The position numbers and the translations under genes were made by a program. The notes below the pieces were generated by a model that saw nothing but the letters and a program-made list of their open reading frames with translations, was not told the origin of the DNA and did not search any database. A stretch of 33,101 bases of DNA, taken from an uncultured Coriobacteriia bacterium. GTDB lineage: Bacteria; Actinomycetota; Coriobacteriia; Coriobacteriales; QAMH01. The stretch lies in contig CABURF010000001.1 of NCBI GenBank assembly GCA_902493755.1, positions 1 to 33,101 of the forward strand. Reading direction: 5' to 3'. Below, one piece after another: positions 1 through 33,101 of this stretch (position 1 is the stretch's first letter; each line of letters opens with the position of its first letter).

Positions 1-19
1 CCTCGAGGGGCCGCTCGCG

Positions 20-52
20 AATGAGACAGTTGATCTGAGTAACTGTCTCATT
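20..52. repeat. Hairpin of the AATGAGACA/TGTCTCATT family (12-bp perfect stem, 9-nt loop), terminator-like, downstream of gyrA
   Basis: aatgagacagtt (20-31) pairs perfectly with aactgtctcatt (41-52). A T-run follows on the plus strand (51-54) and an A-run precedes it on the minus strand. The same termini recur at 5005-5035, 5727-5795 and 24510-24632. Confidence 0.7.
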
Positions 53-74
53 TTATTCCGGTACCGGTCACTAA

Positions 75-104
75 TGGGACAAATGACCTGTCCGTTTGTC
101 CCAC
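75..104. repeat. Single unit of the GACAAATGACCTGTCC palindromic repeat family, abutting the gyrA stop codon
   Basis: tgggacaaatgacctgtccgtttgtcccac. gggacaaa (76-83) pairs with tttgtccc (95-102). The 16-mer core lies at 78-93 and recurs at five other places in the window. Confidence 0.8.
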
Positions 105-2824
105 TAGTCCGTGGTGTCGATCTCGTCTTCGTCGACGTCGTCTTCCACGTCGGCGGGAACCTCGGTCTTCATCTGGCCGGAAATCTCCTCAGTGAGCAGC
201 TCGGTCTGGCCTTCGATGATCTCCTTCTTCTTTTTCTTGCCACCGGCCACGCGGGCGACCGCCACGACACGGTCGGAATCGTCAACGTTCATGACCTTGA
301 CGCCTTGGGTGGCGCGCGAAAGCTCGGAGATGTCGCTCGCTTTCACGCGAATCACGACACCCTCCTCGGAGACGATCATCATCTCGTGCTTCTCGTTGAT
401 GATCTTCATCGCGGCGATCTTGCCCTTCTTGTCGGTCATCTTGATCGTCGACATACCGCCACCACCGCGATGGTGCTCGGTGTACTCGGTGACCTTGGTG
501 CGCTTGCCGTACCCGCGCTCGGTGATAACGAAGAGGTCACTGTCATCAGGCGCGATCTCCATGCCAAGTACGCGATCGCCGCCCTTGACGTCGATGCGGA
601 TGCCATGGACACCCGTGGTGTCGCGACCCATGGGGCGAGCTTCGGACTCATCAAAGCGGATGGCCTTGCCTACACTGCTCACCATCATGACCTTCATGCC
701 GGGAGCCACACGGCGCACGGCGATGAGCTCGTCGGCGTCGCGCAGGTTGATGGCGATGAGACCGTTGGAACGCACGTTCTTGTACGCGTCGAAGGCCGTC
801 TTTTTGATCATGCCATGTGCGGTCGCGAAGAGCAGATACTCGTCGGCAGGGAAGTCGCGCGTGTTGATGACGGTCGCGACCTTCTCATCGTCCTCGATGG
901 GAAGCAGGTTGACGACGGGCGTGCCCTTGGCCTGGCGACTACCAAGCGGAATCTGGTGCACCTTCTGGCGGTATACCTTGCCCTTGCTCGTGAAGAAAAG
1001 CATGTAATCGTGCGTCGACGCAATGAAGAGCTGCTCGACGAAGTCATTCTCCTTGAGCTTCACACCGCTCATGCCCTTGCCACCGCGCTTCTGCTGGCGG
1101 TATGTGGCCACGGGCAAGCGCTTGATGTAGCCGCTGCGGGTGATGGTGACGACCATGTCCTCGTCGGCGATGAGGTCCTCGATGTCAAGGTCACGCGCCT
1201 CATCGGCAATCTCGGTGCGACGCTTGTCTCCATAGCGGCGCTTGATCTCGAGCATCTCGTCACGGATGATTTCCTTGACGAGGTTCTCGTCACCCAGAAC
1301 GCGCTTGTAGTAGGCGATCTTCTCGCGCAGCTCGGCGAGCTCGGTCTCGATCTTCTCGCGCTCGAGGCCGGTCAGGCGGCGCAGACGCATCTCGAGGATG
1401 TGGTTGGACTGCACCTCGGAGAGGCCAAAGCGCTCAATCAACTTGGCGCGGGCCTCGGCATCATCGCGCGAGGAGCGGATGATGGAGATGACCTCGTCGA
1501 TGTTGTCGAGCGCAATGACGAGGCCCTCGAGGATGTGAGCGCGCTCTTCGGCCTTGCGCAGCTCATAACGCGTGCGGCGCTGAATGACGTCAACCTGATG
1601 GTCGATGTAGTTGTAGAGCATGTCCTTGAGACTCAGGATATGCGGCACGCCGTTGACCAACGCGAGATTGTTGATGCCAAAGCCCGTTTGCAGCTGCGTG
1701 TGCTTGTAGAGCTTGTTGAGCACGACTTGTGGCTCTTCACCACGTTTGAGGTCGATGACGATGCGCATGCCCTTGCGGTCCGACTCGTCGTTGAGTCCGG
1801 AAATTTCCGTGACCGTCTTCTGCTTGACCAGGTCGGCGATTTTCTCGATAAGCTTGGCCTTGTTAACCTGATACGGAATCTCGGTCACGACGATGCGATT
1901 GCGGCCCGAGGTGCTCTTCTCGACGTGAGCCTTGGCGCGGATGGTAATCGAGCCATGACCAGTCTCGTACGCCTCACGGATACCACCTCGACCCATGATG
2001 GTCGCACCGGTCGGGAAGTCCGGACCGGGCATGATCTGCAGCAGCTCGTCGAGAGAGATGTCGGGGTTTTCCATGACGGCGATGGTCGCATCAATGGCCT
2101 CGCTGAGGTTATGCGGCGGAATGTTCGTCGCCATGCCGACGGCAATGCCGGCAGAACCGTTGACGAGCAGGTTCGGAAAACGCGCGGGGAGCACCTTGGG
2201 CTCCTGCATCGACTCGTCATAGTTGGGCTGCCAATCGACGGTCTCCTTCTCGAGGTCGGCGAGCAGCTCCATGGCCGGCTTGTTCAGACGCGCCTCGGTA
2301 TAACGCATGGCTGCGGCAGAGTCGCCGTCGATGGAACCGAAGTTACCATGACCGTCGATGAGCGGCACTCGCATCGAGAAATCCTGGGCCAGACGTACGA
2401 GCGTATCGTAGATAGCCGCGTCACCGTGCGGGTGGTATTTACCCATGCAGTCACCGACGGGGCGGGCACACTTGACGTGAGGCTTGTTGGGCGTGATGCC
2501 GCTCTCGCTCATTGCATAGAGGATGCGACGATGAACGGGTTTGAGACCGTCGCGCACATCCGGTAGGGCACGTGCAACGATAACCGACATCGAGTACTCG
2601 AGAAACGACGTGCGCATCTCGCGCGCGAAGTCGGTCTCGGAGACCTTGCCGACGTTGATGTCGAGCGTTCCGATGCCGTGATTAATCTTAGCTTCGAGGC
2701 TTTCCTCGCCGTTTTCGGCAACCTCCTCGACGGTTGCCTCCACAACCTCGGCAAACTCCTCATCTCCCATGAGGGATTCCTGGTTATCGTCGGCGTCGTT
2801 GGTGCCAAACAAATCGTCTACCAT
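104..2824 (-). CDS. gyrA: DNA gyrase subunit A
   Basis: 906-aa ORF with [27 protein letters not shown] and [10 protein letters not shown] (catalytic Tyr region). GGAGGG lies 10 nt upstream of the ATG. The gene starts 16 nt after the gyrB stop. It has a D/E-rich N-terminal extension and an acidic C-terminal tail. Confidence 0.97.
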
Positions 2825-2840
2825 GTGATTTCATCCCTCC

Positions 2841-4829
<1,989 letters not shown>

Positions 4830-5004
4830 TCATGAATGCTCGGCACATTCTAGTGCATTTATCAGGCGATTTTACGCTAAAACACAATATTTTGTGTTTT
4901 GAGGGGTTTTTGGCTCCATGTATGGGGGTAAGGTGCTAAAAAGCACTGAAATGCGTTACAACGCAAATTTATAGCGATTCAAGATATTCGGCAAGGTCAA
5001 GAAT

Positions 5005-5035
5005 ATGAGACAGTTGCTTTGAGCAACTGTCTCGT
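5005..5035 (-). terminator. Stem-loop just downstream of the DUF721 gene stop, member of the TGAGACA/TGTCTC hairpin family
   Basis: gagacagttgc (5007-5017) pairs perfectly with gcaactgtctc (5023-5033), with a 5-nt loop. It lies 2-3 nt from the TAG stop at 5037-5039. On the minus strand it is followed by atattctt, a weak U-tract. Confidence 0.5.
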
Positions 5036-5036
5036 T

Positions 5037-5615
5037 CTATGCCGGACGCTGGTTTCTGAAGCTGTCGACACCCTTTTGCCACTCCAGACTTGCCTTGGCA
5101 GCAGCATAGGCAGTATCGCGAAGCTGGTCATTCTCGATGTGGGAGAGTGCTTCTTCAAGTCCCGAAAGCTCTTCTTCATCAAGTGCGACAGGTTGAGCTT
5201 TGCGGTAATCCTCATCCTCGGCTTCGAGGAGCTGGAGTGTCGTAAGACGACGCTCGCGAGCGGCATATTGCTCTTTTGAGACCTTGAAGGTGAGCTTCTC
5301 GACTTGCTCGGCCTTCCTCATGACATTGGAAGGTTCATCGGCGTCTTTGTTAAGTTCTATGTTGAGGTTGAGTCGCAAAAGCTCTGATTGCATGTTGAGT
5401 TCTGTCGCCCAAATAGAACTGTCGACGTATACGATAACCTCACTCGCTGCGGTGTTAGGTACGACGAAAACCGCGGTGACATGCTCGGCAATGCGCTTGT
5501 CGACAGATAGGTTCCAGGCGCGTTTTACCCGTGCCGTCGCAGAAAGATCGGGGTTGTTACGTTGGAGGGAACGAACGACTCCCTCTATCTCCGAACCAAT
5601 GTCATACCCCGTCAT
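5037..5615 (-). CDS. DUF721 (DciA-like) protein, the conserved actinobacterial gene between recF and gyrB
   Basis: The ORF occupies the recF-gyrB slot held by DUF721/Rv0004-type genes. The N-terminal part (RAWNLSVDKRIAEHVTAVFVVPNTAASEVIVYVDSSIWATELNMQSELL) fits DUF721, and the C-terminus is an acidic/coiled tail. The ATG at 5615 is preferred (GGGGG 6 nt upstream); the ORF is open to 5633. Confidence 0.75.
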   Translation of the reverse strand: MTGYDIGSEIEGVVRSLQRNNPDLSATARVKRAWNLSVDKRIAEHVTAVFVVPNTAASEVIVYVDSSIWATELNMQSELLRLNLNIELNKDADEPSNVMRKAEQVEKLTFKVSKEQYAARERRLTTLQLLEAEDEDYRKAQPVALDEEELSGLEEALSHIENDQLRDTAYAAAKASLEWQKGVDSFRNQRPA

Positions 5616-5713
5616 CACACACCCCCATGCCATGTTTATGTTCGTTTAGGTGCTTGATTCACTATAACGCATCAGAGGGCGCTGCATCGATAGAGATTTC
5701 TCGACTGTGGTTA

Positions 5714-5808
5714 GGGGACGGGAGAAAATGAGACACTTGCTCAGGGACGCTGTCTCATTAAAAATGAGACAGCGTCCCTGAGCAAGTGTCTCATTTTCTC
5801 CCGTCCCC
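5714..5808. repeat. Perfect 95-bp palindrome (46-bp arms, 3-nt centre) made of two inverted AATGAGACA...TGTCTCATT hairpin units
   Basis: Base-by-base check: 5714-5759 is the exact reverse complement of 5763-5808. Each arm contains its own 9-bp inverted termini (5727-5735/5751-5759 and 5763-5771/5787-5795). It lies 4 nt after the recF stop. Confidence 0.95.
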
Positions 5809-5812
5809 ACCG

Positions 5813-6979
5813 TCACCGATAATCGTAGCGCGTGCCCTCAATAGGCACGCGCACGATGGTGGCATGACTGAGAATGTCAGGGGAAAAATAGTCGAGGTTT
5901 GTCGTGGTGATGAAGGTTTGGACGTTTTTCTCAATGAAAGCCGTGAGAGCGTTGCGATGTTTCTCGTCGAGTTCGGACATGACATCGTCAAGAAGAAGGA
6001 CGGGTTCAGTTCCCATAAGCTCGTTGACAAGCTCGACACAAGCGAGTTTCATCACGAGAACGATGGTGCGCTGTTGCCCTTGAGAGGCAAAAAGACGGGC
6101 ATTTCTCTCGTTGATGAAGAAGGCCATCTCGTCCTTGTGAGGGCCCACAAGCGATATCCCGCGACGAAACTCTGCATCTGCCAGAAAATGAGATTGTTCG
6201 AGGAGCTCTCTCTGGAGCTCCTCGATGGTGAGAGATGATGAGTCGTCCCCGGGTTCGTACTGGTCGATGTCGCCAATCTGGCGTTGTTCACTATTGAAGC
6301 GTTTCCATGAAGGGATGTAACGAGCTGCAAGGCGCTCTTGGGGAACAACATCGCCATAGATTGTGGTCATGCGATCAAAGAGGCGATCGAAAAGCCGCCA
6401 GCGGGCAAGGCAGAGACGTGCACCGTGAACAGAGAAGGACTCGTCCCAGGAATCGAAAAGCGACCCCTCGTGTATGCCCTCTTTCAAGAGAAGGTTTCGC
6501 TGTTTGAGTGCTTGCTGATAGTCGCTCTTGAGTGAGGAGTAGTTTTTGGAAAGCTGAACGGCAAGGGCGTCGATGGCATCGCGTCGGCGAGCAGAGGATG
6601 CCTTGATGAGTTGAAGGTCATCGGGAATGAACAACACGCAGGGAAGGGACCCGCGAATTGCCGCAGGCGTCTTCTTCTTTCCGTTGACTTCATAGAGATG
6701 GTCGTTTTCGGATACGACAAGGCGATGCTCAAGGTGGCGCTTGTCTTCCTCTAGGTGAATGAGGGCGTATCCTTGTTGATTATCCCAGGAAACGAGCTCC
6801 GTCCACGAGGGCTTGCGAAAGGATGATGCAGAAGTGAGAAGCTGTATCGCCTCGATGACATTTGTTTTTCCAACCGCATTAGGTCCCACGATGATGACGA
6901 GGTTGCCCAGATCATCAAGGGACAGGTGCTTATACCCTCGTATGTTGTCGAGGGTGATGCTTGTAATCTTGAGCGCCAT
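5813..6979 (-). CDS. recF: DNA replication and repair protein RecF
   Basis: 388-aa ORF with N-terminal Walker A (GPNAVGKTNVIEAI) and an SMC-like C-terminal LLLDDVMSELD (Walker B/D-loop). It follows dnaN by 21 nt. Confidence 0.95.
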   Translation of the reverse strand: MALKITSITLDNIRGYKHLSLDDLGNLVIIVGPNAVGKTNVIEAIQLLTSASSFRKPSWTELVSWDNQQGYALIHLEEDKRHLEHRLVVSENDHLYEVNGKKKTPAAIRGSLPCVLFIPDDLQLIKASSARRRDAIDALAVQLSKNYSSLKSDYQQALKQRNLLLKEGIHEGSLFDSWDESFSVHGARLCLARWRLFDRLFDRMTTIYGDVVPQERLAARYIPSWKRFNSEQRQIGDIDQYEPGDDSSSLTIEELQRELLEQSHFLADAEFRRGISLVGPHKDEMAFFINERNARLFASQGQQRTIVLVMKLACVELVNELMGTEPVLLLDDVMSELDEKHRNALTAFIEKNVQTFITTTNLDYFSPDILSHATIVRVPIEGTRYDYR

Positions 6980-7000
6980 CGTGTGAGTGAAGACCAGACG

Positions 7001-8101
7001 CTAGTTCAGGCGGACGGGCATGGCGAGGTACAGGAAGTCTTCCTTGTCGACACTCTTGAGGATGCCGGGCTTGAGGGAGGATTGCAGCTCGATAAGCACG
7101 TCACCCTTGATCATGTTGAGTCCGTCGAGGATGTACTGGTGATTGAAGGCGATCTCCATGCTTGGGCCGTCTACCTCGGCACCGACGACCTCGGATGCTC
7201 CACCGACATCTGCGGTGTTGGCGGAGATGGTGACGTTTTGACCCTCGGCAGAGAATTGGAACCTGATGGGGGTGTGGGATTGCGCGAGGATTGCGACACG
7301 CTTGATGGCGGTGATGAGCGCTTGTGAGTCCGCCTGAATCGATACCTCGTGATCGGCGGGAATGAGCTGCTTGTAATTGGGGTAGGTGCCCTCGATCTTT
7401 CGGCTTACGAAGATCGTCTCGCCGAAGGTGATGAGAACCTGGTTTTCGGAGAATCCAACCGAGACGGAATCGCTCGAGAGGGCCAGACGGCAGACTTCAT
7501 CGAAGGTCTTACCGGGGATGATGGCGGAGAAGTCGTTGACATCGGAGTTGGGAACGGGAATCTCTGCAACGGCAAGGCGGTACGAGTCCGTTGCGGCGAG
7601 CGTCACGATACCATCTTTGACGGCGAAGAAGATACCGGTGAGGATAATGCGAGACTCATCGCGCGAGACTGCCTTGCCAACGCAGCGCACGGCATCGGCA
7701 AGCTCCGCGGGAGGAAGCACGATGGTTGTCGAGGGATTGACCTGCGGGAAATAGGGGAAGTCCGCAGGATTGAGCGCGGAGAGCGTGAAGGACGAGTCAA
7801 GGCAGGTGATATGTGCCTGCTCGTCTTGGGTGCTGACCTCGATAGATGCGTCGGGGAGGCTCTTGACGATATCTGCAAGCAGCTTGCCAGGGATGACGCA
7901 ACGGCCGGGCTCCTCGATGTTTGCGCTGGTAGCGTGTTTGATCGAGATTTCGAGATCGGTCGTCTGGAAGACGAGTTTGCCCTGATCGGTTGTCTCGAGC
8001 AGGATGCCCGAGAGGATGGGAAGCGTTGACCGCGACGACATGCCCTTTGATACGGTGTTGATGGCGTTCAGAAGGTCGTCCTTTGAGATTCTGAATTTCA
8101 C
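7001..8101 (-). CDS. dnaN: DNA polymerase III beta sliding clamp
   Basis: 366-aa ORF in the canonical slot between dnaA and recF. Its length and N-terminus (MKFRISKDDLLNAINTVSKG...LPILSGILLE) are typical of DnaN. Confidence 0.93.
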   Translation of the reverse strand: MKFRISKDDLLNAINTVSKGMSSRSTLPILSGILLETTDQGKLVFQTTDLEISIKHATSANIEEPGRCVIPGKLLADIVKSLPDASIEVSTQDEQAHITCLDSSFTLSALNPADFPYFPQVNPSTTIVLPPAELADAVRCVGKAVSRDESRIILTGIFFAVKDGIVTLAATDSYRLAVAEIPVPNSDVNDFSAIIPGKTFDEVCRLALSSDSVSVGFSENQVLITFGETIFVSRKIEGTYPNYKQLIPADHEVSIQADSQALITAIKRVAILAQSHTPIRFQFSAEGQNVTISANTADVGGASEVVGAEVDGPSMEIAFNHQYILDGLNMIKGDVLIELQSSLKPGILKSVDKEDFLYLAMPVRLN

Positions 8102-8327
8102 GTTTCTCTCTCCCCTATTATTATTAGTTCTTATTTATATATATCTAATAATCATAATAAGACAGGTGAATTAGTGGAAAACTTCTTTTCTACCAGTTCA
8201 ACCCCTCTTTTCCGATTGACGTTTCTTGTCGAAAACCGATTGCGTTATCAACAGATATTTTAGCGGGTAAAACTTATCAAGAGTTCCTCAACCTTCTATT
8301 CACTGGTTTTCTACGGGGTTATCCACG
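8102..8327. promoter_or_regulatory. oriC part 2: dnaA-dnaN spacer with an AT-rich unwinding-element candidate and DnaA boxes
   Basis: An almost pure A+T run lies at about 8116-8160. DnaA-box-like 9-mers are TTATCCACG (8319-8327), TTATCAACA (8245-8253) and AGTGGAAAA (8173-8181, rc TTTTCCACT). Confidence 0.7.
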
Positions 8328-9808
8328 TTAGCAACGCTCCTGGATGATCAATGTCAGCTGTTCGAGCTGGTCAAATAGTATCCGATTGTCTTTCTGGTCC
8401 CGCTCTATCTTGTTTACGCTGTGCATGACCGTCGTGTGGTCACGTCCCCCGAACTTCTTTCCGATTGACTCGAGGGACTCTTCCGTCATGTAACGGGAGA
8501 GGTAAATTGCGATATGGCGTGGGGTCGTGATGCCCTTGTAGCGCTTCGACGAAATCATGTCCTCGTGCGAAACCTTAAAGAAGCGCTCCACCTCGCTTTG
8601 GATGAGTGCGATGTCGATTTTCTTGTCCTGTATGGTCGGGAAGAAATCCTGGAGCAGTTCCTGGGCTTCCTCGATACTGATGCTGTTCTTCTTCAGCAAA
8701 GTCATGTTGCTCACGAGACGCGTGATGGCGCCTTCCATCTCTCTGATGTTTGAAGTCGCAACCTCTGCAAGGTATCCGAGCACGTCATCGGGGATATTTC
8801 CGTAGAAGCTCGTGTGTTGGTTCACGCGCGATAGGTAGTTTTTCAAGATGGCCAGGCGCGTCTCGTAGTCTGGTGGTTTGATGTCTGCGAGCAGACCCGA
8901 GATGAAGCGCGAACGCATGCGGTCGTCCATGTCGATGTCTTTTGGGGCGCGATCTGCAGAGAGCACGATTTGCTTGTTACGTTGAAGATGTTGAACAGCT
9001 GATTGATGGTTTCGTCCTTACCCTCGAGGTATTGGACGTCATCGACAAGCAAGATGTCTACCTGGTGATATTTGCTGTTGAAGGTCCCCCATTGGTTACG
9101 CTGCGTTGCCTCGACATAGTCGTTGAGGAACTTGTTAGCCGATACGTATCGCGTGGCCATACGCGGGAAGTTTTGCATCGCGTAGTTTGCGATTGCGACG
9201 AGCAAATGGGTCTTTCCCAAGCCCGAGTTCCCGTAGATGAAGAGCGGGTTATATGCGATTCCCGGTTGCTCTGCGACGGCGAGGGCAGCACCCCGGGCAA
9301 ACTCGTTTGATTTGCCCACGACGAAGGTGTCGAAGGTGCACTTTGAAAAGAGCGCCTCCTCCCCGCTTGTGGGGGATGAAGCATATTCTCCTCCCATACG
9401 CTCGGCTTCCTCGGCAGCGGGCATGGTTGAGGAGGGGGTATGGTTTGAAATACTCGATGGGTCGACGAATTGATTCATCCAGTCTGGTTCGGCTTGCTGC
9501 ACCGGCTCTTGTGTTGTTGTGACCTGCATGTTTGTTGCTTGTTGCTGGGGTACGTCTTTTTGCGTGTTGACGCCAAGCCCGATGCTTATTGGAGTGCCCG
9601 TGACCTGGAGAAGCTTTTCCTGCATTTCTCCAAGGTAGTTCTTCCTTACCCATGATTCGACGGGCGTACTCTCTGCAAGGAGAACGAATTGATCCCCAAA
9701 GACCCCAACGGGAGTAAGAAGATTCAGGAAGACGGTCTTTGGATCCTCTTCATCTGTATTTTCGAGAAGGAGGGCGAGTGTCTTGCTCCAGATTTCGTCT
9801 TTGTCCAT
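8328..9808 (-). CDS. dnaA: Chromosomal replication initiator DnaA, interrupted by a 1-nt frameshift near 8973-8984 as assembled
   Basis: Two overlapping ORFs (8843-9808 and 8328-8966) together give a full DnaA. The first carries domain I, Walker A (GNSGLGKTHLL) and Walker B (LLVDDVQYL). The second carries LSADRAPKDI, RLRSRF-like MRSRF and domain IV (GGRDHTTVMHSVNKIE). One added base restores a 493-aa reading frame. Confidence 0.9.
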
Positions 9809-9818
9809 CTCAAAAACC

Positions 9819-10571
9819 CTATCTGCTCAGGAATGCCAGGCCCTGGTTGGTCAGCATTCGCTTCTTTCCGCCCTCGGTCTTCTGAAGAAGGCCCATCTTC
9901 TCGAGCTTGTTAAGGGCGCGATGTCCTGTTGCGAGGCTTATATCGAGGTTCTGCTCGACTTCCGTCGGTCCGATGAGGCCCATTTCTTGGGCCAAGATAA
10001 GAATATTGTATTCTCGTTCTGAAAGGTCTTGGTCTATGTTCTTCTCCTGGCTTGGCATTTCGCGGTATACGACGGGAGTTGCCTGCGGAGTGCTTTTGTC
10101 GACTTGGATTGTGACAACGGTACCCTCTTTGATGTTGTCCTCGATGATAAGCCGTCCATTCGAAAAGCGCAGGTAATCCTTCACCGTTGGTAAACCCGAT
10201 CCGACTCCGCGTATATATTTGCGCATCTCCGTCGTCGCCGAGGTGAAACCAGGAAGCTGAGCATGCTGTTTGTCGGCAATGCCAGGTCCCTGATCGGTGA
10301 ATTTGATTGTGTTTCCATTATCGAGAATCGAGATGCAAGGATCGCGGAACTGCGCATGGATGAAGTTCTCGCAGACTTCCTTTATAACGGTATAGGGAAT
10401 TGAGCTCCCCTTTTGCTGGGCCAGCTCGTATGTCTTAGATGCGATTTCTTCAATGTATTGTGAGATATCTGTTGGCTGTATATCGATGACACGAGGTGCT
10501 GCAAGAAGATCATCGTATATTGCGATGCGCGTGGGGGTAAGCGCAGAGATGTCAGTTTCGAGGTTTCCCAT
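9819..10571 (-). CDS. GHKL (Bergerat-fold) ATPase domain fused to a C-terminal winged helix-turn-helix; first gene of the dnaA operon
   Basis: 250-aa ORF with N-box IKEVCENFIHA, G1 FTDQGPGI, G2 RGVGSGLP, then GTVVTI. Residues about 183-250 (LSEREYNILILAQEMGLIGPTEVEQNLDISLATGHRALNKLEKMGLLQK) resemble a MarR/TrmB-type wHTH. AAGGA lies about 9 nt upstream of the ATG. The stop is 10 nt before the dnaA ATG. Confidence 0.7.
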   Translation of the reverse strand: MGNLETDISALTPTRIAIYDDLLAAPRVIDIQPTDISQYIEEIASKTYELAQQKGSSIPYTVIKEVCENFIHAQFRDPCISILDNGNTIKFTDQGPGIADKQHAQLPGFTSATTEMRKYIRGVGSGLPTVKDYLRFSNGRLIIEDNIKEGTVVTIQVDKSTPQATPVVYREMPSQEKNIDQDLSEREYNILILAQEMGLIGPTEVEQNLDISLATGHRALNKLEKMGLLQKTEGGKKRMLTNQGLAFLSR

Positions 10572-11201
10572 ATTTAGCTGTTCCTTTTCATCATTTATGG
10601 AAACCGGCAGTTATCCACAAACAAAACCACCATTGACAAGAGGTTAGAGTAGCAAATAACCGCACGAAACCAAATTTTTACCACACTAAATGAAAAACTC
10701 TTCACATAGTTTATCAGGTGTTTTCATAGTTATACACATTATTTTCCACCTATGTTGATAAATCAGGGAAAATTGAAAAAAGTAATGGTGAAAAATGAAT
10801 AAAAAGATGATGTCAAGTTGAAAAACGCAGTACAGAGAAAAAGAATCAATTAGTTTTACACGTACAGATGTTCTTTGATGTGGAAAACTTTTATCCCATT
10901 GAGGAAAGAAGATATTTGTTTCTGGAAAACGGTATGTAAAAAAGAAAAAAGGGAGGAAAAAGGCTAAAAGGATGGGGAAAACACTATATACCTGTGTAGA
11001 AATTAACCACTTATCCACAGTTTCAATAAAGACACGCGCAGAGAATGTGAATAACTTGGGAATAAACCAAAGTGCCTGTTCACGGAGATTTATAGTGATT
11101 GAATTGAGTCGTAAAAAATCCTTGACTCGCCATTCTTAACCATATTACAATTTTGAAGCTTATCGAGAAGTATAAGGGAGTTTCCCTTAGGAGGAATTGT
11201 A
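10572..11201. promoter_or_regulatory. oriC part 1: AT-rich DnaA-box cluster between the ATPase-wHTH gene and rpmH
   Basis: Perfect TTATCCACA boxes lie at 10611-10619 and 11011-11019. One-mismatch boxes are TTATACACA (10730-10738), TGTGGAAAA (10879-10887) and TGTGAATAA (11046-11054). A purine-rich tract spans about 10938-10981. A possible rpmH promoter is TTGACT (11122-11127) / TACAAT (11146-11151). Confidence 0.8.
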
Positions 11202-11336
11202 ATGAAGCGTACATATCAGCCCAATAAACGTAAACGCGCAAAATGTCATGGTTTTCGCTCTCGTATGGCTACGCGTGGTGGTCGTAACGTTCTCAAGGCC
11301 CGTCGCGCAAAGGGCCGTAAGTGTCTGACGGTCTAG
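11202..11336 (+). CDS. rpmH: 50S ribosomal protein L34
   Basis: 44-codon ORF, below the ORF-track cutoff, read by hand: [50 protein letters not shown] lies 7 nt upstream. It sits in the canonical position upstream of rnpA. Confidence 0.95.
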
Positions 11337-11375
11337 TACTGATTTCAGTCAGCTCATCTTGAGGACTGACGCCCA

Positions 11376-11714
11376 ATGAAGGGCACGATCAAGAGTAAAG
11401 AGGATGTGGAGCGTCTCTTCTCACGGGGGAGGCGCTCTACTTCGTCTTCTATGACAATTCTTGTTTGTGAGAATGAGACAGGAACTGTTGGCAGGTGTGC
11501 TTTTATAGCTGGCAAAAAGCTTGGTCCTGCCCCCTTCAGAAGCCGGTGTAAACGCGTTATGCGTGAGGTAGCCCGTAGTCTTGGTGCTCCATGGGAGGGA
11601 TTTGATGTTGCATTCCTTGCCAAAAAACCTGTCGCTTATAAAAACCACGAGGAGATAGTTGAACAGGCGAGAAAGGGCCTTCTCAAACTAGGGGTCATGG
11701 ATGAGTGCAGGTAA
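11376..11714 (+). CDS. rnpA: Ribonuclease P protein component
   Basis: 112-aa basic ORF directly after rpmH, with synteny rpmH-rnpA-yidD-yidC. Confidence 0.88.
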
Positions 11715-11949
11715 AGCCATACACTGCTTTGGTATGATTCCACGACGTGTGGCACTCGCTCTGGTGGGCTTTTACCGGAAATATATATCTCCGATGTTTC
11801 CTCCTTCCTGCCGGTACGTGCCTACCTGCTCCGAATACGCTATGATTGCACTTCAACGCTACGGTTTTATCAAGGGTTCATGGATGGCGATTAAAAGAAT
11901 CTGTCGCTGTCATCCTTGGCATCCAGGTGGATATGATCCGGTACCGTGA
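11701..11949 (+). CDS. yidD: Membrane protein insertion efficiency factor YidD
   Basis: Contains [58 protein letters not shown], the conserved YidD Cys pattern. It overlaps rnpA by 14 nt. Confidence 0.92.
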
Positions 11950-11983
11950 TTTGTGATTACTATCCGTCGAGAGGTTAGTATTT

Positions 11984-12754
11984 ATGTGGGATGGAATTCT
12001 TAACGGCTGTGCAGCCGCGCTCTACGAACTCGCCAAACTTGTGGGCGACTGGGGTCTTGCGATTATCATCGTAACTCTTATCATCCGTCTGCTTCTCTTC
12101 CCTATCCAGAGGAAGCAGCTCAAATCCAGTTTTCAAATGCAACAGGTACAGCCAAGAATGCAGGAGATTCAGACACTGTATGCTGGCGACCAGATTAAGA
12201 TTCAACAGGAGATGCAGAAGCTCTACCAGGAGACGGGGTTCAACCCTCTTGCTGGTTGCTTGCCGATGCTCATTCAGATGCCCATCTTCATCATCCTGTT
12301 CCAGGTGTTGCGCGACAAGATTGGACAGTATGCTGGCGGAGAGCTTTCCGTTAGTTTCTACAATATTCTGCCGAATCTAACTCAAACGGTACCTGATGCT
12401 TTTAATCAGGATATTGTTTACTCCATTCCATACATTGTCATGATGCTTTTGTTCATCGGCTTGTCCGTTACACCCATGATTTTGCAGATGAAGCAAAATC
12501 CTCAGAACAGAAGTCAAATGACCATGATGATGGGCATCATGGGTATTATGTTTACCTGGATGGCCTTTATTTCGCCTGCTGGCGTTATGCTGTATTGGGC
12601 ACTTTCTTCCGGATTTGCGCTCGCACAGCAGCTTATTACACAGCGTGTTCTCAAGAAAGAAGCTGCGGAAAAGGAAGAAGCAGCTCCCGCTAAGCCCATT
12701 AAAGTTAATGTAGAGCGTCGTGAAAAGAAAAAACGCCCTACTAAGAAACACTAA
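11984..12754 (+). CDS. yidC: Membrane protein insertase YidC (short Gram-positive type)
   Basis: 256-aa multi-TM ORF with LFPIQRKQLKSSFQMQQVQPRMQEIQ...GFNPLAGCLPMLIQMPIFI, typical of YidC/Oxa1, and a basic C-terminal tail. Confidence 0.92.
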   Translation: MWDGILNGCAAALYELAKLVGDWGLAIIIVTLIIRLLLFPIQRKQLKSSFQMQQVQPRMQEIQTLYAGDQIKIQQEMQKLYQETGFNPLAGCLPMLIQMPIFIILFQVLRDKIGQYAGGELSVSFYNILPNLTQTVPDAFNQDIVYSIPYIVMMLLFIGLSVTPMILQMKQNPQNRSQMTMMMGIMGIMFTWMAFISPAGVMLYWALSSGFALAQQLITQRVLKKEAAEKEEAAPAKPIKVNVERREKKKRPTKKH

Positions 12755-12769
12755 AGTAGAGGATGCACT

Positions 12770-13345
12770 ATGAGTGAGGAATTTGAGGTCGAAGAGGGGC
12801 TCGAAATTGAAGAGTCCGTCGATATTGATGATGAAGGCAATGTTGACGAGCACATCACTGAAGAAGCCGAAGTGCGCAGCGAAGAAGATCTTGATGAGGT
12901 CGCAGATACCGCAATAGAGGTTTTGCGCACGATTCTCGCCCACTTTGATGCCGAGGGAGCCGAGATCAACGAGTATGAGGGTGATGAGCAGGAAATCATC
13001 CTTGATGTTGTTGGTGGCGATCTTGCTATTCTCATTGGCAGAAGAGGTCATACGCTCGATGCCATCCAAACGCTTGTTTCCAATATAACCAACCGCAAGC
13101 TTGGTTATAGATATCCCATCACTATCGATATAGAGAGCTATAAGCATAGGCAGCGCCAAAAGATTGAATCTCTCGCGTATTCTGCTGCCTCACGTGCTGA
13201 TCGTCAGGATAGGGAAGTAAGTTTACGCCCCATGAATCCCTATGAGCGACGACTCGTGCACATGGCTCTTCGTGACGACGAGCGTGTTGAGACCTACTCT
13301 GTTGGGGAAGAGCCGAACAGGCACGTTGTTGTAGCTCCCGCATGA
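12770..13345 (+). CDS. jag: Jag/KhpB RNA-binding protein (KH + R3H domains)
   Basis: Acidic N-terminus, and a C-terminus with LRPMNPYERRLVHMALRDDERVETYSVGEEPNRHVVV (R3H). Synteny is yidC-jag-rsmG. Confidence 0.85.
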   Translation: MSEEFEVEEGLEIEESVDIDDEGNVDEHITEEAEVRSEEDLDEVADTAIEVLRTILAHFDAEGAEINEYEGDEQEIILDVVGGDLAILIGRRGHTLDAIQTLVSNITNRKLGYRYPITIDIESYKHRQRQKIESLAYSAASRADRQDREVSLRPMNPYERRLVHMALRDDERVETYSVGEEPNRHVVVAPA

Positions 13346-14013
13346 TTTTCGATACGCTTGATATAGAAAAACAACAGCAGATACAAGCGTATCTCACATT
13401 AGTCATAGAAAAGAATAAAGAACTCAATCTGACAAGGATTGATACAGAAGAAAAGGGAATGCTTCTCCATATAGAAGATTCCCTTTCTTGTCTTGAGGAG
13501 TTTTCACATCAAGAGGGGAATTTCCTCGATATTGGCACAGGAGGGGGATTTCCAGGTGTTCCCCTGGCAATTGCAACAGGGCGAACAGGTGTTCTTATCG
13601 ATTCGGTACAGAAAAAAGCAAAAGCTGTGCAAGAGATGATTGATAAGCTTGATTTAGGTGATCAGATCAAAGCACGGGGCCTAAGGAGTGAAGATTTAGC
13701 TCGTGAGGTAGGGGAGCGCTTTACAACAGTGATTGCACGTGCTGTATCTTCTCTTCCTGTTGTAATGGAACTTGCGACACCTCTTTTGCTTCCGGGAGGG
13801 GAGCTCATAGCCCTTCGTGGAAAGGAAGAGGAACAAACTCCCGAGCAGCTCGAAGAGGTTGCAGAAAAGCTTGGTCTTGAACTTGTTTCGAAAAGGCATA
13901 TATATATTAGTGAGGTATACGAGAGGAACATATATGTATATAGGAAAACAAGACCAGCTCGTATTAAGTTGCCTCGAAGAAATGGCATAGCTCAAAAGAA
14001 ACCTCTTGGTTAA
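13342..14013 (+). CDS. rsmG: 16S rRNA (guanine527-N7)-methyltransferase RsmG
   Basis: FLDIGTGGGFPGVPLAI SAM-binding motif. ATGA overlap with jag. Sits in the canonical position before parA. Confidence 0.9.
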   Translation: MIFDTLDIEKQQQIQAYLTLVIEKNKELNLTRIDTEEKGMLLHIEDSLSCLEEFSHQEGNFLDIGTGGGFPGVPLAIATGRTGVLIDSVQKKAKAVQEMIDKLDLGDQIKARGLRSEDLAREVGERFTTVIARAVSSLPVVMELATPLLLPGGELIALRGKEEEQTPEQLEEVAEKLGLELVSKRHIYISEVYERNIYVYRKTRPARIKLPRRNGIAQKKPLG

Positions 14014-14029
14014 GCTAGAACTCCTTCCA

Positions 14030-14045
14030 TGTTTCACGTGAAACA
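14030..14045. promoter_or_regulatory. parS centromere site (perfect palindromic consensus)
   Basis: TGTTTCACGTGAAACA matches the canonical 16-bp ParB-binding parS palindrome exactly. It lies upstream of parAB. Confidence 0.92.
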
Positions 14046-14066
14046 TTGACGTGATGTGATTCAATC

Positions 14067-14082
14067 TGTTTCACGTGAAACA
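14067..14082. promoter_or_regulatory. parS centromere site (perfect palindromic consensus), second copy
   Basis: TGTTTCACGTGAAACA, exact, starting 37 bp after the first copy starts (21-bp gap) and 79 bp upstream of the parA start. Confidence 0.92.
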
Positions 14083-14160
14083 CAAGGAGGAAGTAGTGTA
14101 TATTAGATACAAGGTCAGTTTCCTTTAAATATCGATTGAAGATCTACAGAGAGGGACGAC

Positions 14161-14976
14161 GTGAATTTCAAAGAAGCAAAAAGAAAAGACGAATCAAAGG
14201 AACCGTTGGTTCTTGCTGTCATTAATCAAAAGGGCGGCGTTGGTAAATCAACTACCGCGGTAAACCTTGGCGCGGCATTGGGAGAGAAGAACTATAAGGT
14301 ACTTCTTGTTGACCTTGATGCACAGGGTAATGCCACAACAGGTGTTGGCTATGATAAGACTCAATGTGAGCTGAGTACATATAACTGCCTTGTAGATGAT
14401 AATGTTTCAACGAAAGATGCAGTTAGTGAAATTGATACCAAAAACATGTGGCTGCTTCCTGCAACGATTGATCTTGCTGGTGCAGAGACGAAGCTTGTCG
14501 ATGAAATTGCACGCGAATTTCGTTTAAATGATGCGCTTAATGAAATCAAGGATGATTTTGACTTCATTCTTGTCGATTGTCCCCCGTCTTTGGGTTTGTT
14601 AACAATAAATGCACTTGCGGCTGCAAACCAGCTCATCATTCCCATTCAGTGTGAGTTCTACGCACTCGAAGGTTTGTCAAAAATCATTGATTCAATGAAT
14701 ATGGTCAAAAAGCGCATTAATCCGAAACTTGATGTCTTTGGTGTAGTTATCACGATGTACGACAAGAGGACGACACTTTCCAAGGATGTTGCGAGCGAAG
14801 TTGAGAACGTGTTTGGAGACAAGGTCTTCAAAACACGTATTCCACGTACAGTACGCATTTCGGAGGCACCAAGTTACGGCGAGCCAATTACTGAGTACGA
14901 TTCAAGTGGCAAAGGTGCCGAGGCGTACAGAGACCTGGCAAAGGAAGTTGTTAAGCGTTACAAGAAACTCAGCTGA
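14161..14976 (+). CDS. parA: Chromosome partitioning ATPase ParA/Soj
   Basis: Deviant Walker A (NQKGGVGKSTTAVNLG), DLDAQGN and VDCPPSLG. GTG start preceded by GAGAGGGA. Confidence 0.95.
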   Translation: MNFKEAKRKDESKEPLVLAVINQKGGVGKSTTAVNLGAALGEKNYKVLLVDLDAQGNATTGVGYDKTQCELSTYNCLVDDNVSTKDAVSEIDTKNMWLLPATIDLAGAETKLVDEIAREFRLNDALNEIKDDFDFILVDCPPSLGLLTINALAAANQLIIPIQCEFYALEGLSKIIDSMNMVKKRINPKLDVFGVVITMYDKRTTLSKDVASEVENVFGDKVFKTRIPRTVRISEAPSYGEPITEYDSSGKGAEAYRDLAKEVVKRYKKLS

Positions 14977-14990
14977 AACGGAGGACGCTC

Positions 14991-15851
14991 ATGGCTACGA
15001 AAAAAGGCGGACTTGGAAAGGGTCTAAGCGCACTCATTGCAGATGCGTCAATAGAGTCTGGAAGTGGAAGCGAAAGTGAAAATACACAAGAAGAGCTTCT
15101 GATAACGCAGATTCAACCGAATCCTGATCAACCGCGTAAGGTCTTTGACGAAGAAGAGCTTGCAAACCTTGCAGACTCCATTCGTAAAGAGGGTCTTTTA
15201 CAGGCGATTATCGTACGTCCTAAAGATGGTATGTATCAGATTGTTGCAGGTGAAAGACGTTGGCAGGCGAGTAAAATAGCCGGTCTCGAGTCTGTTCCCG
15301 TACACATTATCGAAATGGACGATGAGCAGGCTCTTAGAATTGCTCTTGTCGAGAACCTTCAACGTTCCGACCTGAACGCAATAGAAGAGGCTCGTGGATA
15401 CAAGGACTTGATGGCACGAGGCGGTCTGACGCAAGCAGAACTTGCCGCTGCGGTATCAAAATCGCGCTCTGCCGTTGCAAATTCGCTTCGACTTCTCGAT
15501 TTGCCGCAGCAAATCCAGGATTATGTATATGATGGTGCCCTTACCGCCGGTCATGCGCGCGCCATTCTCTCCATTCCCGAAGAGGAGAAGCGCACGAATC
15601 TTGCAGATAAGATCATTGCCGAGCATTTGACCGTGCGAGACGCCGAGAACATCGCTCGTCTTGTTGCTTCTGGTACGAGCGAGCGTGCAAAACGTGTCCC
15701 GTTGCCGCGTACATACAAGCTTGTCGCGAAGGAACTGCGCCACGAGCTTGATACGCAAGTGCGCATCAAGTCCTCACGGGGCAAGAACAAGATTGAGATC
15801 GAATTTAAAGACGAAGATGACTTGCAGAGGATCTTCAACCTGATTCGGTAA
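14991..15851 (+). CDS. parB: Chromosome partitioning protein ParB/Spo0J
   Basis: ParB boxes PNPDQPRK, GERRWQAS and LVENLQRSDLN, with an HTH region. It starts 14 nt after parA. Confidence 0.95.
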   Translation: MATKKGGLGKGLSALIADASIESGSGSESENTQEELLITQIQPNPDQPRKVFDEEELANLADSIRKEGLLQAIIVRPKDGMYQIVAGERRWQASKIAGLESVPVHIIEMDDEQALRIALVENLQRSDLNAIEEARGYKDLMARGGLTQAELAAAVSKSRSAVANSLRLLDLPQQIQDYVYDGALTAGHARAILSIPEEEKRTNLADKIIAEHLTVRDAENIARLVASGTSERAKRVPLPRTYKLVAKELRHELDTQVRIKSSRGKNKIEIEFKDEDDLQRIFNLIR

Positions 15852-15865
15852 ACACCGAAGACATA

Positions 15866-16912
15866 TCATTTTTCAACACGTTGACGGAGCTGACCACAGG
15901 CTCCGTCAATGTCTTTTCCACGGGATTTTCTCATGGAATTCTCGATGCCATGAGCGCTTAATTCATGTGCGATATATTCGGTTCGTTTTGACGGCATAAG
16001 CATGCCATCAAGCTCTTGACCTGGGATTATTGGGTTCAATGGAATAACGTTAACATGACATAGCATACCCTTGCAAAAATCGATCAGAGCAGCGATATGT
16101 TCATCGCTGTCGTTCGCACCCTCGATAGGAGCGTATTCGAGCGAAGGACGACGCTTGGTGGTTTCGCCATAGCACTTGATTGCCTGGCGGAGCTCCTCTA
16201 GAGAGACGCTTGCGACGCCTGGCATAAGAACATCGCGTGTTTCCTGAATGGCTGCATGCAGGGAAACGGCAAGGGTGAATTGCTCAGGTTCTTGGGAAAA
16301 GCGCCGTATGCCATCGAGTAGACCGCAGGTGGATACGGTGATGTGTCGTGCTCCAATACCCAAACCAACTTTTGCGTTCATGCGGCGCAAGGCCTCAAGA
16401 ACGGCATCGTAATTAAGAAAGGGTTCGCCTTGACCCATGCAGACTACGTTGGTCACGCGCATATCAAAGTCCTTGGCAACATACATGACCTGGTCGTACA
16501 TCTCGCCACTTGTGAGGTTGCAGGTAAAACCAGAGCGTCCTGTCGCGCAGAAGCTGCACCCCATGGGACAGCCGGCTTGTGAAGAGAAACAGACCGTTAG
16601 ACGCTCGTCATCGGAAGAGGGAATTCCCACGGTTTCCACGTATGCGCCACTGGGAATCTCGAAGAGGTACTTCCTCGTTCCGTCTTGGGAAACCTGACTC
16701 GTAACGAGTTTGAGGGAGCCGATAAAGAAGCGCTCATCAAGCTGAGAGCGGAGGCTCTTGGGCATATTATCCATGTCAGAGATAAATAGGCAGCCCCGTA
16801 CGTATAACCATTCTTCGAGCTGCTTGACGCGGTAGCGGGGCTGCCCGAACTCTTTCACGAGTTCTTCGAGCTCGTGGTGACTGAGCGATTTGATGTCGCG
16901 TTTTGCTTCCAT
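15866..16912 (-). CDS. rlmN: 23S rRNA/tRNA (adenine-C2)-methyltransferase RlmN (radical SAM)
   Basis: 348 aa with N-terminal ELVKEFGQPRYRVKQLEEWLY and a radical-SAM CPMGCSFCATG. The C-terminal GKDIDGACGQL carries the conserved Cys. Confidence 0.92.
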   Translation of the reverse strand: MEAKRDIKSLSHHELEELVKEFGQPRYRVKQLEEWLYVRGCLFISDMDNMPKSLRSQLDERFFIGSLKLVTSQVSQDGTRKYLFEIPSGAYVETVGIPSSDDERLTVCFSSQAGCPMGCSFCATGRSGFTCNLTSGEMYDQVMYVAKDFDMRVTNVVCMGQGEPFLNYDAVLEALRRMNAKVGLGIGARHITVSTCGLLDGIRRFSQEPEQFTLAVSLHAAIQETRDVLMPGVASVSLEELRQAIKCYGETTKRRPSLEYAPIEGANDSDEHIAALIDFCKGMLCHVNVIPLNPIIPGQELDGMLMPSKRTEYIAHELSAHGIENSMRKSRGKDIDGACGQLRQRVEK

Positions 16913-16996
16913 GAAAACCTCGTCTAGACGCAGTGACAGCCATTACGATACCATTTTGCTCACCATATCGCTTCGATGCACCATGAGAGGCTCAGC

Positions 16997-17959
16997 ATGA
17001 TTACCACCAAGCCGTGTGATCCCGCAGTAACCAAGGTCGTTTTGCTCAAGGGAGGGAAGAGCGACGAGCGTGAGATTTCTCTCAAGTCGGGTGCTGCATG
17101 TGCCGCAGCCCTACGCGAGGAGGGTTTCGATGTCGTAGAGATTGATTCAGCGCAGAGCGATGCCCTCCAGCAAATCATCGATGCCCAACCGACCGTGGTC
17201 TTTCTTGCGCTTCATGGCAAGGGTGGAGAAGATGGTTGTATCCAGGGTGTCTGTGAGCTTCTTGAGGTGCCGTATACGGGTTCGGGCGTTCTCGCAAGCG
17301 CTTTGGCCATGGACAAGGGGCGCTCCAAGGTCATGTACGACTCGGTAGGATTGAAGACGGCTCCTTGGGTCATCGTTCGCTCTGGTGACACTCCTGATGC
17401 TGAAAGGATCATCGGAGAGCTCGGAGAGAAGGTCGTGGTGAAAGCTGCACACGGCGGTTCGTCCATCGGTACCTATATCGTCGAGGGAAAGATAGGGCTT
17501 GCAGAGGCTATCCACAACGCCCTCGAATTCGATGATGAGGTGGTTGTCGAGAGCTTCATCCCCGGTACCGAGACCACGGTGGCGGTGCTCGGCAACGCAC
17601 AGCCCGAGGCGCTTCCCGTCATCGAGATCGTCCCCCAGGGTGACAGCACCTCCTATGACTTCACGGCGAAGTATGCCGCGGGTGGCTCCAAGCACATCAT
17701 TCCCGCGCGTCTCGATGATCGCACAACGGCGGCTTGTCAGGCTGCTGCCCTGCGCGCTCATGAGGTTTTGGGCTGCAAGGGCGTTTCGCGCACGGACATC
17801 ATGGTGGACGAGGCAGGTGAGTGCTGGATTATCGAGACCAACACGCTGCCGGGTATGACATCGACCTCGCTGTTACCCGACACGGCGGGAACGGTGGGGA
17901 TCTCCTTCGGGGCGCTATGCCGCATACTTATCGAACTTGCCCTCGAAGAGCACGCATGA
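16997..17959 (+). CDS. ddl: D-alanine--D-alanine ligase
   Basis: VVLLKGGKSDEREISLKSG, LALHGKGGEDG and IETNTLPGMTSTSLLP (ATP-grasp). The ORF is open from 16976, but the ATG at 16997 has GAGAGG 6 nt upstream. Confidence 0.92.
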   Translation: MITTKPCDPAVTKVVLLKGGKSDEREISLKSGAACAAALREEGFDVVEIDSAQSDALQQIIDAQPTVVFLALHGKGGEDGCIQGVCELLEVPYTGSGVLASALAMDKGRSKVMYDSVGLKTAPWVIVRSGDTPDAERIIGELGEKVVVKAAHGGSSIGTYIVEGKIGLAEAIHNALEFDDEVVVESFIPGTETTVAVLGNAQPEALPVIEIVPQGDSTSYDFTAKYAAGGSKHIIPARLDDRTTAACQAAALRAHEVLGCKGVSRTDIMVDEAGECWIIETNTLPGMTSTSLLPDTAGTVGISFGALCRILIELALEEHA

Positions 17960-18009
17960 GTTTGCTATACTAGCAAACCGCGTCGTCACTGACGCATAAG
18001 CTACAGCGC

Positions 18010-18102
18010 GGAGGGATGTCCGAGTGGCTTAAGGAGCACGATTGGAAATCGTGTGTGCCGTTTAGAGCGGTACCTAGGGTTCAAATCCCTATCCCTCCGC
18101 CA
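18010..18102 (+). tRNA. tRNA-Ser (anticodon GGA), CCA encoded
   Basis: Hand-folded. Acceptor ggaggga/tccctcc, D arm tcc...gga, anticodon stem cacga/tcgtg with loop ttGGAaa, long variable arm, T arm taggg-ttcaaat-cccta, discriminator g, then cca. Confidence 0.9.
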
Positions 18103-18116
18103 GCACGAATCGAGAA

Positions 18117-18144
18117 GGGGTCGCATTGCGACCCCTTTTGTGTT
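18117..18144 (+). terminator. Rho-independent terminator after tRNA-Ser
   Basis: ggggtcgc-att-gcgacccc (8-bp GC-rich stem) followed by ttttgtgtt. Confidence 0.8.
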
Positions 18145-18370
18145 CACATGAAAGGAGCAGCTGATGCACGTATTGGGCTCGCCAGTCGATTGCACCCGAA
18201 GCTCGAAAACGCCCAGCTGCGTGCGGCGACGCGAAGCTAGTCCCTTTAGGGAAACTCGCGCGCAAAGGCGGCGCGCTCAGACAATCCTCGCAAGACCGCT
18301 TCGCGTTTTCTCCGCTTCTGCAATCGGGGCATCGCCCGATACATGCGTCAGCTGCCTCTAAACGCGCCTT

Positions 18371-19090
18371 CTAAACGTTTCCCAACAGCACGTCGTCCAG
18401 GTGTCTGCTGGCGACCTCCTGTGCCCTGTAGAGCGTCTCCAGGGGCGTTGCCGGGCGATCTGCATAACGATATTGCGGGAAGAAGCGCGTGAGGTGTAGC
18501 GGCATGCTCTTGTCGATGCTGGCAAGCCAGACCGCCTGCTTGTTCAGAAGTCCCATGTCGTCGTTGATACCGGGAATGATGAGCGTCGTCACCTCGACAT
18601 GTGCGCTTTCATGTGCTTGCTCGATCGCGTTCTTGACCGTATCGAGCTTGCCTCCCGTGATGTCGTAAACAGATTGATCGAAACCCTTGAGGTCGATGTT
18701 GAAGGCGTCGATGTAGGGCAGAAGCTGCACAAGCTTATCGGGTGCGATGAGACCGTTCGTGACCACGACGTTATCGAGCCCGACATCGTGTATGGCCTGG
18801 GCGCATGCAAGCACCTCGCGCCAGCGCATGAGCGGCTTGTTGTAGGTGTAGGCCAGACCGATGTTCCCCTCGCTCACAAGTACCCGTGCCTGCGCCACAA
18901 GCTCCTCGCCGCTCATATCACGCGCGGGAACGAGCTGTGGGTCCTGTGGCTGGGCAATCTGGTGGTTCTGGCACCAGGGACAATGCATCGTGCAGCCCAC
19001 GCTGCCAACGGACAGGACCATCGAGCCAGGCTTATAGCGAGCCAACGGTTTCTTCTCGATAGGGTCGAAGCCAAGTGATGTGACCTTCAT
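18371..19090 (-). CDS. AmmeMemoRadiSam system radical SAM enzyme (PflA-like activase family)
   Basis: MKVTSLGFDPIEKKPL...GSVGCTMHCPWCQNHQI (CxxxCxxC). AGGAG lies 5 nt upstream of the ATG at 19090. The longer ORF to 19267 runs through an intergenic repeat and the upstream gene's 3' end. It is adjacent to an AMMECR1-containing gene. Confidence 0.85.
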   Translation of the reverse strand: MKVTSLGFDPIEKKPLARYKPGSMVLSVGSVGCTMHCPWCQNHQIAQPQDPQLVPARDMSGEELVAQARVLVSEGNIGLAYTYNKPLMRWREVLACAQAIHDVGLDNVVVTNGLIAPDKLVQLLPYIDAFNIDLKGFDQSVYDITGGKLDTVKNAIEQAHESAHVEVTTLIIPGINDDMGLLNKQAVWLASIDKSMPLHLTRFFPQYRYADRPATPLETLYRAQEVASRHLDDVLLGNV

Positions 19091-19111
19091 GAGATCTCCT
19101 GCAGAGTGACT

Positions 19112-19150
19112 GGGAATGTGACAAATGACCTGTCCACTTGTCACATTCCC
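19112..19150. repeat. Single unit of the GACAAATGACCTGTCC repeat family forming a 13-bp perfect hairpin inside the AmmeMemoRadiSam operon
   Basis: gggaatgtgacaa (19112-19124) pairs perfectly with ttgtcacattccc (19138-19150), with a 13-nt loop atgacctgtccac. It lies between the stop codon at 19155-19157 and the AGGAG of the downstream gene. Confidence 0.9.
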
Positions 19151-19154
19151 TACC

Positions 19155-20543
19155 TCATTTGTGGCGGACGACCTCGAAGCGCTGGAGGGCCGTGCCGGGC
19201 TCATGCGGGCTGATGCCACCCTTGCGCATGGCGATCTCGACCTGCTCGGCGACCGTATCCACGCCATCGAGCATGGGGAGCAACAGGCCGCGACGGCTAC
19301 CGTTGCTTACGATGACACCATAGCGTTGTGGGTCGAGCTCGTCGGTCGATGAAATGTCTTGCGGCTCGCCAAGCAGGTCGACGCTGATCTCGAGCTGGTC
19401 GAGCTCGTCGGGGCGCACCGGATCGAAACGCGGGTCCTCGTTGCATGCCGAGATGCCGTTGCGGATGATCTCGTCGGCGATGCACGGCGTTACGGAGCCG
19501 ATGGTGCCGATGCAGCCGCGCAGACGTCCGTGCTCGTGTAATGACACGAAGACACCTGCACGCTGCGTGAGCATCTCCTCGGGCAAACCGTCGGGCCGCG
19601 GAAGCGGCGTGTGCTGGCGCACGAAGTGCTCGACACTCGCACGGGCAAGCGAGACATACGGGTCCTCGTGCGCACGCGCCTGCTGCACCCGCATGCGTTG
19701 TTCCTCCTCGTAGCACACGTCAAAACGGCGCGCATCGTCGTCTCCTGTCACGACGAAGGATGCAATGGCATAACCCACACCAAAGGGTCCCTCGTAGGAG
19801 AGCAGGCGCGCATCGACGTCCTTGCCGTCGAGGGCGCCCGCCATGATCTGGAACGAGCGCAGGCCGCACTCGGCGGCCTTGTCGCAGAAGCTTTCATCGA
19901 AGCTCAGGATGCGCATGAAATCGCCCTGGGCCATCGCCTCGGTGATTTGCTCGTCGAAGACGGGGCCTTCGGGTGCGAAGCCATAGGGTCCGTCGTGCGT
20001 GAGCTTGTGCGAGAGGTCACCGCTCGCGACGAGTACCACGCGACGATCGAGTTGGTCTGCTGCCCGCGTGATGAGCTTGCCGAGGCGGTAGTGCTCCACC
20101 GGTCCGTAGCCCGATAGGCCAATGCGCACCACCTCGTAATCTTGGTAGAACTTGTCGATGAAGTAGAGGGGGATGTAGGTCGCGTGGTCGATGGAGGGGT
20201 CCCTTTCGCCCTCGGTGCCGGCGGGAAAGCCTTCGATGGAGGCAAGAGACGAGATACGCTCGACGAGTTCGGTATCGTACTTGCAGGAAAGCTCCGTGTC
20301 CAAGGCGTCGAAACGGAGCATGTCACCTTGGGCGCGCTTGCCGGGCGAGATGTGGAAATAATCACGATATGCCGTCGCATGCGGCGAAGTTACGACGATA
20401 GTTTGCGGCTCGAGTGCTGCTATTTGCTGTGACACTTCGTCGTATGCATCGATAGTCGCCTGGATACCCGCCTCCTTGCCACGCCCAACGGCGGGGATGA
20501 TGAGCGGGGGATGCGGAACGATGAATGCTGCCTGGAGTGCCAT
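19155..20543 (-). CDS. Fusion protein: N-terminal LigB/Memo-like class III extradiol-dioxygenase-fold domain + C-terminal AMMECR1 domain (AmmeMemoRadiSam system protein B/A)
   Basis: 462 aa. The N-terminus is AFIVPHPPLIIPAVGRG...VVTSPHA...ASGDLSHKL (LigB-type His pattern). The C-terminus is AGVFVSLHEHGRLRGCIGTIG...RGLLLP (AMMECR1 signature). GGAGG is present upstream of the ATG. Confidence 0.8.
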   Translation of the reverse strand: MALQAAFIVPHPPLIIPAVGRGKEAGIQATIDAYDEVSQQIAALEPQTIVVTSPHATAYRDYFHISPGKRAQGDMLRFDALDTELSCKYDTELVERISSLASIEGFPAGTEGERDPSIDHATYIPLYFIDKFYQDYEVVRIGLSGYGPVEHYRLGKLITRAADQLDRRVVLVASGDLSHKLTHDGPYGFAPEGPVFDEQITEAMAQGDFMRILSFDESFCDKAAECGLRSFQIMAGALDGKDVDARLLSYEGPFGVGYAIASFVVTGDDDARRFDVCYEEEQRMRVQQARAHEDPYVSLARASVEHFVRQHTPLPRPDGLPEEMLTQRAGVFVSLHEHGRLRGCIGTIGSVTPCIADEIIRNGISACNEDPRFDPVRPDELDQLEISVDLLGEPQDISSTDELDPQRYGVIVSNGSRRGLLLPMLDGVDTVAEQVEIAMRKGGISPHEPGTALQRFEVVRHK

Positions 20544-20617
20544 GGGAACCTCCTTGCGCGTGTCGGTGTGGTTATCCTAGCACGTGGGCAGGGGGGCGGC
20601 AGAGTGTGGACGAGGAG

Positions 20618-21868
20618 TTACTTCTGCCCTTCGTCGTCCTGCTCGGAGCCGTCTTCGTTGGCGTCTTGCTTCTTCTCGCGCTGCAGATCGTTTTTGAGGT
20701 CCCTGATGAGCTTGGGGGCCTTGCGGTTTTTCTTGGGTTTGGGCAGCTGGAAGAGCACGCCATCTTCCGTTGCGATCTTCTTGCCGGTGATAAGCTCGTA
20801 GTATGCGATGAAGATGCCCTGCAGGGCGCCGATGACGGGGATCGAGAGCAGCATGCCGGGGATACCGCCCAGGGCGCTGCCCACGAGGATCGCCACGAGG
20901 ATGAGTGCAGGGTAGACGTTGACTGAGCTCTTCATGAGCTTAGGCGAGATGATGTTGCCGATGACGTTGTTGATGACCATGTTGACCACGATCGAGATGA
21001 GACACACGAGGGGCGAGACGAAGAGCGCGATGATCGCGACGATTGCGCACGAGACCATGGGGCCGATGTAGGGCACGAAATACAGGATGCCGCATAGAAA
21101 GCCCAGGACCACGGAGTAGGGGATGCCAAGGATGAGGAAGCACAGCCAGCTCGCGACGCCCGTGATGAGCGCGCAGAGCAGGGTCGACTTGGCCCAGCCG
21201 TAGACGGCGGTGCCGAAGGCGTGGGTCACGACGTCGATGTCGTCCTGGTACTTCTCGTCCACGAGACCGCGCACCTCGCGCGTGAGCACGGGAAGGTCGA
21301 GCAGAATCCAGAAGGAGCAGATGAACGAGATGAAGGTGATGAGGATGACGTTGCCGACACCCACGATACCACCCATGACGCCATTTGCCAGACCGCTGGC
21401 CAGTGCACCCGCTTGCTGGCGGATGAAGGATGCTGCCTGCGTGAGCAGTGAGTTGATGTTCTCTCCGTCAAAGAACTGCGTCGAGGAACTTGCCTTGGTG
21501 ACGAAGTCCTGGATTTGCGAGAGATATCCGGGGAGCTGCTGGGTGAACGAGGTGAGCTGCTGGACGATGGCGGGGATGAGCACCATGAAGCAGGCCACGA
21601 TGATGGCGATGATAAGCAGGAAGGCGATGGTTGTGCCGCCCCAGCGGGGGATACCGTACCTCTGGAGCCTGTTCACAAAGCCGTGCAGCAGGAAGACGAG
21701 GAGGGCTGTCACGATGATGACGGCTACGGCCTGCCAGATGATGCCGGCGATGTAGAGCAGAATTCCGATGATGATGCAGATACCGACAATGGCCCAGGCT
21801 CGAAACGCCCGCAGACGCCACCTTGCCTCGACGGTTTCATTCGGTTCGGTGTCCATCGGGTTGTTCAT
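20618..21868 (-). CDS. AI-2E family transporter (PerM/UPF0118 permease)
   Basis: Multi-TM protein with the family-typical C-terminal core (FVPYIGPMVS...VNVYPALILVAILVGSALGGIPGMLLSIPV). The start was trimmed to the ATG at 21868 because the longer ORF overlaps a tRNA gene. It has a Lys/Glu-rich tail. Confidence 0.8.
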   Translation of the reverse strand: MNNPMDTEPNETVEARWRLRAFRAWAIVGICIIIGILLYIAGIIWQAVAVIIVTALLVFLLHGFVNRLQRYGIPRWGGTTIAFLLIIAIIVACFMVLIPAIVQQLTSFTQQLPGYLSQIQDFVTKASSSTQFFDGENINSLLTQAASFIRQQAGALASGLANGVMGGIVGVGNVILITFISFICSFWILLDLPVLTREVRGLVDEKYQDDIDVVTHAFGTAVYGWAKSTLLCALITGVASWLCFLILGIPYSVVLGFLCGILYFVPYIGPMVSCAIVAIIALFVSPLVCLISIVVNMVINNVIGNIISPKLMKSSVNVYPALILVAILVGSALGGIPGMLLSIPVIGALQGIFIAYYELITGKKIATEDGVLFQLPKPKKNRKAPKLIRDLKNDLQREKKQDANEDGSEQDDEGQK

Positions 21869-21894
21869 GACGGCTTCTATCTGCGAGAAATATC

Positions 21895-21987
21895 TGGCGG
21901 AGGAGGAGGGATTCGAACCCTCGTACCCGGGGTTACCGGGTAAACGGTTTTCGAGACCGCCGCATTCAACCACTCTGCCACCCCTCC
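21895..21987 (-). tRNA. tRNA-Ser (anticodon CGA), CCA encoded
   Basis: The reverse complement folds as a cloverleaf. Acceptor ggagggg/ctcctcc (one G-U), D arm gca...tgc, anticodon stem gcggt/accgt with loop ctCGAaa, long variable arm, T arm gaggg-ttcgaat-ccctc. A TATAAT (rc of 22017-22022) lies about 30 nt upstream. Confidence 0.88.
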
Positions 21988-22144
21988 GCATGGGGCCCCG
22001 TGTGGGTGCGGGGGTGATTATAACGCAAGACACCCTCAGCTGCCCGAAAATTGCGAGGTTGGCTCATATCGCACCAAAAAGTATACTTTCGATGAATGAA
22101 AACGGCTGAGACGCCCGTCCGGGGCGCTTACACAAGGAGAAGCG

Positions 22145-22678
22145 ATGTCAGATCAAGAAAACCTCGAGATGGACGATATTCTCGAGCGCATCACGTTCTA
22201 TTGCCTCGATACCGCGCAGGCAAAGCTCGAGGAGGGAGAAGAACTCACCCCGTTCACGGTTATCGTTGACGGAGACCAGATGTTCGAGGAGAACTTCCCC
22301 GGTGATGATGTGACGAGCTGCCGCGATGCTGCGGAGGCCAACGTCAAGTCCTCGAGCGCGTTCTCGTCGCACTACGCCTTCTGCTACGACGGTTTTCTCA
22401 TGACTGACGACGGACAGCTCGATGCCATCATTGTCGAGTGCGCCACGACCGAGATGGAGAAGGCCTACGTCATTGCCCGTCTGTACAAGCAGGAGGGCGA
22501 TACCCTCGTCTTCGAGGAAACGCCTGCTTACGTAGACGATATCGACACCTTTTATGACCTCGCTGCCGTGCGTGCGGCCAAGGCCCGCGCCGAGGTGCTT
22601 GCCAAGGAGGGCGACGAGATGGAAGAGATCCAGCAGCGTATCCAGACGCTGCTGGGTGGTGGGGGTTCCAAGGAGTAG
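22145..22678 (+). CDS. Hypothetical acidic cytoplasmic protein (177 aa)
   Basis: Clean ORF with AAGGAGAAG 4 nt upstream of the ATG. It is strongly D/E-rich and ends in GGGGSKE. I recognise no family motif. Confidence 0.6.
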   Translation: MSDQENLEMDDILERITFYCLDTAQAKLEEGEELTPFTVIVDGDQMFEENFPGDDVTSCRDAAEANVKSSSAFSSHYAFCYDGFLMTDDGQLDAIIVECATTEMEKAYVIARLYKQEGDTLVFEETPAYVDDIDTFYDLAAVRAAKARAEVLAKEGDEMEEIQQRIQTLLGGGGSKE

Positions 22679-22705
22679 CCATCACGGCTAGCAGCAGGCG
22701 TATTG

Positions 22706-23692
22706 ATGAAGACGATCAACACATACATGGACCGAGCGTGGGGGGATTTGGCCGCCGATGATGATTGGTGGAAGGCCACCCTCGTGCTTGGTCTCATGAA
22801 TTGTGTGCCCATCATTGGGCAGATCATCATGTTCGGGTACCTGTTTGACTGGGCGAAAGAAGCTGCCTGGGGTATGCATACGCCCCTGTCTCGAAAACTG
22901 GGAGATTTGGGCCGCTGCGCGCGGTACGGGTTTCTTGCGCTTTGGGTCATGTTCATCTGGGTCGCGCCCGTTGTGATTGCCGGGTTCCTGTTGGGTTTCA
23001 TTCCGGCTGTTGGTACCATTCTGCAGTTTCTCGTGGAGGTCTTCGCGGTGTTTGTTGCGGCCCTTGCCGCGGCGGGCGCCTTCCGCAGCATCATCTACGA
23101 GCGTGTGCTCCCCGGTTTGCAAATCAAGCGAGTCTTCAGAATGTTCCAGCGGGACCCAGGAGGATTTGGCCAGGCATTTTGCGTCATCCTGCTGGTGATT
23201 CCGCTGCTCGCCGCAGCGCTCTTCATTGTGTTGCTGCCGACCATCCCCTTCATCAGCGTCATCGCTTCGGTGGCCACGACGACGGTGCTCGGCACCGACC
23301 TCGTCCCGCTCGCGCTGCTTGGCGTGGTCACGATCGTGGTGGCGCTCATCGTGTGGGTTGCCGGCGCGCTCGTGAGTGCGTTCATATCGGCGCTCTACAT
23401 GCGCTCCCTCGGCTACTGGATGGAGCAGTTTAAGCCGGAAACTTGGCGGTCTCCCTCGATGCCCATGCCCTTCGAGGTCGATATGGCTGCCGAGAAGCAG
23501 GCCAGGCGCGAGGCAAAGGCCGCGGCGAAGAAGAAGCGCGGGCAGAAGCCCGAGCCCCCGGCTGACGAAGCCTCCGAGGACGCTGCCACACAGAATGCCG
23601 AGACAGAGGCCGAGGTGGCCACGCGCGTCGAGGGTGCGAGCGCGGATGACGAGGCCACGGCCGATGAAGCAGAGAACCAGGAGCAGGCATGA
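22706..23692 (+). CDS. Integral membrane protein, DUF4013-like, with low-complexity Lys/Ala/Glu tail
   Basis: The N-terminus (W..DDDWWKATLVLGLMNCVPIIGQIIMFGYLFDW) followed by several TM segments fits my recollection of DUF4013. ATG at 22706. The stop overlaps the next gene's start (ATGA). Confidence 0.6.
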   Translation: MKTINTYMDRAWGDLAADDDWWKATLVLGLMNCVPIIGQIIMFGYLFDWAKEAAWGMHTPLSRKLGDLGRCARYGFLALWVMFIWVAPVVIAGFLLGFIPAVGTILQFLVEVFAVFVAALAAAGAFRSIIYERVLPGLQIKRVFRMFQRDPGGFGQAFCVILLVIPLLAAALFIVLLPTIPFISVIASVATTTVLGTDLVPLALLGVVTIVVALIVWVAGALVSAFISALYMRSLGYWMEQFKPETWRSPSMPMPFEVDMAAEKQARREAKAAAKKKRGQKPEPPADEASEDAATQNAETEAEVATRVEGASADDEATADEAENQEQA

Positions 23693-24507
23693 CAGTTGAC
23701 ATTGACTGGGCCGCCGCTTGGAAAGAAGAGCAGCTGCGCCGGAACAATCCCGACAACGCGGACCTGTGGAACGAACGGGCGAAGGACTTCGCCAAGACCT
23801 GCGGCACAAGCCCCTATGCAGCGGCTTTTCTCGAGCGTGCTGCTATCAAAGACGGCGAGACCGTGCTCGATATGGGTTGTGGGTCGGGGACGCTTGCGCT
23901 GCCACTCGCGCGTGCGGGGCACGAGGTCTACGCCTGCGACTTCTCGCAGGGCATGCTCGACGCCCTCATGGAGGCGGCGTTTGCGGAAGGCATAGCCGAA
24001 CACATACATCCCATGCTGTTGGCCTGGGACGATGATTGGAATAGTGCCGGCGTTCCCGTTTGCGATGTCGCGCTTGCGTCGCGCTCGATCGCAACGGCCG
24101 ACATGCAAGCGTCACTCGCCAAGCTCGATGTCCGGGCTCGCAGGCGTGCGTGCGTCACGCTCACGACGGGGCTTTCGCCGCGCGTTGACCATGTGCTGCT
24201 CGAGGCAGCGGGGCGCGAATTGCCGCGCTACCCTGACTGCGTCTTCGCCTTCAACATACTCTGGGGTATGGGCATGCGCCCGGATCTGTCATATATAGAT
24301 AGTGCGCGTACAGACCGTTTCGAGAGTTTTGATGCAGCCATCGAGAAAAACGCTGCGCTCATGAAGCTGTCGGCTGAGGAGCGTGAGCGCCTGGTCAGCT
24401 ACTCGAAGCAGCACCTACACGAGCAACGTGAGCAAGATGGCGAGGCGTATTGGGAGTACGATCACCAGCGCGTGATCTCATGGGCGTTTCTTGCCTGGGA
24501 TAAGTAA
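23689..24507 (+). CDS. Class I SAM-dependent methyltransferase
   Basis: Motif I is ETVLDMGCGSGTLALPLARAG, followed by HEVYACDFSQGML. It is translationally coupled to the upstream membrane protein by a 4-nt overlap. Confidence 0.8.
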   Translation: MTVDIDWAAAWKEEQLRRNNPDNADLWNERAKDFAKTCGTSPYAAAFLERAAIKDGETVLDMGCGSGTLALPLARAGHEVYACDFSQGMLDALMEAAFAEGIAEHIHPMLLAWDDDWNSAGVPVCDVALASRSIATADMQASLAKLDVRARRRACVTLTTGLSPRVDHVLLEAAGRELPRYPDCVFAFNILWGMGMRPDLSYIDSARTDRFESFDAAIEKNAALMKLSAEERERLVSYSKQHLHEQREQDGEAYWEYDHQRVISWAFLAWDK

Positions 24508-24509
24508 CG

Positions 24510-24632
24510 AATGAGACAAAAGTCGCCGGGAGAGGAGACGAAGTGGGACAGATGGACAGGTCATTTGTCACACAAACCCCGGCGTGACAAATGACCTGTC
24601 CATCTGTCCCACTCGGCGGCTCCTGTCTCATT
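24510..24632. repeat. Composite nested palindromic element: AATGAGACA/TGTCTCATT termini enclosing an inverted pair of GACAAATGACCTGTCC units
   Basis: Outer termini are 24510-24518 and 24624-24632. The inner perfect 30-bp arms (24542-24571 and 24584-24613) are separated by acaaaccccggc. It begins 3 nt after the methyltransferase stop. Confidence 0.9.
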
Positions 24633-24665
24633 GCGCAGGTCAAGGGTCTGGCGCATCAATCTCGC

Positions 24666-24693
24666 TTGCCAATAGGCGGTTTTATGGCATAAT
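24666..24693 (+). promoter_or_regulatory. Sigma-70-type promoter for tRNA-Glu
   Basis: TTGCCA (24666-24671), a 16-nt spacer containing TGg, then CATAAT (24688-24693). The tRNA 5' end is 15 nt downstream. Confidence 0.5.
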
Positions 24694-24707
24694 GACCGCA
24701 CTGTTCT

Positions 24708-24783
24708 GTCCCCATCGTCTAGCGGTTAGGACGTCGGCCCTTCAAGCCGAAGATCGCGGGTTCGAATCCCGCTGGGGGCGCCA
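24708..24783 (+). tRNA. tRNA-Glu (anticodon UUC), CCA encoded
   Basis: Folds as gtcccca acceptor pairing with tgggggc, D arm tctagcggttagga, anticodon stem tcggc/gccga with loop ccTTCaa, T arm gcggg-ttcgaat-cccgc. Confidence 0.9.
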
Positions 24784-24793
24784 TTACATGTAC

Positions 24794-24830
24794 GGGCCCG
24801 CCAGATTGTTGAGCGGGCCCTTTTGTTTTT
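24794..24830 (+). terminator. Rho-independent terminator after tRNA-Glu
   Basis: gggcccgc (24794-24801) pairs with gcgggccc (24813-24820), followed by ttttgttttt. Confidence 0.85.
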
Positions 24831-24849
24831 GAGACGGAGAGGGGACATC

Positions 24850-25674
24850 ATGGAGCACATCATCACAAAGGCCAACGTAGATGAGGCCGTTGCGTTTGTT
24901 CGCGAGCATGCGCCCGTCGAGGACGGAGCCCTTGGCCTTGTTCTCGGAAGTGGTCTGGGTGAGTTGGTCAGCGCCATCGAGGGTGCCGTCTATGTCGACT
25001 ATGCCGAGATTCCGCACATGGTGTCGTCAACGGCACCATCGCATGCGGGTCGTTTTGTCATCGGCCTGCTCGCCGGTCGTCCGGTCATATGTATGCAGGG
25101 AAGGCTGCATGCCTACGAGGGGAACTCGCCTCAGCAGATTGCGTTTCCCATTTGCCTCATGCATGGGCTGGGGGTCACGGAGCTTGTGGTGACGAATGCC
25201 GCTGGTGGCATCAACACCAATCTCAATGTGGGTGATCTCATGCTCATCGAGGATCACATCAACCTTTTGGGGGCAAATCCCCTTGCCGCGCCGGATGAGC
25301 CGGAGCTCTTTCCCCGCTTCTACGATATGACCCAGGCGTACTCGCCCGCCTTGCGTGAGCGCGCGCAAAAATCTGCAGCATCCTGCGGAATCAGCTTGAA
25401 GAGCGGCGTGTATATCGCGACTCTGGGGCCATCCTTCGAGACACCGGCTGAAATCCGTGCGTTTCGTACCCTGGGGGCCGATGCCGTGGGGATGTCGACG
25501 GTGTTCGAGGTAATTGCCGCACGCGCGTGCGGCATGGAGGTGCTTGGCATTTCGATGATTTCGAATGCCGCCGCGGGCGTGCTCGACGAGCCGGTGAGCA
25601 TCGATGACGTGTACGTCGCGGCCGAGGCAGCGGTCGAGAAGCTTTCGCGGCTCCTTATTGCGTACGCGGGGTAG
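24850..25674 (+). CDS. punA: Purine nucleoside phosphorylase (trimeric PunA/PNP-I family)
   Basis: APSHAGRFVIG, GRLHAYEG, VVTNAAGGIN, LGPSFETPAE and AVGMSTVFEVI. ATG at 24850 is preceded by GGAGAGGGGA. The TTG-extended ORF from 24823 overlaps the terminator. Confidence 0.88.
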   Translation: MEHIITKANVDEAVAFVREHAPVEDGALGLVLGSGLGELVSAIEGAVYVDYAEIPHMVSSTAPSHAGRFVIGLLAGRPVICMQGRLHAYEGNSPQQIAFPICLMHGLGVTELVVTNAAGGINTNLNVGDLMLIEDHINLLGANPLAAPDEPELFPRFYDMTQAYSPALRERAQKSAASCGISLKSGVYIATLGPSFETPAEIRAFRTLGADAVGMSTVFEVIAARACGMEVLGISMISNAAAGVLDEPVSIDDVYVAAEAAVEKLSRLLIAYAG

Positions 25675-25685
25675 GGGCTGGGAAC

Positions 25686-25753
25686 TGGGACAAATGGACA
25701 GGTCATTTGTCCCACGAACCCCAGTGTGACAAATGACCTGTCCATTTGTCCCA
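25686..25753. repeat. Inverted pair of GACAAATGACCTGTCC repeat units (about 70-bp palindromic element), paralogue of 24542-24613
   Basis: 25686-25711 is the exact reverse complement of 25728-25753. The central segment contains the same AACCCC motif as the 24.5-kb copy. It starts 12 nt after the punA stop. Confidence 0.9.
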
Positions 25754-25885
25754 TCCAGTCGAGATGACAACGTGGAAACGAAATGACCACGCGCCGTCCA
25801 AGTTTCTTGTGGAGGGTCGGGCGAACGGTTATGGTTACTGAGGTAAGTTGTCTATAATGAGGCTATACCCGAAGGGAGGTGCGCA

Positions 25886-26410
25886 ATGGTACTCGTAAAC
25901 GTCGAATCGCTGGTAATCGGCCTTCTTCCCATGCCCTCCATCATCACGCTGCGCGTTGCTGAGCATCGCGAAGACATCCCCGAGGACCTTGTGCTTCCCA
26001 TCTGGATTGGCACCATGGAGGCGACGGCCATCGCCGCAGCCCTTGAGGGCAACGCAACGGAGAGGCCCATCACGCACGCCCTCACCATCGATCTGGTCGG
26101 CTCGCTGGGTGGCAACATCAGTCGCGTTGTCATCGACCGCGTCGAGGGGACGACCTTCTACGCCACTATATATTTGCGCTGCGCAAACGGGATGTTTACG
26201 CGCGTCGATGCGCGCCCGAGCGATGCAATTGCCCTGGCGGTTCGCGCAAATGCGCCGTTGTTCGTCGAGGAAGACGTCATGCGCTCTGCGGCTTGTCCGC
26301 GTGCGCTTACGCCTGGTCAGGACGAGCAAATAGAGCTCGAGGAGTTCGATAAGTTTATCGAGCATATTAGTCCTGAGGACTTCGTCACGCACGGTGGTGG
26401 CAAGGATTAG
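25886..26410 (+). CDS. Bifunctional nuclease family protein (BFN/DUF151)
   Basis: LPIWIGTMEATAIAAAL, TERPITHAL and VDARPSDAIALAVR are characteristic of DUF151. GGGAGG lies upstream of the ATG, and TATAAT at 25853-25858. Confidence 0.82.
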   Translation: MVLVNVESLVIGLLPMPSIITLRVAEHREDIPEDLVLPIWIGTMEATAIAAALEGNATERPITHALTIDLVGSLGGNISRVVIDRVEGTTFYATIYLRCANGMFTRVDARPSDAIALAVRANAPLFVEEDVMRSAACPRALTPGQDEQIELEEFDKFIEHISPEDFVTHGGGKD

Positions 26411-26425
26411 CTTCTACCGGCGGTT

Positions 26426-29335
26426 TTAGACACCGCCTGGTTCCTGCGTCTCCATGAGACGCGCAATCTCACTAATAGTAAGGGTTCGAATATCCTGCGT
26501 TGGCATGGCACGCAGGAAGGACTTAGCGTAGTTCTTGGTTTGTAGACGCGCGTCTGCGAGCACGAGCCAGCCGCTGTCGGTCGAGTTGCGGATGAGACGC
26601 CCAGCGGCCTGCTTGAGATCCATTACGGCTTCGGGCAGCGAGTAGCGTCCCCAGGCCGCGCGACCATTACGCGCCTCGCGCTCGCGAGCGATGGGGTCAT
26701 CAGGACGGCTGAAGGGGAGGCGTGCAATGACAACGCAACGTAGGGTATCACCCGGAGCGTCGAAGCCCTCCCAGAAGGACTTGAGCGCGAACATAGACAG
26801 GTTCCTGTCTGACAGGAACCTGTCGCGTAGTGACTTCGTGCTCGTGCCACGCGTCTGCGCGATGAGGTCGATGCCCTCATTGGCGAGACGTGGCTTAAGT
26901 TCACGATAGAAGTTCTCCATCTCGCGGCGGTTTGTGAAGAGGGTGAGCACCGAGCCGCCCATCGCAACGTGGACCTCATAGAGCAGATGCGCAAAGGCCT
27001 CATGATAATCCGGCGCGTTGGGCTCGGGCATGTCGCTTGGCAACAGCACGGACATGTTGTGGTCGTAGTCGTACCCCGATGCGAAGATGCTCGTGTAGAC
27101 GGGCTTGTCCGTCACGCGATCGAGCCCCGTTGCGCGTAGGAAGTGCGCAAAGGGCTCGCGTTCGGCGGTGGCGAGGGTGGCCGAGGTAAAGACGAGACTG
27201 CATGTTTGCGGGTAAAGGTCCGCGGCTAGGGATTCGCCGATGTCGAGGCGCATGGCCTCGAGGGCCTGCATGGGATAGCGCGGATTGCGGTCGATCTGCA
27301 GCGACGTGACGTAGCGTTCGTCCGTGCCATCGAGGATGAGGCGAAGGGCATCGACGGCTCCCTTGATGTTGGCAGTGATGCTCGAGAGCTCGGCGAGTTG
27401 GTTGACGAACTCACCCTCAAATTGCTCGAGCATGGAGATGAGGTCGGCAAGGCGTCCGTTGAGGCCCCAGAGCAAATCGGCAAGTTTGGTACCGGGTGCA
27501 CAGAGCTCGCGCCAGGCGCGCCCTTGCCGCACTTCGCTGCTAATCCAAACGGTGACAATGTTGTAACTGCCTCTATCGCGCGCGCTGGGGGAGGGAAGCT
27601 CGGCAAGCGCCGTGAAGAACTCTGCAGCAACCAGTTGAATTTGGCCGATACGGTTTTCGATATCGGCCGTTACGCCATAGAGCATGTCGCCACCCTCGAG
27701 CCTGTCGGCACGCTTGCGTACGCGCGCCACGATGCCGCTCTTTGGGTTGGAGAGGTGGCCGAGCATGGTGTCGAGCTCGCGTGAGGTGATCGAGTTCGAG
27801 AGTTGGCGACGTGCCTCACCCTCGACGCCGTGCGCCTCATCGATAATCCAATGCCTAATAGGGGGCAAGATACCATTGTCGGTCTGCATGTCGCGGAACA
27901 GTAGCGCGTGGTTGGTGATGACGATGTCGGCGCTAGTGGCAGCCCGACGCGCTCCGTGCAGGAAACAACGCCGCGGGAAGTATGGGCAGCGCTTCTTGAG
28001 GCAGTCGTTGGCGTTTGCCTGGATATCATTGCGTGGTAGGCGCACCCAACTAATATTTAGTGCGTCGAGATCGCCGTGACTCGTTTGTGCTGTGAAGTTG
28101 AGGAGCGTTGCGATCATGCTGATGACATCGCAGTTGTCACCCTGGTCTGCGCGTGCCATGTGCTCGAGCTTGCGCAGGCACAGGTAGTGGTCATAGCCTT
28201 TGAGCGCAACATAGGAGAGATTTCCGCCAAGCACGCTGTTAAGACGGGGTAGTTCGTGGTAGACGAGCTGATCCATGAGGGCATTGGTTTTCGTTGCAAC
28301 GCCCATGGTGACCTTGTTCTCGTGGGCGCCAAAAGCGACAGGTACCAGGTAGGCCATCGACTTTCCGACGCCCGTACCCGCTTCGATGACGCGAATGTCA
28401 CCCTCGCGCAGGCACGCGGCAACTTCATGCGCCATGTCGAGCTGTTCCTGGCGCTCCTCGTACTCGGGGTACATTGAACCCAAGATGCCGGTGGGGGAGA
28501 AGGCCTCGTCGATACGGCTTTCATTGCAAAACGTGAGCGGGATGTCGTCAGCGTCGGGGCGTGGGGGCAGGGCGGCGCCCTGCGTGCGTTCGGTGCGATT
28601 GCGGCGTAGCGAGAAGTCGACGCCAGGATGCTCGAGCGCGGCCTGCGCGAAGTAGGGACGCAACGGCCAGTCGGTCTGCGGGGAAAGATCGGCGATACGG
28701 GCTGCAAGACCAGGGGTCATCGCCTGGATGCCCGCGAGGAGCATGCGCCATAGGGCGCCGAGGGCAACGGTGTCATCCATCGCACGGTGGGTGGGTGTTG
28801 ACAGGCCGAATGCGCCGGCAAGGTCGAGGAGACGATGTGACTTGAGGCGCGGCAAGACGATTTGCGACAACGAGAGTGTGTCAACCCATTGTCCGAGTAA
28901 GTCGCCGGGACTGGCCTGGCGCATGATGAACTGTTGGTCGAAACTTGCGTTATGCGCGACGAGGTTGCAATCACCTGCAAACTTCGCAAACGCCGCGACA
29001 GCTTCGCGTGGGGTGGGGGCACCGACAATGTCTGCTTGGGTAATGCCCGTGAGCTCGGTGATTTCGGGTGGAATGGCGCGCCCAGGGTCTACGAAGGTCT
29101 GGAACGTATCGACGGTTTCGCTCCCACGCATGCGGATGGCGGCAATCTCGAGCAGCGAGCAGCTGGAGGGGTTGAGTCCCGTGGTCTCGGTATCGAGTAC
29201 GACGACCTCGTCCTCGATGAGGCCAAACTGAAGCTCGTGGGCTCGCTCGGGGAGCTGACGGTACATGTTGGAGACATCGTCATCAGTACCCGCAATGAGG
29301 AATTCGCTTAGTCGTATTTCACGTGAAACAACCAT
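26426..29335 (-). CDS. dinG: DinG-family ATP-dependent helicase with N-terminal DnaQ-like 3'-5' exonuclease domain
   Basis: Exo motifs VVLDTETTGL, VAHNASFDQQF and HRAMDDTVA. Helicase motifs EAGTGVGKSMAYL (Walker A) and WIIDEAHGVEG (DEAH). A Cys cluster (LCLRKL ... NDCLKKRCPYFPRRCF) is compatible with an Fe-S domain. ATG at 29335, with an in-frame TTG at 29341. Confidence 0.9.
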   Translation of the reverse strand: MVVSREIRLSEFLIAGTDDDVSNMYRQLPERAHELQFGLIEDEVVVLDTETTGLNPSSCSLLEIAAIRMRGSETVDTFQTFVDPGRAIPPEITELTGITQADIVGAPTPREAVAAFAKFAGDCNLVAHNASFDQQFIMRQASPGDLLGQWVDTLSLSQIVLPRLKSHRLLDLAGAFGLSTPTHRAMDDTVALGALWRMLLAGIQAMTPGLAARIADLSPQTDWPLRPYFAQAALEHPGVDFSLRRNRTERTQGAALPPRPDADDIPLTFCNESRIDEAFSPTGILGSMYPEYEERQEQLDMAHEVAACLREGDIRVIEAGTGVGKSMAYLVPVAFGAHENKVTMGVATKTNALMDQLVYHELPRLNSVLGGNLSYVALKGYDHYLCLRKLEHMARADQGDNCDVISMIATLLNFTAQTSHGDLDALNISWVRLPRNDIQANANDCLKKRCPYFPRRCFLHGARRAATSADIVITNHALLFRDMQTDNGILPPIRHWIIDEAHGVEGEARRQLSNSITSRELDTMLGHLSNPKSGIVARVRKRADRLEGGDMLYGVTADIENRIGQIQLVAAEFFTALAELPSPSARDRGSYNIVTVWISSEVRQGRAWRELCAPGTKLADLLWGLNGRLADLISMLEQFEGEFVNQLAELSSITANIKGAVDALRLILDGTDERYVTSLQIDRNPRYPMQALEAMRLDIGESLAADLYPQTCSLVFTSATLATAEREPFAHFLRATGLDRVTDKPVYTSIFASGYDYDHNMSVLLPSDMPEPNAPDYHEAFAHLLYEVHVAMGGSVLTLFTNRREMENFYRELKPRLANEGIDLIAQTRGTSTKSLRDRFLSDRNLSMFALKSFWEGFDAPGDTLRCVVIARLPFSRPDDPIAREREARNGRAAWGRYSLPEAVMDLKQAAGRLIRNSTDSGWLVLADARLQTKNYAKSFLRAMPTQDIRTLTISEIARLMETQEPGGV
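29315..29330. promoter_or_regulatory. parS-like site (15/16 match) inside the first codons of dinG
   Basis: TATTTCACGTGAAACA versus consensus TGTTTCACGTGAAACA. The 14-bp core GTTTCACGTGAAAC is degenerate at one base only (ATTTCACGTGAAAC here). Confidence 0.65.
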
Positions 29336-29414
29336 GTTCAAAGCCTATCATGTTGTAGAGACAAAACACGTGGTCAAATCGGTATACTTGCCAGCAGTCG
29401 ACTGGAGGACAAGC

Positions 29415-30059
29415 ATGTCTGAACCCGAAATCTACTATGCAACGTACTGTTGCCTTGACGAGGTGAGTGGTGATTCGTGCGTCATCGTAAATCCAAACGC
29501 CGCCGTCATCGCCGCCGAACTCACGGTGACCAAGGAGATTCATGTTACCGAGAGGGGCAAGGAAGTGCCGCGTATCCTGCTAAGCCGCGGTGACGTGGCA
29601 ATGGGTTTCCTACCGGACAAGGTCTTTAACAGGGTGAATAAACTTCTCGATGAAGGTTGGACCTGCCGGGCTTTTGCGAGTGCAGTCATTATCGATAAAG
29701 TCAGTGACATCACGCAGGTTGAGGCTGCGATCATTTGCTATCGACCCGATGTTGCCGCCTCCCTTGAAGCGTTTGTTGACATGCTCACTAAACACATGGC
29801 CAAGGGTGACCGTCCCGTCATTGATCTTTCGTCCAAAGAGGTCGAGCACGTCATCGAAGGTGCAGGTCAAGGCAGCGAAATCAAGCTGCAGAAACTTCCC
29901 AAGCTCGAGAAGGGGAGGGCATATTACAAGACCAGGCGCATGGTGACCGAGAACATGGCCTACGCTGCCGCCGAAGGTAACAAAGGCTGTTACGTGGGGC
30001 TTTTCATCGTCGTCTTTCTTGTTATCTTCTCGATTGTCAGCTTTATCTTCCTACGTTAG
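29415..30059 (+). CDS. Hypothetical tail-anchored protein (soluble domain + single C-terminal TM helix)
   Basis: ATG at 29415 with GGAGG 6 nt upstream. The C-terminus CYVGLFIVVFLVIFSIVSFIFL is hydrophobic. The longer ORF from 29265 overlaps the dinG start. I can assign no confident family; the segment RGDVAMGFLPDKVFNRVNKLLDEGW is faintly HIRAN-like. Confidence 0.6.
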   Translation: MSEPEIYYATYCCLDEVSGDSCVIVNPNAAVIAAELTVTKEIHVTERGKEVPRILLSRGDVAMGFLPDKVFNRVNKLLDEGWTCRAFASAVIIDKVSDITQVEAAIICYRPDVAASLEAFVDMLTKHMAKGDRPVIDLSSKEVEHVIEGAGQGSEIKLQKLPKLEKGRAYYKTRRMVTENMAYAAAEGNKGCYVGLFIVVFLVIFSIVSFIFLR

Positions 30060-30071
30060 GCGAGGTGACCT

Positions 30072-31391
30072 GTGTTTACCGAACGCGTGCTTTCGCAGGC
30101 CGTGCGCACGATGAACGGCCATTACCTGAACCTAAAACCACTCGATGAACCGCATCAGACGTTGCCGGCACCCAAGCCGGGCAAGCGCTACATGCTGTAC
30201 ATGCACATTCCCTTCTGCGAACGCCTGTGCCCTTACTGCTCTTTTAACAGGTTCCCGTTTGAAGAGAGCAAGGCGCGTAAGTACTTCGAGAACCTGCGCA
30301 CCGAGATGGACATGGTCGCTCGTCTTGGGTACGACTTCGACTCGCTGTATGTGGGTGGTGGTACGCCGACGATTCTCATCGACGAGCTCGTCACGACCAT
30401 CAACAAGGCGCGCGATATGTTCTCGATCACCGACGTGTCGAGTGAGACGAACCCCAATCATTTGCTTCCCGAATACATTGAAAAACTTGATGGGGTCGTG
30501 CAGAGGTTGTCCGTAGGTGTCCAAAGTTTCGACGATGGTTTACTTAAACAAATGGACAGGTATGACAAGTACGGAAGAGAGGAACATATCCTCAACAGAA
30601 TCATCGATGTTGCAGATGCAAATGTGTTCAAATCGCTGAACGTCGATATGATCTTCAATTTTCCGGCTCAGAACGAGGAAATGCTCATCAATGACGTAGC
30701 GGCTATCCTCGAATCGCATACAAACCAGGCCACGTTCTACCCCCTGATGGCCTCGCCGGCTGTCGAGAAGTCGCTGGCGGCGACTGTGGGCAAGGTGGAC
30801 TACGCCCGTGAGAAGGCGTTCTACGACATCATATGCGAGGCTTTGACCGGGGGCGATAACCCCGCTTTCACTTTTGGCGACGCCTGGACCTTCAACGACG
30901 CCACAAGCTCCATGATTGACGAGTACATCATCGATTACGAGGAATACCCCGCTCTTGGCAGCGGCGGCATGAGTTTTCTCGACAGCAAGCTGTTCGTGAA
31001 CACGTTTAGCATCAGAGAGTACGATGAGCGCATCGAGGCCGGCAGGCTGTCTGTTTCGCGCATGACCACCTTCAGCAAGCGCGATCACATGCGCTACCGT
31101 TTCATGATGCAGCTCTTTGGCCTGCGCCTCGACAAGAAGGCGTGGGAGCGGGACTTTGGCTGCAGCGTTGCAGCAGGTTTACCTGCAGAATATGCGTTCT
31201 TCAAGGCGAGCGGCGCCATCGATGTCGATGACGATGAGCAGATCACGCTGACCCCGAAGGGCCGCTACATGATGGTTGCGATGATGAGGCAGTTCTTCAT
31301 CGGCGTAAACGGCGTGCGCGACGATGCTCGCGCGTGTCTGCCAGGCGAGGAGCGCGAACTGCTCTTCGGGGCCGGCGTGCCCATCAAATAG
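30072..31391 (+). CDS. HemN/HemW-family radical SAM protein (coproporphyrinogen III oxidase-like)
   Basis: YMHIPFCERLCPYCSFN (CxxxCxxC), YVGGGTPT and RLSVGVQSFDD. About 439 aa. GTG start preceded by GAGGTG. Confidence 0.82.
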   Translation: MFTERVLSQAVRTMNGHYLNLKPLDEPHQTLPAPKPGKRYMLYMHIPFCERLCPYCSFNRFPFEESKARKYFENLRTEMDMVARLGYDFDSLYVGGGTPTILIDELVTTINKARDMFSITDVSSETNPNHLLPEYIEKLDGVVQRLSVGVQSFDDGLLKQMDRYDKYGREEHILNRIIDVADANVFKSLNVDMIFNFPAQNEEMLINDVAAILESHTNQATFYPLMASPAVEKSLAATVGKVDYAREKAFYDIICEALTGGDNPAFTFGDAWTFNDATSSMIDEYIIDYEEYPALGSGGMSFLDSKLFVNTFSIREYDERIEAGRLSVSRMTTFSKRDHMRYRFMMQLFGLRLDKKAWERDFGCSVAAGLPAEYAFFKASGAIDVDDDEQITLTPKGRYMMVAMMRQFFIGVNGVRDDARACLPGEERELLFGAGVPIK

Positions 31392-31395
31392 GCGC

Positions 31396-32313
31396 CTATT
31401 CATCTGAGAGACTGTGCATACTTCCCGCTTGAAGCAGCTCTTCTGCGTACTTTTCGCATGCATCAACAAGTGGCTGCGGCTCAAGCGCAAGCACCCTGCC
31501 CATGTGTGCGACGATGTGTTTGGGTAGCCAGGAGCTGCCTGTCCAGGGAATGCTCGCTGTACGCGAACCATCAGCGCTTGTGCCTGTGACCTTGAGGTTG
31601 TGCCAAGGGGGAAGCGGGCAATCCGCGCTGAACAGCAGTTGTGCGCGAGCGCTTGCATCAAGGCCGATGGAGGGGCGAGGGGCATCCGAACGAGGCAAAA
31701 AGCACTCGTCGAGCGTCTGGGCACGTGTGATGCGGTCGATTCTGAACGAACGCCAGCCTTCTGACGTGCGGCAATATGCTTGCAGATAACGATGGCTGTC
31801 TTCCGAGAAAATTCGCAAGGGCTCAACGTGCCTGATCAGCGGGGTTTCGTCGTCCGTGCCGCGATAGCTGATTTCAAGAACATGATGCTCGAGGTCCTCA
31901 CAGGCCGCTGCAAGCGTTTGTGCAACGTCTGGGTAGGCAGACTCCGTTACGACCCTCAAACGGGGCTTAGAAGCGCTCTCAGGGCCTTCCAACACGGTTT
32001 TGGTGCGCAGGAGCGCAGACACAAGCTCGTCGTCAGTCGAAAACCCCGCCGTCGTGAGCGCATCGACAAGCGTACCTGCTTCGGGTGCGGTCAAGCGCAG
32101 GAGGCGATCTGTGCCGTAGGCTTGGAGGGTCGCGTACGAATCGTGCAGGTCAAGGCGTATTGACGCTGCGTCGTAGGCAAAGACGAGGACTTCGAGCGCA
32201 TCGTAAATGCGCTGATCGTCAGCATCAAGAAGGATCGCAAGTTGGGGAATCGACACGGTTTTCTCGCGCTCAAGTTGAGCCATGATTGCGAGGAGCAGCT
32301 GCTTATCCTTCAT
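31396..32313 (-). CDS. HTH-WYL-WCX transcriptional regulator (PafC-like)
   Basis: 305 aa with an N-terminal wHTH-like segment and a WYL core HRYLQAYCRTSEGWRSFRIDRITRA. AAGGAGG lies 6 nt upstream of the ATG. It overlaps the upstream WYL gene by 11 nt. Confidence 0.8.
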   Translation of the reverse strand: MKDKQLLLAIMAQLEREKTVSIPQLAILLDADDQRIYDALEVLVFAYDAASIRLDLHDSYATLQAYGTDRLLRLTAPEAGTLVDALTTAGFSTDDELVSALLRTKTVLEGPESASKPRLRVVTESAYPDVAQTLAAACEDLEHHVLEISYRGTDDETPLIRHVEPLRIFSEDSHRYLQAYCRTSEGWRSFRIDRITRAQTLDECFLPRSDAPRPSIGLDASARAQLLFSADCPLPPWHNLKVTGTSADGSRTASIPWTGSSWLPKHIVAHMGRVLALEPQPLVDACEKYAEELLQAGSMHSLSDE

Positions 32314-33101
32314 GGCGCACCTCCTTGTGGGCGGCGCTTAGGTAGGCTCTGAGGCCGTCAATGTATATTTGACGTGCGGATTCTGGCTCTTCGATGTGCA
32401 AACCGGGGCCGTTTTCGATGCACCACTGGGCCAGGGCGTGCGCATTACGGCAATTTACTGTCCACATGATGTGGTCGCCGTCTTGCTCGAATGCGCCAAT
32501 ACCCATTGTGAGCTGGGAAAACGCTTGCAACACCGGTTCATCGATGCGGATACGGGCCGTAAACAAATCGTCCCCAAACTGGAAGGGCAGGCCGTAGAAA
32601 TCAGCGGCATCAAAGGGGCGTTCCTCGAAATCAGGAGATTTGGGATTGGTGCCGTTGACACGCAACTTGCCCATGCGATCAAGACGAAATAGCCGTTCAG
32701 AGTCAAGGTTGGGATCGTATGCGGCAACGTAGCAGGAACCCTTCAGGAAAAAGCAGCCCAGGGGCTCGACCGTGCGCTGCGATTGCGTTCCTGTGGTGTT
32801 CGTGTATGCGAAGCTGAGGCGCTTGCGCGTCGTTATAGCCTTCTTGACCTTGGCAAATCCCTGTGGAATGCGCGATGGGGTATTGCCGCTCCCATCGACA
32901 AGCTGGGGAAGCATGTCGGGAATCTCAAGCTCGTCACCAAGCTTGACAAGCACCATGCGCAGTTCCTCCTTGAGCGGGTAGTCCTTGTCGTCCAGCAGGG
33001 CTCCGCAGAGCAAACGTAGAAGGCTGACCTGCGGTTTTGTGAGGACGAGGGGTGCGGCGAGTGTCTTGGCGCTGTCAAGCGCGTATCGCTGCTGGTTGTC
33101 G
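32303..33101 (-). CDS. WYL-domain transcriptional regulator (PafB-like), 5' end outside window
   Basis: WYL core is RLSFAYTNTTGTQSQRTVEPLGCFFLKGSCYVAAYDPNLDSERLFRLDRM. The reading frame stays open from the TTG at 33013 to the window edge (hand translation ...DNQQRYALDSAKTLAAPLVLTKPQVSLLRLLCGALL...), so the N-terminal HTH is probably beyond 33101. Confidence 0.8.
   Translation of the reverse strand, partial: DNQQRYALDSAKTLAAPLVLTKPQVSLLRLLCGALLDDKDYPLKEELRMVLVKLGDELEIPDMLPQLVDGSGNTPSRIPQGFAKVKKAITTRKRLSFAYTNTTGTQSQRTVEPLGCFFLKGSCYVAAYDPNLDSERLFRLDRMGKLRVNGTNPKSPDFEERPFDAADFYGLPFQFGDDLFTARIRIDEPVLQAFSQLTMGIGAFEQDGDHIMWTVNCRNAHALAQWCIENGPGLHIEEPESARQIYIDGLRAYLSAAHKEVRHEG

Follow-up and report, generated by a model that had tools for sequence, protein, structure and literature searches.

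What is the gene that immediately precedes dnaA in the genome of this uncultured gut bacterium of the Coriobacteriia, and could it act on the start of chromosome replication? Restraint of DnaA is known in few lineages, through Hda and SeqA in Proteobacteria, YabA, Soj and SirA in Bacilli, and CtrA in Caulobacter. To our knowledge, it is essentially undescribed for Coriobacteriia, Armatimonadota and many uncultured Terrabacteria. Coriobacteriia include the human gut genera Eggerthella, Collinsella, Slackia and Gordonibacter, and genetic tools exist for E. lenta. Here, we analysed the gene, which we call X, within a window of 33,101 nucleotides (the whole stretch of DNA studied). We propose X as a concrete candidate to fill this gap in Coriobacteriia, Armatimonadota and uncultured Terrabacteria, because it combines an apparent dnaA/dnaN-like conservation, a constant linkage to dnaA, a location at oriC, and ATP and nucleic-acid modules. 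A full-text literature search returned nothing on the X family, and X matched no Pfam or NCBIfam model specific to such a family.

Gene X lies 10 nt upstream of dnaA

The locus comprises the following genes:

9819..10571, minus strand: gene X, a 250-aa ORF with an ATG start, encoding a catalytic/ATP-binding (CA, Bergerat) domain that a linker connects to a winged helix-turn-helix (wHTH)
9809..9818, minus strand: X-dnaA junction of 10 nt, GGTTTTTGAG, with no space for a terminator or promoter
8328..9808, minus strand: dnaA, second cistron, present here as two ORFs (8843-9808 and 8328-8966)
11202..11336, plus strand: rpmH, divergent to X, with tblastn matches in 76 loci

The TAG stop codon of X occupies 9819-9821, and the dnaA ATG is at 9808. 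Downstream of X (3'), the window carries dnaA, dnaN, recF, the gene for DciA (DUF721), gyrB and gyrA on the same strand, while rpmH, rnpA, yidD, yidC, jag, rsmG, parA and parB are divergent and 5' of X. The original prediction had placed a 250-aa ORF on the dnaA strand, with its stop 10 nt ahead of the dnaA ATG and no separate strong Shine-Dalgarno (SD) sequence for dnaA, at the head of a dnaA-dnaN-recF-DUF721-gyrB-gyrA string; the coordinates, the junction sequence and the gene order in the window all agree with it. X itself carries AAAGGAA, located 8 nt 5' of its ATG. Ahead of the dnaA start, no GGAGG-type SD was seen, the best candidate being a weak AGGG that overlaps the X stop codon. A terminator scan revealed nothing terminator-like between X and dnaA, the sole such site being inside X (10511-10527), and a promoter scan of the X strand, which gave no convincing consensus promoter, was uninformative on this point. 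The X-dnaA junction is operon-like, and we infer that both genes are co-transcribed.

In the window, a 13-nt gap near 8981 breaks the dnaA reading frame into its two ORFs. This split is probably an assembly artefact, because it is called likewise in a low-coverage contig (L090, 2.9x coverage) and an independent contig (L091) stops precisely there.

X adjoins dnaA in at least four phyla

The X family comprises ~300-440 clusters at 50% identity, and our searches gave 913 and 2406 homologues. Its hosts are Coriobacteriia, MAGs of other Actinomycetota, MAGs labelled as Bacillota/Clostridia, Armatimonadota and Ca. Sysuimicrobiota; many of the source genomes are MAGs, several of them with wrong taxon labels. 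In 88/88 loci with downstream sequence, from at least four phyla, X immediately precedes dnaA and shares its strand. These are 79/79 GTDB species loci and 9/9 loci from 7 divergent proteins; the GTDB loci inspected were the best 80 of at least 585 genomic loci, and synteny exceptions may exist. The linkage that a synteny survey had been suggested to look for is far stronger than expected. The gap between both genes in the other loci is mostly 3-50 nt, and in two of them (L036 and L039) the stop and start codons overlap (ATGA).

The X-dnaA cassette is inverted as a unit, relative to rpmH and dnaN, in 8 loci. Since the 8 loci are not one another's closest relatives, the inversions point to several independent flips, none of which parted X from dnaA. 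Because it is present across at least four phyla, the arrangement looks old rather than a novelty of Coriobacteriia, and the earlier description of X as "inserted" between the oriC boxes and dnaA is misleading.

In a comparison biased by the choice of its 83 loci, which were picked by similarity to X, mean identity to the window proteins was 48% for X, 39-45% for DnaA, 44% for DnaN and 43% for YidC, suggesting that within such loci X is about as conserved as DnaA and DnaN. A mobile or defence origin of X was rejected, as plasmids and viral contigs yielded no relatives, and the matches in the searches for defence systems (PADLOC) and in PHROGs reflected only generic wHTH or kinase similarity.

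DnaA boxes flank the X-dnaA pair on both sides

Next to X and dnaA, four noncoding features were recorded:

10572..11201, no strand: rpmH-X spacer, AT-rich, with the upstream DnaA-box cluster and the presumed X-dnaA promoter region, recognised by GC content and boxes
8102..8327, no strand: dnaA-dnaN spacer, AT-rich (GC 0.33), with a second DnaA-box cluster (boxes at 8245 and 8319)
10611..10619, plus strand: perfect DnaA box, TGTGGATAA when read along the strand of X, ~45 nt ahead of the start of X
10730..10761, no strand: triple DnaA-box module (-> <- <-) made of TTATCAACA, TTTTCCACC and TTATACACA, conserved, with 11-12 nt spacing

Searching the 33-kb window for TTATCCACA with at most one mismatch gave 10 sites, 8 of which fall within the two spacers. 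The rpmH-X spacer, with a GC content of 0.30-0.41 vs 0.50-0.58 in the coding flanks, holds two perfect DnaA boxes and four further box-like sites. Across 79 loci, the density of boxes was 4.2/kb in both spacers vs 0.18/kb in coding DNA (~24-fold). Because the clusters flank the pair on both sides, X and dnaA together lie, judging from the boxes, inside a bipartite oriC. The proposal that X parts dnaA from the upstream cluster therefore holds for that cluster, which is indeed upstream of X, but not for the origin as such, as the second cluster is at the dnaA-dnaN spacer.

Parts of this region are conserved. In an alignment of related Coriobacteriaceae loci, the block TTGTGGATAACT is followed by ATGAAAAGG, the ribosome-binding site, and a promoter-proximal DnaA box is located at -46 to -55 in the window (WIN) and in loci L001-L004 and L015. 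The triple module, whose TTATCAACA box is at 10753-10761, includes the core variant TT(A/T)TCAACA, which is ~90-fold enriched. The same module, in the form of a plus and a minus box separated by 23 nt and frequently enclosing a third one, recurs in many loci from several phyla.

In 90 upstream regions, k-mer counts and positions, together with an alignment of close relatives, were analysed for an operator of X: only DnaA-box variants were enriched, and no independent palindrome emerged near X. The core variant TTTTCAACA is intriguing but cannot be assigned to X. Rfam models detected no known RNA elements in the spacers, and only tRNAs elsewhere in the window.

X carries a complete catalytic (CA) domain of the histidine-kinase type

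The structure of X was modelled with AF2 from a 79-sequence alignment. This model (mean pLDDT 85.5, with both domains at ~90 or higher) was preferred over an earlier one built from 22 sequences (pLDDT 71). It confirmed, together with profile and Foldseek searches, both parts of the GHKL-plus-winged-HTH architecture that had been proposed from the translation:

10092..10541, minus strand: CA domain of the histidine-kinase type, complete (aa 11-160), from Pfam, AF2 and Foldseek
10026..10091, minus strand: disordered, non-conserved linker (aa 161-182, pLDDT 49-58)
9822..10025, minus strand: winged HTH (aa 183-250, pLDDT 89-96)

The Pfam model HATPase_c (PF02518) matched aa 60-159 of X with 37.4 bits (cut-off 26.4, E 3.7e-9), and it was also above its cut-off in 10/10 homologues scanned. 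The Bergerat motifs follow each other in the order that had been read in the translation, with the N box as E65..E68-N69..H72 plus A73, G1 as D93-Q-G-P-G97 and G2 as G122-V-G-S-G126. Across 79-80 sequences of the family, residues E68, N69, H72, D93, G95, G97, G122, V123, G124 and G126 never vary, and E65 is at least 90% conserved, with Gln at this position in one clade (P0084, P0087 and P0093). This set covers Coriobacteriia, other Actinomycetota, and MAGs labelled Bacillota/Clostridia and Armatimonadota, Sysuimicrobiota being represented only in the 80-sequence version of the alignment. Conservation of this strength, seen at the level of sequence, is a mark of selection on the ATP site. The ATP lid carries P107-G-F109, and a family-specific N-terminal strand has Y19 and P26 invariant and A17 and D20 near-invariant (D20 at least 90%).

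The predicted fold of the CA domain is an alpha/beta sandwich with an ATP lid (b14-18, b27-31, H36-53, H60-72, b79-83, b88-92, lid, H126-136, b139-145, b151-157), with a pLDDT of ~90 in the core and lower values at the lid (95-125). Residues 1-59 were considered as a separate N-terminal domain, which was rejected because in the AF2 model a CA domain of normal size begins with their strands and helix. A Foldseek search of the PDB gave 150 matches at E<=1e-3; the 50 matches listed were CA/GHKL domains of the histidine-kinase type, except for four DIP2311 chains. HK853, CpxA, CheA P4, BCKDK, the GHKL domain of NifL and DIP2311 (3lmm) were among the proteins matched, and a profile match was obtained with the CA domain of KinB. 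By profile, ordered motifs and predicted fold, X is a member of the GHKL/Bergerat-fold superfamily.

A winged helix-turn-helix ends the protein

The linker between both domains is 14-74 aa long in the 79-sequence alignment, and in some lineages it extends to ~300 aa rich in Q/P/G/Y (P0239 and P0267 are such long-linker members). Apparent extra domains in P0139, P0173, P0194, P0239 and P0267 proved to be low-complexity Q/P/G/Y-rich extensions or linkers with no Pfam domain, and the "membrane protein" label of homologue P0158 was due to an over-extended ORF start.

A winged HTH had been expected at about residues 183-250, and the AF2 fold places it there, with helices H185-197 and H202-209, the recognition helix H213-225, the wing b229-231/b238-240 and a final helix H242-249. 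The C-terminus of X gave ~12 sub-threshold Pfam matches to winged-HTH families (IclR, MarR, TrmB and DeoR), and homologue P0139 is above the cut-offs for HTH_24, HTH_IclR, TrmB, MarR, MarR_2 and DeoR. Profile matches included AdcR and FabT of the MarR family, MntR, and the wHTH of Csa3. Two stretches are conserved, S212-x-S/A-T215-A-Y/H-R218 and K237-R238-x-L-T241. The pattern suggests selection on T215, R218, K237, R238 and T241, at positions that typically contact DNA in winged HTHs, and is compatible with DNA binding. However, the domain is not basic (median net charge 0; pI 6.8 in the window protein), and because of this it could mediate protein contacts instead.

X differs from the known families that it resembles

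X has the same fold as the CA domains of histidine kinases (HK853, CpxA, EnvZ, KinB and CheA P4), which provide its best sequence and structure matches. They have in common the N-box Asn with a basic residue at N+3, DxGxG, a lid containing F, and GxGxG. Unlike histidine kinases, X has no DHp/HisKA, phospho-acceptor His, sensor, transmembrane (TM) segment or cognate response regulator, and it carries a wHTH fusion and the family-specific N-terminal strand. The absence of DHp and TM segments had been anticipated: no HisKA-type profile matched X even at E<=10, AF2 shows strand-strand-helix and no helical hairpin, and the maximum Kyte-Doolittle mean over 19 residues is 0.73, with no TM segment. 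H72, part of the N box, is the sole His that does not vary, and no response regulator was found near X in the window and related loci, where the neighbours are rpmH and dnaA. Lacking a DHp, a phospho-acceptor His and a response regulator, X was rejected as a classical two-component histidine kinase.

The original prediction had likened a ~160-aa ATPase module to SpoIIAB/RsbW, a label also used in IMG automatic names. X resembles these proteins in being a stand-alone GHKL module without DHp, but a wHTH fusion is not known in their family, and the module, of ~150 aa, is of the histidine-kinase type. TIGR01925 scored 16.2 bits vs a cut-off of 135, HATPase_c_2 (PF13581) gave no match at E<=10, and no STAS anti-anti-sigma or sigma factor partner was present in the window or in annotated related loci. 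We thus rejected X as a SpoIIAB/RsbW homologue on profile scores and on the missing partner-switching neighbours.

The top Foldseek match was DIP2311 of Corynebacterium diphtheriae (3lmm; E 3e-7, TMq 0.46-0.52). As the alignment spans ~260-280 columns, the match must reach beyond the ~150-aa CA domain of X. The resemblance is structural only, with an identity of 12-14% and DIP2311 being twice as long. DIP2311 belongs with the COG2865-type putative regulators, built of AlbA_2, HATPase_c_4 and an HTH, and neither HATPase_c_4 nor AlbA_2 matched X; DIP2311 has an extra Schlafen/AlbA_2 domain, and it is not known to have an assigned function or a linkage to dnaA.

NifL uses a GHKL domain of the histidine-kinase type, which has no kinase activity, to sense ADP/ATP status and to control its partner through protein contact. 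This domain matched X in Foldseek (9qq6) and weakly by profile (NCBIfam TIGR02938, aa 21-157, E 1e-3, 17.6 vs a cut-off of 242 bits). NifL differs from X in its PAS and H domains, in the lack of a wHTH and in its target, NifA. Csa3/CasR and the one-component regulators of the MarR/IclR/TrmB kind have, like X, an N-terminal sensing domain and a C-terminal wHTH of the same kind, but the sensor of X is a CA domain and not CARF, and unlike MarR proper X has no dimerisation helices, its wHTH module of ~68 aa ending the protein. With YabA, SirA, Soj/ParA, Spo0A, Hda, SeqA, DiaA/HobA, CtrA, MtrA and AdpA, X has only its proposed role in common. None of the known initiation-regulator families appeared among the Pfam, NCBIfam and PDB search results for X, in line with the earlier remark that such regulators do not have this architecture, and we know of none that carries a GHKL domain or invariably precedes dnaA.

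A proposed role for X in replication initiation

Together, these observations make X a strong candidate for a new chromosome replication regulator. We lean, if only modestly, towards a nucleotide-binding and probably DNA-binding factor that is co-expressed with DnaA and acts on oriC or on DnaA. Our model suggests that X is a soluble two-domain protein encoded by the first, promoter-proximal cistron of a transcription unit shared with dnaA, and that X and DnaA would be made together from a DnaA-box-controlled promoter. X would bind ATP or ADP via its intact N, G1 and G2 boxes, and its nucleotide state would gate what the winged helix does. Most likely, the winged helix would bind DNA at, or close to, oriC or the promoter of X-dnaA; alternatively, it would dock onto DnaA. 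In the target and direction of effect that we infer, X would tune dnaA expression and/or origin firing to the adenylate or growth state, by a one-component logic that joins NifL- or Csa3-like nucleotide sensing to a winged-helix output, with no phosphorelay.

More tentatively, several Terrabacteria (Coriobacteriia, Armatimonadota, Sysuimicrobiota and deep Bacillota-like groups) may share X as a previously unrecognised core partner of DnaA, ancient in origin: an ATP/ADP sensor that would bind the origin or DnaA, or possibly a DnaA kinase, and that would time origin firing. If true, X would be the first GHKL-type initiation regulator, an energy-status checkpoint within the dnaA operon. If X turned out to act on initiation, as a kinase or by sensing adenylates, replication control would gain a new mechanistic class.

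Other readings of the same features have to be weighed. Histidine-kinase-type CA domains are normally phosphotransferases, and X could be a DHp-less protein kinase, BCKDK/PDK- or SpoIIAB-like, which would phosphorylate DnaA or another initiation factor such as DnaN or DciA in trans while its winged helix tethers it to the origin or the substrate. Consistent with this are a CA domain of the phosphotransferase type (HK, BCKDK) whose N, G1, F-like and G2 boxes are all intact, a Glu (E65, at least 90% conserved) four residues before the Mg-binding Asn, the invariant Y19 and the D20 (at least 90%) in the family-specific strand, and the tight co-encoding with DnaA. We consider it unlikely, given that X has no DHp and no invariant His outside the N box, that no STAS, sigma or receiver partner occurs in the loci examined, that position 65 is Gln in the P0084/P0087/P0093 clade, and that SpoIIAB/RsbW models fail on X (TIGR01925, 16 bits vs 135); moreover, we know of no GHKL kinase that regulates DnaA by phosphorylation. 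Rather unlikely, too, is a local transcription factor with no direct action on the origin, either an autoregulator of X-dnaA or a regulator of unrelated genes. One-component regulators do typically have a wHTH of this MarR/IclR/TrmB/Csa3 kind, and autoregulators a promoter-proximal position, but ordinary ones are not ~45% identical across phyla and do not hold one neighbour in 88/88 loci through repeated inversions. No palindromic operator was detectable, and control of dnaA dosage would itself alter initiation.

X might also act on the architecture of the origin and not on DnaA, as an organising or segregation factor that clamps or bridges DNA in an ATP-gated manner (as in MORC, MutL and GyrB, or ParB/Noc-like). 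A GHKL domain joined to a DNA-binding domain follows the logic of MORC/paraMORC, X is inside oriC and near parAB, and the long Q/P/Y-rich disordered linkers of some lineages could promote self-association. Yet the CA domain is of the HK and not the GHL type, there is no transducer domain, the protein is small, and ATP-driven dimerisation is not a known property of HK CA domains, making this reading improbable. Finally, it is very improbable that the linkage reflects historical hitch-hiking in an unusually stable origin gene order, with a function of X unrelated to replication. No X copy was found in another context or on plasmids or viral contigs, the gaps between X and dnaA are very short or replaced by overlaps, and the inversions in 8 loci separate rpmH from X and dnaA from dnaN, but never X from dnaA.

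Gene X lies directly upstream of dnaA within the replication origin

Gene X is the ORF directly before dnaA in the window. It has 250 codons, starts with ATG and occupies 9819..10571 on the minus strand, with AAAGGAA 8 nt 5' of the start codon. Its stop codon (TAG, 9819-9821) is separated by 10 nt, GGTTTTTGAG, from the ATG at 9808, where the ORF for the N-terminal part of DnaA begins. No GGAGG-like Shine-Dalgarno sequence was seen at the dnaA start, where there is only a weak AGGG overlapping the X stop, and no terminator-like site lies in the X-dnaA interval, the sole one reported being inside X. Downstream on the same strand are dnaA, dnaN, recF, the DciA (DUF721) gene, gyrB and gyrA; upstream and divergent are rpmH, rnpA, yidD, yidC, jag, rsmG, parA and parB. 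The original prediction had described this ORF, the 10-nt junction and the missing strong dnaA Shine-Dalgarno, all of which agree with the ORF calls and the junction sequence, and its gene order is correct in the window.

The spacers flanking the two genes carry these features:

10572-11201, rpmH-X spacer, GC 0.30-0.41, with DnaA boxes
8102-8327, dnaA-dnaN spacer, GC 0.33, with DnaA boxes
10611-10619, perfect DnaA box about 45 nt before the X start codon, conserved in related Coriobacteriaceae
10730-10761, triple DnaA-box module (-> <- <-), 11-12 nt spacing, including the core variant TT(A/T)TCAACA (C6->A)

Eight of the ten TTATCCACA-like DnaA-box sites in the window fall within the two AT-rich spacers. 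Across 79 X-bearing loci, box density reached 4.2/kb both upstream of X and downstream of dnaA, against 0.18/kb in the coding DNA that separates these two regions. Thus, with box clusters on either side, X and dnaA together form the insert of a bipartite oriC; in the bipartite oriC of Bacillus subtilis, dnaA alone holds this position. An Rfam search found no RNA family in either spacer.

The ribosome-binding block of X is likewise conserved in related Coriobacteriaceae, and the conserved box before X is consistent with DnaA autoregulating a putative X-dnaA transcript. The triple-box module also precedes X in loci L004, L044, L081 and L085 and in many Eggerthellaceae loci, across several phyla. 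The commonest core substitution is TTTTCAACA, with 63 occurrences spread over 40 of 90 loci, some 90 times the number expected from shuffled sequence; in soil Coriobacteriia-like MAGs the core variant forms the promoter-proximal box, TGTTGATAA-n3-TGTGGA. The TT(A/T)TCAACA variant may be either a weak DnaA box or an X operator; the regions upstream of X showed no operator separate from the DnaA boxes.

X joins a histidine-kinase-type ATPase domain to a winged helix

X is a soluble protein consisting of a histidine-kinase-type catalytic/ATP-binding (CA) domain, a linker and a winged helix-turn-helix (wHTH). The motifs IKEVCENFIHA (E65/E68/N69/H72), FTDQGPGI, RGVGSGLP and GTVVTI appear in the right order, and Pfam HATPase_c matches aa 60-159 (37.4 bits, cut-off 26.4). 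About 12 weak hits to wHTH families (IclR, MarR, TrmB, DeoR, HTH_24) fall in the last 70 residues, each below its cut-off, and several of these families exceed theirs in homologues such as protein P0139. With 79 homologues as input, AlphaFold2 gave a model (mean pLDDT 85.5) in which aa ~11-160 form one complete Bergerat-fold domain, followed by a linker and a winged helix:

aa 14-18 and 27-31, strands
aa 36-53, helix
aa 60-72, N-box helix
aa 79-83 and 88-92, strands
ATP lid, lower confidence
aa 126-136, helix
aa 139-145 and 151-157, strands
aa 161-182, disordered
aa 183-250, three-helix winged HTH, pLDDT 89-96

Since the modeled fold is complete, aa 1-59 are the normal start of the CA domain, beyond the coverage of the Pfam model, and we rejected a separate domain there.

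These results uphold the GHKL ATPase and winged HTH of the original prediction, as well as its view that X has neither a DHp domain nor a membrane segment: no HisKA/DHp model matched, and the most hydrophobic 19-residue window averages only 0.73. The proposed SpoIIAB/RsbW resemblance did not survive. The SpoIIAB model reached 16 bits where 135 are required, so the ATPase module is histidine-kinase-like rather than anti-sigma-kinase-like. Foldseek placed this part of X with the CA domains of HK853, CpxA, EnvZ chimeras and CheA P4, and also with BCKDK, a mitochondrial kinase, and the GHKL domain of NifL. A second group of hits was DIP2311 (3lmm), at 12-14% identity and TMq 0.46-0.52 over ~260-280 aligned columns. 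Among PDB sequences, a profile search returned KinB for the ATPase; for the winged helix it returned MntR, Csa3 and the MarR-family proteins AdcR and FabT. The SpoIIAB analogy should therefore give way to that of an orphan histidine-kinase CA domain.

X belongs to both the GHKL and winged-helix superfamilies, and four narrower assignments were ruled out: two-component histidine kinase (no DHp/His domain, no response regulator), SpoIIAB/RsbW kinase (profile match and required neighbors both missing), MarR family proper (no dimerization helices) and the DIP2311/COG2865 group (neither AlbA_2 nor HATPase_c_4 matched). Searches of Pfam, NCBIfam and PDB revealed no kinship to any known initiation regulator.

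The X family spans several phyla and its ATP site is strongly conserved

With the window protein as query, we found 913 homologues in a 90%-clustered database, and 559 clusters at E<=1e-3 in a 50%-clustered library (442 at E<=1e-10, 308 at E<=1e-30); a distant member as seed returned 2406. Their database names are uninformative ('ATP-binding protein', 'hypothetical'), and neither Pfam nor NCBIfam yielded a family-specific model. Within Coriobacteriia, X occurs in Slackia, Gordonibacter, Eggerthella-like bacteria, Raoultibacter and MAGs labeled Coriobacteriaceae and Atopobiaceae; beyond them, in other Actinomycetota MAGs, MAGs labeled Bacillota or Clostridia, Armatimonadota and Candidatus Sysuimicrobiota. 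Full-text literature searches found no publication on the family; most subscription-journal papers lay outside their scope, and absence there is not proof. X is a new combination of known domains and, as a candidate replication factor, unreported in the literature searched.

Y19, P26, E68, N69, H72, A73, G86, D93, G95, G97, G122, V123, G124, G126, G139, N146, G150 and G244 are invariant in 79-80 X sequences across groups. They cover every ATP-site motif and a family-specific N-terminal strand, a pattern indicating strict purifying selection on the predicted ATP site. The putative contact positions of the wHTH are also conserved, in the recognition helix (S212-x-S/A-T215-A-Y/H-R218) and the wing (K237-R238-x-L-T241). 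Mean identity to the window protein in the same loci was 48% for X versus 39-45% for DnaA, DnaN, RnpA and YidC, so that X is conserved as well as or better than these, in a comparison biased because the loci were picked by similarity to X.

Conservation does not extend to the linker, whose length runs from 14 to 74 aa across the 79-sequence alignment. In P0101, P0113, P0115, P0239 and P0267 it is a Q/P/G/Y-rich low-complexity stretch of 100 to about 300 aa, and P0139, P0173 and P0194 carry similar sequence at the N-terminus. Six long-linker or tailed members scanned (P0139, P0173, P0194, P0239, P0267 and the related P0158) had no Pfam domain in these regions, which may act as flexible tethers or promote self-association.

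Most X-bearing genomes are MAGs, several of them wrongly labeled bins. The origin contigs L004, L006, L015, L033, L041, L050, L057 and L071 carry seemingly wrong labels (Acutalibacteraceae, Bacteroidaceae, Agathobacter rectalis, Alloprevotella, Christensenellaceae, Betaproteobacteria, Aeromicrobium); in X, DnaA and DnaN they share 40-65% identity with the Coriobacteriales window, and these eight contigs are likely mis-binned or mislabeled.

X and dnaA stay together in every informative locus inspected

We scanned one genome per GTDB species, which gave at least 585 X loci, and mapped DnaA, DnaN, RpmH and RnpA by tblastn on the best 80 of these. In 79 of those 80, X is followed by a co-oriented dnaA; L055 is uninformative because the locus ends right after X. 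Seven further divergent X proteins (labeled Armatimonadota, Bacillota, Clostridia or Actinomycetota, or unlabeled) added nine loci, all arranged rpmH/rnpA <- / X -> dnaA -> dnaN. The gap, with start codons chosen mechanically, is usually 3-50 nt; the genes overlap (ATGA) in L036 (Sysuimicrobiota) and L039, and some Eggerthellaceae have gaps of 80-270 nt.

In eight loci (L011, L019, L035, L048, L051, L067, L074 and L080) the order is dnaN <- / X -> dnaA -> / rpmH -> rnpA ->, with the X-dnaA cassette inverted relative to both flanks. By X sequence these are mostly not mutual nearest relatives; L019, for instance, is 70-71% identical to the non-inverted L032, L049 and L066. Thus, the cassette has flipped several times and X and dnaA were never parted, which suggests that the two DnaA-box clusters flanking the cassette have recombined repeatedly. 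X relatives were not found on plasmids or viral contigs.

Among the loci inspected, the linkage is therefore invariable, tight, inversion-resistant and located inside oriC in at least four phyla. The synteny comparison proposed with the original prediction thus favors it (79 of 79 informative loci and 9 of 9 further ones), and the picture of an insertion in Coriobacteriia should give way to an apparently ancient X-dnaA cassette that spans several phyla and is set within oriC.

A nucleotide-gated regulator of dnaA or initiation is the favored model

On balance we lean towards a model in which nucleotide-gated X tunes dnaA expression and/or initiation. X would be co-transcribed with dnaA from a DnaA-box-controlled promoter and would bind ATP or ADP, and its nucleotide state would gate the output of the winged helix, whether the target is DNA of the origin or promoter or DnaA itself, so tuning dnaA expression and/or initiation. 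Within this model, nucleotide binding is the part we hold with most confidence, and a function concerning dnaA or oriC is nearly as probable; DNA binding by the wHTH is reasonably likely. Similar logic is found in NifL, whose GHKL domain reads adenylate status but has no kinase activity, and in Csa3-type regulators, where a nucleotide sensor precedes a wHTH. The observation behind the original prediction is confirmed, and its suspicion of a replication regulator strengthened, apart from the SpoIIAB analogy and the insertion framing.

Three points count against this model: CA domains of the histidine-kinase type are normally phosphotransferases, the winged helix carries no net charge on average, and no operator other than DnaA boxes was found. 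Of the rival readings, that of X as a protein kinase that lacks a DHp domain and targets DnaA or some other initiation factor is unlikely in our estimate. That X is purely a local transcription factor seems slightly more doubtful still, and an ATP-gated protein organizing the origin is improbable. Hitch-hiking of X with dnaA, with no functional link, is the least credible reading, since repeated flips that never separate the two genes are hard to square with a passive passenger.

Split dnaA and other genes of the window

Further genes in the window were:

8328-9808, minus strand, dnaA, split into ORFs 8843-9808 and 8328-8966, break near 8981
5037-5633, minus strand, DciA helicase-operator gene (PF05258), between recF and gyrB
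26426-29341, minus strand, DinG-like RNase_T exonuclease-helicase fusion, 971 aa
31396-32313, minus strand, WYL-domain regulator

The dnaA break corresponds to a 13-nt gap relative to L001, an 83%-related locus (78% DNA identity over dnaA), and falls between the Walker B and sensor I regions. The same split is also called in L090, a gut-metagenome contig of 2.9x coverage, and the independent contig L091 ends exactly at the break nucleotide. The break more likely arose in assembly than through decay of dnaA into a pseudogene.

DciA holds the recF-gyrB position in the window, as it does in each of the four annotated X-bearing loci reaching past recF (L081-L085). Outside Coriobacteriia, the dnaA-side string adds an S4_2 gene, with a RemA-like gene where the locus is long enough. 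The observations on this gene string come from the window, L081-L085, L088 and L089. The DinG-like fusion and the WYL regulator look like ordinary housekeeping or regulatory genes.
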